64,000 bases of DNA from Setoptus koraiensis (Eukaryota; Animalia; Arthropoda). Location of the stretch: positions 15,190,001 to 15,254,000 of the forward strand of contig CM106586.1 in NCBI GenBank assembly GCA_048013815.1. Reading direction: 5' to 3'. This document shows positions 1 through 64,000 of this stretch, one piece after another; positions within the stretch are counted from its first letter, which is position 1, and the number at the start of each line of letters is the position of its first letter. The notes below the pieces were generated by a model that did no database searches, was not told the DNA's origin, and was given only the letters and a program-made list of their open reading frames with translations. Position numbers and translations under genes: made by a program.

Positions 1-729
1 TTGAGAATGATCCCACTCCTCCTGAACCTCCCTGAATGAGAACTCTTTTACCCTGACAATTATCAGGATTCAATTGTCCAAAAGTACATAGAGCCGACCA
101 GGCAGTCAGTGCAGCATAGGGAACGGAGGCAGCCTCAATGTGACTTAGATTGCTTGGTTTGGAGTATAGCTGTTGAAGATAAGATATAGTTTGTTAGTTA
201 TTCCATTATTTGAGTTATGATTGAAGAAGACATTGAACTCTACTTGAGTACTTACACAATATTGAGGCGATATCACGTATTGAGCATGAGATCCTTGCTT
301 ATGAGGCTCAACAACACCATAAACTGAATCCCCTACTTTGATATTAGTTGAGCTGTTACCAACAGCGACGACCTCACCAGAGAAATCTCTACCCAATAAT
401 AGGGGATGGCGATCACAAGTAACTTTCGGACTAAAGTCTCCCATCCAATACATCCAGTCAAGAACTTTACGACCATAACCGTGACACATCTTCAAATCTA
501 TCGGATTGACGCTACTGGCGTGGACTTTGACAAGTACATCTCCGGCACAAGCAATGGTGGGTATCCTGCAATCTTGTAGGTCAAGTTTCGTGTCATATTG
601 GTTCATATGCGAACCATAATTGCCTGGATCATCGGGCACAGATGTGAGCTCTGTTACTTTCCAGGCTTGCATCATCATGCTTCTACATCCCGTCGAAGGG
701 ATTGATCGTCGAACTAAGGCTGTCAACAT
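1..729 (-). CDS. RTN4IP1: Reticulon-4-interacting protein 1 (mitochondrial MDR-family NAD(P)H oxidoreductase), 5' part; runs off the window edge
   Basis: Motifs [17 protein letters not shown] and [12 protein letters not shown]. Exon 729-256, intron 255-170 (GTAAGT...CAG, 86 bp), then exon 169-1 reads [27 protein letters not shown]...[12 protein letters not shown] (Rossmann glycine motif). Confidence 0.92.
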
Positions 730-955
730 GATGGTGCATGAATAAATTAATTTTACTTTTGATCGATAACAGTACTTATTTAAATGAAAAAATTGTATCG
801 AATGATACTTAATTGATATATGCGAATGGCGCCCATATATGCGATACTAACGAATCTGCAAAACGATTGAATCACATGTTCAACAATAGTTCACAAGTAA
901 ATGTTTGTTATTTACTAACTGTTCACGACGTGAATATCCATACACACACAAAAAA

Positions 956-1455
956 NNNNNNNNNNNNNNNNNNNNNNNNNNNNNNNNNNNNNNNNNNNNN
1001 NNNNNNNNNNNNNNNNNNNNNNNNNNNNNNNNNNNNNNNNNNNNNNNNNNNNNNNNNNNNNNNNNNNNNNNNNNNNNNNNNNNNNNNNNNNNNNNNNNNN
1101 NNNNNNNNNNNNNNNNNNNNNNNNNNNNNNNNNNNNNNNNNNNNNNNNNNNNNNNNNNNNNNNNNNNNNNNNNNNNNNNNNNNNNNNNNNNNNNNNNNNN
1201 NNNNNNNNNNNNNNNNNNNNNNNNNNNNNNNNNNNNNNNNNNNNNNNNNNNNNNNNNNNNNNNNNNNNNNNNNNNNNNNNNNNNNNNNNNNNNNNNNNNN
1301 NNNNNNNNNNNNNNNNNNNNNNNNNNNNNNNNNNNNNNNNNNNNNNNNNNNNNNNNNNNNNNNNNNNNNNNNNNNNNNNNNNNNNNNNNNNNNNNNNNNN
1401 NNNNNNNNNNNNNNNNNNNNNNNNNNNNNNNNNNNNNNNNNNNNNNNNNNNNNNN
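956..1455. other. Assembly gap (exactly 500 N)
   Basis: Run of N from 956 to 1455; the round size suggests a placeholder. Confidence 0.99.
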
Positions 1456-2101
1456 TTCTAACTACCCTTGAGACATATTGCCTACAGATGGGACATTCAC
1501 TAAGCTGTCTACCGCATTGTACACATGTGAAATAGTGGCCACATTCTAGTAAAACACAGTCCATTTCCCTTTCCATACAAATCTTACAAATCTGATCGTA
1601 TTCAGGGTCCTTCGAGTCATCGATTGAAGTTTTAGGTCTACTTTGATTATGATCAATCCAAAGTTGAGTAACTTTCTCATGCAACATTTCTTTTTCTATT
1701 ATACCCTTGTAGTCAACACAGTTTCTATCTAGTAATATCTTCAAATTACGAACTGATAGTTTCTTAATATCTTCAGGATCTTTGAGATCATCGATAACAA
1801 TGATTTTTTCTTCGGTTTGTTTTTTGTCGCGAGTCGACATGGTTTCGGTGGTACCACTTGTGTCCTGATGAGTAGTATTTGTGTTTATTCTTTCATCAGT
1901 TCGATGAGCCGTTGATTGGTTGGCGTTAAGCCTCTGTTGACTTTGACTTGAATGTGGTTGCGGTTGTTGCCGCTGTTGGCTGGATGAACTGGACGTAGTG
2001 GGTTGAGAGTTACGAGCGAGATTTGATAGGCAAAAATTTGTAAAATTATCGATAGTGGTAATGAGACCGCGCACAAATTTGTTACCCCTATTATTATACA
2101 T
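1456..2101 (-). CDS. RNF34: RNF34/RFFL (CARP)-like RING E3 ubiquitin ligase; last codons lost in the gap; no FYVE-like domain seen
   Basis: SAP-like LSVRNLKILLDRNCVDYKGIIEKEMLHEKV followed by C3HC4 RING CKICMEREMDCVLLECGHYFTCVQCGRQLSECPICRQYV, matching the RNF34/RFFL C-terminus. Confidence 0.8.
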
Positions 2102-3140
2102 ATGACTGAGTTAAAATTGCTTCTATCGAGAGTTATCACTTGTGACCTGATGTAATGTCGGTTCAGTCCGTCCATTTATAATAAAAGGCATATAAGGTTT
2201 TCTGTTGTCTCTTATTCAAGAATTTAAACTGATTGATTCTACTTGATCTAGTAGCAGTACTAATTTGCTGGGTTTAAACTTTAAAGGCCGTGAGTTGGCG
2301 TCGGAGTCACCTGGAGTAAAATCAACAACCGAAATGACATGTCGTGAGGGTACGTTGTCTTGTTATTGCCATTTAATTTCGGCTGGAATGAGCATTAGCC
2401 TGAGTGAGCTGTTAAAAGAATTCTGTCTTTTTGTGTGGAAATATTTAGCTCAGAATTGCAAAACTATAGAAGCTTTTGATGATTGTTTTAAAATAGATCA
2501 GCGAGATTGAAGGCTAAAATGAAATATCCTGGTAAATTCGTAGAATTGCGTGAGTTTTGAACGCAGCTGAAGATTCTTTCTATTGTTGATGTGTACAAAT
2601 AACTGCGAGCGCGAAATTTAAGTAGAATTACGCAACGTGATCGTTTTCGCGTTTGGTAAGATACACTGTTTGCATGTTGAGTTAAAACTTTAGCTTACGG
2701 TTTCTAGTCTTCTGGTCAAGTTCAGCTTATAGCCCAACAACGGAAACAACAACTCATGCTATTTGCATTAGCAGCGACAGCAAATGTTTTTTCTTTCTGT
2801 GTCAAATTATTGCTTTTCTGTCGCGGCTATTAATAGCTTTTCACTCTTCAACGGTAAGCCCATAATACAGGCATGGACAGTTGTGATCAATTCGACTGAC
2901 ACGACACACCAACTTTTATTCAATTGATCTTGCTTGAATATCGGCGAATCACAACAAAACTAACACTTTACTTCCGAGATATTCAGACATTTTTCAGCAT
3001 TTGCAAGGATCGCTCGGCAACATCTTCAATCCAGCTATTCACCGACAACAACAACTAATTTAAATCTAATTCAGAGGGTCGCGAGCAGCAACAGCAACGA
3101 CAAAAACAACCACAAGTGTCAGTGTCTTGGTATTTGTCGC

Positions 3141-3737
3141 TTGTTTATATTGAATACAATTATTTGCAGAAATATCAAACAAAACGCAGCCTGTAATTTC
3201 CCTCTTTATACCGGCAGTTGCTGCGACACAGACGAAGTATCACTTAATGGTACTCCTGTTGAGACTCCACCGCCGCTACCTGGTGCCGATATTGAGCATA
3301 ATCCATCGCCAGTGTCGTATGCTGAAGATGCCCCGATTAGACGCTTGAATGCAAGTTGCATCATGCAACAAATAATAGACAACAACAACAGTAGCAGCAA
3401 GTGTCGGTGCGAGCACAACAAAAACAACAACAACAATCAATTTACAGTGACAGATCATATACTGCAACAAGTGCACGAGCATCATCTCCAGTGCATACTA
3501 CAGCATCAACAGGAACGCTTACACCAACATCAACTACACTACCAACACCAGCAGAAGCCCTCAATGGCGGTTTCGATACATCTCTGGAGCTCGATCAACA
3601 CGTTGCAGGTAACAACAACAGGTAACAGCAACAAAAGTGTCTCCCAACAAAAGCAACAACAGCAAGGCTCACAACGTTGTCAGCCAACGACAACGCAGAA
3701 AATGACGATCAATCAGCACAAGATGGATAATTTGTAA
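3141..3737 (+). CDS. Possible exon(s) of an uncharacterised low-complexity (Q/H/N/T-rich) protein
   Basis: Open frame from about 3000 to 3737 with a protein-like segment DTDEVSLNGTPVETPPPLPGADIEHNPSP and nearby splice-like sites; no family recognised and no gene model resolved. Confidence 0.25.
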   Translation: MFILNTIICRNIKQNAACNFPLYTGSCCDTDEVSLNGTPVETPPPLPGADIEHNPSPVSYAEDAPIRRLNASCIMQQIIDNNNSSSKCRCEHNKNNNNNQFTVTDHILQQVHEHHLQCILQHQQERLHQHQLHYQHQQKPSMAVSIHLWSSINTLQVTTTGNSNKSVSQQKQQQQGSQRCQPTTTQKMTINQHKMDNL

Positions 3738-4882
3738 ATGAGCACTCACCATCAGTAACGTTTTTGTCATCATCGAGCTACTCAACAGCAGAAAACAACT
3801 CAGTCAACGAACTAAAGCCAAGAATTGGCCTCAATATCACCAAGACAGCGGATTCATTTATTGAGCTTGTACGCAATCCTCTAGTGGTGACGACAACGAC
3901 AAACGACAATTGTCAACTACAGCCAAACGATCCCCACAACAATCGTTCCAATTGATAAGCAGCCAAAACCAACAACGAAACACAGACAGTCATCATTTAC
4001 AGCTAGCCAGAGCAGGTGAGCTATTAACGACAACAACAACAGCAGCTCTGATTCCGACAGCAAGCAAGATGAACAATCGAAATCAGGACCAAGACAGTCA
4101 AAATTTGGGCACTTTGCTATTAGCAGATGCTGTTCATTTTATTCTATCTAACTACATTAGATGTTGGCGTGTTTCGCATCGACAAGAATAACTATAACAG
4201 TTTTCTCAGTTTCCATCGGTTGTTTTCAATAACATAGTTCAGACCTGTGGAAAGTATCAAGTCGACTCGATACTCAGACATATTGAGAATGTAATGTTGT
4301 TGACGCACCATCGTTGGAGCAAGAAAATTCTCGATTCGAGAATTATATTGATAGATTAGTCAATGGGTCTTTTGAAATACAACCATGTTCATCAACTATG
4401 ATACATGTGTAGTATCTTTGACTAGGCGAGCAATTTCAGTTAACATCCTTAAAGAGATGGTTGGTATCAAGCACTATATCAATCGACGCAGTCATTGAAT
4501 GCATTTGAACAACAAGGATTTGAACTTTCAGCTATTCGAAGAATGACGATAGAAGTGAAAGAAGCAAAGTGATGCAGAATGCATGAAGGTACTGCTCTGT
4601 AAAACATGTTCGTGATACCTGTTTGAACGTAACAACACTCAGGTGTGTTCTGTCCATTTGTCTCTGTCCATTTTTTGAGCCTATTTGAATGACGATTCTT
4701 TTGCAAGCTTGGACCGAAAAGAGAAAACGTCTGTTACTCCAAGAGTGTCAGTTGTATTCACTGTCAGACACAAAAACAACTGTATTAGGTAGTATTTTGG
4801 TCTGTCTTTTCATATTCATCACAACCAAAACCCTCGTCTGATGTTGAATTAGACTTATGTAGTTCAAAAAATTCCATCAACA

Positions 4883-6772
4883 ATGGATTTGGTCAACTTC
4901 AGATTCTCAATATTGCTAGTATTCTTGCAGGCTTCCTTTATCACATCATGCTACAAGATTCATATCCCCGATCTACCAAACCATCATTATCAGTTTTGGC
5001 TTAGGAACAACCCTGGAGCCTTGAGGAATTTTCGATCTATATGCAACAAGTCAATTAATAGTTTCACCGATGAGGAATTGAGCGAAGATCCTAAAATAAG
5101 GTCTGATTTTGAGGAACTGCATGGGAATCTAACGTTTGAAAACCCCAACTACAGAACTAGTTTTAATTATAGGAAGCAAGTCTTGGATGCGATATGTACT
5201 AAAATAGATGACGTTGAAAAATCTTGTTGGGGCTATGAAAATAAATGTGAAATAATACATCTAATGCCAGAATGCTCAAATCCTGATCCAAACTGGGCCA
5301 AGGATGTCGCCGAACAGAAAATCAATTGGTTTCAGAGTGCAGACTTCGGATATATAGGCGAACGTAGGAAGGAATTAGAGAGATATTGTTCGCCTAATGT
5401 CAGGGATATAAAATCGGATATATATTCCTCCCTAGAATGTTCAAAAAGTTTTAAGATGTGCCGCGGAAAGAATCTATTCATAAATTTTCGAAATTTGCCC
5501 GATGCTTTAAAAAACGATGAAACGTTTTTGAAGACAGGCGATGTTGGCGGATGGAATTGTGACTTACAACGTAAAAGGATACAACTTGAGGGTCAATATC
5601 GCGAAAATTTACAGTCTTGGTTCAACGAACTAGGCGGATATGAACTCTTGGACGATTCTAGTTCATGCGACATTAAAATAGATAAACCGGCCTATATAAT
5701 GAAACTGGATGCCACCACAAATATGTACCATCACTTTTGTGACTTTATAAATCTATATTCGACTGTCCATTTGAATAATAGCTTCTCGGTAGACAATCAA
5801 ATTATTATCTGGGATACAAAACCTTACAAAAGTAACTTCGGGGCCTCATGGTTGGCATTCTCAAAGAATCCTCTAATTGATTTATCCCAGTTCAAAGGTA
5901 AACGGGTGTGCTTTAGGGATTTCGTATTTCCGCTTCTACCAAGACTGGTAGAAGGAATCTATTACAATACACCACTTATCCCGGGTTGTAGGAAGAGTGG
6001 ACTTTTTGATGCATTCAATAAACATTTATTGCACAAATTGAGAGTCCCGCAACATTTCGATGAGAGAACCTATTTAGACACCGACAATGAGTTAATCAGA
6101 GTTAGAATTTTGATAAGATCTAAGAACCAAAGGAAAATTTTGAATATCGAAGATCTAGTGCGGGCACTACGCAATAGCAACAAATTAATTGACGTCAAAC
6201 TATACAATTTCGATGACGGAAAATTTAATTTCACAAATCAATTGGAGATCGTCCAAAATACTGATATATTGGTGGGTATGCACGGAGCAGGCTTAACGCA
6301 CACCCTATTCCTACCAGATTGGGCTAGTGTAATAGAATTGTACAATTGTGGAGACTCTGATTGTTATAAAGATCTCTCTAGACTTCGTGGAGTATCCTAT
6401 TACACTTGGACAGATCAAAAGAAGCTTACAAAGCACGCTGTCGAGGATGAAGAAGAACTCAATAGGTTAAAACGAAACAAAGTAGATAAACACGATAAAT
6501 TTCAAAACTACAGCTTTGACAAAGATGAATTTGTTGCGCTTGTTGTAAGTGCAATAGAAGGAATCAAAACTAGAAGAAATCTATTCTTCGAAAGGACCTT
6601 GAAAGATGCGATCAATACCGAAGACGATAAACGGTCCAAGGACGCAAACACTCTAACAAGGGATAAAAACTTAACAGCCTCCGAGAGTAGTCCGAACGAT
6701 GAAAGCAAAAAGTCTAAATCCAAGCCAGAACAACAAGAAGTGATATCCGACAAAGCTCGAGAAGAGCTCTAA
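4883..6772 (+). CDS. EOGT: EGF domain-specific O-GlcNAc transferase (GT61), intronless, 629 aa
   Basis: Signal peptide; motifs CWGYE, MKLDATTNMYHHFCDFINLY, DILVGMHGAGLTHTLFLPDWA, CYKDLSRLRGVSY; C-terminal REEL ER-retention-like signal. Confidence 0.95.
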   Translation: MDLVNFRFSILLVFLQASFITSCYKIHIPDLPNHHYQFWLRNNPGALRNFRSICNKSINSFTDEELSEDPKIRSDFEELHGNLTFENPNYRTSFNYRKQVLDAICTKIDDVEKSCWGYENKCEIIHLMPECSNPDPNWAKDVAEQKINWFQSADFGYIGERRKELERYCSPNVRDIKSDIYSSLECSKSFKMCRGKNLFINFRNLPDALKNDETFLKTGDVGGWNCDLQRKRIQLEGQYRENLQSWFNELGGYELLDDSSSCDIKIDKPAYIMKLDATTNMYHHFCDFINLYSTVHLNNSFSVDNQIIIWDTKPYKSNFGASWLAFSKNPLIDLSQFKGKRVCFRDFVFPLLPRLVEGIYYNTPLIPGCRKSGLFDAFNKHLLHKLRVPQHFDERTYLDTDNELIRVRILIRSKNQRKILNIEDLVRALRNSNKLIDVKLYNFDDGKFNFTNQLEIVQNTDILVGMHGAGLTHTLFLPDWASVIELYNCGDSDCYKDLSRLRGVSYYTWTDQKKLTKHAVEDEEELNRLKRNKVDKHDKFQNYSFDKDEFVALVVSAIEGIKTRRNLFFERTLKDAINTEDDKRSKDANTLTRDKNLTASESSPNDESKKSKSKPEQQEVISDKAREEL

Positions 6773-6967
6773 TAGAATGAGATAAAGCTTTATCGAAGAA
6801 AGAGGTTAAAGAAGCTGGCTCGAAGAAATACAGTTATTTAACAGTCTAGTTTCGACTCCGGAGGAAACAGTTGTTGAGACTATCCATAAAAGTCATTCAG
6901 ACAATCGTATGCATAATCCCTAAGGAACGATAATATTAAACTTAATTTAAAAATTGAAATACAAGTC

Positions 6968-8439
6968 TCAACTCGTTACTATCATATCTTCTTGATCATG
7001 ACAACTCAAGACGGTTCTGGGCATGATTTGAATATCACCAATGAGTTTGTCCAAAATATGGTCGAAATTGATTGTGTCCGTTGATACTGATGATTTCGGA
7101 TGCACTGTCAAAAATAGTTTCGGAAGTGCCATATTGCCGCATAATAAAGGGTAGAGAATATAATTTTGTGCGTGGTATCCCTTGGCTGGAATAGTCAGAT
7201 GAATCTGTTTTGAGTGAGGAGAGAAAGAGAGTGATTGTTAGATTGAAAGAAATGTATGCACTGTAGATACTCATTAAGGTCGATGTTTGGATTGTGGTTA
7301 CCTACCATTTTGCTACCACAGAACATAAAGAATTCGCTTTTCCCAATACTGATTTGCAGTCCCAAGTCTTCGTCTATCGCATTATTCAACTCCAATTTTA
7401 TTTCAAATGGCTGCCGACAGTTAACTCTCGTAGGGGCCTCAACCTTGAGGTCTAAAATAGAACTCTTAGATTCAGTATTGTGATTTAAGGACAATTTCTC
7501 AATAGCCCCAACAACGTTGGGCAATCTGAAATCGAGGCACCTATGAGCCTCGTAACGTGTCATTCGGTCGAATCTACCCCCTTCGTCAGGATGAGGAGTA
7601 ATGGGTTGTTCCATAATTCTTTCTAGTTTAAGGGAGAGAGACTTGGACAATTTGAGCCAACGTTCCGATTTATACATGGCAAGTGCACTACTGTAGATTG
7701 CATTGGCTTTCTGATGTTCGCCAGATTCAACGTATTCGTCTGCAACCATGACGCTAAGGAAATGTTCCATTCGAATACAATTCCATTCCTTGAAGTATTC
7801 AATGGCCGTGTGTAACAATAGTATGATTGCCTCGGAATAGTTTATAGGGTAATTTTGATCATACTGTTGTGAGATACCCAATGGATCCCCCATGATGGCT
7901 GGATTGTTCTGTTGGTTGGGCCAATTGAAATTTTGCGTCATTAGTTCATAGGGTGCATTCGAATTGAATGCTAATGATGATGAATTCATCATGACGTCCT
8001 TTATTAACGAAATGGCACCAGTTTGAGGAACGTTACAGGTTAGTTGTGATTCTAATTTGCGCTTTTTGATCATTTGAACAGCCGCGTCATAATAGTAGAA
8101 TCCTGGATGTTGGGTCTTGGACGCCTTCAATCCTGATGATATGGCCTGCCGAAATAGATCGGCGAACGTTTGATATTGTTGTGAGATCCAGGCAACGCGT
8201 TCAATCTCAAGATGAGTATCACAACATCTAATAGTTGTTTTGTTTATTTCATAGGAATCTATATGCTTTCTAAACTGTGCTATTGCATCGCGGGGTCGTT
8301 GTACCAGAAACTGTAGGCTCAAATAGCCTGGGTTCGAGGGGACGGCCTCCGGCGAGGGTCTGGACCTTGGGGCCGGCGCAACGACATTCTCCAAATCAGC
8401 TGGTATATCGATAATAATATCTGGATTTGTGGTTGTCAT
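6968..8439 (-). CDS. TRAPPC11: Trafficking protein particle complex subunit 11 (foie gras/gryzun), strongly shortened (~456 aa)
   Basis: Motifs DAIAQFRKHID, AWISQQYQTFADLF, QHPGFYYYDAA, FMFCGSK. Exon 8439-7306, intron 7305-7205 (GTAGGT...CAG), exon 7204-6968 reading IHLTIPAKGYHAQNYILYPLLCGNMALPKL (gryzun C-terminal-like). An in-frame GTG at 8508 is an alternative start. Confidence 0.85.
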
Positions 8440-9367
8440 GATTATCCGGTTGCTTGTTTGAGTTGTAACAAAATCAATCACCGTGGTGTTGTTTTCGCCA
8501 AAGAACAAAAATCTCTTACGTGTGGCGAATCTAACACTTGTTGTCGTAGTTCAAGTTCATACAAAATTTCAATTACTTGTTAGAATGACAAGACCAAATA
8601 TGGCGCTACTTCAGGTGGCCAAGTGTATATGTGTTTTATTTTTAATTATGCATTTCGCTCAATCACAGAATGCGGCACGACACCCTCTGCAGTGCATTTC
8701 TTCCTTACTAAATGCACCTATGCATATATAGGGTGCTCCAATCAGATATGCATATTCTACTAGTTATGCTGGCGTGCTTCTGGCAACACATTAGACAAAA
8801 TGCACTGCCCATGCCCGATAGGCACACAATGTACTTAAGTGGCCCTGTGCGCCGGGAACAGGGCACATGTTTTTGTGTGACGTAGCGCATCAGTCTCAGT
8901 GCACAAATAGCCAAAGTTTACATTCTGTGCTATCTTGCCGCACAATGCCTCCAGTCAGAGTGTGCGTTTGCTTGGGTCACACGAACATAAAATACTAGTC
9001 GGATATAAATAAATTTGTGCTGTCGACTGTATCTTACAAAGGACAACAAAGACCAAGTCAGTTGTTTGTCGCCGATTGCTTATCGCATTTTACAGACTGT
9101 GTACAATTTCTTACAGAATGCAGTTTTTTTCGTAGGACAAATTGCGTTGAGTCGGTGCATTTTCAGTGTGTTGTTAGTGTGTTTAGTGGTCTATTGACTC
9201 GGTGTTTACGCAGTGCCTACAACTAGACATACGGATAATTATGTCTTTCAGTTAGAATACGCACTCGATATGAAAGCGACGTGATATACAACATTCTCTT
9301 AAATTTAATTCAGTTCACAAGCACATAATCAATTATACAATTAGACAATTATTATTGAAGCTCCAAC

Positions 9368-9936
9368 ATGAATTCTAGCCAAGAGCCTAAGATTATAACC
9401 TTGGAAGAGGTTCAGGAGCACAAAAAGAAGTCGTCAGTTTGGTTTGTCATCCATGACAAAGTTTACGATGTAACGCAATTCCTTGATGAGGTAGGGCGAT
9501 TATTCCGACAAACATAAATAATTCATCATTTATTTTAATTGTTCAATTACAATTTCTCCATAACTGACTATGAGTCGAAGATATTCAATATATTGATCGT
9601 TATTTTTCTTCATGATATCCCTTATTTTAACTAATGTAGCACCCAGGAGGCGAAGAAGTCTTACTGGAACAGGCAGGAAAAGACGCCTCTGAAATATTTG
9701 AAGACGTTAGCCACTCGTCTGACGCAAGGGAACTCATGAAGACTTACGAGATAGGAGTGCTTCATGAGAAAGACCGAGCCAAGACAGCGAAGGTCCTGAA
9801 GAAAAACATCAAAGCCGTCGATGAAAAAGGTTCTAGGTACGACGATAACAATAAATCGCGGTTCAATTTCCAATGGTTGTTCTCATTAGCGGTGGCGGGT
9901 GCTGTTATGGTGTTATATAGAATATATGCTCATTGA
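9368..9936 (+). CDS. CYB5: Cytochrome b5, tail-anchored (139 aa)
   Basis: Exon 9368-9490 ([17 protein letters not shown]), intron 9491-9639, exon 9640-9936 ([30 protein letters not shown]) with a C-terminal hydrophobic anchor. Confidence 0.95.
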
Positions 9937-11294
9937 AGGACCAGACCAATTTGTTCCGGGGCGAATGAAGGACACTTCCAATTATATACATAATATTGCA
10001 AGTTTCCATCTCCAATACCAAACTTTAGTTCATCAAGGAATTGTTTGTTTTCCATGAGGTCAAGAGCGTTGAAAACGTCATAGCCGGTCTATGATTGATT
10101 AAAAATGAAATGTTAATATGACGAGTGATTACCGGTAAATAAACATTGAGAGTTTTCTCAAGAGATAACTTACGTTATTAGCCATAATTAGAGCGTCTTG
10201 AATCAACTCAACCAAAGTAATAGGCTTCGTTGTGAAATTATAGAAGGAGTAAGCCGCCCGAATACTTTTGTATGTGGGATGATTAATGACTGTTGAGGGC
10301 AAAGAGTAAAAACTGGTGAAGGCTAACACGCGTCCCTCTCGCTGTATAAAGTATTAAGACAAAATAAAAACATCAGTAAGCATTTAAAAATCCTGACATA
10401 ATCAAACATCTGTCACTTCTAAGTTGTATGTATACTAACCTCTACTACGTAGCTGTTGATAACATCATTTTTGGGTAAAAACCAGTGTTTAACTTCCTCT
10501 AAAGAGAACGTCGGTGCCAGATCAAACTTTTTCAAATAATCTAATAACATTTCGTGGACTTGTGGTACATGAGAGAGGTTCATTTGTTGGAGACCTTCTA
10601 ATTTAGGAGATTCGGGTAATTTGTACAATCTTAGTGTACGTTTCATGTTCATATTTCTAGTTATTGATGAGAATTTGACATCAACCAATTTCTTTGGGTT
10701 CAACGAACGATGATAATATCTGCATGTTCCGATGGGTTTTGGTAATATAACGCCCGCAGTGTAAATAGCTTGAAAGATGCCTTGCAGATTAACACGTCGA
10801 GTTATCTCTCTGATGAGCACCGGTGCCATTCTCTTGGAGCGTAATTTTTTGTGTACGCAGAGAAAATTTATTTCAACCATTTGAATATCCTCTTTGGTAG
10901 CAATGTGCATCCTAGCTGGAGTTGCCCCAATGAAGCCGACAAGTTTTTTAGACTTGCTAACACGAACACCACAATGCCAATCTTGTTGCCAACCGGGTGG
11001 TTGTAATGCCCATCTTAAAAACTGAGGCGAATAATCAAATCTAAACATGCAGTCGTCGTCTTCCACATAGTTCTCATTCAAGAGCGTATACAACTCTTTC
11101 AAGATATCATCGTTGCCTATATCGAGAGTATCCCAAGCGAAACCTTCTGGCAAATTGTAAGGTTCTTCGCGTAGCTCAACTATCTTCTTGATCGGTTCAC
11201 TGGTGTCGAAATTGTCGTCAAACCTGGGCACAGGTTGAGTTTCCCAGAATTGGTATCGTTTTTGGATTGCATCTTGAGTGGTTTTTGGTGACAT
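9930..11294 (-). CDS. NMT: Glycylpeptide N-tetradecanoyltransferase (N-myristoyltransferase), 393 aa
   Basis: [47 protein letters not shown]. Exons 11294-10440, 10341-10174 and 10088-9930; the last reads [37 protein letters not shown]...IGLVLQ*. Confidence 0.97.
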
Positions 11295-11822
11295 GTTACT
11301 GTTATTGTCATTTGATGCTGATTGGAATGAATACGATATACTAGCGTAGCTACGGCAATATTTTTCTAGTTGACATAAACCATATATTAAGCTGAAAAGT
11401 AGATTGTCTCGCCCTCAATTTATCAGAATATTGATCTCTTCGAAAGCCAAAATATTTCAAAGAAATCGCTTGTGCGTCCGTGCGTGTGTGTGTGTGTCTC
11501 CAGCAGCCGTATAGCACTGAATATTGCGTGCTGTGGTGATCGCCAATGAACGGCAAAAACCTCCCCTGGGGGAGGTAATGTCTCCCCAATACAGGGCGAA
11601 TCTCTCGTCCCTCCCGTCCCCCTCTAGCTCCTTCGACTTTTTATTGTTTGAACATAGCATGCTGCACATGTACAGAATGAGAACCGGGAATAACGGTTTA
11701 AACCTATCCCGCGGGCTAGCTTCTTCCGCATCTTCTTTCTCATCCCGTACAATGAGTAACATGTGGTATCTTCACTAGCATTACCGAGACACTGACGATA
11801 TCAAGAAACTATGTGTTTTTAG

Positions 11823-12218
11823 ATGGCTCGCGACAAAAAACAAACAGAGGAAAAAGTCATCGCTCTCGATGATCTCAAAGATCCTGAAGATATTAAGAAA
11901 CTATCAGTTCGTAATTTAAAGATATTATTAGATAAGAATTGTGTTGACTACAAGGGTATAATAGAAAAAGAAATGTTGCATGAGAAAGTTACTCAACTCT
12001 GGATTGATCATAATCAAAGTAGACCTGAAACTTCAATCGATGACTCGAAGGACCCTGAATACGATCAGATTTGTAAGATTTGTATGGAAAGGGAAATGGA
12101 CTGTGTTTTACTAGAATGTGGCCACTATTTCACATGTGTACAATGCGGTAGACAGCTTAGTGAATGTCCCATCTGTAGGCAATATGTCTCAAGGGTAGTT
12201 AGAATCTTCAGAGCTTAA
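11823..12218 (+). CDS. Partial inverted duplicate of the RNF34-like gene (SAP-like + RING, 131 aa)
   Basis: Near-identical to the reverse complement of about 1456-1830; intact ORF with its own ATG, stop and AATAAA at 12243-12248. Confidence 0.75.
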   Translation: MARDKKQTEEKVIALDDLKDPEDIKKLSVRNLKILLDKNCVDYKGIIEKEMLHEKVTQLWIDHNQSRPETSIDDSKDPEYDQICKICMEREMDCVLLECGHYFTCVQCGRQLSECPICRQYVSRVVRIFRA

Positions 12219-12383
12219 AATTTTCGCTTTCTTCTCTGTGAGAATAAAGATTTTTTGGTGGCATGAACATTTTAGTCATGTTTACTACAGTTATTCATCT
12301 ATATAAATGTGTTTTAAGTTGCTACTTTATTTAGGTTTCTAAAAATGAGGTCATTGCCAAGATTTCTTCAATTGAAACTTCGA

Positions 12384-13471
12384 TTAGCCATCCAGTAATT
12401 TCCATACTCCATCGATTCTGGCAAACTTGTACGATTTGCCATGACTGAACAAAGATTGTCTATTGTCACGCAGAAATCTCAATGCCACTTTACATGATGG
12501 TACAAATGAGGGTTTTTCCGCTAATGGCGATGTGGACCAATAATGTAGAAAACTGTTTGTGTTTAGGCCTAGTAACTGTACTATAGTGTCATCGGTCAAC
12601 GTCCAATCATAAGGCTTGATCTCTACTATTTGATTATAGGGATCGTAGACGGAATGCATAATGATTGGTGGGCGCATGGCAAATCTAAGCCTTCTGACCT
12701 CTTCTAGGGGACCTTGATAAGTGAATGATGCCGGCGCAATGAGGCCTGTTCTTACGTAACAGATAAGACCTGTTATACATGGATAAGGTATATTATCTTG
12801 ATAGTAAGTGTTGTGAGAACAAATACAGGCTGTTTTTAGGTGCATAGGTAAAGGGTGATGATTAAGATTTTCTATCAATTGCATAGCCACATCTACTGAT
12901 ATATTACGAGCATCATCGAAGCCACCGATCAAATGTACTTCATATTCATAAATAGATAGATCTGTTAAATTATTGCGCCTAGCCCAATCACTGGTCAATT
13001 TTTGAACTCCTGATAGCATTCTTTGTAGGCCAGCCATGGTGTCGTTTCCATCAAAGTGTCCAGCGGCTAGCGCAAACGAGCCAGTATGTCTGACAATTGC
13101 ACTACAGCATGTCGTCATTTCGTCCAATCCTAGCATTTGTACACTATTGTCATCACAGGACATTACGGCAGATTCCATCTGATGAATAAAAAGGTATGGA
13201 TCATTTGAGTCAACCTCAGTTACCGGCATGGTCTTGAGCACTTGAGATTCAACCTGATGGAGCAGAGTTCAAATAGAATAAACGGTAAATGGAGAATTTG
13301 CATCAATTCATGATCCGACGGTAGTATAAAGTAAGATTGATAAGTAAGACAGAGAAGAATAAGAAAAACAAGCTATTCATAAATAATTACCTCGTACTGG
13401 GGATAGGCGTTGATGAAGGAGGAAATGTCAGCCGGAAGCTCCATAGGTCGTCCATTTATGAGTAAAGGCAT
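12384..13471 (-). CDS. NTAN1: Protein N-terminal asparagine amidohydrolase (316 aa)
   Basis: Exon 13471-13391 (MPLLINGRPMELP), intron 13390-13254, exon 13253-12384 with LGLDEMTTCCSAIVRH, HLIGGFDD and WSTSPLAEKPSF. Confidence 0.93.
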
Positions 13472-13974
13472 TCTGAGTTGGTCGGTATGTCTAGCTTGTT
13501 CGATTAGTGTTTGTAAATATAAATATAAATCTTATTTATAAGCCTGAGAGCCGAACTGAGCTGTTGGGCATCAAGACCTATGGAGTCACCTCGAGTTGAA
13601 ACGAACAGTTAAATCGGTCATGTTTTGAGGCTCTATGGTTTTTTCGATCAACAATAGTTATTATTGCATAATGGAATGAGTATTTTGGTCAGTGTCGGTG
13701 TATATTTTTAAAATACTTCACACTGGATTTTTTTTAATATAATGTCAGATTCTTTTACATCCTAATGTGATGATCAACGAAGTGTTCGAACAATCAGCAC
13801 CTATTTTGAGCACATCATCGATGGCACATGTGCGGGAATGTTGTTTGGCACAGATTTTGGGCAGGTGTCGGGGGGGGGGGGCACTTCAGCAGAGAATGGG
13901 CTTAGAAACAGCTAGGTGAATTTCTATCTTCTAGTTTTGTTGTTGTGCCATAATTATTCAAAAGAATAGACCTA

Positions 13975-15879
13975 TTAGAGCCGTTTCTTTTTTTGAGACT
14001 CCAAGATGGGCTCTATCTTTATCTTGAATCTGTTCCTCAACCTTTCACATGCCTGCAAGTATCTGACATCGAGATAATTAAGTCTCCGCTTCAGCTCGTC
14101 TGGGCTTAATGATTTCAGATTGTTGCCTATTTCGATATCGGTACAAGGCTCGCTCAAATCTCGATAGTTTTGATATTTGGGCTCTCTATCACCAGTTTCA
14201 TCATAGAGATCTTTGTGGATTCTGTTACCTTGATGAAAACACTTACTATGTAAATTGTGAGAATAATGCGAGTGACATTGGTTACTTATTTCTGATATTG
14301 CGTAGTCAGTTACGAGGTTAGAGTGGACCATGGAATGTTCATAAATCTGACATGATCTTTTATAATGATCTTCCATCAGGGAAGATTGGACACGTGAATT
14401 ATCAAGTTCACGAATGGTTGGCAGGCTTGTTTGGCTAACTAGGCTAGTCTGTGATGAAACATTCATGTCTAGAGGCATGGATCTATTTATAGGTTGGGTC
14501 GATTGTGCGACATTACTGTATATGGCAAAGTTTGAGCTCATTATTCTATCTATCTTGTCTGATGTCATTCGATTCTGAACTATTTTGTCGGGTATCCTAT
14601 CGACTGTGCAAGATGATAAAACTTCTTGCTGTTGCACTCTAGAGTCTTGGTTTCCAATTTTATTCTGTACCATATCTATGGGATTTATATCACGCGGAAC
14701 AATGTCTTGCTGGGATGTTGATGCTTCACACAAGCTAGGTTTGTATTCAAATCGACTATTCACATAGTCGAGGCGATTCATAGAAACACTTTGTCCTGTG
14801 AGATGGGTTGGCTTAAACTGATACGACCTAACTAAATTTTTCAAGTCGTGACCAGCAGGAATGTTACGACTGAATGGAAAATCAATCTGACTATGGGCAA
14901 TGTTATGGTCAAGTTGAGATTTGACTGCAGAAGTTGTATTTGAGATTTCCTGCCTTTTGACTTTGGCACCATAAATTATAGATTTCAATATACATGGATC
15001 GGGTGATTTGATGATGAAATTATGATTCAACAGTTGACTGGAATCGAATCTCATTTCGGGGTCTTTAGTGAGACAGTGTGAGATAAAATCATTGAAGGAA
15101 TGTGTCCACTCATTAGGGTTTTTGAGGGTTGGCGCTGGCAAGTCGGTGATGGCACTGATTATTTTGTCTATATCCTTATCGTTTGTATGCAGATCGTTAT
15201 GTGGTGGTTTACCCTGAGAAATCTCGATGGCTGTTATGCCTAAACTCCAGATATCCACAAGGTGGTTATATTCTTTGTTCTGTGCCACCTCTGGCGCCCA
15301 CCACAATGGGGTTCCTATCATAGATTTCACTTTGATCCCTTTCTTAACTCTGACTGCCACTCCAAAGTCGGCCAATTTAGCTTGACCTTCATCGTTCAAT
15401 AATATATTCCCTGCTTTGACATCTCTGTGAATAATGGGCTGAATGTTGGAGCTGTTGTGCAAATAATTCAACGCTGCCAGAGTATCTCTTAATATGCTTG
15501 CAATCTCTTTCTCATTTAATGTCCTCTTAACCAATTTCATAATATCACTGATGGAACCTCCCCCAAAATATTCCATAACAATCCACATTTCATTATTGTG
15601 AAAATAGTTACAATAAAATTGAACTATGTTTTCGCAACGGCATTGAGTCATGATGTCGATCTCATTATAAATGTCGTATGAACTATTCTGGACTGAAACC
15701 TTTTTTATTGCGCAGGTCTCCCCAGTTTCTCTTTTGACACCTTTAAATACTGTAGCATAACTTCCTTTGCCAATTTGTTCTAATAGATCGAATACTTCAT
15801 CAGGTGGTTTTGATTTTGATTCCTCACTGAGAGTTAACTTTGTGTTGGACATTTTGGACGTGTTACATTGATTGTACAT
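13975..15879 (-). CDS. STK3: STE20-family Hippo/MST1-2-like kinase with C-terminal SARAH-like helix, intronless, divergent
   Basis: IGKGSYATV, AIK, HRDVKAGNILL, DFG; C-terminal LKSLSPDELKRRLNYLD...IEPILES resembles the MST SARAH domain. Orthology versus paralogy is uncertain. Confidence 0.75.
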   Translation of the reverse strand: MYNQCNTSKMSNTKLTLSEESKSKPPDEVFDLLEQIGKGSYATVFKGVKRETGETCAIKKVSVQNSSYDIYNEIDIMTQCRCENIVQFYCNYFHNNEMWIVMEYFGGGSISDIMKLVKRTLNEKEIASILRDTLAALNYLHNSSNIQPIIHRDVKAGNILLNDEGQAKLADFGVAVRVKKGIKVKSMIGTPLWWAPEVAQNKEYNHLVDIWSLGITAIEISQGKPPHNDLHTNDKDIDKIISAITDLPAPTLKNPNEWTHSFNDFISHCLTKDPEMRFDSSQLLNHNFIIKSPDPCILKSIIYGAKVKRQEISNTTSAVKSQLDHNIAHSQIDFPFSRNIPAGHDLKNLVRSYQFKPTHLTGQSVSMNRLDYVNSRFEYKPSLCEASTSQQDIVPRDINPIDMVQNKIGNQDSRVQQQEVLSSCTVDRIPDKIVQNRMTSDKIDRIMSSNFAIYSNVAQSTQPINRSMPLDMNVSSQTSLVSQTSLPTIRELDNSRVQSSLMEDHYKRSCQIYEHSMVHSNLVTDYAISEISNQCHSHYSHNLHSKCFHQGNRIHKDLYDETGDREPKYQNYRDLSEPCTDIEIGNNLKSLSPDELKRRLNYLDVRYLQACERLRNRFKIKIEPILESQKKKRL

Positions 15880-17242
15880 TATAGATACGCGAAGAATGAA
15901 TTGATATCTAATCGTTGAATTGATTGAAGGCTAAAATTATCACTTGCTAAATCATCTTCGAGAGGTTGTCTTGAAGAACTTCTGTTTACATGTATTCAAT
16001 AAATAAGACATGTATATACCATCATGGCTGTAGTCAATGTCCAGCTACGTTGAGCACGTGAACAAAGACATTCGCGTTCATTGTGAGTTCATTGCACGAG
16101 CAGCTGACTCGTTATCGTGATTGCTGAAATGAGCAAACTGACCGTTTGGAGTTTGCAAGATAACCCGGGTGAACACTAATCGCAGATTTTCTTCTAATGG
16201 GTCTATTTTGTAGATCTCGACGAGCCGAGTCGAACCCGAACAATCGTTCGCCCGTTTTGTTTCTTCCATTGAGACTATCCTGCTCTTTTTTGGAACTTGC
16301 CTATGCCTAGTTCGCCTTTTGGCGGACACGCCGACCTGTCAAGTGCTTCATAAAGGCTGTGAAAGCAGGCTCTCTTGGACGTGACACTCTCGTTAGCCCA
16401 TTCAGCGGGATAAGAATCAACTAGAATATTCCCGATCGAAAGAAAAATCGGGTAAAGGTTGTCCGAGTTTGACTCAGCTCGTCGAGATTTCCCAAAATTG
16501 ACTCATCAGGAAACAATCCGAAGATTATGTTCATCTAGGTTACCTTGCCAGTATATAAATTTTAGAGGTGAGTGATTCTCCTTGTGAAACGTCCGATGGT
16601 TTCTGATGAGTAAATGCAGAAATTCTCACCATCCGGTGGCAGATCAGTGGTCGGCAACTCAATTTTATATCAATTTAATACTCGATGCCTCAATGAGTGC
16701 TTTACTTGTTGCCTCAGACTTGTCTAGTTGTTCCATTACGGCAAAATAAACTAATCAAAGCTAGTCCTATCACTTCCTCGTATTTGCCTCTAGCTTCAAC
16801 ATGTCTTTAATCGAACAAGCAATGGCTCTATCTAGTTTCGTGATCAAATGCTGCCCGTCCAATAGCTCTGCGCCCAGAACTTGTTCCAGACCTCCAGAAC
16901 CCAATTTGCTTTACTTTAGTGGCATTTGCTACATAAGTTGGTAACTTCTTTTTGTATAGGAACTACCAACTTAGTAGTTATAAGGATCACTGGGATAATC
17001 CACAACCATGGGCTTTTTCTTGTGTGAGTCTGCAATCTCATCATTCTCATCATCTCTAAATATGCAAGGTCTCGTGAATAGTGTTTACCTGGAGTCTTGT
17101 TATTCGCTATTCCAAGCTCTCGCGAATTAAACTATTCTGCTCATGCTTATTGTAGTCTCGTGCAGTACAAGATAATTTTTCAGTTGTCTATATAGATTGA
17201 CAAAAATGATTATGAACTATTGCATATCAAATAATCTGAGGC

Positions 17243-17839
17243 ATGAAATCTGTTAAATCTACCAAATCATTATCACAATTCAAACAAGAACAGGAAGCTG
17301 CTGGCGGAAAGCCCGACAGGAAATTTCAAACAGTGACCTACACAGTTACATACAGAATGAGCAAGGATCCATATAAAACATTGGGCGTTAGCAAAGATGC
17401 CAACTTTGAAGCTTTAGATAAAGCTTTCAAGGAGCGTCTAACTGAAATCCAGAAAGCCAATGTCGACAGACCGGATAAGATGATACAAGAAAGCGATCAA
17501 GTATATCAGGCTTACCGGGCTGTTTATATGTCTAAAGACGGTGCCAAAGAGGATCAAATGATGTCCATGCATGTTACAGCTCCGGGTACGGATCCAGAGC
17601 AGTTGATGAAGCTGTTTTTGCCGCTGATGCAAGTGTCGGACTTAGATGTGAACACGTTGAAGAATGCAAATGTTCAAGTTCAAATGCAACAACAGACTCA
17701 ATATAGAAATGGTAATCAAGTTAACAATCGTGAAAGTAGAATAGAGCAATTTATAAATCAAGATGGTAAACGAGTGGTGAAAGTTTATAGAAACGGTGAA
17801 CTCGTGAAGCATACCATAGACGGGAAACCGGCCAAGTAG
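17243..17839 (+). CDS. DNAJB6/MRJ-like J-like protein lacking the HPD motif (likely start ATG 17357, 160 aa)
   Basis: KDPYKTLGVSKDA...KAF...VYQAY J-domain pattern; C-terminal RIEQFINQDGKRVVKVYRNGELVKHTIDGK resembles the DNAJB6/B2/B8 C-terminal beta domain. Confidence 0.65.
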   Translation: MKSVKSTKSLSQFKQEQEAAGGKPDRKFQTVTYTVTYRMSKDPYKTLGVSKDANFEALDKAFKERLTEIQKANVDRPDKMIQESDQVYQAYRAVYMSKDGAKEDQMMSMHVTAPGTDPEQLMKLFLPLMQVSDLDVNTLKNANVQVQMQQQTQYRNGNQVNNRESRIEQFINQDGKRVVKVYRNGELVKHTIDGKPAK

Positions 17840-18111
17840 TGTGATATTGTAATTGTCTCATTGATACAACGGGAATCTCACCATCGAATGGAAAATCATT
17901 CTGACGATGGCGTCAATTGGTTGTCCAGCGGGGGGTAGGAAGTTGATGGATCAAATTTGAAAATGTTGCTCGAGGGCAAGTTTATTCTTTTCTGAATTTT
18001 AATCCTCACAATTAGATGAGAATATTGATTAAAACATCTTGTACTAGCAGTATATGATGAATTGTGTGTAAGCTATTAGAATAACAATGCTTGATGTGGC
18101 AATGGGGTAAA

Positions 18112-18998
18112 TCAAGCGAAATCGTTATCGCTAGCAGGTCTCTTTTTAGCGGGTGGAGATTGATGTCTAGTNNNNNNNNNNNNNNNNNNNNNNNNNNNNN
18201 NNNNNNNNNNNNNNNNNNNNNNNNNNNNNNNNNNNNNNNNNNNNNNNNNNNNNNNNNNNNNNNNNNNNNNNNNNNNNNNNNNNNNNNNNNNNNNNNNNNN
18301 NNNNNNNNNNNNNNNNNNNNNNNNNNNNNNNNNNNNNNNNNNNNNNNNNNNNNNNNNNNNNNNNNNNNNNNNNNNNNNNNNNNNNNNNNNNNNNNNNNNN
18401 NNNNNNNNNNNNNNNNNNNNNNNNNNNNNNNNNNNNNNNNNNNNNNNNNNNNNNNNNNNNNNNNNNNNNNNNNNNNNNNNNNNNNNNNNNNNNNNNNNNN
18501 NNNNNNNNNNNNNNNNNNNNNNNNNNNNNNNNNNNNNNNNNNNNNNNNNNNNNNNNNNNNNNNNNNNNNNNNNNNNNNNNNNNNNNNNNNNNNNNNNNNN
18601 NNNNNNNNNNNNNNNNNNNNNNNNNNNNNNNNNNNNNNNNNNNNNNNNNNNNNNNNNNNNNNNNNNNNNNNACCATAAGTGAATAGGAGGCCGTTGTTAC
18701 CTTGTAAAAGCTGTTCAACTAGTGGCAGGCCCACGCGTTCAAACACGTCCTTTTGTGTTGCATCCTGATCAAATACATGACTAAATGTATATTGCTTGTT
18801 GTAACCGTCAAAATCCGAACGTAACTGAGCAATTGTATCACTGAGCTTAGTTACACACGGCTCCTTGCCTAGGTGATTGACGTGCCTGAGCCGACAGAAA
18901 ACTTCAACGGGTTGGCCCTGTTGAGCCGACTGTTTGTTGTTGCTCGTTTTGTATTTCTTCGCTGGTGTCTGATAAACATTTGCTGGCATTTTCGACAT
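18112..18998 (-). CDS. KIF23: Kinesin-6 KIF23/MKLP1 (pavarotti), interrupted by an assembly gap
   Basis: PVEVFCRLR...YTFSHVFD...QKDVFERVGLPLVEQLLQGNNGLLFTYG before the gap. After the gap one frame reads TRHQSPPAKKRPASDNDFA* (18171-18112), a plausible C-terminus. Confidence 0.85.
18172..18671. other. Assembly gap (exactly 500 N)
   Basis: Run of N from 18172 to 18671 inside KIF23. Confidence 0.99.
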
Positions 18999-19677
18999 AA
19001 TGAGTGTCTGCTGTGAGTGTAAATAAATAATTCAAAATAATAATAAACGTAATAGTAATAATAATAATAATAATAACATTTGTCGCAAAATAATCACACT
19101 GCCAACGCGTGGAACCGATAGTCGAATGCCATTAGTTTCAACGGCCAACTTGTAACGCCCAGTGAGAAAAAGCCCGGCGCTTTACGGCGCTTGTTTTCTT
19201 TGTTTGCGCACGCGCAATCAACTCTTTGCGATTTGGGTGCACAACGTGGGTCTAGTTTGTCTGCTGCACCGTGCAGCCTGCATTCCTAGTTAGCGTGCAC
19301 TTTTGGTGCAGCACCGTCTGGGGCATTTTGTTACGTGTATTGGGATTTCTGACTTTTGAATCTGGGAATGGTGAAACTTGATGAAGTTTCGAGGAGTCCT
19401 ATTTCATGCCTCGTTGCCTGGCTGCCGGTACACCGGAAAGGGGCCGCTTTTGCAATTTTTACTCGCCAACACCAGAGTAGAAGTTAATTCCGACAGCCTA
19501 CCGACTGGTTGGCTGGTTATTGTCAGATACATCGTATACATTCAAGAATTGCAAGCTTTGGTGACTGGACATAAATATTGATTGTTCTCTGCATTTCATA
19601 TGATCGATTTTTTAATCAGATGAAATTGTTCATCCGCAGCAGCCGCTTTCTGGTTTTGTCTTGTTACTTGTCTCAAT

Positions 19678-20012
19678 TAGGGTGGCTGTGCGGAAAATAT
19701 TCGCACATCGCGATGTTCCGCGAAATGGCTCAAAACTTTACAAGGTTTGCAAAGTTTTTGAGGGAAAGATTTGAGCCATTTCGCCTGGAAAAAATGTCTA
19801 ACAAACGCAACAAGAGGTTCGAGACACACCGGGGAGCTGATCCTCTCCATATCCCCCTTCTTCCGGCCTCTTTCTACTAGAAATTGCCCAAGAAGAGGTT
19901 CCGCACGGTTCCGCACACTTCCGCACATTCCGCACATAGGCATGTGCGGAACTGTGCGGAGCCTGTGCGGAGCAGAACTCCTTCTCCCTCGAAGTTCCGC
20001 ACATCCACCCCA
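19678..20012. mobile_element. hAT-type non-autonomous MITE 1 (335 bp)
   Basis: TIRs TAGGGTGGCTGTGCGGAA and (reverse complement) TGGGGTGGATGTGCGGAA; 8-bp TSD GTCTCAAT at 19670-19677 and 20013-20020; subterminal TTCCGCAC repeats. Confidence 0.88.
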
Positions 20013-20383
20013 GTCTCAATTCGACAACAATCGACAAGCTAATTGAGTCTCAAGGTAGTAGCTTGGGCTATGTCGATGGCTATTTTTGCATACTTTCACG
20101 AATGCTATTTTGCTTACGCATGCATCAACGATGCTGTCGCCTCTTATGTCTAGTTTTATCGTCTGATTTGTTGGTATTTATATCAATTCACTTGATAAAT
20201 TCCTATTTATAGTTCATCTGATCGATGGTGCTATCACTACATCGCCTTCCATTCAGATGGAACTTACCATTTAATTTCGCAGAATTCATTGTCACTATAC
20301 ATTACGAGATATATAGTAGATATATAGTGATATTTGCCTACACTTGATGGTCAGCTCATCATACTTTCCGTGGTTATTGGAAA

Positions 20384-21649
20384 TTGATGCAAAAAATGGA
20401 AACAAGCATGTCGAAAGTAATGCACATAAATTTCTTTATCCTGGCTGCAATTGTAATTGCATTTTGTAAGATTATAGATGCAAGCAGAGCGCCAACACTG
20501 TTGGCCGATTGTATCAGCATGGTCAAGAGCATAGATGATCTGGCTTACTTTGATGGGCCGTTTTCGGATAAGTTTTTCTCTCTTAGTAACGCCATGGACC
20601 CTAGAGATCTATCAAAATGTCTTAATACTAACAGTAACCCGGTCTCAGATGTGACTGAAATGAAGAAAATTTTAACTATTGGCAAGGAACATGATGTTTG
20701 TAATTATGATTTTATCATGCTGAAGCTGGCTAAATATCATGATGACCACTTTACGGACAATGCAAAACACAATCTACTGAGTTTGTTTAGATACTATACG
20801 AGTAAGGTAATAATTGAATGTAAGCAAGTTCTAAGTGATAAAATTGTTCAAGTTAGGAGAGACCAACATTATCCGGAACACATAAACATAATCAAAGATT
20901 TGATCACTAAAACAAATCTGATTCATATTGGTGAATCAACCACCTCAAAGAAACCATCAACTGAATTACCTGGGTCCAAAGTCGAAGGCTTGATATTAGC
21001 CGATGAAATTTTGGGTCTTAAGGCACCTAAAAAAGTACCCACAGTAACAATTGCATACTCTGATCGAGTTTTGGAAAACTTAAAAAAAATCCGATATTCA
21101 TGTGATCATTTGTTTCTATACCAGCGAAATGTTATTTATTCGTTGGTCGAGCTGGCAAAACGAGGTTACGCGGTATCATCACCAACTCTGGATCGAGGCA
21201 ACAAGGAATATCTGGAGGATTGGTTAGCATTTGCTCAAATGTGTGAAATGGTGGAATTGATGCAAGTTCGAATTTTGTATGATTCGAATCTTGGGCAAAT
21301 CGAGGCCATTCGCATTAAAATGACAAATTACTATCCGATCGAGACGCCTGACGAATTAAATTCGCAACTACTGAATCCTGAAGAAACGAATGAAGAACCA
21401 TTTATTTTTGATAGATCAGTCGCCAGAAAAATAAACCAATTTAATGAAAGTTTCGAATTGGGACCTTGTCAGCCTCCGAAAGGTATAAAAAAATTCTTGG
21501 GTTCTAGTAAATGTCCGTTTGAACCTGTCATCAACAGAGCTAAGGCAATCAAGCTGGTGAGAAAGAAATTGTATAACAACAACTTTTTGTATGTTTTCGG
21601 CGATTATTTAAGCAATACAAATATACCGGTCAATTCTTTTGGGCAATAA
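20384..21649 (+). CDS. Uncharacterised secreted protein (421 aa, intronless)
   Basis: Long complex-sequence ORF with a hydrophobic N-terminus (HINFFILAAIVIAFCKIIDA) and scattered Cys; no family recognised. Confidence 0.75.
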   Translation: MMQKMETSMSKVMHINFFILAAIVIAFCKIIDASRAPTLLADCISMVKSIDDLAYFDGPFSDKFFSLSNAMDPRDLSKCLNTNSNPVSDVTEMKKILTIGKEHDVCNYDFIMLKLAKYHDDHFTDNAKHNLLSLFRYYTSKVIIECKQVLSDKIVQVRRDQHYPEHINIIKDLITKTNLIHIGESTTSKKPSTELPGSKVEGLILADEILGLKAPKKVPTVTIAYSDRVLENLKKIRYSCDHLFLYQRNVIYSLVELAKRGYAVSSPTLDRGNKEYLEDWLAFAQMCEMVELMQVRILYDSNLGQIEAIRIKMTNYYPIETPDELNSQLLNPEETNEEPFIFDRSVARKINQFNESFELGPCQPPKGIKKFLGSSKCPFEPVINRAKAIKLVRKKLYNNNFLYVFGDYLSNTNIPVNSFGQ

Positions 21650-22282
21650 TGACTAAATAAACTTGCTTAGTGATGGCTAATGTTTTGCCAACATGGATGT
21701 CACATTGTTCACCATCATTGTTGTGCTCGATGAGTTGACCATTCATATGAATTTTTCCCACTTTCCCAATTGGAAGGAGGTATTTTTATATCGAGATTGC
21801 GCCCCGAATCATGGAATTTCATGGCTGTCTTGAGGCTTATTGAAAACTTAAATTGAGTGCGAAAAGAAAAGATTTTCAACAATCCTCATATGCCACCACA
21901 GATCTGGAGAATGATGAGATGCCGAAATCATGCGAAAGTCATGAGATCATTTACGTAGCGATTATTCTACTCTCGCCAACCTGAACCGTTTCATCGGCGT
22001 GGTTCGTGGACATCATAGGGGACTTTCGAAATGAATGAAAAGTGTCGAGAGTTGAGAGAGAGAGAGAGAAAGTTCTGTTTCGAACTATGACCGAATAAGG
22101 AAATTTGACACCGGGAAAAATTTCTTATATACTTTTAGAGTTTATTTTTTTTTTGTTTTTTTACTCATTAATCGTCTGGAACAAAGGCTAATTACAGATA
22201 TCATCAACCAGAGTTTCCGTTCGCTAAAGTTGAATCGCTCAAGCTAATTTGTATAGTGTTGATGGCTGTTGCTTATTACATT

Positions 22283-22630
22283 TTAACGACGGCCTGAGGC
22301 AGCTCCTGATGCGGCTCCTCCTCCTCCACCTGAGGCGGCTCCGGCAGCTCCACCGGCAGCTCCACCGGCGGCGGCTCCAGCAGCGGCTCCTCCAGCTCCA
22401 CCAGCGGCGGCTCCGGCAGCTCCACCGGCAGCAGCACCAGCGGCTCCTCCACCGGCTGCGGATCCAGCGGCTCCACCAGCAGCAGCTCCAGCGGCTCCTC
22501 CTCCTCCGCCACCACCGGATGCAGCTCCACTAGCAGCTTGCATCTTGATTTGGCTCACTGAGGTCAATGCAATGATCATTACGACCATAAGCATTAATTG
22601 ACTGAATGTAAAGTTAGCGAATACCTTCAT
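22283..22630 (-). CDS. Secreted Gly/Ala/Ser-repeat protein A (115 aa), ends in GRR
   Basis: Signal-like MKVFANFTFSQLMLMVVMIIALTSVSQ, GGAAGAAA repeats; clear paralog at 24022-24543. Confidence 0.85.
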   Translation of the reverse strand: MKVFANFTFSQLMLMVVMIIALTSVSQIKMQAASGAASGGGGGGGAAGAAAGGAAGSAAGGGAAGAAAGGAAGAAAGGAGGAAAGAAAGGAAGGAAGAASGGGGGAASGAASGRR

Positions 22631-22932
22631 TTTGATTGTGGTTTGTGCGTTTTCTTTCTTTCAGATATGTTAACTCTTCAATTTTTCTTCACTAATGAAC
22701 TATGATCAGATGCAAGTGTCAGCTAGCAATGAGACTCGTAATAACTCGCTCCCAAATTTATAGTCTACAATGATTGATAATTTGTAGTTAGTGGATAAAT
22801 TTATTTGACTATCGCATATCGGGCCAACTAGCGCTGATCGCTGCATACTCTACATGTAGTAAACAAGCAACGCAGACTAGGTGTTTAATCTTCAAATTTT
22901 AATCAATCTCCTCCCTTAACCATCGCATTGAT

Positions 22933-22961
22933 GGCTAGATATTTCTGCTGACGTCAACTGA
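22933..22961 (-). promoter_or_regulatory. Conserved 29-bp block containing a perfect CRE (TGACGTCA, 22949-22956) upstream of Gly-rich gene A
   Basis: Identical to 25149-25177 (TCAGTTGACGTCAGCAGAAATATCTAGCC) within otherwise diverged duplicated upstream DNA. Confidence 0.55.
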
Positions 22962-23349
22962 GGAAACTATAGAAATTCAAAAAAGGCATTACATGATGTG
23001 CGTACGTTGTGTTCAATATAACGCTTTACGTTGATTAGTAAAAGTTAATGAAGATATAAACACAAACTGTTGCTGTTGAATTCACTTAAATTCGTTGTTG
23101 CAATGATTGTAAGATTTTAAATTGAATGTAAGGTGATACTCAAACATCTGAAAGCAAGTTTACTCAGTATTAGAAAAGATTTCACTTAGACTGGCTCGAG
23201 ATAGCGTTTGGAAGCTAGATTTTTTTTTCTATACGTTTCATCCAGAAATCCAAATAATCAAACTAACTCAATTAAGTAACTGCAATCATCATTTTGCGAT
23301 GATTTACATCGAGTTAGTTTGCTGACTACCATTCTAGACAAAATTCAAC

Positions 23350-23727
23350 CTAGATTAACATCTTGCCATTGAAAATTGAGCTACCGGGAGGGCTGAGGAC
23401 TATTTCCCGCAGCTGATCGCCTGGAACTCTGAAATTTTCATAGACTTTCGGTCGCTCAGCAGAGTTATCACCTGACAGTGAGACTCCCCGACGAACCGAA
23501 AAATTATATTCGATGGGATTTTTGATATTTTGGATTTTTGTGTGTTGGTCGGTTGGTTTTTCAGCCTTTTCAGCCTCGTCCGGCAACCTTAATGTTGGGC
23601 AATAACTCTGTCTAATCACAACTCGATATCGAAATTTCTCATTTTCTTGGTAATTGGCTGTCATAGTACTGCCATTGGAAGAGTAATAACGCAAAACAAA
23701 TATGAAAATGAAAATTTCCGCCAGCAT
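23350..23727 (-). CDS. Possible small protein with hydrophobic N-terminus (125 aa)
   Basis: ATG-initiated ORF MLAEIFIFIFVLRYY followed by non-repetitive sequence; no homology recognised. Confidence 0.3.
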   Translation of the reverse strand: MLAEIFIFIFVLRYYSSNGSTMTANYQENEKFRYRVVIRQSYCPTLRLPDEAEKAEKPTDQHTKIQNIKNPIEYNFSVRRGVSLSGDNSAERPKVYENFRVPGDQLREIVLSPPGSSIFNGKMLI

Positions 23728-24021
23728 TGCATTAAGTTAATTAAGGCGCATGGTCAGTATCAGCAGCTGCCTACCCGTAGAGTGTGATGTAATCAGTAGT
23801 AGTTAGCACAAATCACGCCTTTGTTACATAGTTAAATAAATTCACCAACAATCCGAAATTATCGGTTGATGCTTGCTGACTTGAGCGTGACTCACCGTAG
23901 ATCTCATAACTAGCTGATACTTGCATCTGATCACAGTTAAATTTCATTAGTAAAAAGAAAAAATAAAAGAGTGCGAATAATAGTTAGTTAAACAAAAGAA
24001 AACACACAAACCACAATCACA

Positions 24022-24543
24022 ATGAAGGTATTTGCCGATATTACACTCAGTCAATTGATGCTTTTGGTCATCATGATCATTTCATTGACCTCGGTGAGCC
24101 ACATCAAAATGCAAGCTGCTAGTGGAGCTGCTTCCGGTGGTGGCGGAGGAGGTGCCGCATCAGGCGCTGCTGCCGGCGGAGCTGGCGGATCTGCTGCTGG
24201 CGCCGCCTCGGGAGGATCGGGAGGGGCTGCGTCCGGAGCCGCTGCGGGTGGAGCCGGCGGATCTGCTGCTGGAGCCGCCTCGGGAGGATCGGGAGGGGCT
24301 GCGTCCGGAGCTGCCTCGGGTGGAGCTGGCGGATCCGCCGCTGGAGCCGCCTCGGGAGGATCGGGAGGAGCCGCATCTGGAGCCGCCTCGGGAGGATCGG
24401 GAGGAGCCGCATCTGGAGCCGCCTCGGGAGGATCGGGAGGAGCCGCATCTGGAGCCGCTTCGGGAGGAGATGGGGGATCTGCTGCTGGAGCTGCTGCAGC
24501 CGGTAGCCGAGGTGGTCTCACATACAGATTTGGTCGTCGTTAA
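24022..24543 (+). CDS. Secreted Gly/Ala/Ser-repeat protein B (173 aa), 12-aa repeats, ends in LTYRFGRR
   Basis: Signal-like MKVFADITLSQLMLLVIMIISLTSVSH; about 10 units of GGSGGAASGAAS/GGAGGSAAGAAS (36-nt period); the 5' flank is homologous to that of gene A. Confidence 0.88.
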   Translation: MKVFADITLSQLMLLVIMIISLTSVSHIKMQAASGAASGGGGGGAASGAAAGGAGGSAAGAASGGSGGAASGAAAGGAGGSAAGAASGGSGGAASGAASGGAGGSAAGAASGGSGGAASGAASGGSGGAASGAASGGSGGAASGAASGGDGGSAAGAAAAGSRGGLTYRFGRR

Positions 24544-24970
24544 GTTATTAAAATGAAAAACAAAACTTTATTGTAAGAAACTGGGCACAGTAAACTTGCT
24601 TATGTTTCACTGAAAAAATTCCTATTGTAAATTCTTTTATCTACTTGGCCGAAAACTTTTTTTGAATATTTTCAAGAATTTTATCTCTTTCTTTTCTGCG
24701 ATAGTTGTATATTAAAGAAAAAACAATTTAGTTTCCGAAGTTTTGTTAAACTTGCAACAAGAAATAATTTTGACGATTCAAAGACAGACAACAAACGAAT
24801 GTAAGGCTAAAAGTCTACAAGTAGCCCATAATTTCATCCATAACTTTTGAAAATTCTTATACATAATTTATGTAAAAAAAAAATGTTCACCAGATATTCT
24901 TCTTTAGAAATATCGAGACAGCCTAAGTAGAAACATTTCCGACACTGAATACACTTGTTTTCAAGGGTTC

Positions 24971-25413
24971 GAGTATCACCATTCACTCAATAATAATCAT
25001 TGCAGCCATGAATTCATTTGAATCAACAACAGCAACAGTTAGTGTCTATACCTTCATTAACCACTAATTTCACTAATCAACGTACAGCGTTATTTTGAAC
25101 ACAAAAACTTCATTACGTCACAACTTTTTTAAATTTTCAACGCTCTCGTCAGTTGACGTCAGCAGAAATATCTAGCCGTCAATGCTATGATTAAAGTGGA
25201 AATCGATCAAAATTGGTTACACATCTAGTGTGTGTTTCGTCTTTACTATTTGTAGAGTGAGCAGCAATCAGCGATAGCCATCCTGAAATATGCATTCTAT
25301 TGATGGCTTGATAAATCTGAATGAAAATCACAATCATCGGTCAATGTTTGTTGAGTTAGAGAGCTAATCATTATGAGTCTTATTTCTAGCCGATACTTGC
25401 ATCTGGCCACAGT
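24971..25413 (+). promoter_or_regulatory. Third, CDS-less copy of the Gly-rich gene upstream region
   Basis: Colinear similarity to the reverse complement of about 22699-23141 (GAGTATCACC...CAACAGCAACAGTT...CTAATCAACGTA...CRE block...TACTTGCATCTG); no matching CDS follows. Confidence 0.7.
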
Positions 25414-26382
25414 ATCAACTAGATGTGATGAATTTCGCTGAAAGACAGGTTCCTCGTTTATCAACGTCGTGAGGTGACAGCTTCGCCATGTTGAACCACT
25501 ATAGTGTTATGTGAGATACTGTCCAATCTTGATGCCAAACTGAGAGAATTCGCTCCGCTCAAATACTCAGACATATCATCGACGTCTGGGAGCTCGGGTG
25601 GGTTCAGTTGGAATATCCGACTTCGGAAACCATCCGAGTTGGACTGCTGAATTAACTAAGCACCGGTCCTTGATCACGAAGTCATTCTCTCGCCTGAGCT
25701 CACAACGAATACGCTGGCCAGATGCTATTTGGAAGCTCGATTATGAAGATCTAGATCGTGATTCAAATGAGATGTAGCATTTTTAGGAGTCGTATCAAAA
25801 GTTTCTCCGAAAAGATTCACTAACCGGTGGCCGTTCGCGATACAGCTTAATTGACAATTTAAGTCCATAGAGTTTTTCACTCCTCCTATTGTCGGGATGT
25901 GCATGACGTAACGATGATTGGTACACCACTACCACTTGACTAATAGTTTGATCATAACGTCAGATAGAACAATATGCAGGAATGCTCTGAGTTGGTGATC
26001 AATGTCACCTATGGGAATGCTACTGTGGCGAAGCGAAATATCATGGAGCAGTGATTTATGATTAGATTAAATGAAAGATAGAGCTGTTTGTTGGTCTCAC
26101 GCTTTGGGGCACCTGTGAATCAGCTTGCTATTCTACCAACAAGGTTCACTATAATAACAGTGGGTGTGCGTTTTTTCACCTTTGAGCGAATATACTCTCT
26201 TCAAATGACATTTTTCATTTCGTCACTTGTTTGAAACTGTTGTTACGAAATTACAATTGACATCAGTTAAATTTCTTCGTTATTCCACGAAGTCACAAGA
26301 AGCATCACCGGCGAGAGAGAAACAGGTCACTGAAATTTTAGTGACACTAGTAAATCCAGACTAAACCTTTGTCGGACAAACA

Positions 26383-27066
26383 ATGGACATTAAAACAAAA
26401 ATTATTAGTGTCGCCGTCGTCGTGACCATTTCGCTGGGCATTGTCTTAATTAGTATTTTTCTCATCAATAAAAATACCTACAAATCATGTAAAATGTTAG
26501 AAGAGCAGCCAACTTCCGGTGATTCATCTCTATTAGTTACAGAAGACAATTCTTGTTTAGTTGATTTTTCCGGTTTTGTTGAATATCCCTCGCCAGACAG
26601 TAAGAGTCAGAGTAAATTTGTAAAATTGAATGCACGCAAGATACTTTCAGCAAACAGTACCAACTTGGAGATTGTGGCTGATTGTGGCAAACTAATATTG
26701 AAAGTTGAACGAGTCGTAACGAGAGTGTTTGTTACCTCTTTCAGATTGCAAGCGTTTCATGGCGCTGGCAAGGAAAGACAATGCGACCTGATTAACGGGG
26801 GATATGCGCTCAACGTAGCACGCGATCGACATTATAAATGCACCGACAAATTGGTTACATATCAATGCCAGGATGACAAAGAGCCAGCCAAGATACAATT
26901 GACAAAATTCGAGTTCGAGTGCTACAGAAAACCGGATGCAAACAAGGCCCACTTTTATACTCAATCCGGTAAGTCATTAGTCTAGCAATCGGGCTCTTTT
27001 TTTGAAGACAAAACTCGAGCCTGACCAGCTTTCTGAATCTCATTTTCGTCCACAGCGGACTGCTAA
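26383..27066 (+). CDS. N-terminally anchored or secreted Cys-rich protein (198 aa), possibly LAMP-domain-like
   Basis: TM segment IISVAVVVTISLGIVLISIFLI. Exon 26383-26968, intron 26969-27055 (GTAAGT...CAG), 11-nt terminal exon 27056-27066 giving ...HFYTQSADC*; 8 Cys in total. Confidence 0.65.
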
Positions 27067-27359
27067 TTTTTATAGCTTTCATATTTATGGTCGCTTGGAT
27101 CGCTTGGATTTGGGCCGAGATTGAAATAAAGGAATTTGAATCACATTCGAACAGTTAACTATGGGTGAGAAAGATATGCCTGTGGTCAGGTTTGGATTTC
27201 CATCATATGAAAATCAGCTTTTCACTTGTTTCGGATTTTTATTAAAAATATCTATCTACAATGGAGTCAATCTGTTGCTCACGCGCGATGCTGACTCGAT
27301 AAGTTGACACACTCATCTTCATGCGAAGTTGTCTTGGATTCGCTCAACATTCGGCTCAA

Positions 27360-27457
27360 GAGTCCCGAGTCCCGAGTCCCGAGTCCCGAGTCCCGAGTCT
27401 CGAGTCTCGAGTCAAGAGTCTCGAGTCTCGAGTCAAGAGTCCCGAGTCTCGAGTCAA
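27360..27457 (+). repeat. 7-bp tandem array GAGTC(CC/TC/AA) x14 with an inverted partial copy at 27471-27488
   Basis: Read directly; resembles DNA transposon subterminal repeats, but no TIR/TSD pair found. Confidence 0.9.
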
Positions 27458-27620
27458 GGGTCTTCTCGAAACTCTTGACTCGAGACTCAAAGATCCCGGG
27501 AAGGAATATCCGGCGCCGAAATTGGCCGCTCGGTGGCCTCGCGATCCGTGATCGAAATGCCATAAAGATGAGAAACAGTGCAGCAGATTTGACCGATTTG
27601 CACGCAATTCCAACAGCCAA

Positions 27621-30600
27621 CTAACCCATGGCTGCTAGCAACGTGTTGAGATGCGCGCCGGGCATCAGGGTGGTCGTAATAAGTGTGGTGGAGGTAATAG
27701 TACGAAATATTGTCTTGAATGCGTTGTGTATCGTGTAAGTTTTCACCTGTGTACTTGTCAACGTTGTGACAATGGGCAATTGTGGCGTATTCATCATTGA
27801 AAGTGACAGCGGCGGTGTCGCCAGTGAGCTCGTTTGCACTTCCGGTTGCTGAGCTCTATTGCTGGCGTTGCTGTTGTGTTGTTGCTGATTGTTGTTGTTG
27901 TTGTTGTTGCTGTTACTGTTACTGTTTGTCAGCTGCTGTTGCGAATGTTGTTGACTCGGTTGTTGTTGATTTGAGTTGAGCTGGTTGTTGTTGATGGCAC
28001 CTGTTGGTTGTTGTTGTTGTTGCAGAGATTGCAACAGTTGTTGCAGTTGCGGCTGAAATTGCGAGTTGTTGTTGCTGCCACTCGGCTTTGGATGCTGCTG
28101 CTGCTGGTCCTGGAATTGCTGTCGTTGCTGTTGTTGTTGCAGCTGCCGCGAACCAAACACAATGTTGCTGCTCATGGAGGGCTGTATCAATGCGGCAACC
28201 TGTTGTTGATGTTGTTGCTGTTGCGACAATTGATGCTGGCGCCTATTTAGCACAGCGGCCAATTGTGCCGCAATCAGGGCATTGTTGATGTTTTGCGCGT
28301 TCAGATTTGCTGCGCCCGGCAATTGTTGCAACAGCGACTGCGTCGACAGGGGCGAATCAAACACCGTCTGATACGTTGTGCTGGGCTTAATTGTGACAGT
28401 TATAGGCGTCACTTCCGTTGCCATAGTGGTTGTCGTTTGCTCTATAACGGAACCGGGCTCGCTAACGGTGCGCGTTCTCACTGTTCGGCCATCTTTGAAG
28501 CTGACCAAACGAGTTGTGAACAGGGTGTCTTTCACCGTCAAAATGGTTGGCTTTATCACCGTGCTGTAGCTTGTTGAATAAGTGGGCGGCCCCACTACGG
28601 GCACTATGCGCGGAATCATTCCACTTCCGGCGGCGCCGGGCAAAATCGACGACGACGACGAGTGATTCGCTGAGCCGGCCACGAGTGCTTGCTGTAGTTG
28701 TTGTTTGCGTTTCAGCTGCAATTGTTGCGCGGCCAATATCACCGCGGCCAGTTGCGGGTTTTGTATGGCCGCGGCCAAAATAAGCGGATTGTTCAAGTCG
28801 GGTATCTGAATGCTGCCCGTGGGATCCATTGTGCTGGCCAATTGATCCAGCTCTAGATTGCTCATGCCCGACAGGGGCGACATGCCGCTTGCGTCGGTGG
28901 CTCCCTCTAGCAGCGAGCTAAGCGACGACGAGGACGAATGTGTCGGGTCGTTGGCCAACAGCTGATTGTTGCTGAAGTCGTGCAACCAATCGTTGGGGCT
29001 CTTCTCAATGGGCTGTTCCGCGTCGCTGGGCGCCTGAGCTTGCACTGCGCCAGAGCTAGGCGGCGCCACTATGGGCTGCTCCGCAGCTTGATTGTTGTTG
29101 TTGGTCTGCTGTTGTTGCTGTTGTTTGTATTGAGCCATTTCGAACTCGCCCAGTATCTCTTGGGGCGTTCGCGAGCTGGCGCTATCCGTCAGAATGAAAT
29201 CACCTGGCGGCATTGTTTGCAACGTCGTTATCATCTTCGTGATGAGATACTGCTCTGTGATGGTGTGAACGGCGCTCGTGGTGCCCTGTTGCCAGGGTAC
29301 TAGGCGCGTTCGCGAGCTCGTCATTGTGGTGGCAAACGAGCTTGTGACGGTTTTCAGCGGGGGTGTGGCCGCGGTTTCGCCCGCACCGCTGGCGGCCGCC
29401 GCTTCCGTTGCCAGGTCCTCGCCCGGGACGGGCCGCTCCGTGTTGCCGGGCTCGACGCCCGGCTCCAAAATGGCATCGGAAGGCGTGAAGGCCGAGCTAG
29501 AGGAGGGCGCCACGTACAGCTGGTGCGATGCGGACGGCCCGTGCACGTCCGCCGAGAACGAGGGCATCAGAATGCCCTGCAGCGGGCCCACAATGACCTT
29601 GTGCTCCAGGCTCTTCTTGTGCTCATCTTGCTGCTGCTGATGCGGCTGCTGGTGCGGCTGCTGGTGCGGCTGCTGGTGCGGCTTACCCGGCGACGGCGGG
29701 TGGTTTGTCAGGGCGCTCAGCGCCTTCTTGGCCGCTTGCTCCACCGGGTTCGGGCCGGCCTTTGGCGGGGGCCTCTTGTTTTGCGGGTGTCTGTCCAGGT
29801 GGCCGGCCAGTTTGCCGTTGTTGCTCATCGTTTTGGCCACCGACTTTGACAGGGGCGCCGCTCGCGGGTCCGTGGCGGGCGCGTGATGCTCCACGTGGCT
29901 CGCGGTCAGTATCTCGTCCATGGCCGACAGATCGCTGACGCCCTGAACGGAGGGCGTGGACGCCATGACGGGTTGCTCTTGTTCGTCGTGCTTGTCGGTG
30001 CCCAAATCAAACTGCTGACTGCTCAACAGCTGATGGCCCGGCGCCGTTTTCTGTCCGGACTGGTTGGCGCCGTCGCCGTCTTGGTTATACGACGTAAAAC
30101 GCGCATAGGCCTTGTTTCCGGTCGGATTGTTGCTGCTTCCGGTTTGCTTGTCCGCCTGCTGAGAGTCATGAGCTTGCTGCTGTTGCTGTTGTTGTTGTTG
30201 CTGGTGCGCGAAATTTGTTTCATGCTCGGACAGCATCGATTCGGGGTTGCCGGACATAAACTCGTGCACCAATTGGTCACTGTTGAAACCAACATTCAAT
30301 TGGCCACTGGACAGGTGATCTCGCGACGACGCGACAGACAATATTTCGTCGCTGCCCACGACAGGTAAACTGTTTGAGCTTTGTCCAGAGCCTATGTTGA
30401 ACACGTCGCCCATGCGAGATTGCAATTTGTTGTTCTGATTTGAATCGTTCACTATGAGGCTCTCCTGTTCGTTTGTGCCCGACGAGCCCGCCCCTTGTTG
30501 TGATGCGGCGCTGCTGGAACCCGCGGTTTCGAGATCTTTTTGGGAATTGGTCGTGGTCTGGCCCGTGGCCGCCAGTTGTCCTCTCATTTGGGGTCGCTTG

Positions 30601-32440
30601 AAGCGATTGCGAATCTTATTAGCGTCACGACGATAGTTGTTTCAAGTTGGCGGTCGGCAGTAAAATGACATCAATTAGCAATAATTGGAAACAATTAGAA
30701 ACAATTAGCAACGATTGTTCAGCTAGTTACTGGAGTTGGATATTATGAGGGTTACTGGATAGGCCAGAGATTGGCCCGTTCCACTTACCTTGGCGGTGAA
30801 ATTTGACCTGGAGCGGGTCGCGGCCGACGTAGCATTGGAGCTGTCAGATTGGGACCCGTCCGACGTCAGTCCGGGCCTTCTCAGGCCAGTAGGTGGCGCT
30901 GCTGGCTGACCGGAAGCGTCTTGTTGATTATTGTCTGTTGGGCTGCTGGGCCCGTCGAGTAGAGCGGGTGACGGTGCTGCCGGCAGCGGCAACCGACCAA
31001 AGCGATTTCTCACGGTCGAACTGGCCGCTGGTGGCGCAGAACTGGCGCCCTGTTGGGTAGAGTTGTACCCCAACGAGGGTCTTCTCAGTTTTGCCCTGCC
31101 CAATGTAGCGGTTGAGTCTGACTGACTAGCGCCAGCGGTCTCAGATGAAGACGATATTGCACTTGTTTGACCGGAAGCGCCGTTGTCAGTGGGCTGCCTG
31201 TTGGCCGAAGTCTGCGTAAAATTGAACCTGTTACTTCTGGGTCGATTCGTTGTCGTTGTCGTTGTCGTTGTTGTTGTTGTTGTGGCGTCGTTGCTGTTAG
31301 ATGTTGCGGGTTGTGACGTTGTTGGGCTTCTGAGCGTTGGACGGGCCAATTTATTGGCATTTGTTGCTGTTGACAGCAGCGTTGTTGCCTTTGGGGCCAC
31401 TGTGGTGGTTGTTGGAGTTGTTTGCTTGGCTGACGAGGGGTCAGAGTCCGACGAGCTAGCGGTGCTAGCTTGAAATTGATCGTTTGTTACCTCCATTATG
31501 ACATCGTCCGCCTGCACAGAGGGCATCGGCGACGGCGACGACGACCATGCCGACGACTGCTCAGTGGTTGTGGCGCCCCCATTTTGATTAATATTATCAC
31601 CTGTTGTCACTATTGGTTGTTGTTGTTGTTGTTGCTGTTGCTGCTGGTGCGCCAATTGAGATCGATACGAGCCCAGCGTAAATGTTGAGCTGGGTATTAT
31701 GGGTATTTGGGTGGCAGATGCTTGTTCCGCTTTGGCAAAGAAGGCCGATTGTTGCTCTAAATTGTTAACAACGGCAGACGTACTACGCAACACTTGAGCA
31801 TACCTGCCATCAATACTCGTGCCAATCACCTGTGTATGATACAGCGTTGTCATGGGCCCGCTCACCTGGCTAGAGGCCAGCACTGTCACCAGGCCGGTGG
31901 GCAGTTCACTTTTGGCCTGCTGTTGTTGTTGTCTGACAATTGTTTGTTGTTGTTGTTGTTGAGTCAGCAGTGTTGACGTCAATTGTTGTTCGTCTACATG
32001 AGCCGACTGTTGTTTCGTTACGTAATGATTGTGATGTAACGGTGGCAGAGACGGTGTTTGCGTGGCCGACACGGGCCGCCATTCGGCGGCCTGATCGGGC
32101 TGTATTTGGGGCTGATCGCCCAGCATGATACTGTTGACATTGCCGTTGATTACAGCCGAGTCTGGGGCGCTTTCGGGCCCGCCTGCCTGCTGGCCCCGTT
32201 GTTTGTGGCCCGTTGTTGGCGGTGTTGTGCCCGAGGCAGACGTTGCCGTTGTTGTCCAGCCTGCGTTGCTGTCCGCAACAAAGTCCGACGAACTCGCCAA
32301 CTGCACCACGCCACCCTGCTGATACTTGGGCACCTGGTCGACAGAGGGCATCTCGGTCGCCTGGGCTCTTGTAGCGTCCGCCAACTGGCTGCTGGAAGCG
32401 GACGGCTCAATATTGTTGTTGTTCGTGTTGGTGTTTGCGT
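27621..32440 (-). CDS. Large Thr/Ser/Gln-rich extracellular protein, DUF4758-like; at least two exons (32440-30789 and about 30590-27621); 5' exon not located
   Basis: PTGLVTVLASSQVSGPMTTLYHTQVIGTSIDGRYAQVLRSTS matches my recollection of the DUF4758 repeat; also TTRLVSFKDGRTVRTRTVSEP and TYTIHNAFKTIFRTITST. Acceptor CAG at 32443-32441; donor GTAAGT at 30788. Confidence 0.7.
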
Positions 32441-33180
32441 CTGGAGTGAACAACAAGACAGTATTATCAACAGTTGTGCGGAAATTCTGTTGTTGCCGGT
32501 GTTATTGTTGTCGTTGTTGTTGTCGTTGTTGTTGTGTTGTTGTTGTCGTTGTTGTTGCGTTGTTGTTGTCGTTGTTGTTGCGTTGTTGTTGTCGTTGTTG
32601 TTGCGTTGTTGTTGTCGTTGTTGTTGTGCAAAAGACGACACAGGTGAGAGAAGGAGAGACGGACCGTGGTTAGAATGTTAATGTTTACAGTGCTAGTTGG
32701 TTTGTTTGTTTGCCCGTGTGAGCGAAAGTTATTATGTAATGTGATGCAAGCGCACACTGCCAGGCTTGCTCACGCCAATTAGGTAATTGGACCAAGGCAA
32801 TCGTGTTCAGACGTTTGTGTGTTGGTGTTGGCACCAACTTGTGTGTGTATAACGGCGATACACAACGACCGCCACTGACAGCCAGACAGCAAATCTGTAT
32901 TCATGTGTGACATAAGTCACAACCGACTGATGTTGTTGTCGTTGTTGAAATTTTGGGCCATCATTTCAAATTCATTGCGAGTCTCGATTTAATTATCGTG
33001 TGACAACTGCACGCCTAGACAGCCCCGTTATGTGTGAAATCAGCAGCTTGGCTAGCTTGCCGCGTTACGTGACAACTGTCAATAGCATGAGTGTGACAGT
33101 TTGACAGCGCTCATGTTTGCCGGACATGCCACCATCGTGGCGGCGGCCGTCGTCACGGGTATCCCATTATAATGGGTACT

Positions 33181-33389
33181 CACTATTCATCGATAAATAC
33201 TGCGTATTCATCGAATACGACAAATAATCGTATTCATCGAGCACGACAGACGATCGCATTCACCGAGTACGACAGACGATCGCATTCACCGAGTACGACA
33301 GATGATCGAATTCATCGGTGAATAGCGGGTGCAAACCGAGTATTTATCGGTGAATATATTCACAATAGTGATACATCACTATTGTGAAT
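33181..33389. repeat. MITE-like unit: inverted ends, 4 x 26-bp tandem repeat and a perfect 15-bp-stem hairpin
   Basis: Units start at 33218, 33244, 33270 and 33296 (CGACAGACGATCGCATTCACCGAGTA); TATTCA(T/C)CGATAAATACT is inverted at both ends; hairpin ATTCACAATAGTGAT-ac-ATCACTATTGTGAAT at 33358-33389. Confidence 0.75.
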
Positions 33390-36300
33390 GGTAGGCGAAA
33401 TTAGCGCAAATGAGGGCGATACTAACTAGAAATCCTCTCACTATGACCGTAGGCAGTTGATTGGCTTCCTGTGCCTGGACAGCTAGATAATTTTTTGCAT
33501 AATTAGTTTGGCTGGCAGAATAGAATAGGACTGACGGGAGAGACGGGGAGAGGGAAATAAAAATTGAATTGTTATGGTCAGCGATTGTGATGGTTTTATT
33601 GGGTCATGTCAATGATTTGTGGAGGGCGAGCACGCGGTCAGCGCGCGACAGGTCGAATGGATTTATTTTCACTGTCAAGTAATTGGCTCAAAATTGGTAC
33701 GTTAGTGATTGGCGCAAATCGCTGCAAATCGCTTCAAATCAAGCAGCAACTTAGTGCGACTAATTCGGCCAGTGGCCAATCGGCATTTGTTTATTATTAC
33801 CTGTAATTAATAGTAATTGTTGTGTAATAAATAATTTATTTCTGACGATCGCTGCTGATGTGTGTGTTTTGTGCAAATGTAAATGTTGTTTCAAGTGTTG
33901 TTGGCCGCTACTTGTGCCGCTGCCGTTGCTGTTTGTGGTCGTCTTGGGCTTGCGCAACGCCAACTTCCTGTGGCATGCGGCTGTTGTTGTTGTTGTTGTT
34001 GCTGTTGGTTGTTGTTGTTGTTTGTCGTTGTTGATAGCGATAATATTACATCGGCAACAACAACAGGTGTTTTTGCTGCCAGTTACTGACTTTTGTTGGT
34101 GTTGTTGCCGTTCAATAGACGATGATGGCTCAACGAGCGCACACAACAACAACCTGTTACTCGATGTTGTTGTTGTTGTCGCCGTTCTTCTTCTTCTATT
34201 TCCGTTGCTCACATCCATTTTGGTATTAGTAGTATCTGGCAAACGGTTAATCATTGTTCAAAAGGAAATTGTGAATTGCTGTCGTGCCACTTAGTTGGCA
34301 CAGCTTGGCACACACACACACACACACTAATTTGTTAGCTTGGCGATGATATACAATTACTGCTGTTGTTGGCTAGCTGGATATGAGCGGCTACATCAGC
34401 GGTCATTTGTGTTGCCTTTATAAGTGAATAAGTTTTTCAACTTTTTTCTTCGATTGTCTCGAGTTTGCTCGCCGTAATGGGCCAAGTAATGCCAACTGCG
34501 CCCAACTGTTGCACTGGCAATCGCTCTCTATCCAGGTAGCTGCTCGTAGCTGTTGTTGTTGTCCATCGTTGTGTCTCTCGCTGTCTTTGTCTGTCTCGCC
34601 GAAAACGGTTAGTAGTTGAACTTCGCTGAAGGAGCTCGCCAAAGAACAATTGGCGCAATGCTGTGCGTTTCGTCTGTGCGATTGCGATGATAGTGATGAG
34701 AATATGCAAATTATTAGCAGCTTATTCAAATCAGTGCCTGCTCGGCGAGCAGTAATAGTTGGTTAGATGTTATATTAGCTTAGCGGGCATTAGTTGGTGG
34801 CGGCCATTGTGCTCTAATTGTTGTTGTCGAGCCCACCGCAAGTTGTTGTTGTTACACAAACACCTAACTGTGTTGTATTTGCTTAACTGCTATCACTGTA
34901 ACTGAGATGACGCTGACTCTCGGCTCGATAACTGTAAATGAGTGCCCCGGATGAGGGTAACTCCGGCGACGAGAACAAACTAAAACCCGGCACAAATAAA
35001 CCCGATGAGATAACTGTGTGTGTGTGTGACGATACGCTTCTCGATGATGCACAAATGTCTTGGCTCACAAATGTCAGCCATTTGAAATCTGGATTGAGTG
35101 CTAATGAGCGAGTCTCATTTGCTCATTGTTTGTCGAATGCCAGCACCAGCGTCTAAGCAAAAAAGAATCGACACAACAAAAAAGACAATTTGTTAGTCAA
35201 ATAGAGGGCGTTGCTGGCAGTTTTTGTATTACCACCGTATGTGAGTCTAGCTTTGCGCTGCCTGCCACCTGTCTCACAACTTGGCCTGTCAATGGCAACC
35301 TTAAAACTTGACGATATGGCGAGCTAATCTGAGCTCGAAATCTATCGCATCTATGTATCAATGGCTGTGTTACGAGCTAATATCTTTATTATAATCACTT
35401 GCGATCACGAAAACAAACAAACAAATAGATGAACAAATAATCAACGCGACAATGCAAGATACCGTTAGACGAAGATTCGGTGGGCGGCGTCTCGTTTTAA
35501 ACTTTTTCTCATTATAAACTTTTTCTCCTTCTTCGGGTTTATCACTGGCTCATTATTATTAGCTGCATTCTATAGGATGGCCGACTAAAATTAGCTAACT
35601 GACTTCGGGGCGCCCTCTAGAATAGAATAATCTGTTGTTGTCGCTGTTGTTGTTGTTGTTGTCGAGTTTGTACAATTTATAACAACAGATTTAAAAGATA
35701 ATTTATAAATTGGCACGCTGCTAGCATGTAAACTTGGCTCTATTCCACTGACAGGGGTAACAAGTTGTTTTTAAGCTCTTCAAACAAACAATCACTCTTA
35801 GATAGCGAGCTCGCAGGTAACAACAATGCTATCATGGCTTGGCATGCAAGCGATACCCGAGGTGCAGCGCGACAACGATTAATCAACTAATTAACTGATC
35901 GGCTAATTAACTGATCAACTAATGGACTGATAAAGCAACAAACGCACGTTGTTGGCGGCACTTGCTCAGCCATGGATGTTCTTTTGCGAGCGGTCGACAG
36001 GTGATGCAGACCAAGCCCGACATTTGTGCTAAGCTCAACAGTGAGGACAGTCGGATTTAAGGGGATTATGGAATTTGGATGCCGGTCGATATTGAGTATC
36101 CGTGAATATGCGTGGATATCCGCGAATATGCGTGAATATCCGTTCTTCCAAGGCATCTCCGGCCGGCTGTCGATGTTTTGCGGGGCCAATCGAAAAGGTG
36201 GCTGCAAACAACAATGCAACAGCAGCACAATGGCGCTGCAGTAATCGAGTGGCGTCTAGACAGAAACGATTCGGGCTTCTCTCGGCGCCCTCAATCGCAT

Positions 36301-37398
36301 TAATTGGCCTAATGGCCATTGGGCATTGTGTGTTGAATCGGCACACTGTATCTCAGGTAAAGTGTGACCGACCTATCGCATCGAGTAGTCGATGGCATCA
36401 AGTAGTCGATGTAGTCGCAGTGGCGGCATTTGAGTCAAGCAATGTAATAATATAATGGCAATATGACGACGAGATTGAATTGCATCATTAGATCGACAAA
36501 TAAATGATTATCGTCTGCTGCATGACACACAATGCACAACCGAACCGGATATTCGGGCACGACCAGTACCGCTGGTGCTCATCGGTATTGATTGGTGGGA
36601 TTGTGCGTTCATTGACAAATGACTTGTTTGTGGCGGCACAAACAAGATCGATTGATCGAAAATAACAATAATCGGCCATTCTTCGTCATTACGGCCGACA
36701 GAGTATCGTGTTCGCTGGTTAACCACACCAACACCACAACAAACCATACGAAAACGAGACAAATTTCATCATTAATCAACCGACTGCCAGGCCAACTGTG
36801 AACTGACAATTGCGAGCGAAAGCGTGAAAAACGTTAGATCAAACAGGTGGAGCTACATCTATATTCAATGTATATTCAATGTACTTTGCAATGTACATTG
36901 TAATGTATATTGTCAGCCATTGTGAGTATGCTAATGCTCGGGCCGAACATAGGAAGAAACGGATAATCGCGTGGGCATTGTGAAGCTGTTCGGCGTGTCG
37001 TATGCGGCCCGCCGAACGAACGATTCGTTTGTCGAACGGCAAACGAATTCGAGCGCCGATTTTAGATTTGATCGCCGAATCGAATCAAATTAAATCGCAT
37101 CGATACACAGTCATATATCATGCGCTCGTGGGCCCGTCAAGCCAGCCAACAAGCAACAACAATGCGCTATCTGTGTCTATCTCGCTGTTCTCGCAACGAG
37201 CTTCCGACAGTCACCGGTCCGGCCGAGCCTCATACGCGAGTCTCATTCGCGAGTCTCATTCGCGAGTCGGATACACTGAGAACTTGTCAGGCGAAATTGC
37301 CAGCCGATCGCTGTGAGCGTATCCAACGAGACAGAGCGATCATATTCGGGTATTTGCCAGTCGTTGATTGCTGATCAATTACATTGTGTTAGTCGGAT

Positions 37399-37439
<41 letters not shown>

Positions 37440-39900
37440 GGCACAATTAACGCGAAAATTAGCTCTAGTTGGTATTAGTTGCTGGTATTGTCCTTGTTGG
37501 TTATTGTTCGGGCTTGTTTGCCTCTCTAATAATCGGACACGGATAATCACGACACGTGCCAGCGAGGAAAGAACGTTTCGAGCGGCAACAGATTAGAGTG
37601 AGCGCATTATGTTGTTAATCTATTAATTGTTGCCTGTCGGGCCCTATGCGGCCGAGGTCACCGCCGATCGAGCCAGCGGCCAGATATCTGTTTGGATTGC
37701 GATCAGCCGCGTATCTGTTTGCAGTGCGACCGCCAGATATGTGGCTGTCGGGCGACCGGCGAGAGCCCCTGACGAACGCCAGCGAAGGCGCGTAAACAAC
37801 GAGCATGACAGTAATGCTCAATTCTTGTATCCAGATAAAACAACGCTGATAACAGCGACACAAGCGGAATCTATGCGAATGTTTTGTTTTCGATGGTTGC
37901 GTCGTGTTCGCTCTGCCAGCTCCGCCAGCTCGCAGCCGAAAAACAAATTGTTCGACAGGTAAGCCGGCTTGTTGTCGTTGTTGCTGTTGTCGTTGTTGCT
38001 GTTGCCGCTGTTGCTGTTGCCGCTGTTGTTGCCGTTGTTGCCGTTGTTGTTGTTGCCGTTGTTGGTTTTGGCATGACAATGACAGCAACGCGCAGGCACA
38101 ATAACACACACAATAACAATCAATTATTCAACAAGTGTTGTCGCCCGGCTAAATTATCGTATTGTAAGCAAGCCCGAACAAACAAATGAGCCTGCCTAAA
38201 CAAACTTTGCTCGCTCTCGTCTGACACCGTGCATAATAACTGATTTACATTACACCGATCCCTATCGTTTCATCGTATCAACGAGCGGCGAAATTGATGA
38301 TCGCGCGCGCGCGCGCCCTCTGATTAGACGTAATTATTAAACGTATTCATGATCAGAGATAGTTATTTTTATTTAATCAAGCAACCGCCAGTCGCTAGCA
38401 GTAGTGTCGACAGGTAGCCCACAGAGAGCCAATGATAATAAACGATAACGGTCGATAATTATCATTGCTAACGGTTGGCGCGCATAGACGACGAGATTAA
38501 ATCAGACTGGATTAGATGTAAATCTTTTGGATTGTTGTCGTTCATTCGCTCATTTATCGGGTATGTGTCGCTGCATGTCGAATGCACGACGAGTACGAGT
38601 CGTATCAGATGTAGACGGCGTACACGAGATGGTTGCACGGTCAGACGATACACGGCCAACTGGACGGCGAGACTAGAGGCGCAGCGCGAAAAATCATCGG
38701 ACTGTCGATCGGTTCAAGACGCACAAATATAGCGTGATACACGAGTGCGAGCCGGCCAGAGAAGGTTGCGTTTTTCGGTCGCTCGGGCGGCCGATTGCTT
38801 GGCCGCTCGGGCAGCCCGATTGCTTGGCCGCTCTGGCGGGCAAACGGGCGAAAAATGCTGGCCAACAACTGGGCTCATTGTTGTGCTGAATTCTGTCTGT
38901 CGGGCCAGCCCGTTGCGGCTCGCTTTGCGTAGCCCGTCTCGGCTGTGGCGGTCGCAAGACGAGCCGATCACTCTCGCTAAGACGCCGCTTGGGCTAGCCT
39001 TGAAAAAGCTCTTGCCAAGACCGAGCGACGTTTATCAGCGAATTTGTGTACAGGTGGCCGAGTCATTTAGCGAATGGCCGCTTGCGTAATTGGCAAATCA
39101 ACATGTTGCAGTGGTTGGCGTTGTTGTCGCTGTCGCTGTTGTCGCTGTTGTTGTTGTTGTTGTGGTCGCTGCTGCCAAAGTCGAATGGCAGTTCGAGATG
39201 GCACCAGTAAAGCCCGGCTAACAACAGGTAACAGCGTCAGTAGGGGCTGTGCGCCGATATTCAAGGTGATGCCTGCATGATGCCTCGTCTCGGCACCGGT
39301 CATAATGAGCACTCATGATAAGTCATGATGAGTCATGATAAAAGCCAGCCAAAGTTTATTTATTCAATAATAATTTCACTTGACCGACTTTATGTTGCCA
39401 TTGCGCAACAACACACGATATTATGCAACACACCAAGGCAACATTAAGGTGACGCAACATTTAAGCGAGCATAATGTGTGCTCGAAAGTAAGACCAAACA
39501 TACACTTGATAATATCGAGTCGCGATGTACAGTTATGTTGCTAAATGTTGCTAAATGTGTTCTTTTTGCAAGCTGACGCAACGCTCAGCTGACAACTGGT
39601 CGAGTGGCAATGAAATATATACCAACAAACTGAAGTAGTGCCTGCATTTGCCCGTTTCGGAGCACCGCTGTCGGCGGACCGTGATCATCAGGCGCTGATG
39701 ACGAGATGACACTGACACTGACCACAACATTCCACCGATCGATCATGCGCCCGTCGCCAGGGAACCCTCAGTTCGTTGCCTTTGGTTGTTCCAAACGAAG
39801 AGTCACGGATCGCCCGATCGTCGGGCTCCGGTGGCGCGAGAAACCGCGCTGGAAATTTTCATCAAACTCTAGCAAAATTTGAAAATTTCTCCTTGCAGCA

Positions 39901-40100
39901 AAAATTTGGAAATTTCGGCGAAAATTTGGAAATTTCAGCGAAAATTTGGAAATTTCGGCGATGATCTGGAAATTTCGGCGACAATTCTGAAATTTCGGCG
40001 ATAATTTGGAAATTTCGGCGATAATTTGGAAATTTCGGCGATGATCTGGAAATTTCGGCGACAATTCTGAAATTTCGGCGATAATTTGAAAGTTTCAGCG
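39901..40100 (+). repeat. 20-bp minisatellite x10 (core GAAATTTCGGCG) with a 60-bp higher-order repeat
   Basis: Read directly; the variant order ATGATCTG / ACAATTCT / ATAATTTG occurs twice. Confidence 0.92.
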
Positions 40101-42300
40101 AAAGAGCGCAAAACTTGACAACTTGGCCGATGAAAACGATTCGGTGTGAAAGTTTCTTGATGAGTCTGGCTCATCATACAACTGCCCGCCGAATGGGTCC
40201 ACAGGACAATGACGCAACAATCGCGCATAAACACGGCAAATCGTCGATCGTTGTGCCGCCGTTCGAGGTCGTTGTCGGCAATTGTCGGTCGACATCGGTG
40301 GCTCGGCAATTGCAACTGGGCAACCATTGGAAATTGCGAAATGTTGAAAGAGAAGCAACAAGAGCCAGGCACCAAGTGCTAAACGCCGTTTAACTGTCTA
40401 GACAGCCGACAACCGGCCTTTTGGACTTTTGGCGCCACCTAAGCGAGTGTGTGATTTGTCGGGACATAAACAACGGATCGACAAGAGCAACGGGCGAGTA
40501 TTGTCGCCAACAACGCCTCATTTGATGCCACTCACAAGGGATAAATTAGACAACGACGCATCTACGAATGCAAGACGAAATGTCATCAGCGGAATGCATG
40601 ACGGCTCACAGTCGCTTGACACTTGGCTCATCTGGCACCAGCTGACATGAAAGTGACATGAAGCTGTCGGCTCATCCGTTATTCAGTCAGTTGCATTTGT
40701 CAAATTGTGCAAAACTGTTTCTCGAACTGTATCACCAGCGAGCTAGGCAACTTGTGTGAGCGGCATGCGGCTGTTTATCAATGCTGTCAATCAAATTCAT
40801 GCCATGGTATCGCACCGTTCAACGCGACTGTGGCAACTTTTTCATTTAGACAGTTATTAGTAGTCACATTGTCTAAATTGTGTGTACGCTCATCATTGAT
40901 GAAACGCTCGACTACACAACGGAATAGAGATGCAATAATGAGACGACAAGACATTAATTGTCAGCGGCGTGTGTGTACAGTTGAACGCGCTTGATTTATA
41001 CTCACTAATTAGTTTGTATCTCGCTTCCGGTTCGAATATTAACCAGCAGTGGTTATGGTAATTGTGTGCTTGATGCCGATTGGTGTCTACTCTTGGTGTG
41101 TTGCCTGTCGCATCGCATATCACATGCACTGTTGGTGTTCGTTGTCGCCCGTTGATTTGAATCTGGCGAAATGTGCGCGAGTCTTTGTGAATTTAGAATT
41201 TTTTCGCAGATATTTCGCACTGATCTGTTTGCTGTCGCCGTGTGTCGTGTCGTGAGCCACGAGAGCGTGCTGTGTATGACGAGCTGTGTATGACGAGCTG
41301 TGTATGACGAGCTGTGTTTGAAGCGAGCTCTCAGCTGGATAAAATTTCTTGGATAAAATTGGCTGCTGATGGAACGCTGAATACGCTTAATCGGGCGCTG
41401 TCAGGTGAAATTAATTTGAAAATTGTTGAGGCCGGTGCTGATACTGAGACGGCTACGGCAGGCTGATTTTGGCGCTGACGGCTTCTGGCAATGCTGTTTC
41501 GATTTTGGTTTCGCTGGCTGCTGGCTACTGGCGCGATGAGTATTTTTGAATTTTCACTGGCTATTGTCGCACAAATTAGTTGGTCAATTTGAGTTAATTA
41601 GACAGCCAATTTGACCGGTGAGTCGCTTGAGCCGAGAATAACGCCGATGTTTGCGAATGGCGCTGAATAGCGGACGACAGCAAATTGTGCAAGGATGGTG
41701 CAAAGTAAATGGTGCAGGGATAGTGCAAAGTGAATGGTGCAAGCAAAGAAACAAGACAACAGTAAATAGACAGTAAATAGACGCTGCACTTGCGTCGATG
41801 CCCGACTCACCTGTGCTCACCTGTCTTGGCAAGCTTGCGGCTTGTTGTGCCGCCGAGAGCCGTTCGAGACAAACAACTGGATTGGGCGGAGTGTTCTGAA
41901 CTGACCAAGAGTGAGAGCCTTGAAGACTCGGCTAACCTTCCACTGTTGCCCTATTGGATTCGCCTCGCCACTGAATACTGTTCGCTGGATAGACTCTCTC
42001 TCTCGCTCGCTCTCGCTGCCTCCTCGAATCAGCTGGCTGCGAATCGCTCACGCTGGCTGATAATCGGCGGCTCACTCGAACGCACACATAATGTGATTCG
42101 AATGTCGGCGGCCGCCAGCGAAATCGCTCTTCTTCTCGGATTATTTCTTCTCGGCGAGTTCTTCTAGTTTCCATGCCAGTCGCAATATTGAAACTCGACG
42201 CCTGTTAGCGAGCGCCGATATCAGCGGCATGTCGAGCGAGCATGACATGAGCTCTGCCAGACAGTGCCAAACGACCGAGCTGATGACTTTTCGCCTCTCT

Positions 42301-42368
42301 GCTCGCTCGGCTTCTTTGCTCGCTCGGCTTCTTTGCTCGCTCGGCTTCTTTGCTCGCTCGGCTTCTTT
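42301..42368 (+). repeat. 17-bp tandem repeat GCTCGCTCGGCTTCTTT x4
   Basis: Read directly. Confidence 0.9.
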
Positions 42369-45300
42369 GCTCGCTTCGCCTCTTGGCTCGCTGGCTCGGC
42401 GAAGCTAGAGAAGAGAAGCTAGAGAAGAGAAGCTAAAAATTGATGCCCAATCTGCCAATATGCCAGCCGCTGCCAACTGCTGGCATGTGCGCCAACTGTG
42501 ATGGCACCGGGCATATGGCAAGCCGGCGCAGTTGCGCTGCAACAAGTGCCCGCTAACTGTTAGCGGCTAACAGGTAACAAGTGGCCGGCCGGCCGGCCGG
42601 CTCGCCAGAAGCCCAACGAGAGCTTATTTAGCGTTAATTCAAATTAACCGCTGACACACTGCAGCAACGGCAACCACGGCGACGCCAACAACAACAACAA
42701 CGACAGCGGCAAAATAATAGCAAGATAATAATAGCACTGGCAAGACGACAGCCAAAGAGAAAGAGAAAGGGTATGTTTGTATCGCTTGCGCAACCACTGT
42801 CGGCCGATCATTGTTGTCTCAAATCGCATTTACCTGTCGTTGTTGTTGTTGTTGTTGTTGCTACTATTGACAGGCTCACGGGCTCTCGCTCCGCTAACTG
42901 ACTGCCGTGCTACACATGACGACCATCGTCGATGCTGTGATTGAATAATCATAGGCACACAATCAGCCGAAGCCAATCTTGCAGCCACACCGGCACCAGT
43001 AGCCATAACGGTCTTGCCGCGACGGTCTGGCCATAACGGCCTAGCCGAGCCAACGAGGCCAACAGACGCACAACTGATTGTGCGTTGTTGTGAATGAGTC
43101 GGTTGCTGTACCGACAGAGGCGGGCGTCCGCCTGCCCGCCACCTGTTGGCGTGTCGTGAGTGTGTGTGTGTCAAACAGTGACGCATGAGCCAATGTCCAT
43201 CCATTTAAAGACAGAATGTTATGTAACGGCAGCAACAACAAACAAACAGAAAGCTGAAAAGCCAATATATTCAAATCGCTGCTGCATCCAGTCTATTGAT
43301 AGTGATGCCGTGATGGGCACGATAACGCTTCGATGGTCTCGTCTCGTCTCTTCGCGTCTCACTCGATCTCGTCTAATTTGATTTTGCATTTCGCCAGGCT
43401 TCTGCTCATACCATTACGCTAACCATTATAGACGAACAACCAGATCTCGTTCCATTGATTCCATTCGATCAAATCGGATCAGATCGAATTCGCCTCAGAT
43501 CACTTTATTCGCTTTGCTTCGTTGTTCGTGATTCTTATTGCATTGGTACCACCAAGCAGCCACGCCAACGAGCCAATGCTCAGATAGAGACAATCGCCAC
43601 CGTTGGTCATATGAGTAGGCATAAAAACAACCTGCTCGCAAGCAACTATCAACATTATACCGTTACCATCTCCGGCGAGCTTGTTTGAGGCGAGCAATGA
43701 GGCGAGCAACGAGCCGAAGGCGCCAGAATGAATGAATGGGCAAACTCTCGATCGTTTACTGATTGTGCACTCGCTTTATTTGTATTTCTCTCTCTATTAT
43801 ATGGCTTGTGTTAGCCTCGTCGCTGGACTGGCAAGCCCGTCTTGCATCGACTAACCACTTGTTGCCGCTTGTGCCGTAGACCAGCGACATGTGGCTCGCT
43901 GTTGTTGTTGTGTTGTTGTTGTTGTCGTCGTTGTTGTTGCATGAGACAAGAGCGAGCAAGCGAGCAATGCGACAAACACAAAAAGCCGGCCTGTAGCCAA
44001 AAACAAGAGCCAGAGAGGGAGCATAATGAGATAAAAACTAACTATATCGTCCAATCAATCAAGCATCGTCGCATTACGGCGATACAATCGATGATGCCAT
44101 CGCGCACTCACTACTTTCCAACTGGCTAATTCAGATAAGCTCTCACTCTCTGATTAGTCAGATTGAGAGAGAGAGAGAGCGAGAGAGAGATAAAAATCTT
44201 AAAGCGTTCACCTGTTGGCGCTTCTTCTTTCTGCTGCTTGTTGTTGTTGTTCGCTGGCTGTAATGGTGACTTTGCCGACTTTTGTGACTATATCGACCAT
44301 AGCAATGGGCAAATTGAAAAGAGCCAACAAACACACACAGAGAAAATGCTTGATTGACTGTCGGGCTCACTTGCTACTTCTTTTCGAATGTCTCTTGTCA
44401 AAAAGATACACACCACCCGTATCACTACTGGCCGTTGTATGTTGTGTGTGTGTGTTGCCTCACTTACTACACTATTCTTACTTTAATTAACTTAATGATC
44501 TTAACTAGAGCTCGTTGTAGCTGTTGCCGTCAGAGAACAAGCGAGCGAAAAAGGCCTTCCACTAGGACAATATCAAGTAGCGGTGCATAATTGTTGTTGT
44601 TGCTAACAAGTGTTTCTGTCCACTCGCCAGTTGTGTCTCTCGAGCGCTGGTGGCAGTAGTAGTTGCTTTAGTGGTGGTGCTAGTAGACTTGAGGCAGCAG
44701 CAACGGTTCTCATGCAATCTTCTGTCGTTGTTGTTGTTGTTGTTGTTGCTGTTGTTGTTGCTGTCGTTGTTGTTGTTGTTGCAAAAACAACCTAGAGGGA
44801 TCCATCTGTCTTGCCGGCCAGCCAGCCAGGCGATAGTTTGTTAGTTTCACTAATCACGTTGTGTATATATGGTCGCGTTGCTATCAACAATAAAGCCAGG
44901 CTCCTCTTGTTACAACGATGCAATACATTGCAATGCAACAATAATAATAGTAATAATATTGTTATTATTATTATTATGTCGATATCTAAAATACACACAC
45001 ACACACGCAACTACCACTGGCGCTCTAATTATAATTTGATCTGCCTCTCGTTCTGTTCACCTGTTCGAACTTGTTCATTGGAGGGGCTGCTCCGGCGTTG
45101 CAGCTATTCTCGTTGTTTGTTGCTGTTGTCATATGTACTTGTTCAACTCTCTCCCTCTTTCTCGTCGATTAATTTAACTAGTTAGTATTAGAGCGAGCGT
45201 TGTTATCATCATCACTTACGCTACTTGTTCCACTTTCACATCGCCATGCCAACACATGACGATCTTCCATATGCAATCATCAACATGACGGCCAGCACCC

Positions 45301-47081
45301 CGCCACTTGTTGTTCTAAAGCCATCGTGTCTCTCCATCGTCATGTCCGCATTCCGTATTGTCGGTTTATTGTTAGTTAGAATCGCCAACATCATATTACG
45401 ATAGTTATCTTGATGATGATTCGGTCGAAAACAATTTGTCCAATGTTCGAAACATCTTGAAAGCTTCGCAACACAAGCATCCAAATTTTGAGTGGAAAGC
45501 CGCCACTTGTCGGGCCGGGCTACATGACGCGCCAAACAAACAACACGTCGGACAAAACCGCCAACACTCACTCTTTCTCTCATGTGTCATTTTTGCCAAG
45601 ACCGCCATAACTGTCTCTCTATCTCTACCTTAGACAGACGCGGTCTGTCTAGACCGACGGCTCAGACAAGTCGGCGTTCTTGTCAGCGTCACCATTATTA
45701 ATTCGTTTGCGTGCAAAATCTTGAAAACTGTCTCGACTGCCGTAATAATAATGATGACCGCACTCTTTCTTTTTCAAATCTCTTTAACCTCCATTTTAAA
45801 CTAGGCAGCCAATGCTTGCTGCCTTGATAGAACCAAAATAGAAGATTTCGTCGACAATTTACGACTCCATGACCAACATGGATAAAGTTTTTGCGAATAC
45901 TTCTCCGTATTGGATTTTCCTTACTCTCCAGCTACTTTCACTATTTAACGAGACCAATTGTCTTACCTTGACACGATTATGATTGCGCGCATTAAACTAG
46001 ATCATCTCGCTAGACCAAGATAGCTCGTAATATAAAATATTATTGTTTACTGTCTGTTGTGTGCGGCCAAGAGACAAGCCCAAGCAACTTACCTGTGTAA
46101 TAATCGTAGGTATGTTTCGTTTCATCCATTCGCAACGACCACTTACACAATGTTAACTGAGATGAAAATTTAATAAGAAGAAAAAAATCAAGATATAATA
46201 AACTTTGCTAAAAGCAATTATTAAACACAATTAATTCCAACCGAGATTTTACAGATAAGCCATAAACTATAAATGAGAATGTTCTAGAGTAAAGAGATGG
46301 AAACGAAACTTGACACTACACAAAGATATTGTTGTTGTTGTCGTTTATTCATTTGTACGCAGATGTTTAGTTGATTGCGAAAACGTCCTGTTATGAGAGT
46401 TCCAAATGTATTTATTTGGAGACATGATCGATTCATGACACTTGATACACATACAAACATAGATTGAACACTATCAGGACAGGCTGAATGAAATACAAAA
46501 AGATATTTTGTCACAATTTGTTGGTCTCTTAATTCAATTTGATATGATTGACGATGAGCCCTCGATTTGCATCTAAACAGCTCCAAAAGTTGCAACAGAA
46601 TAAACACATTGACAATGGTGACCCAGACAAGCATTTGCGATAAAAGATCAAGTCTACAAACTAAGATGGATTTCGTACCACTTACAGGACAATACGAGAA
46701 AAAAACGCACATCGTAACATACATAAGTTTAGAAATAGTCTTTTCTAACAGGCCATTATCGTTTCTGATTATATAAGTTATTTCAAGTTTATTCAACACA
46801 ATTTTTCTTTTTTCATTCTATAAATGAAATAATCAAAGTTGGTATATTTACATTGTTGTTTCATTCCATTTTGCTTCGCTTGTTAGACTAGGTACAATGA
46901 GAGGATTCGTGCAAAATACTACTATTCGTCCCTGATTATATTTGTAATATTGAGATCAGTATGATATCTTATGGTACACATCTATATATTGCAAGAAGAA
47001 AGTATCTGTTTGGGCTCGGCATATTTACACGCTTAGACAGATTGATCATGATGATGATGTTGCATTGCTAGTGATTGATTG

Positions 47082-47441
47082 TTACGGTATGAGATGTGTC
47101 AGGTGACTCTGGGCACTTGCATATGTATCATTGGAAGATTGTTCAAGAGAACTACGGTTTGTGGAAACGCTATTGTTACTTTCGTGAGATGACATACTGT
47201 TACCATATTTCCATGTTCTAATGGCTTTACAAACGCAGTAATAAGTGAGTGCCAGCACAATAGTCACAGCTATAAGTAAAACTACAAGGAACGCCAACAA
47301 GACAACGGATGCGTCGTCGACGAAAGAATAAGGTTCATAAGGTTGCAAGTGCATGGAGGACCCTCTATTACTGCTATGCTGAAAGGTATCGCCTATGTTG
47401 TTGTCCATTCCGTTAGATGAATGATTCATTGTGCGCCACAA
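47082..47441 (-). CDS. Small single-pass membrane protein (119 aa)
   Basis: Long hydrophobic stretch VVLLAFLVVLLIAVTIVLALTYYCVC, juxtamembrane Cys and a Ser-rich tail; no signal peptide. Confidence 0.5.
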   Translation of the reverse strand: MWRTMNHSSNGMDNNIGDTFQHSSNRGSSMHLQPYEPYSFVDDASVVLLAFLVVLLIAVTIVLALTYYCVCKAIRTWKYGNSMSSHESNNSVSTNRSSLEQSSNDTYASAQSHLTHLIP

Positions 47442-47999
47442 GTGATAGGATTGATTCTTTGGTGATGGTTAGTAGGGATAAGAGGCGATAATATCGATAA
47501 TAATATTGTGTGTGTTACTTGTGCGTCCCTATTCCAGCTGTGCCCGTCATGTGGAATATTGGTTCGTTGAGGATGGACAAGGCTGAACTAGCGATGGAAA
47601 AAAGATTTCCTTTCAACTCATCACTGTGGACTACGTTAATAATCTATCGAAAGTTTGAATGGGCTTCGGCGGCATGCAAATCGAACTGATAAATATGATT
47701 GGCATCGGGGCTCTGTTGTTCCGATAATCACTACACAGTGTGATTTGGGTGTCGGCCGACGTTTTCCATCGAATATTTGTTGTTACATGTGGTTGTTTGC
47801 ATCAAATATTGACCATGAAATATGCTGAAATAATTGATATAAATAATCTGGCTGATCAATTGAAAATTATGTACAATGTCAGGATGTGCAATAATAAATT
47901 AATAATTCAGCCAGCGGATAATGGTGATTAGCAGGCGTGTATTAGAGGGACCGAAGCGACAACAACAATGGCTGGAAACAATGGAAAGCTTCGCGTCGA

Positions 48000-48426
48000 T
48001 AGTGATGGGGGGAGATCTCCCGCCACGGGAGAAATTTCTCCCGCCCAGGGAGAATTCTCCCGGGAGATTTTCTCCCTGGGAGCCTCCCGGGCTCTCCCGC
48101 TCCCGCGGATCTCCCGAGTCTCCCAAATGTCCCGTTTTTGAAAAATTTATCGAAACACTCTTTGCTTGGCTGAGCATTTTCTGGCGCTCGAGGCGCTCCT
48201 GGCGGAGAAGAAAGCAAGCTTCCATAGTCAAAAACGCACACGGGAGGTTTGGGAGAAATTCGGGAGGTTTGGGAAGAATTTGGGAGATTCGGGAGAGGAT
48301 TGGGACATTCGGGAGACTCGGGAGATCCGCGGGAGCGGGAGAGCCCGGGAGGCTCCCATGGGTGAATCTCCCGGGGAGCGGGAGATGTTCTCCCATGGGC
48401 GGGAGATCGATCTCCCCCCATCACTA
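48000..48426. mobile_element. hAT-type foldback MITE 2 (427 bp)
   Basis: TIR TAGTGATGGGGGGAGATC at both ends; 8-bp TSD CGCGTCGA at 47992-47999 and 48427-48434; long internal inverted arms with CTCCC/GGGAG repeats. Confidence 0.92.
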
Positions 48427-48972
48427 CGCGTCGATTGTTGCTTGAAATGCGCGCTTCATGCTGAGATGAAGCGCCAAGTCAGCTGTGCGCCAAATAGAAC
48501 TAATAGCGCGCGCCTCGCTCTACTATGGAGCCCAAAATTCATTGTTTACATTTTGCGCCTGATTCGGCACACACACACACACACAAGCGAAAAGAAGCGC
48601 CCGAAATAATCTGCGCACTGCGCACATCGGTGTGTGTGTCATAATTCGTCGATTTGAACAGTGAGTGTGTGTGTGTCACAACGTGTAGTACAAAATTTGA
48701 GCGCCATTCTCTGTGCCACATTGTGTGTTGAGATTCTCACCGCCGAAGAATGCGCCAGACTCTGGTGGTCAGAGTTCATTTGCTGTCATTTCATCTCATT
48801 CATCAGGTTTCATTCGCTCGGGCCACATCCCCTGTATCTAGACAACAATCAACTATTTACTGTCGAAGTTCCAGTGATATCCACTGTATAATTTTTACCG
48901 TCAATACCATCATTTAGCATCAATTTTAGGTCACCTCACTTGTAATTAGACACACAACAAAACTCTTCAGAA

Positions 48973-50994
48973 ATGGCCACCAAAAGACTGGAAATGCATC
49001 CACTACAAACCGCCGCCAATAAGAGCCCATTCCTAAGCTCAACACTCAACAAGACCAACCTCAACAATCATCGGGCAAACAATAAATCGTCGCATTACCA
49101 AGCGCAGGGATTTGTTAAGCCGGCCGACTTGTTCAAAATGAGACGAAAAAAGAGCTTGGCCGGTGACAGTCCGGCTACCGAACCCAAAACTGGTCTCACT
49201 GCTGCGCCCTCATCATCATCTGATTTGTTGCTGGCCTCTAATCAGACACTCGACTCGTATCTGATGAATCCGCCCAACCAAAGTGGACCAGGCGCCGCAG
49301 CAGCATCCACTAACATGACTGGTCAATTTAGACAAAATCAACAACAATCGCCAATGAAGTCACCTAGGAAATCACCCAGCAAGAGTGCCCTTGGAACTCG
49401 TCATTTGCTTACAGCTGCAGCAAGTTCAAACTCAGCCAACTCGTCGACATCTCTTCTGGCACAATCACCGCTTAAATGTCTGAGCAACACCATTCCTGCG
49501 TCCCCTGTGAAAAAGTTGCCAACATTATTGCGTAATCCATTTGGTTCTAACCAAAACTCAAACTCCTCATCATCTTCTCTGCTCTTCAAATCACCAATGA
49601 AAACACCTATCAAACGAAAGCTTAATCTAGATGAAAATCGCTCACCAAGAAAGAAGCATAGAATGATAGAATTAGACGAGGATGCAAACTTAGAGCCACC
49701 CAAAGCTTCTTCGGACGATCAGGATTCGGGTTTGAACGAATGCCAGACTAACGATTGGAGCTTGAGAACTAAATTGCGCATCAATTTTAAACCAAAATGT
49801 AAAAATTTTTTACCAGATAAACCAAGCACCCACAAGCGAACCAGAAATTGTGCAGAAAAAGGTAGCGTTTCAAAGAAGAGTAACAACCAGTCAGATGACA
49901 ATCCTATCGACAAAGATACCAATGATAGCACTATCTCTGTCGAAGCAATCAAAAATGTTTGTACAGTCTATCAGCACCCATACATGGCTTGGATGCCTTT
50001 ATTTCCTAGGATAACAATCGATTTCAAAAGCTCGAAAGAGGTACCTCTCAATTTAGCCAAGCAACCACAAATAGCCAAGAGCCTGCATAAAGATTGGTGT
50101 GAAAGTCTAAACGACCTTGTCTCACTTCTAAGCGAAGGCCTCTGTCCCTACTTCTACATGTGCACAGATTTGTATAACATTTTATTTCGACACGTAGAAA
50201 TCAATCCGGCGGATAACGACCACCAGGATAACTGTATTCAAGCTCACATTTCGCCCTGCTCATATGGGCTTAGAAGTGAACTGAAGAAACAAGGCGTTGA
50301 ATTTGTATGCTCCACAGATAACAACGATACATTATCTAGTCAAAACGTCACCATAAACCCGTTGCTCAGAGAATTAGAATCAGTCGAAGAAGATGCGGAA
50401 CCGATACACGATAGCGGTCTGGCTACCAGTGACGATAGTAATGGATCTCCCGACGACAAAGACGAAACTTCGCAATTTTTAGAGTCTCTAGGATTGAGTC
50501 AACACGATTTTCCTTCACTTACAGCACCAGTTAAGCGTAAATCTCTCGACGAATCAAACAAGAACTCCACGAATAGTGTAAAGAGTATGACTACTGTTAT
50601 CGGATCTAGCAATGTAATCAAGATGATTGAATTTCTTAAAAGTAATCGATTGTATACCATGACAAATGTAGGCAAATTTGCCTGTATACCTCCAACACTT
50701 TTGTCACCTGTTCCATTTAGACGAAGCACTCCCCAGCAACCTGAAGTAGTACTGAGTAAGCAAGTAGACGAGACAGTGAACAAACCAAGTGTCAAATCCA
50801 AATTATTTCAGCCAAAAGAGTCAGCACCTATCAATAACAGCCCTAGTTTTGTTGAACTTAGAGGAACTATCTTACCTGGTACCTACGATGAAATACACGC
50901 ATTATTGGATACATCAAACAATAATCGACACTCATGTTCCGCAACCATTCTAGACTCTACTACATCATATAAAAACCTCCAGCTAGACAATTGA
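48973..50994 (+). CDS. DONSON: Protein downstream neighbor of Son (humpty dumpty), intronless, 673 aa
   Basis: DWSLRTKLR, YQHPYMAWMPLFPRI, CPYFYMCT, ISPCSYGLRSELKKQGVEF, PPTLLSPVPF, ELRGTILP. Confidence 0.9.
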   Translation: MATKRLEMHPLQTAANKSPFLSSTLNKTNLNNHRANNKSSHYQAQGFVKPADLFKMRRKKSLAGDSPATEPKTGLTAAPSSSSDLLLASNQTLDSYLMNPPNQSGPGAAAASTNMTGQFRQNQQQSPMKSPRKSPSKSALGTRHLLTAAASSNSANSSTSLLAQSPLKCLSNTIPASPVKKLPTLLRNPFGSNQNSNSSSSSLLFKSPMKTPIKRKLNLDENRSPRKKHRMIELDEDANLEPPKASSDDQDSGLNECQTNDWSLRTKLRINFKPKCKNFLPDKPSTHKRTRNCAEKGSVSKKSNNQSDDNPIDKDTNDSTISVEAIKNVCTVYQHPYMAWMPLFPRITIDFKSSKEVPLNLAKQPQIAKSLHKDWCESLNDLVSLLSEGLCPYFYMCTDLYNILFRHVEINPADNDHQDNCIQAHISPCSYGLRSELKKQGVEFVCSTDNNDTLSSQNVTINPLLRELESVEEDAEPIHDSGLATSDDSNGSPDDKDETSQFLESLGLSQHDFPSLTAPVKRKSLDESNKNSTNSVKSMTTVIGSSNVIKMIEFLKSNRLYTMTNVGKFACIPPTLLSPVPFRRSTPQQPEVVLSKQVDETVNKPSVKSKLFQPKESAPINNSPSFVELRGTILPGTYDEIHALLDTSNNNRHSCSATILDSTTSYKNLQLDN

Positions 50995-51573
50995 GGGGCT
51001 TTCTAGATTCACAATATAACCCCGATATTAGATGTTAAAATGAAATGAATTATTAACTTATCATAAACTATGTACACATACTAAGAACAAAGCTTACCTA
51101 CTAAATTTATATATGGATAAAATATGACAATTCTATAGAAAAAAGAATCATTGTGTATAATAATAGTTTATGTTTGACTTATCAACATGAAATTTTTCGA
51201 AATGTTTGTCCAGCTTGAATCGCCACTAGTTTCGTTTGACTTTGACTCTTCGAATTTCGCATTCAATTGTAATTTTTCGTCGTGTGAAACCATGTTCTTT
51301 TACTTGGATTCTGATCTCATTGCTGTCTGCTACTATTCGTAAGATATGCAATACAATCTTAATTTTTTTTTCTGTCAGTCCGAAGAATCGCTCGTTTATT
51401 CACGGAGTGGTTGACCGTATGGAACTGATAATGTTTGAGATTCCGTTCGCACTCCGGAAGCAAGAGCATTACGAATGAATAGATTGGGAGAGGGATATGT
51501 GCAATTTAAATTATGCAAGTGCTACATTAAGCATGCTTCGGAAAGTCGGTGATCATTGTATTTGATACTAGAT

Positions 51574-52806
51574 TTATTTTTGATTAGTCTTTTCTATAAT
51601 CTTGCCAATCTGCAAAAGTAACTCTTGGACAAACAAGCTTCTATCTGCTTTAAGAACCTCTTTCTGATGCTGCTCAGCCTCATTCAATATTGGCTCTGTA
51701 CATCGCGACAATAAAAATTGATATTGAGGCGTATTTTCTTGCACCGTTTGGCTAGTTCCATTAGTTTGAACGTTTGCCGAATTAGAGTTGACCGCACCCA
51801 CACCAGATCTTATTGAACCCTGTTCCATTAATGTGACATATGGATGATTGTGATACTGGCTTGCCGAGTGATTTGTTGCTGTTGTTGTTGTTGGGCCTAA
51901 CACGGAGCTGGGCACATGTTGCGCTGCCAAGTGGTTAGTATTCATAGATTGAAATGTTCTCCGCATTATTCTGACCTCTCGATCACTCGTTGAACGTGCG
52001 AACGAGGGTGAAGACTGCAATTGCATCTGCAATTGATGTAGTTGAGAGGCGGGTGATTGTGCCGAGGTTCCTGTTCTCCCCCTACCTGATAATTGCGATA
52101 AAAGCTCGGCTAATGGGTCCATTGCGTCTCGGGCACTGTGCGACGAAGCCGTGGCACCGCCAACAGAGTTGAATTGCGTTTGTGTTCTCCTGGCCCTGAT
52201 GCCTCCACTTCTGGTGTGGCACCTCCCGCCCCGGCTAGCCCTCATGGCGACTTGATCATTTGAATCACGTGAAGTTCTGTGTTCCATTGTCAAATGAGTG
52301 GCAAAATCTCCAAAGGTCAACTGATTAGTATCACCGCCGCATATGGGACAAACAACACCTACTGCAGTGTCGCCATTCTCCGGACTGCTGTGATCGGCTG
52401 TCACATGGTCTAAAAGTGTTACCTCTGTATATCCCAAACCACCACAGAACGGGCATGTCAATGATTGAGGCTGCTCTGAATTGATGGTTTCACCACTATA
52501 ATATAGATCATAATCGCTCCTGACTAATATACATTGCATTGGATGATCGACGGTATGCCTCGACGAAGTGAGGCCGGCTTCATAACATGTTGAGCAAAGG
52601 TCATAATCGAAACAGATTAAACATTTGTACCTCAGTCCCATGAAATTGTTTTTGCGGCAAGAATCACAAGAGACGCCTAGATGAAGGAGAGATGGACAAT
52701 AAGAGAATTGTTAGAACACAATTGTTAGTCGTGAGTATAAATTAAGAGATAGTGATTGCGTTCGGCAATTCGTTGACTTCAGCTTACCTTCATGGTTGGT
52801 TGACAT
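51574..52806 (-). CDS. KCMF1: E3 ubiquitin ligase KCMF1 (ZZ + C2H2 zinc fingers), 373 aa
   Basis: Exon 52806-52788 (MSTNHE G), intron 52787-52677, exon 52676-51574: VSCDSC...RYKCLICFDYDLCSTCYE, HPMQCIL, TCPFCG, DPLAELLSQL, DRSLFVQELLL. Confidence 0.95.
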
Positions 52807-53574
52807 GAGTGTATATTATAATCGGACAGTTCAATGTTGTCACTTTGTTTACTATCGAACGATAGTTTGCTACGAGTATAAGTTAATTGGTATCACATTT
52901 ATGTGGCTCTAATAATAGTACAAAATAAGGTTGCAAATAATAAGATATAACAATAACAACAATGTTATCGGCAACAAAGATGGTATGAGTGGCGGTACAA
53001 ATAATTTATATACCGGTATATATAACTGTATGTTTCAAAGAATAGAATTGATTGCCCAATGTTGTTTGATGTAGTGATACTATCTGCTTCTCCAGCGATC
53101 ACAATCATTCTATTAAGTTGGTAGATAATAAGTGGGCCTCTCACCTCCGAGATAAAGAAACAACATTGAGAGTGTTGATCAATGGCAACGAACGGGTGGT
53201 CAAATAATATGTGCAATAGTAATAGTATTTTATTCTTCCATAGGAATGGGTCAATGTGGATAGTAGATACAGTAGTTATTAATAAAATATAAAAATTCCA
53301 AGTCCTAGATAGTACCCATGTTGTTTAGCTTATCTATGTAGTGCACATGAATATATTAATAATATTAATTTATTTTTAGTAGAAATAACGATATATAATG
53401 ATAATTATACTAAAAATTAATGAGGATGACAAAGTTATTTATATGTTATATCGTTATGTAGATCATCGTAGACTCAACACATTCAAAGTGATACAATTCT
53501 CGTAGTCGTGGGATGTTTCACAAGTTTTGACAACAGACCAGCACTGATTGTGTGGCACATCGAGCAGCATTCTA

Positions 53575-54142
53575 TAGTGTTGGGGACTGAGCCGACTTTT
53601 CCACTTTTTGAGCCGACTGCGTTTTGCGCAGTCCGTCGACTCCGGTCGGATTGGGCCGGCTGTGCCGCGCACAGGCGAGCTGCCACAGGCGAGCTGTGTG
53701 GCAGTCAGCCAGCCGCTCAGCTGCGCTGCAGAGGTGGGCAGCTCGACTGGACGGCTGGCTGGCAAGCTCACAGCTCGGCTGTGGCAGCTCGCCTGTGCTC
53801 ACAATCGGCTGTCAATCTTGGCTGCGGGAACGACGGTATGTGGGTAGAAAAGGGTAGAAGAGGGGTAGAATAGACAATACCTCTCCTGCGGCAGCTCTCA
53901 GCCGTGGCTGCGGACTGTGGCTCACGGCTGCCAGCCCGCGACCGCAGTCCGATGGCTAAGCTGCAGTCGCGAGCTGGCAGCCGTGAGCCACAGTCCGCAG
54001 CCATGGTCGTAGACTGCTGCGCACAGCTGCACAGTCACGACTGCGGGCTGCGGCACAGGGCTGCCGACTGCGCGACTTGCACCAGAAAGTCGGCTCAGTC
54101 GGCTCTCGAGCTGCAGTCCGCAGTCGGCAGTCCCCAACACTA
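53575..54142. mobile_element. hAT-type MITE 3 (568 bp)
   Basis: TIR TAGTGTTGGGGACTG / CAGTCCCCAACACTA; 8-bp TSD GCATTCTA at 53567-53574 and 54143-54150; internal perfect 30-bp inverted repeat at 53906-53935 / 53973-54002. Confidence 0.92.
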
Positions 54143-54700
54143 GCATTCTATTGTGTCAGGATGTGTTTGTTCAAAAATATCTATTTGATTTTCGAAGACA
54201 CAACTCATGCCTCCGAGAATTGAGCAGCAGGTAACAACACCAACAGCGGGGCGAATTCAAACTTCCAACAACTGTTGTTGTTTGTTTGCCACTATTATTA
54301 CATTATTATCATGATTCAATACATGAATATACTCCAAATATCATTATATGGTTTTACTCCTAGCCTACAATCCGATACCTCAAATTGCAGAGCCAAAGGC
54401 GAACGAAACAACCTAGTTTAATAAATGGCAATTATGCCCGGAGAATGTTGAACTACTCAATGACAGGGTGAAAAATAATCAAAAAGCAAAGTAATCATTT
54501 TTCATGTCTCCAAAACGATGCTTGTTAGCTTAAGAGTGGTAAAAAAAGAGCTAACATCAATTATCTTTTGAGCTAGCATAGCAAATGGAGGCAATTGGTA
54601 AAGTTTGATCGCATCGTTTAGTATGCACTAATGAAACAATTACAGCGTTTGGTGATGATCATCATAATTATTATTAGTGGTCAATCAGTGATATCAGTGT

Positions 54701-57700
54701 TTATGTTTCGTCGGACTTGGCCGCCTTCTTACTGCCGCCACTCTTAGATTTATGTTTCCGATTTTTACGACGGTGTTTTTTCGCACCCTTGGATCTAATT
54801 TTGCTCTTTTTTTTATTACCTTTAGCAACGATGGTAGTGTTTGGCTTCGCGCTAGATACTATCTGTGGAGGCAATGGCTTTTGAGTGGTCGCAACTATAT
54901 TTTGGCTAGTTGAATTATTGCTGTCCGGTGATTTCACCGGAACTACCGGTGCTACTGGTTTACCTGGGGCCAACTGTACTACTATGTTCAGGGGATCATT
55001 ATCGGCCGATCCGTTGTTTATGGATGTAGTTTTCTCGCTCGAAACAACAGTTTTGTTGATGTTTCCATCTGGGAGATTACCTAGATAAACAGATTTGCCA
55101 TTTTTATCGACAAAGAATGATATATATATGGATTATTTAGCTCTCGAAGGAGTTAAGGAGTTGTGATAGTGATTTTTGTGTGGTATTCTTACTGATGGCG
55201 TTCATCTGGGTGCCAGTAGGAGGCGTGATGGGTGTCGGTTGCGGCGGCGGCTTCGCATCGGGTGCTGGACCCGGCACACCATCGGCGTCTTCATCAGAAT
55301 CGTGATCATCATCATCGTCGTCGCCATCGGAGCCATCGGAGCCATCTTCGTTGTCTACCTCGAAGTCGTCGGAGTCAAGATCGTAATCATCATCATAGTC
55401 GTCGTCGTCGTCATCGTCGTATTCTTCGTCTTCGTCGTCTTCGTCGTCTTCGTCGTCGTCATCGTAGTCATAATCATCATCATCGTAGTCATAATCATCA
55501 TCATCGTCATCATCGTCATCATCATCATCACCATCACCATCCTCATGCTCATACCCAGGCAGATTAGGTAGAAGTGTCGTAATAGGTGCAGCTGTCGTAA
55601 TAGGTGCAGCTGTCGTAATAGGTGCAACTGTCGTAATAGGTGCAACTGTCGTAATAAGTGCAAGTGTTGGGGTAGGAAATATTGTCTTCGTTTCAGCCGC
55701 TAGGCTAGCTGTATTTGCGGAATCCTCGAATTGTCTCACATTTGCGGACTTTTCGCTAGCTTTCGGATTGCAGAGCCTCCAGCATATTTTGCCCCTCTTG
55801 CATTTTCTCTTACACAATTCTCGGCACGTTGTCTTCTTGACGGGCGGTTGATTGTTTAGCTGATGGCTTGTTGTTTTACACTCAATCATCTTCTGCCTCG
55901 CTATTCCTGTGGCATCCTTTTCATTTATCATGGTCCTCACAACATTGCTGTTGTCGCTGTGCAGCTTCTGGTTCAACAACTTTTGCGCCGTCGTAATCAA
56001 CAGCGTCAGGCGTTCTCTTTGTTCCTCTTCGGTCATTTTGCCCATTTGCATCAAATTCTTCAGCAGATAATCGGGCCCGAAAGCGTCCACCAATGTTTTA
56101 TTGGCAGTGGCAGAGTGATTGTCCTTTGTTGCCACTATTTTTGGCTTCTCCTCGGTTTTAATCACCTTGCCATCTTTGTCTCTTATCGTCGTTGTCTTGA
56201 TCACAAGCTTCTCCATGCCCTTGCCAGACTCGCCAACAATTAATGGCTTGCTAGTCACAACTGTTTTGGTATTGCTGCTGCTGCTGCTCTTGCTACTGCT
56301 GCTATGTTTGGACCCTTTCACATGTCTATGCACCTTGTCTACAGTGGTCGTGTGGTTGTGTTTTTTGTTTTTTTTCGAGATTTTCGAGATTTTCTTCTTG
56401 CGCTTCCTCGCCGGAACGCTCCTATAGTCCGCGGGCGCCGGAATATCTGTATCGTAGACGTAGTCAAGGTCTGTCGCGTCGTCGAGCAGAGATTCGATAT
56501 CTTGGTCGTATTCGCTATCATAATCGTACAGTAGATCCTCGTCGATTTCTGTCTGAGGCAATTGTGGCAATGGCGGCAAAATTTTCTGTTTGTGCCGTCT
56601 ATCAATCACATCGGTCTTCTTTACTACATTTACCGGCGCTTTGGTTGTGACGACGTCCAATTTTATAGGTGCCGGTGGCGGGGGCGCCGGTGTCGGTGGC
56701 GCTGGTAGGGCCGGTTTGGGCGGCGGTGGTAGGGCCGGTTTGGGCGGCGGTGGTGGGGCCAGTTTGGGTGGCGGAGGTAGGGCCGGTTTGGGTGGCGGGG
56801 GCGCCGGTGTCGGTGGCGGTGGCGGTGGTAGGGCCGGTTTGGGTGGCGGAGGTAGGGTCGGTTTGGGTGCGGGTGCAGGGGCGGCTGTGGTTGTCGGGGC
56901 CTTCGTCGTTGTTGTTGTTGGCTTGGCAGTGGTGGTGGTAGTAGTGGTTGTGGTGGCTATAATTTGCATTTTGATTGTGCCATTGATATTGTCGTTTATG
57001 TGCGGTTTTACCACATCCAATATTTTCTTGATTTTATTTCCCTTTCCCTGCAATTCGACCTTAGAATCGTTGCTCGTGAGATAGCCTGACAATTTGTCGC
57101 CTTGTATGTCCCAATGATCGGGAACGTGCGATGCTGTCACATCGCTCGGCGTTTTTTTGCCCTTTCTATGTTTCTTTTTTGGTCTCTTGGAGGCCGCAGT
57201 CTTTGCTTTTGTTATTGGCGGCGCTGGTGCCACCTTAATAGGACTGGTTGCTTTTCCTGGTGCTAGCGTCGCCTCGCTGGCACTGGTTGTTTTTGCTGGT
57301 GTTGGTGATGGCGTCACCTTGCTAGCGCTGGTTGTGCTGGTACCGATTGTTTTTGCTGGTGTTGGCGATGGCGTAACCTTGCTGGCACTAGTTGTTTTTG
57401 CTGGCGCTGGCGATGCCGTCGTCACCTTGCTGGCGCTGGTTGTTTTTGCTGGTGCTGGTGAAGGCGTCGCCTTGCTGGCACCTATTGAGCTGGTACCGAC
57501 TGTTTTTTCTGGCGCTGGTGTGACAGCTGCTCTACTGTCTCCATCGGGCAAATCAGTTTCGCCTGTTTCGGATGGCTCGTCATCGGGGCTAGGTGGAATG
57601 GTGGAGGATTTCGCTTCTTTTTTCGTCTTCTTTTTACCTTTTTTCTGTCGCTTTCTAGCCTTTTTACCCGTGTCTTCGTCCACATCAATGCCGGATCTAC

Positions 57701-58610
57701 TTTCGCCCATGATCAGTTCCGTCTCAATCGTTACCTGTGTGTCCGGCGACAGAGTTGTCTCGCTGTCAGCCAGTTCTTGAAGGGCCAGGTTGGTGAGCGA
57801 GGTCAATTCAGCTTCGGCGACATTCTTAGCAACTACGCTAGACGGAGTTGTCGCGGGAGCCGATGTTACAATTTTTGTTGTGGTCACAGTGCCACTGGGT
57901 ACCGTTGTGGACGGCCTCTTTGAGCTGGCTATTTTGGCCGATTTTGTCGGCGGGGCAGGGCTCTTGGTCGGCGGGGCAGGGCTCTTGGTCGAAGGTGCAG
58001 GACTCTTCGTCGAAGGTGCAGGACTCTTGGTCGGAGGTGCAGGGCTCTTGGTCGGAGTTGGCTGGGGCGCTGGTTTTTTGGTTGTTGTTGCACCTGAGGG
58101 AACCTCAACCTTGGCCAACTTTACATTGGGCACCTTGGGTGCGTTGGTTGTAGTTGACGAGGGCGACGCTGGCGAGCTGTCATCACCTGTGATCTCCTCC
58201 ACCTCTTCCACTATTTCTGTTGTTGTTGTCTCGTCCCCTTCCGGATCGGCGCTCTCATCTTTTTTGTCGCTCTCGATTGTCTCTACAGTTTCTGTTTTGA
58301 AACTTGTTGACGAGTTGTCGCCTGTTGATTCCTCTGTTTCAACTTGAGTTTTGGTCGATCTCTTTTGTCTGAAAGATATAGACGCAATTGATTGTTCAGA
58401 TTCATGGTAGTCGCTGTGTATTGGATATTGTGACCTCGTATTAGAAATTAGCGCCGAATTACCGATATGTCTGCATTGTACAATTAATGTCTGACCAATG
58501 AAATAATTAGTGGCCGATAGTAGAGTAAATGTTATTAGCAGTAAGCTACCTAATGAGAACAATAACTTGAGCAGCTCAACTAGAAATCCAAAACTAGTTG
58601 ACTGCTTCAT
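54701..58610 (-). CDS. Large secreted or membrane modular mucin/extensin-like protein (~1265 aa)
   Basis: Exon 58610-55193, intron 55192-55081 (GTAAGA...TAG), exon 55080-54701 in frame. Hydrophobic N-terminus, RQKR site, KSPAP repeats, PPPPKPAL repeats, Lys/His basic patches, a Cys cluster and an Asp/Tyr tract. Confidence 0.8.
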
Positions 58611-60221
58611 ATCTACCGATATCTAAATATTAGTAGACCTGTCGCTGATTAACAGGCTCTATAATAACAGTTGACTGCCACCTTTTTTATATTGTTGCAA
58701 AAAGTACTGTTGCTGTTGTTGTTTATTATTGTGAACGCGACAAGCATCGCTAACATTCACATGATAAATAATTAGTATCAAAATTAATAAAAAACAGATT
58801 GAAGATGCAAGGATCATCTAGTAAAGCGACGAGAGAAAAAGTATTGGATCAAACAGATACAAAATACCATTATGCACAGTGTGTTAACAACCACCCTGTC
58901 AGTGCGATCAAAACTCTGTACTTTCATTGAATACACAGTAAGAAGCTGTCAGAGCATTTTTGAGCAGATATTTCAAACAACTTAAGCTACAAACATGATA
59001 CTTGATATCATACTCAGAGACAATCTTGCCCATTGAGAAAATTGATTTTTCATTGATAAACCCACAAACACACAATCACTGTCTGCTATTTATAATTTGT
59101 ATGATTTATCGGCGCGACTATAAAGAGTCCAGAATACTTATTTATCGTGTCAGAACAACGATCAAGTCGACATGCAATTACTAACTGCATCTAGAACAAA
59201 CGGACGGACCATGGCAAGCGGATCGATTTATTTATCAACACTTTCCCTGAATAAATAGACCGGAAGAAGGTTGGAAAAATCCAAAAAGATGGCCAAAAAG
59301 CTTGTGCAAACACTTTCATATGCCGTGATTGGTATTTTATTGACAATTTCAGCTCCGGCAGCCGATGAAAAGTTGGCGGCGAGTGATGTGGAACAACTAG
59401 AGCGAACGGACAGATTCCAATGTGGCCATGCTGATTGAGTTTACGAAGCAAAAAAAAACATCAAATCTGTTGGGTTAGAAACAATGTGGATAGGAACAAC
59501 ATTGTATTTTAGTGTAATCACTAAGATCTCTGCCCGTGTCAGGCAATCGTACCATAGGCGATTCTATGTTTGTCAGACAATCATACTGTCAGGCAATCGT
59601 CCATTTTCGAAATTTTTGGCATTTGACACACCGCACTGCAATCAGTATATCAGTCATTATTATACCCATTTTCATCTGTGACGTTTCAGCTCTCGCATAA
59701 GGTTGGGTCGACGCGCAAATTGTTGCGAACTGGCTGATGCAAATATAGTGGCGCAAATAGTATCGTTACTCGTTTATATACCTTATGTACTCGGAATCCG
59801 AGTGTCGGATTTGATTCAAAGACTATGTCAATCTACTTTTATTCTAGCCATTTTGTCCAACTGTCTTCCAACACCAATTCATAAATATACGCACCGTTGC
59901 AGATTCACATTAAAATCCGGTGAGTCGCTTACAAAAGTTGCTAGCATCAGTAATTGATTTGGAGTGATATATTAACATGTAGAAAGAGATATCGATACGT
60001 TGTTGGTGACTTATCAATTTTCTTGTTTACATTTACACTGTGAACATGTTGTCGGATATGATTTTTGTTTGTACACTTTTGATACTCATATACATATTGA
60101 CACATTCAGATACAAAGATGCACAAAAGGATTAGTAAATGAATCAATTTACCCAGGCTTCAACATCTCTGTTTCCGGTTGCATATGCTGTGTGTCTGTTG
60201 TGGTAATAAGCACGATCACAA

Positions 60222-60464
60222 TTATGTAAAAACAGTAGCTAGGCTTGCAGAATTGGAGACATCAATGGATGGCTCATGTTGGCCCATATCACAATCTTCA
60301 GTGGTCATCGTAGCTGGCATCCTGTAACTGTCTTGATTTGCTGTTGTTGTTGTTGTGCGATTATTGTTGTTGTGCTGAGAAAAAGGACATGATGGTGTTT
60401 CCTTTCTGGGGGCATTGTAGCAATCCGATGACAAAATTTTAACTGGCTGTGTACAATTGTTTTT

Positions 60465-60506
<42 letters not shown>

Positions 60507-62295
60507 GTAGTTGTGGCATTTTTGTTGTTTTTCATTAGATGATGAAAAGTTTTGAAAAAAGAGAGGACATTTCGGTTGGGTTCCGCCAGATGGCGGCCGG
60601 GTAGAGTTATTTTTTAGCTTAACGGAAGTGTCTATATTCTCATCTTGTTTCGGCCTATTAAAACTGGTGGCGTTAATTTTGCAGTTGTTACTACTACTGT
60701 TGTTGGCGTCGTTCTCTTTTTCAAGTTTATGATCTAATTCAGACGGTACCAACAATGATGGATGATATATGATGCCGTTGTTGTTGTTGCTGTTGTTGTT
60801 GTTGCAGCAATACTTTTCCTGTTCCGCTTCGATCGGTCCCATTGAAGTGGCTGCTCGTTGTAATCGTTCGGTATATGAATTGGCAGAATTTATAATGACG
60901 CCTTGGTGCTGCGGCCTGGCCAAGGGTGAGAACAAATTGAGCTTATTCTCATCTTCGGAGCAGCCATTCTGATATTGCTGTTGTTGCTGTTGTTCTAGAT
61001 GCTGCGGCTGCTGATGATCACGATTGTTGAAATTGGACATAATATTTTTCGTTCTGCCTTTGTGCCGAGAGTCCTTCATGTTATCGTTATTGTTCCCCGA
61101 TGGGTCACTTCCACTACCGGACCCCCTGGCATTGCTACTGGTGTTTTGGTTGTTTCTGTTGTTATTATTGTTGTTATTGTTGTTATTGTCGCCCTGGCCG
61201 CCAGGTCGGGGCAAATTGCCGTCGTTGGCGTCGGACGAGGGCAATGCGTTGTCCGAATCGGGCTCATCGCCGTATCCATCCATGATGGTCTGAATGATAA
61301 GCTTTATAGCTAGAATATAAATCTGTTCAATGGTTTCGTTGCAGCGCTCATCTAGAGTCTGTTTGACAGCTTTGAGGAACGGTTGCTCAATTTGCTGATA
61401 TCGAGCCATGTTGTTGAGCGATTGTGATATGGCATTGGCAGGGGCGAAATTAGAATTTTTCCGATCAGTACGAGCGCCAGTTGCAGAGAGCTGATGCGAA
61501 AAATCTGTCTATCTCTCGAAGCTCAGCTTCTATCAATGGATGTTATCAAGAAAAAGGGGACTAGAGGAGCTGAAACTCACCCAAAAGTAGCTCTTTTTAA
61601 AACCAGGCACCTTGCGGTGTAGTTTTCCGATGGAATGGAGATAAGTGACAAAATTATCATAATTGTTCAGCGAATTTATACTCTGATCTAACGTCGACAT
61701 GACGGTGGCCGCATGCTCCTGCAACTCCATTGACTCCTGCAATCTCTTCTGTCCCTTGAGATGCTGAAACCTCGTGAACAGGTTGAGTAGGTCTTCGTTT
61801 TGCTCAAACAGACTAACGGAACAATGTTACCATGTTGCCAAGTATGCGTAACAGTATGCAAATTGCAAATGAAAATAAAATTTTTAGATGAAAAAGCAAG
61901 ATTGTTAGATGCGCAAGTAATCTCAGTGATTTAAATAATTTCAGTTTCGAGTGGGCAGCAAGAAATCAATGGAAATGCATAAACGGACAACAACAAGTCA
62001 CTGGCAGTTGTTTTTCGGTAGAGTGCTAAACTCACTTGACAAACATTATAGTGCCAGTTCGGCTCATAGTCCTGGCGATGGCCTTCCACGACTTTGTTAT
62101 CTTGAATATTTGTCTAACGTTGAGTGGCATTCGTGGATCATCTTGAATCTTGCTAAAATCACCCACTTCGTCCATGCTGACCACTTGTTTTGCACCGCCG
62201 CCGGCACTTTGACTGTTCGAAGACGTCTGGTTGCTGTCTGTATCTTGGCCATTTTCGTTCTTTGCCAAGATACGTTTGCCGATGGCGCAACCCAT
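60222..62295 (-). CDS. Globin with N-terminal acylation motif (globin X / GbX-like) and a long low-complexity C-terminal tail (~554 aa)
   Basis: Exons 62295-62036, 61812-61581 and 61394-60222, with introns at the canonical B12.2 and G7.0 positions; starts MGCAIGK; CD1 Phe (LNLF), distal His (LQEHAATV) and proximal His (GKLHRKV). Confidence 0.9.
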
Positions 62296-64000
62296 TTTTT
62301 TGAGCATGATTTCGCTGTTTAAGTTGAGAAAACTTTCTCACGATGTTGAACGAACGAAGGGCGAAAATTTCTACGAGTGCGTTATGTTGATTCAATTTTG
62401 CTTTGCTTGGCTCACTTCGCTGCTGTTTTTTAAACATACAGTCTAAATTCGCTTGTGTTTCTCGGGTGCTGCGTTCGCCTTCTCTTTTTCAACTATTGCG
62501 TTCGGCGTCTCTTTTTCAACTATTGCGTTCGGCGTGTCTTTTTCGAAAATGTGGTTCGATTTTTTTTAAAGACGCAATCACGAAAAATAGCGCCGCTTCG
62601 ATCAAGCGTGTGTGCGTGAGTGCGAGCGCGAAAAGTTTTTCACTCTTCTGATTAATTTGTTAGCTATAAATAATTGATTCTTCACTGGTCAGCAGGCGTG
62701 CACGAGCGAGCTGGAGGGCCGAAAAAGTGTCGGCAGTGTGCCGATGCGATTTTCGAGAGCGAAGAATATCTTTTGTGTTGATGATTTTTTTTTTCTTTTG
62801 CTGGCTAGCTTTAAAGTTGTTCTGCTTGTTTGTTCGGATAATTTCAGAGGTGAATTGTATGCAATTGTGCAGCTTTGCTGGAGCAGTAATTGTGGGCATC
62901 TGTCAGGTGTGGCGTTCAGTTGTTCATTGTTGTAATTGGGCCAGAAAAATGGAAAACTGGTGGCTGTGTGCTTGGTCAGTTGGTGGTGAGTTATCGTCAC
63001 TAGTCACTGCGTTGTCATTTGGTGGCGATGGTGGCGGATAAGTGTCGTGCGCCAAATGATGTTTCAAGCGCCCTTTTGAATGGGGCCCAACGAGGCTGCT
63101 TTGAATGGCGTTTGCACTGACGTCGTTTTGAATGGCTGTGTTACTGACTGACTGAATACTCGCGTAAGTGAGCTGAATTTGTGCGCGCCAAGTGATGTAT
63201 TTCAACAGCCACGACGATACGTCTTCTCTCTATAGGGCTTCTCTATCGCGCAACACACTGACACTAGTGTTGGTCATTCTTTTGCATTCGGTGCTAAGCG
63301 AGTAAATCTGCAAAATAAACATGAACAAGCGCTCGTTGGCGCCAGTATCAGCTACAGCGCGCGCCAGCCAGAGAGATAAGAGATGAGTTTACGTAATGAT
63401 TGTCGTCTGCTAGCGGTTGTTGGCGGCAGTCGACGCGCGAATACATGCAACCAGGGGCAGCCAACTGAGCGAGTAAACGGGCTTGTGCTACTTCATTTTG
63501 CCAAAATACAGCCAGCCAGCCAGCGAGTTAGAGAGGGCGCGAGATAGAGCACATTAGTATGAGTGCCTACAGCGTTCTCGCGAGCTCGCTGCGCACCGAA
63601 GAGTGTTGCGCAACGAGGGATTGTGGCTCGCGCGGGGCCCGCGACGCCGTCGCCTGGCCCCCGTCGCCCAACGAGCCCCAACGAGCCCCAGCGAGCGAGC
63701 CAAAGAGGTACTTACAGATAGTGGCGCGCATGTTCCGTTGGGCGCGACTTATGTTTGTTGCGCCCTCTTGAACAGTTTGCCAGCCACACCAGCCCGGATT
63801 TGGCTGGGGCCCCGTGTGTGTGTGTGTGTGTGCGAGCGAGTGAGTGCGCCAGCATTAGCCCAGTTTGTAAATATAAGTATAAATATAAATATATATGTTG
63901 TTTGTGTTTGCCATTGTGTTTGTATTTATGTTTGCGTGTTGTCCCTGAAGAGACAGGCACCCGCCGACGCGGGCCCCACTAAATAGCACTCATCATAAAA

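Follow-up and report, generated by a model that had tools for sequence, protein, structure and literature searches.

In the 64,000-nucleotide stretch of Setoptus koraiensis DNA analyzed here (the window), the genes for glycylpeptide N-myristoyltransferase (NMT) and cytochrome b5 (CYB5) lie tail to tail, and the spacer between them has been lost completely, in the very compact genome of a gall mite (eriophyoid). The two coding sequences overlap by 7 bp. We favor, with a probability of about 0.7, the explanation that this is a conserved housekeeping pair in which streamlining deleted the spacer until the two stop codons interleaved (TCATTGA), and that the introns of both genes are leftovers.

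The gene models (Table 1) were established by profile and homology searches run exon by exon, with the joined CYB5 translation used for a frame check. The coordinates on the Pfam profiles are continuous over all exon junctions, for Cyt-b5 (PF00173) as well as for NMT_C (PF02799). Thus, the CDS overlap described by the first-pass annotation is real, and it is letter-identical in a contig of a sister species (L001). The positions given earlier for the overlap and for the poly(A) hexamers stand, but NMT exon 2 begins at 10341 and not at 10343.

Table 1. Coordinates of the NMT/CYB5 pair in the window, with the hexamers past the two stop codons and the conserved zone at the junction.
Feature	Position	Strand	Description
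CYB5 exon 1	9368-9490	+	41 codons, ends ...FLDE; PF00173 profile positions 1-31, E=2e-10
CYB5 intron	9491-9639	+	149 nt, phase 0, GT..AG, between DE and HPGG
CYB5 exon 2	9640-9936	+	from the HPGG heme motif through the membrane anchor at the C-terminus; E=3e-12 over PF00173 profile positions 32-73; stop TGA 9934-9936
NMT exon 1	11294-10440	-	285 codons; PF01233, E=8e-75, and PF02799 positions 1-81
NMT intron A	10439-10342	-	98 nt, phase 0, VVE/REG, GTTAGT..CAG
NMT exon 2	10341-10174	-	56 codons; PF02799 profile positions 84-142
NMT intron B	10173-10089	-	85 nt, phase 0, ANN/TGYD, GTAAGT..TAG
NMT exon 3	10088-9930	-	52 codons plus stop, ends ...IGLVLQ; PF02799 positions 144-198, E=8e-20
CDS overlap	9930-9936	both	TCATTGA; NMT stop reads TCA (9930-9932) on +, CYB5 stop TGA
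AATGAA variant hexamer	9964-9969	+	28 nt past CYB5 stop; candidate proximal CYB5 signal
ATTAAA	10098-10103	+ (CYB5 sense)	within NMT intron B; not conserved
AATAAA	10138-10143	+ (CYB5 sense)	candidate distal poly(A) signal of CYB5, located in intron B of NMT
ATTAAA and AATAAA	9539-9534 and 9534-9529	- (NMT sense)	within CYB5 intron, 391-396 nt past NMT stop
Hyper-conserved junction zone	~9841-10126		~97% identical to L001, with 8 differences over 286 nt

CYB5 is of the tail-anchored microsomal type. PF00173 scores above gathering in both exons, the HPGG motif opens exon 2, and both histidine ligands of the heme-binding domain are present. The C-terminus consists of a hydrophobic stretch plus 7 residues (the membrane anchor was called by eye from the translation), and the CYB5 proteins of relatives have an identical length past the anchor. 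Exon 1 is 97.6% identical to that of L001 at the amino-acid level. A third member of this lineage, P0121, has a CYB5 with 87% identity and the same ...YAH end.

The N- and C-terminal domains of NMT are complete, with 65-76% identity to arthropod NMTs. NMT proteins end in an invariant ...GLVLQ, the free carboxylate of which is catalytic. This C-terminus is present at the end of exon 3 and is common to all relatives and outgroups. It is barely conceivable that one of the two terminal exons goes unused, which would make the CDS overlap unreal, and we consider such an artefact close to refuted. Only these exons complete the Pfam profiles, exon 3 holds the sole downstream copy of the required NMT C-terminus, both terminal exons are 99-100% conserved at the protein level in L001, and RNA-type contigs cover both.

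The overlap is a local outlier: among the 26 convergent ORF pairs (at least 150 codons) in the 264 kb on which our genome-wide statistics are based, no spacer is shorter than 157 nt. Given the shared coding nucleotides, transcript overlap is unavoidable, and NMT/CYB5 is a convergent overlapping (cis-natural antisense) pair in which the transcribed regions of opposite strands overlap.

The pair can be followed through the eriophyoid mites. The lineage of this genome and L001 (82.6% DNA identity, the same three introns and a spacer of -7 nt) branches early. Convergent NMT-CYB5 spacers in relatives measure 32 nt (L002), 38 nt (L005), 56 nt (L013), 60 nt (L008) and 125 nt (L006). On the P0018 contig, which like P0121 was compared by gene coordinates and proteins, the spacer is 2 nt and both genes are intronless. 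The adjacency of NMT and CYB5 is retained in most sampled eriophyoids and lost in two lineages (L010, L012). When metagenomes were scanned for CYB5 exon 2, no close relative was identified (best match 51%). In Aculops lycopersici, very small intergenic regions and intron loss on a massive scale have been described (PMC7738191), and eriophyoid gene order has been reported as poorly conserved (bioRxiv 10.64898/2026.08.24.746826).

The retention of this adjacency where gene order is otherwise poorly conserved would fit a scenario in which the overlap was selected as a regulatory device, with dsRNA (cis-natural antisense) or transcription collision limiting or coupling the expression of NMT and CYB5 and preserving the pair. 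The obligatory transcript overlap and the conservation of silent sites in the junction zone (below) are also consistent with this. However, spacers ranging from 125 to -7 nt, along with the two lineages that lack the adjacency, indicate that the extent of overlap is not constant, and genes with interlocked 3' ends would be hard to separate by rearrangement even with no regulatory role. We therefore regard selection for regulation as very unlikely.

Comparison with L001 revealed a hyper-conserved zone around the junction, the boundaries of which (Table 1), on which the 3' ends proposed below partly rest, were chosen after inspecting the data. The zone shows few differences in X2 (one of two RNA contig sets) too. 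In NMT exon 3, 49 of 52 third codon positions (94%) are identical to L001, compared with 262 of 341 (77%) in exons 1 and 2 (Fisher p=0.003). For the interval 9807-10088 the counts are 86/95, versus 336/437 in the background (p=0.002). Towards its 3' end, the CYB5 CDS likewise has unusually conserved synonymous sites. The neighbouring convergent pair GT61/TRAPPC11, which has a 422-nt spacer and served as a control, lacks terminal synonymous conservation. The conserved zone is probably the footprint of mutually overlapping 3'UTRs and their processing signals.

The first-pass annotation had observed that the first canonical hexamer (AATAAA or ATTAAA) past each stop falls within an intron of the partner gene, and the hexamers are indeed located there. 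It had further suggested that these are functional poly(A) signals and that selection on them as terminators keeps the introns. In the CYB5 sense, the AATAAA at 10138-10143 is intact in L001, where the flanking bases 10137 and 10144 both differ, and in X2; the probability of it remaining intact by chance is ~0.2. In the NMT sense, the ATTAAA is conserved in L001 and the adjoining AATAAA reads AATAAT there. CYB5 exon 2 is without any recognised variant hexamer in the NMT sense, a point in favor of the suggestion. Furthermore, in three relatives with spacers of 32-56 nt (L002, L005 and L013) the first CYB5-sense AATAAA is again in the last intron of NMT, and TTTATT is found in 8 of 8 independent introns, versus 2-5 of 8 for permutations of its letters.

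Nevertheless, the placement of the hexamers is close to chance, and no better than it. In composition-matched shuffles of the introns, an antisense AATAAA or ATTAAA arises with a probability of 0.35 in intron B and 0.66 in the CYB5 intron (~0.23 jointly). Intron A also carries TTTATT, at 427 nt from the CYB5 stop. Of 14 AT-rich candidate introns at other places in the 264 kb, 6 have this hexamer too, a rough control because these are the AT-rich subset from a noisy pattern-based intron finder. No NMT-sense AATAAA or ATTAAA was identified within 600 nt in several relatives. Across 53 ORFs in the 264 kb, canonical hexamers are not enriched within 80 nt after stops (9 sense versus 7 antisense). 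An apparent post-stop enrichment of GAGTTT/GTTTTT in the same 264 kb was rejected as due to local repeats in a few ORFs. A further + strand AATAAA, at 9850, precedes the CYB5 stop codon and is part of the coding sequence.

RNA evidence comes from two low-depth contig sets, X1 and X2, both without strand information; two raw RNA runs, X10 and X13, yielded no reads of this organism. A spliced X2 contig skips exactly the 149 nt of the CYB5 intron, and another (10174-10332) begins at the boundary of NMT exon 2. An X1 contig (9642-10000) follows CYB5 exon 2 and continues 64 nt into NMT exon 3, ending 31 nt past the variant hexamer AATGAA, with no X1 coverage further on. The expectation that each 3'UTR is antisense to the terminal coding exon of the partner is thus borne out by this contig and by the CDS overlap. 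X2 contigs break at 9838-9864, where the depth rises from 2.2 to 3.4, coinciding with the left boundary of that zone of conservation. One X2 contig reaches 10180 and stays colinear across NMT intron B. It might represent unspliced NMT RNA or else an extended CYB5 3'UTR; the latter would favor the terminator idea for CYB5. CYB5 may use the AATAAA in intron B. No X2 contig lies over the CYB5 intron, which is cleanly spliced even though NMT exon 2 has greater depth. This speaks against the NMT 3'UTR extending as far as that intron, and conservation drops at ~9841, well short of it.

All positions of 3' ends given here were deduced from the points at which contigs end, coverage depth steps up and conservation falls off. 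Under spacer loss by streamlining, the 3'UTR of each gene and its cleavage and polyadenylation signals would lie within the terminal exon of the partner because no spacer is left, and a longer CYB5 isoform would have its signals in NMT intron B. For NMT, the most likely mRNA end is predicted near 9840-9865, some 65-90 nt beyond the stop codon, via a non-canonical signal. The CYB5 transcript would most probably end near 10000 (using AATGAA) and/or near 10160 (using the AATAAA of intron B). The resulting transcript overlap would be roughly 135-320 nt, and the double duty of the terminal exons would freeze their silent sites. The introns would be remnants in a lineage with fewer intron losses, rather than being held by the terminator of the partner.

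All intron positions in the pair are ancestral, as judged by exact-block mapping. In Dinothrombium, CYB5 is interrupted by an intron at the matching site (LEE/HPGG), and Halotydeus NMT has introns at the sites of A (VVE/ESG) and B (AKH/ADYD). These positions, along with that of an NMT intron retained in some relatives (intron C), are all found in the outgroups Halotydeus and Dinothrombium. NMT exon 2 is the exact equivalent of Halotydeus exon 6, and NMT exon 1 is without introns where the corresponding Halotydeus stretch has four (Halotydeus exon map). Relatives of this lineage carry a different NMT intron or none, giving three NMT intron states among these mites. No intron-hosted RNA was identified: Rfam searches gave no match at E<=1, and the introns fold no better than shuffles (intron B z=-1.05).

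Some features of the introns are compatible with retention as terminators. Intron B is 83.7% identical to L001 (the CYB5 intron, 76.5%), whereas intron A is only 52.9% identical. Every NMT intron retained in the eriophyoids is a 3' one, opposite to the trend reported for A. lycopersici, where it is the 5' introns that are retained (PMC7738191). The comparison of relatives does not bear the idea out, however. The P0018 relative, with a 2-nt spacer, lacks introns in both genes, and L008 is intronless at 60 nt. Introns are present at spacers of 32, 38, 56 and 125 nt, so that presence is uncorrelated with spacer length. Presence does not follow the neighbour either, since L012 keeps intron C, TTTATT included, where CYB5 is not adjacent. 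Conversely, intron C is the one closest to CYB5 and has been lost in the lineage of this genome. The CYB5 intron is the 5'-most of its gene, and thus of the kind that is usually retained. Although the AATAAA at 10138 is conserved, retention does not track the need for the partner's terminator. Together with the ancestral positions, the near-chance hexamers and the clean splicing of the CYB5 intron, this mixed retention makes it distinctly unlikely that terminating the partner is what keeps the introns in place.

A stronger combination is that the genes form an obligate interlocked unit, in which intron B is kept for a distal CYB5 poly(A) site, the 3'-most NMT introns (A and B here, C elsewhere) are kept for termination of the neighbour, and the antisense overlap couples expression and locks synteny. 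We consider this unlikely.

Spacer loss by streamlining, our preferred reading, makes this locus a clean and datable case of a spacer being exhausted (125, 60, 56, 38, 32, 2 and -7 nt). With no spacer remaining, the silent sites of the terminal exons are frozen, presumably because they double as the 3'UTR and processing signals of the neighbour. Intron loss in these mites is lineage-specific, as is apparent from the three intron states of NMT. Where gene order otherwise shuffles, interlocking of the 3' ends may be one factor that keeps a gene pair together. The locus reveals no new mechanism; it is ordinary but clean streamlining, and the idea that introns are retained to terminate the neighbouring gene does not hold up when relatives are compared.

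In intron-poor genomes, functional introns can be retained, as with yeast introns that host snoRNAs or regulatory elements. The first-pass proposal was of this type, with introns persisting through a functional element that they carry. Unlike those of yeast, the introns here match no Rfam family and show no structured RNA, and their retention in relatives bears no consistent relation to the partner gene. Overlapping transcription also occurs in microsporidia. Arabidopsis SRO5/P5CDH is a nat-siRNA locus, and NMT/CYB5 resembles it in layout only, with convergent overlapping 3' ends and potential dsRNA. The closest likeness in kind is to the convergent overlapping (cis-natural antisense) pairs of compact genomes, in which the 3' ends of genes on opposite strands overlap through intergenic loss; in Floracarus perrepae, 369 overlapping gene pairs are annotated (bioRxiv 10.64898/2026.08.24.746826). 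As in such pairs generally, the 3'UTR of one gene is antisense to the other. Unlike them, the NMT/CYB5 overlap reaches into the coding sequences (7 bp, with interleaved stops), and it can be traced over a series of spacers from 125 to -7 nt, with a footprint at synonymous sites.

We read positions 8800-12200, translated the proposed exons and searched each exon separately against Pfam. The Cyt-b5 profile runs on across the exon junction of the cytochrome b5 gene (CYB5; profile positions 1-31, then 32-73), and the three exons of the convergent N-myristoyltransferase gene (NMT) cover the NMT_C profile (1-81, 84-142 and 144-198). The CYB5 stop is TGA at 9934-9936; that of NMT reads TCA at 9930-9932 on the + strand. 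Because profile coordinates resume at each exon junction, the stops interleave and the coding sequences share 9930-9936, confirming the overlap claimed in the first-pass annotation, of whose exon layout only the start of NMT exon 2 was amended (to 10341). The best named relative of NMT is that of the eriophyoid Aceria tosichella (70%), the closer matches (73-99%) being contigs from public runs. The genome, in two pieces, amounts to 48.8 Mb. In published eriophyoid genomes intergenic regions are tiny, ~75-84% of genes lack introns and overlapping gene pairs number in the hundreds (PMC7738191; bioRxiv 10.64898/2026.08.24.746826).

Features of the CYB5/NMT pair in the window, with identity to the sister-species contig L001, and intron C/microexon regions in relatives' contigs
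Feature	Position	Strand	Basis	Identity to L001
CYB5 exon 1	9368-9490	+	translation, Pfam	78% (third codon positions)
CYB5 intron (GT..AG)	9491-9639	+	translation, Pfam	
CYB5 exon 2	9640-9936	+	translation, Pfam	81% (third codon positions)
NMT exon 1	11294-10440	-	translation, Pfam	77% (third codon positions, exons 1+2)
NMT intron A	10439-10342	-	exon translation	
NMT exon 2	10341-10174	-	translation, Pfam	77% (third codon positions, exons 1+2)
NMT intron B	10173-10089	-	exon translation	
NMT exon 3	10088-9930	-	translation, Pfam	94% (49/52; third codon positions)
Conserved zone	9841-10126			97% (all positions; 8 differences in 286 nt)
Intron C/microexon	L002:1895-2055			
Intron C/microexon	L005:5180-5364			
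Intron C/microexon	L006:5180-5359			
Intron C/microexon	L012:4186-4290			
Intron C/microexon	L013:4150-4262			
Intron C/microexon	L011:4768-4838			

The footprint of this arrangement was measured against L001, at third codon positions and at all positions of one zone. L001 is 82.6% identical to the window over 5.5 kb, with the same three introns and an overlap identical letter for letter. Third-position identity is higher in NMT exon 3 than in exons 1 and 2 (Fisher p=0.003), and the 97% zone takes in the final 96 nt of the CYB5 coding sequence, the whole of NMT exon 3 and 38 nt at the acceptor end of intron B. No such terminal excess was found in the adjacent convergent pair GT61/TRAPPC11 (422-nt spacer). 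On the simplest reading of this alignment, the junction bases would serve twice, as codons of one gene and as 3'UTR and processing signals of the other. A ~40-nt block in 9240-9292, 80-120 nt before the CYB5 start, is perfectly conserved in L001 (flanks 65-75%); it holds an ACGTG/CGTCA-like core and is probably a CYB5 core promoter or regulator site. A (CA/GT)n microsatellite (11470-11500), ~180 nt ahead of the NMT start, occupies the same place in L001.

Evidence from RNA comes from two low-depth contig sets, X1 and X2, whose contigs carry neither strand nor true ends, so that transcript ends are placed by inference. X2 is ~95-97% identical to the window and so represents a relative. One X2 contig splices out exactly 9491-9639; thus X2 holds RNA and the CYB5 intron is real. 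Another runs colinear from 9865 to 10180, through NMT exon 3 and then intron B, and a third begins precisely on the edge of NMT exon 2 (10174). X1 (99% identical) provides a single contig, 9642-10000, that represents CYB5 exon 2 plus 64 nt past the stop and none of the remainder of NMT. Therefore, CYB5 RNA extends at least 71 nt into NMT coding sequence; the contig ends 31 nt past a variant hexamer, AATGAA (9964-9969). X2 coverage argues against an NMT 3'UTR running on to the CYB5 intron, which is uncovered; the spliced contig shows no break at 9640, although depth is highest in NMT exon 2 (5.9 vs 2.2). An X2 contig break with a depth step at 9838-9864 falls where the conserved zone begins on its left and suggests an NMT 3' end there. 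Raw RNA-seq runs X10 and X13, which share their species label with three DNA data sets, contain no read of the locus in ~1.6 billion letters each; the label is probably that of the host or of a different organism.

The canonical hexamers lie where the first-pass annotation had put them, the first for each gene being in the partner's intron, and this placement is near chance. When each intron's letters were shuffled, an antisense AATAAA/ATTAAA arose in 35% (intron B) and 66% (CYB5 intron) of cases, with a joint P of ~0.23. The introns are T-rich on the sense strand, so TTTATT (AATAAA on the opposite strand) is common: intron A likewise carries it, 427 nt from the CYB5 stop, and among 14 AT-rich candidate introns from other parts of 264 kb, 6 do. 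After 53 long ORFs, canonical hexamers number 9 sense vs 7 antisense within 80 nt and 21 vs 25 within 300 nt, and are an unreliable guide in this genome. This lack of sense-strand excess was seen across window 1-64000 and G000:C2:15254001-15454000. For many clear genes, among them TRAPPC11 (7195), the next 200 nt contain no copy of any of 13 known hexamer variants; this mite may use an unusual or degenerate poly(A) signal.

The annotation had also proposed that each intron is retained because it carries the partner's terminator, which predicts that intron presence tracks tight CYB5 spacing. The main eriophyoid clade, as sampled by contigs encoding NMT matches, keeps the convergent adjacency; CYB5 is not NMT's neighbour in L010 and L012. 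Introns A, B and that of CYB5 occur in the window and L001, a third NMT intron (C) alone in L002, L005, L006, L012 and L013, and none in L008, L010 and the P0018 contig; every main-clade CYB5 sampled lacks its intron. Retention does not follow spacing. Spacers are 32 (L002), 38 (L005), 56 (L013) and 125 nt (L006) with an intron but 60 (L008) and 2 nt (P0018 contig) without, neither gene having an intron at 2 nt. L012 retains intron C although CYB5 is not adjacent, intron C, the nearest to CYB5, was lost in the window's lineage, and the CYB5 intron is its gene's 5'-most, a class usually retained in these mites (PMC7738191). Some observations do favour the proposal. AATAAA at 10138 is preserved in both L001 and X2 though both flanking bases differ (chance P ~0.2), intron B is 84% identical to L001 vs 53% for intron A, and NMT's last intron likewise contains the first AATAAA in CYB5 sense in L002, L005 and L013. 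All 8 independent introns examined (window 10342-10439, 10089-10173 and 9491-9639; intron C of L002, L005, L006, L012 and L013) carry TTTATT, vs only 2-5 of 8 for its five letter permutations. All NMT introns kept in the group are 3' ones, opposite to the 5' retention reported for Aculops lycopersici (PMC7738191). With the comparative test failed and the hexamers near chance, we consider retention for the partner's terminator improbable.

TTTATT on the introns' own sense strand (11 of 11 if L001 is counted) is found also without a convergent partner nearby, and so may be characteristic of introns in these mites; some of the copies, several in number, coincide in part with branch-site motifs resembling TATTAAC/TACTAAC. 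A small RNA hosted in the introns is not supported, since no Rfam family matched at E<=1 and no intron folded better than its own shuffles.

All the introns occupy ancestral positions in outgroup genes (NMT in Halotydeus: A, VVE/ESG; B, AKH/ADYD; C, ASK/VGLVLQ; CYB5 in Dinothrombium: LEE/HPGG). Thus, those of the window are survivors in an early-branching lineage of the tree, not gains. Surviving NMT introns in any sampled eriophyoid (window 9930-11294; L002-L013) are among the three 3'-most ancestral ones; the four 5' introns of Halotydeus are lost in all. Intron C directly precedes a 21-nt terminal microexon (IGLVLQ + stop). Such a microexon (I/VGLVLQ + stop), after an ancient phase-0 intron, occurs in many eriophyoids and Halotydeus. 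Automatic gene calls run through intron C, giving false C-termini (...PEQVS...) in many database proteins (P0002, P0003, P0004, P0006, P0007, P0009 and others). Gene order around the pair differs: in the main clade (L002, L005, L006, L008 and L013) a large WD40/Tub gene (WDR35/TULP-like) is upstream of CYB5 and NMT is preceded by an F-box/LRR gene, places taken in the window (7195-9367 compared) by TRAPPC11 and a RING gene. The pair held together though flanks changed on both sides.

The antisense overlap might have a regulatory role, but varying spacers and adjacency lost in two lineages argue against a fixed requirement. Of the first proposal, the part that stands is that the genes are interlocked and that their transcripts must be mutually antisense, to which the present comparison adds a measurable evolutionary footprint; the introns' role as terminator carriers does not stand. 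We conclude that CYB5/NMT is a new and well-documented case of an already known phenomenon, the overlap of convergent genes where a genome has been streamlined.

Follow-up and report, generated by a model that had tools for sequence, protein, structure and literature searches.

Within the 64,000-nucleotide window of Setoptus koraiensis DNA analysed here (the whole stretch of contig CM106586.1 from 15,190,001 to 15,254,000), two small single-exon genes, A and B, are divergently transcribed in a head-to-head arrangement (Table 1). Their open reading frames are exactly those given in a preliminary description of the locus, which had put the paralogs about 1.4 kb apart; the distance from ATG to ATG is 1,391 nt. 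The near-identity that it reported for the signal regions is borne out as well, with 32 of the first 39 residues identical (82%; BLASTP, E 7e-16). The 39 codons common to both genes differ by six synonymous changes and seven conservative replacements, which points to a conserved coding frame and away from an ORF that arose by chance in GC-rich repeats. The two genes form an intact inverted-duplicate pair.

Table 1. Features of the A/B locus, in positions of the window, and location of gene C.
Feature	Position	Strand	Description	Basis
Gene A CDS	22283..22630	minus	115 aa, one exon, stop included	ORF list, paralogy to B
Gene A predicted signal peptide	22553..22630	minus	residues 1-26	hydrophobic core 12-22, Kyte-Doolittle 3.30
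Gene A repeat	22295..22513	minus	Gly/Ala(/Ser), loose 4/8-residue period, GGAAGAAA-like	tandem repeat rows, Gly autocorrelation
Gene A C-terminal Gly-Arg-Arg	22286..22294	minus	amidation-type signal	read from sequence
Gene A proximal promoter + 5'UTR	22631..22900	minus	common to B	alignments A1, A2
Gene A conserved 24-mer	22703..22726	minus	E-box (CATCTG) + TGATCA, ~80-100 nt before ATG	
CRE palindrome, distal A promoter	22949..22956	strandless	perfect, TGACGTCA; kept in third copy	read from sequence
Gene B proximal promoter + 5'UTR	23760..24021	plus	common to A	alignments A1/A2, own-genome DNA search
Gene B conserved 24-mer	23910..23933	plus	E-box + TGATCA	pattern search
Gene B CDS	24022..24543	plus	173 aa, one exon, stop included	ORF list
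Gene B predicted signal peptide	24022..24099	plus	residues 1-26	hydrophobic core 12-22, Kyte-Doolittle 3.26
Gene B repeat	24139..24501	plus	~10 units x 12 residues, GGSGGAASGAAS and GGAGGSAAGAAS	TRF periods 36, 72; unit table
Gene B C-terminus	24511..24540	plus	GGLTYRF, then Gly-Arg-Arg	read from sequence
Poly(A) signal variant	24547..24552	plus	ATTAAA, 4 nt past B stop	read from sequence
Third A-type promoter copy	24910..25413	plus	gene-less	75-78% identity to A upstream region
Gene C	G000:C1:19415249-19417558 (other chromosome)	minus	769-aa secreted G/A/S protein, 51 units	

The similarity between A and B runs on for about 270 bp upstream of both start codons (inverted repeat I1: 206 nt, 84%). 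A genome-wide pattern search located the conserved 24-mer of both promoters only at A, at B, in a third promoter copy and at one further site with two mismatches. In this third copy, TGACGTCA occupies 25154-25161 and the 24-mer 25386-25409. The ORF list shows no signal-peptide ORF downstream of the copy, which is either what is left of a third family member that was lost or a promoter put to new use.

The N-terminus of each protein has a hydrophobic core of 11-14 residues, within the range of signal peptides. Following the -3/-1 rule, we propose that gene A's product is cleaved after Ser-Val-Ser, which would leave Gln as its mature N-terminus. Gly, Ala and Ser make up 92-94% of mature A and B (full length: A 36.5, G 31.3 and S 7.8% in A; G 32.9, A 30.1 and S 16.8% in B). 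The chains are nearly uncharged, with one basic residue in mature A and three basic residues, one acidic residue and one Tyr in mature B. Mature sizes are 6.0 kDa for A, 10.6 kDa for B and 52.9 kDa for gene C, described below, and Cys is absent from all three mature chains. After processing, A and B would comprise 86 and 144 residues, very short for fibre-forming proteins, a point that counts against a silk.

The build of Gly-rich linkers and Ala runs described earlier stood as far as composition is concerned, but the Ala runs of A and B are merely 2-3 residues long and B is strictly periodic, repeating every 12 residues (at lag 12, Gly autocorrelation is 0.96), each unit consisting of five Gly-rich and seven Ala/Ser-rich residues. 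The period of A is looser (0.34, 0.45 and 0.38 at lags 4, 8 and 12); the two repeat bodies share about 70% identity and differ in period. What did not hold is the likeness to the hallmark design of silks, Gly/Ala alternation or polyAla/GGX: Gly autocorrelation is about -0.3 at lag 2 and about 0 at lag 3, lacking periodicity at either, and none of (GA)n, polyAla/GGX or Gly-X-X fits the repeat. Readings as a collembolan-type PPII antifreeze or a collagen-like protein were likewise discarded on periodicity, Gly not standing at every third residue (Gly fraction by residue index modulo 3: 0.49/0.50/0.28 in B and 0.25/0.50/0.49 in C). AlphaFold models a helix at residues 2-29 of B (blockwise mean pLDDT ~67-90), beyond which pLDDT falls below 50, as it does beyond the N-terminal helix in gene C (first 279 aa); mature A and B are predicted to be disordered on their own.

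Searches of the mite's own genome with the repeats of A, B and C and with the A/B signal region returned only these three genes; two other loci (L012 and L013) were dismissed as other frames of unrelated repeats. The genome-wide search with the signal region, which the preliminary description had put forward as a way to size the family, sets it at two genes, A and B. The 12-residue unit of B matches that of gene C at 83-86% identity along more than 100 aa, and both proteins have the 12-residue Gly period. Codon identity between B and C is 0.275 against 0.287 expected. Similarity at synonymous sites is thus absent, and the common motif could be convergent rather than inherited.

Among the 51 units of gene C, pairwise differences per site amount to 0.032 at first, 0.029 at second and 0.584 at third codon positions, and the 3.2% amino-acid difference does not decay with distance along the array. 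A near-invariant protein with near-random synonymous sites indicates strong purifying selection on the repeat peptide; since the exact order of Gly, Ala and Ser is selected, an ordered assembly is more plausible than a generic spacer. The signal is weaker in B, where interchange of Ala and Ser is tolerated. Upstream of gene C, CATCTGATCA at about -118 and AAACCACAA immediately before ATGAAG recur in the upstream regions of A and B; shuffling reproduced two such motif matches 59 times in 5000, and the match, made post hoc, is of modest significance only. A terminal exon encoding Gly-Arg-Arg was sought near gene C and none was found on its strand. A, B and C apparently form a three-gene, lineage-restricted set of silk-like proteins.

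Homology to a fibroin, a spidroin or another named family did not emerge from the protein, Pfam, PDB or metagenome searches. Word-index protein searches on the 5.8-billion scale with the signal region of B, the whole of C and the N-terminus of C gave nothing genuine. HMMER with B against 1.84 billion representatives yielded 63 sequences at E<=1e-3, of which the 15 inspected are all compositional matches (bacterial Gly-zipper proteins and unrelated repeats), and no match begins before residue 10 of B. Pfam assigned no family to A or B at E<=1 or to C at E<=0.1, the ESM Atlas held no usable match, and the single match of the PDB sequence search (OCM3) is compositional. The JGI metagenomes had neither an exact back-translated 12-mer nor a relative of the signal region; no other mite is included in the genome and metagenome collections searched. 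No significant non-compositional match related the proteins to the fibroins of Tetranychus urticae or S. nanjingensis, an absence weakened by low-complexity filtering and uncertain mite coverage.

We tentatively favour, with slightly less than an even chance of being right, the reading that A and B are secreted silk-like or adhesive material proteins acting as small partners of C. The A/B/C set shows the features of this class, namely a signal peptide, extended tandem arrays of small residues and a repeat under selection. The 'silk, glue or sheath' role suggested earlier is one that we infer from composition; the signal peptide, the G/A/S body and the repeat common to constrained gene C fit it, but homology to fibroins and spidroins, as noted, is lacking. 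S. koraiensis is not known as a web spinner, and a Gly-Arg-Arg ending is typical of regulated-secretion peptides rather than fibroins; both points speak against a silk.

The secretion, processing, assembly, tissue and partnership with C that we infer for A and B can be pictured as follows. Removal of the signal peptide and of the C-terminal Gly-Arg-Arg would give products of about 6.0 and 10.6 kDa, and amidation would take away the sole negative charge of the C-terminus (mature B has one acidic residue). Before release, the three proteins would form a soluble store, a dope of disordered chains. Once this is secreted and dries, the seven-residue Ala/Ser-rich segments (SAAGAAS, AASGAAS) may pack as short beta-strands joined by five-residue Gly-rich turns (GGSGG, GGAGG). 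As acidic residues and the cross-linkers Cys, Tyr and Lys are absent or nearly so, cohesion would rely on sheet packing of small side chains, as in silk. Such beta-sheet assembly is conjecture, since the motif shows neither the alternation at lag 2 that marks (GA)n nor a GGX- or PPII-type periodicity at lag 3. The role of the short A and B chains would be to assemble jointly with the 53-kDa chain of C, to cap it or to plasticise it. The source tissue is most likely a secretory gland, with the anal glands for silk and attachment, described throughout Eriophyoidea, as the prime candidate and salivary, spermatophore-forming or egg-glue glands as alternatives. Proteins with a high content of Gly, Ala and Ser are genuine components of spider-mite silk (PMC12534534, PMC9287230). 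Eriophyoid silk comes from anal glands, a source thought ancestral and still functional in species that spin no web (PMC13027148). The preliminary description spoke of a lineage whose fibre genes are poorly described; the words 'fibroin' and 'silk genes' never appear in that same paper on the glands (PMC13027148).

Alternatively, A and B could be fillers of cuticle, eggshell or another extracellular matrix, products of the epidermis or female tract that are deposited in cuticle or chorion instead of being spun or smeared. Arthropod cuticle and chorion commonly contain secreted Gly/Ala-rich proteins of low complexity, divergent gene pairs are classic for moth chorion loci, and the signal peptide and composition of A and B would suit such a role. 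We nevertheless regard it as unlikely. Homology to a cuticular family, named in the preliminary description as evidence that would tell against silk, was looked for and Pfam found none in A, B or C (no R&R, chitin-binding or other cuticle family domain). Tyr, His, Lys and Pro, the usual residues of sclerotisation and chitin contact, are nearly absent, and the amidation-type end suggests secretion from regulated granules.

That same C-terminus raises the idea that A and B give rise to bioactive peptides with an amidated end, of RFamide type in the case of B (...GGLTYRF-amide), or are Gly-rich antimicrobials in the style of acanthoscurrin and the ctenidins, which are amidated spider haemocyte peptides of ~100-130 aa. 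Gly-Arg-Arg closes both proteins with conserved codons, the coding ends alike reading GG(C/T) CGT CGT TAA, and in B an Arg stands seven residues ahead of the Gly, so that cleavage followed by amidation would yield an end in ...YRF-amide. The genome encodes an orthologue of the amidating enzyme PHM (E 2.7e-53 to rat PHM), and the Gln at the start of mature A is able to form pyroGlu. We consider this improbable all the same, for paralog A has neither the YRF end nor an internal basic site, and the N-terminal cut site in B is a lone Arg without a basic residue at -4, -6 or -8. RFamide precursors keep the mature peptide in paralogs and orthologs; here the terminal peptide of B has no conserved homologue in the protein and JGI metagenome searches, and no arachnid case is among the YRFamide literature matches listed. 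The near-uncharged mature chains lack the positive charge and the amphipathic or aromatic character of cationic Gly-rich antimicrobial peptides, and their repeat matches that of the structural-looking 53-kDa product of gene C.

A further proposal makes A and B salivary effectors delivered into or onto the plant, the Gly-rich body imitating plant glycine-rich wall proteins or building a feeding seal. In gland effector families a conserved signal peptide goes with a repeat body that changes fast. In A and B, promoter and signal region have kept 82-84% identity, against about 70% in the repeat bodies, which have different periods; the gene-less third promoter may record local birth and death of copies. 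'Fibroin-like' proteins of spider mites proved to be salivary and required for feeding (PMC12534534). Against it, the family of two genes is tiny and unexpanded, the repeat shared with highly constrained gene C points to a material role, and plant mimicry is pure conjecture; we hold this proposal to be quite improbable. Very improbable, finally, is that A and B are non-functional chance frames or decaying duplicates: every frame of such repeats is open and neither annotation nor homologue was retrieved for A/B, but both copies have preserved their ATG, signal peptide, reading frame and stop context as well as 270 bp of promoter, synonymous and conservative changes predominate, and gene C encodes the same peptide motif with different codons.

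Returning to the material-protein reading, its most specific version would have A, B and C together supply the proteins of the silk and attachment secretion of eriophyoid anal glands, with C as main chain and amidated, uncharged mini-chains of A and B capping or tuning assembly. Such a silk, of 12-residue strand-turn design, would have evolved independently and would include C-terminal processing in the style of peptide hormones; in full, this version is decidedly unlikely. Silk-like proteins arose many times in arthropods, and we know of no named genes for the webbing, attachment, spermatophore or feeding-seal material or the anal-gland silk of gall mites. As a set of three genes with one 12-residue unit under strong constraint, A, B and C offer concrete candidates for mite material that can be tested. 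The array, unusual in its frozen protein and randomised codons, bears on the stability of repetitive genes in a tiny genome. Should A and B instead be amidated signalling peptides or effectors, they would be precursors of a new type, with a silk-like spacer as their framework.

With the GAGAGS repeats of Bombyx and the polyAla/GGX repeats of spidroins, the three proteins have in common a near-pure Gly/Ala/Ser composition, short tandem units, a signal peptide and, in isolation, disorder. They differ in having no Gly alternation and no GGX triplets and in their Ala runs of 2-3 residues; in place of polyAla, GAGAGS or GGX blocks, B and C are built of 12-mers and A of 4/8-mers. Pfam found no conserved terminal domains such as the non-repetitive N- and C-terminal domains of spidroins, the proteins are 10-50 times smaller, and the marks of lepidopteran fibroin H (>200 kDa, N-terminal domain, C-terminal Cys) are missing from A, B and C. 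A possible analogy for a reading of the 12-mer as strand (seven residues) plus turn (five) is the cross-beta silk of lacewing egg stalks (MalXB1/2), which is rich in Ser, Gly and Ala, has a fixed short strand-and-turn period and is drawn from a surface droplet; its period, however, is 16 residues, not 12, and its proteins are large with Cys-containing ends.

Among chelicerate proteins, acanthoscurrin and the ctenidins resemble A and B in their signal peptide, Gly-rich chain of ~100-130 aa and C-terminal amidation signal. They are cationic and contain Leu, Lys and Tyr, whereas A and B are nearly uncharged G/A/S polymers without a sequence match to them. The glycine-rich cement of tick saliva also consists of secreted acarine repeat proteins that harden outside the body (PMC12534534), but it belongs to the unrelated parasitiform lineage, is of Tyr/Leu-bearing GGY/GLG types and showed no homology. 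Like A, B and C, the fibroins of tetranychids are secreted, repetitive proteins of an acariform mite dominated by Gly, Ser and Ala: 17 G/A/S-rich fibroins are predicted in T. urticae, eight of them found in silk, and gene C (769 aa) is similar in size to the 831-aa fibroin of S. nanjingensis (PMC12534534, PMC9287230). They are richer in Ser (27-39%), use all 20 residues and share no detectable sequence similarity with our proteins, A and B being only 115 and 173 aa long and ending in Gly-Arg-Arg; tetranychid silk, moreover, issues from the palps, and eriophyoid silk, where present, from anal glands. Tetranychid fibroins are themselves lineage-specific, without homology across orders (PMC12534534, PMC9287230), a trait that A, B and C apparently share.

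The divergently transcribed paralog pair of the preliminary description, here genes A and B, was recovered: both ORFs are present, residues 1-39 share 82% identity (E 7e-16), and the common upstream DNA extends ~270 bp from each start codon. The 39 common codons carry 6 synonymous differences and 7 conservative replacements, and identical Gly-Arg-Arg-stop codons terminate both genes. An ATTAAA lies 4 nt 3' of gene B, and a 24-nt block within the shared upstream DNA is limited, genome-wide, to this locus and one site with 2 mismatches. A and B are thus genuine paralogous genes, and chance frames in GC-rich repeats are rejected. The longer promoter of A recurs in a third copy, which is gene-less, also keeps the E-box block and has no signal-peptide ORF downstream, indicating that the locus has both gained and lost copies. 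The window (G000:C2:15190001-15254000) is eukaryotic, with few introns and numerous long single-exon ORFs, and belongs to a genome of 48.76 Mb in two contigs; PMC11920263 gives two chromosomes and a scaffold N50 of 24.53 Mb for Setoptus koraiensis (Phytoptidae).

Coordinates of genes A, B and C and of other features observed (unprefixed positions refer to the window; L018, L019 and L041 are own-genome loci outside it)
Feature	Position	Strand	Length	Remarks
ORF adjoining gene A	20384-21649	plus	421 aa	Directly adjacent; signal-peptide-like start; no Pfam match; orphan secreted candidate
Gene A	22283-22630	minus	115 aa	
ORF between A and B	23353-23664	minus	104 aa	Takes the place of B's distal promoter; no Pfam match; putative gene
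Gene B	24022-24543	plus	173 aa	
Third promoter copy	24910-25413			75-78% identical, with perfect TGACGTCA
G/A-rich ORF	L041:1978-2487 (G000:C2, ~4.6 Mb beyond window)	minus	169 aa	GAGAG with Val/Lys/Glu; hydrophobic start
Gene C	L018:3750-6059; G000:C1:19415249-19417558	minus	769 aa	
End of gene C ORF	L018:3745-3760	minus		...GGC AAA G/GT TTG TAA; plausible splice donor AAAG/GTTTGT right before stop
Low-complexity ORF after gene C	L018:746-2893	as gene C	715 aa	
Low-complexity ORF after gene C	L019:7969-9852	as gene C	627 aa	

Both proteins start with a signal-peptide-like hydrophobic core of 11-14 residues, for which cleavage after Ser-Val-Ser at residue 26 is proposed on the -3/-1 rule. With the terminal Gly-Arg-Arg (GRR) excluded, mature A would comprise 86 aa (6.0 kDa; Gly+Ala+Ser 94%) with one basic and no acidic residue, and mature B 144 aa (10.6 kDa; Gly+Ala+Ser 92%) with three basic residues and one acidic. 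Neither contains Cys or Pro, and Tyr occurs once in B and is absent from A. In gene B the repeat runs through about ten units of 12 residues each, GGSGGAASGAAS and GGAGGSAAGAAS, with a Gly autocorrelation of 0.96 at lag 12, while that of gene A follows a looser 4/8-residue pattern. Lag-2 or lag-3 Gly periodicity is absent from the autocorrelation of both, and (GA)n, polyAla/GGX, collagen or PPII-like designs are therefore excluded. AlphaFold modelled the N-terminal helix of B alone, the remainder having pLDDT <50.

An own-genome search with B's repeat revealed one further locus, gene C, on the other chromosome, which encodes its own signal peptide followed by 51 units GG[S/H]GGSAAGAAS. B and C are 83-86% identical across >100 residues and have the 12-residue periodicity in common; their synonymous sites show no similarity (0.275 vs 0.287 expected), so the motif they share is either of ancient origin or the result of convergence. 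CATCTGATCA occurs upstream of all three genes (-118 in C, -98 in B, -82 in A), as does AAACCACAA immediately 5' of ATGAAG. When the upstream region of C is shuffled, a shared 10-mer at a comparable offset arises in 5.7% of cases and a pair of separate shared 9-mers in 1.2%. The comparison, though post hoc, is suggestive of a common regulation or origin. Searches with A's repeat and C's N-terminus gave no additional genes, nor did the A/B signal region, with which the preliminary description had proposed to size the family; the set thus comprises at least three genes. The 169-aa G/A-rich ORF has a signal region unlike that of A/B and is not among the repeat-search matches.

Selection on the repeat is best read from gene C. 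Its units differ pairwise by 0.032, 0.029 and 0.584 per site at codon positions 1, 2 and 3, and the fraction of identical residues with matching codons is 0.42 vs 0.36 expected from codon usage. The peptide unit is almost invariant with synonymous sites essentially randomised, which indicates strong, long-acting selection on the exact G/A/S order. DNA-level homogenisation is the usual fate of tandem repeats, which makes this array unusual: adjacent units are no more similar than remote ones, without decay along the array. Selection against DNA-level repetition may act too. Such a pattern would be expected of an ordered assembly, not of a generic flexible spacer.

Pfam scans matched no family to A, B or C, and word-index protein searches gave no real relatives. 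A full HMMER search with B returned 63 matches, none beginning before query residue 10, and all 15 inspected were compositional; nothing usable came from the ESM Atlas, the PDB or the JGI metagenomes. One of the word-index searches did not return the query itself, so that database may lack this genome's proteins, and with uncertain coverage of other eriophyoids the non-finding is weak evidence.

Our tentative reading makes A and B small secreted proteins of a silk-like or adhesive material, belonging with gene C, in which the repeat would assemble as strand(7)-turn(5). The earlier suggestion of miniature silk, glue or sheath proteins is partly supported: the secreted G/A/S repeats stand and the 12-residue unit of B matches gene C, but the silk-type (GA)n or polyAla/GGX design is absent. 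The link to gene C, the repeat-design analysis and the evidence of selection on the unit are new here.

A role as cuticle or eggshell matrix proteins appears unlikely. An amidated bioactive peptide is a still more doubtful alternative. A GRR C-terminus is a classical signal for carboxypeptidase trimming and subsequent Gly-dependent amidation, by which B would end in ...GGLTYRF-amide and A, with an N-terminal Gln, in ...AAS-amide. Four copper type II monooxygenase loci (L021-L024) lie on the chromosome of gene C, more amidating-enzyme-like genes than expected in so reduced a genome; at least two of the ORFs are PHM-sized without a DOMON match. The product of one locus, 329 aa long, carries both PHM domains, lacks a DOMON match and aligns with rat PHM at E 2.7e-53 and with dopamine beta-hydroxylase at 1e-9, so an amidating enzyme is available. 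Against a neuropeptide reading, A lacks the RF end and any internal basic site, the sole upstream cut site in B is a lone Arg, protein database and metagenome searches found no conserved peptide homologue, and YRFamide peptides are scarce in the literature searched, where five papers contain the term and none of the four listed is about arachnids.

The material-protein reading can be compared with known mite silks. Of 17 G/A/S-rich silk genes predicted in Tetranychus urticae, 8 were detected in silk, while other 'fibroins' turned out to be salivary and required for feeding (PMC12534534). A salivary effector role for A and B is improbable, and that they are non-functional ORFs is hardly credible. 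A tetranychid fibroin of 831 aa carries a signal peptide and exceeds 50% in G/S/A content; homology among mite fibroins is lacking (PMC9287230). In Eriophyoidea, silk originates from anal glands, described without mention of fibroin or silk genes; these glands are thought to be ancestral and still functional in non-web-spinners, serving attachment, ballooning and marking (PMC13027148).
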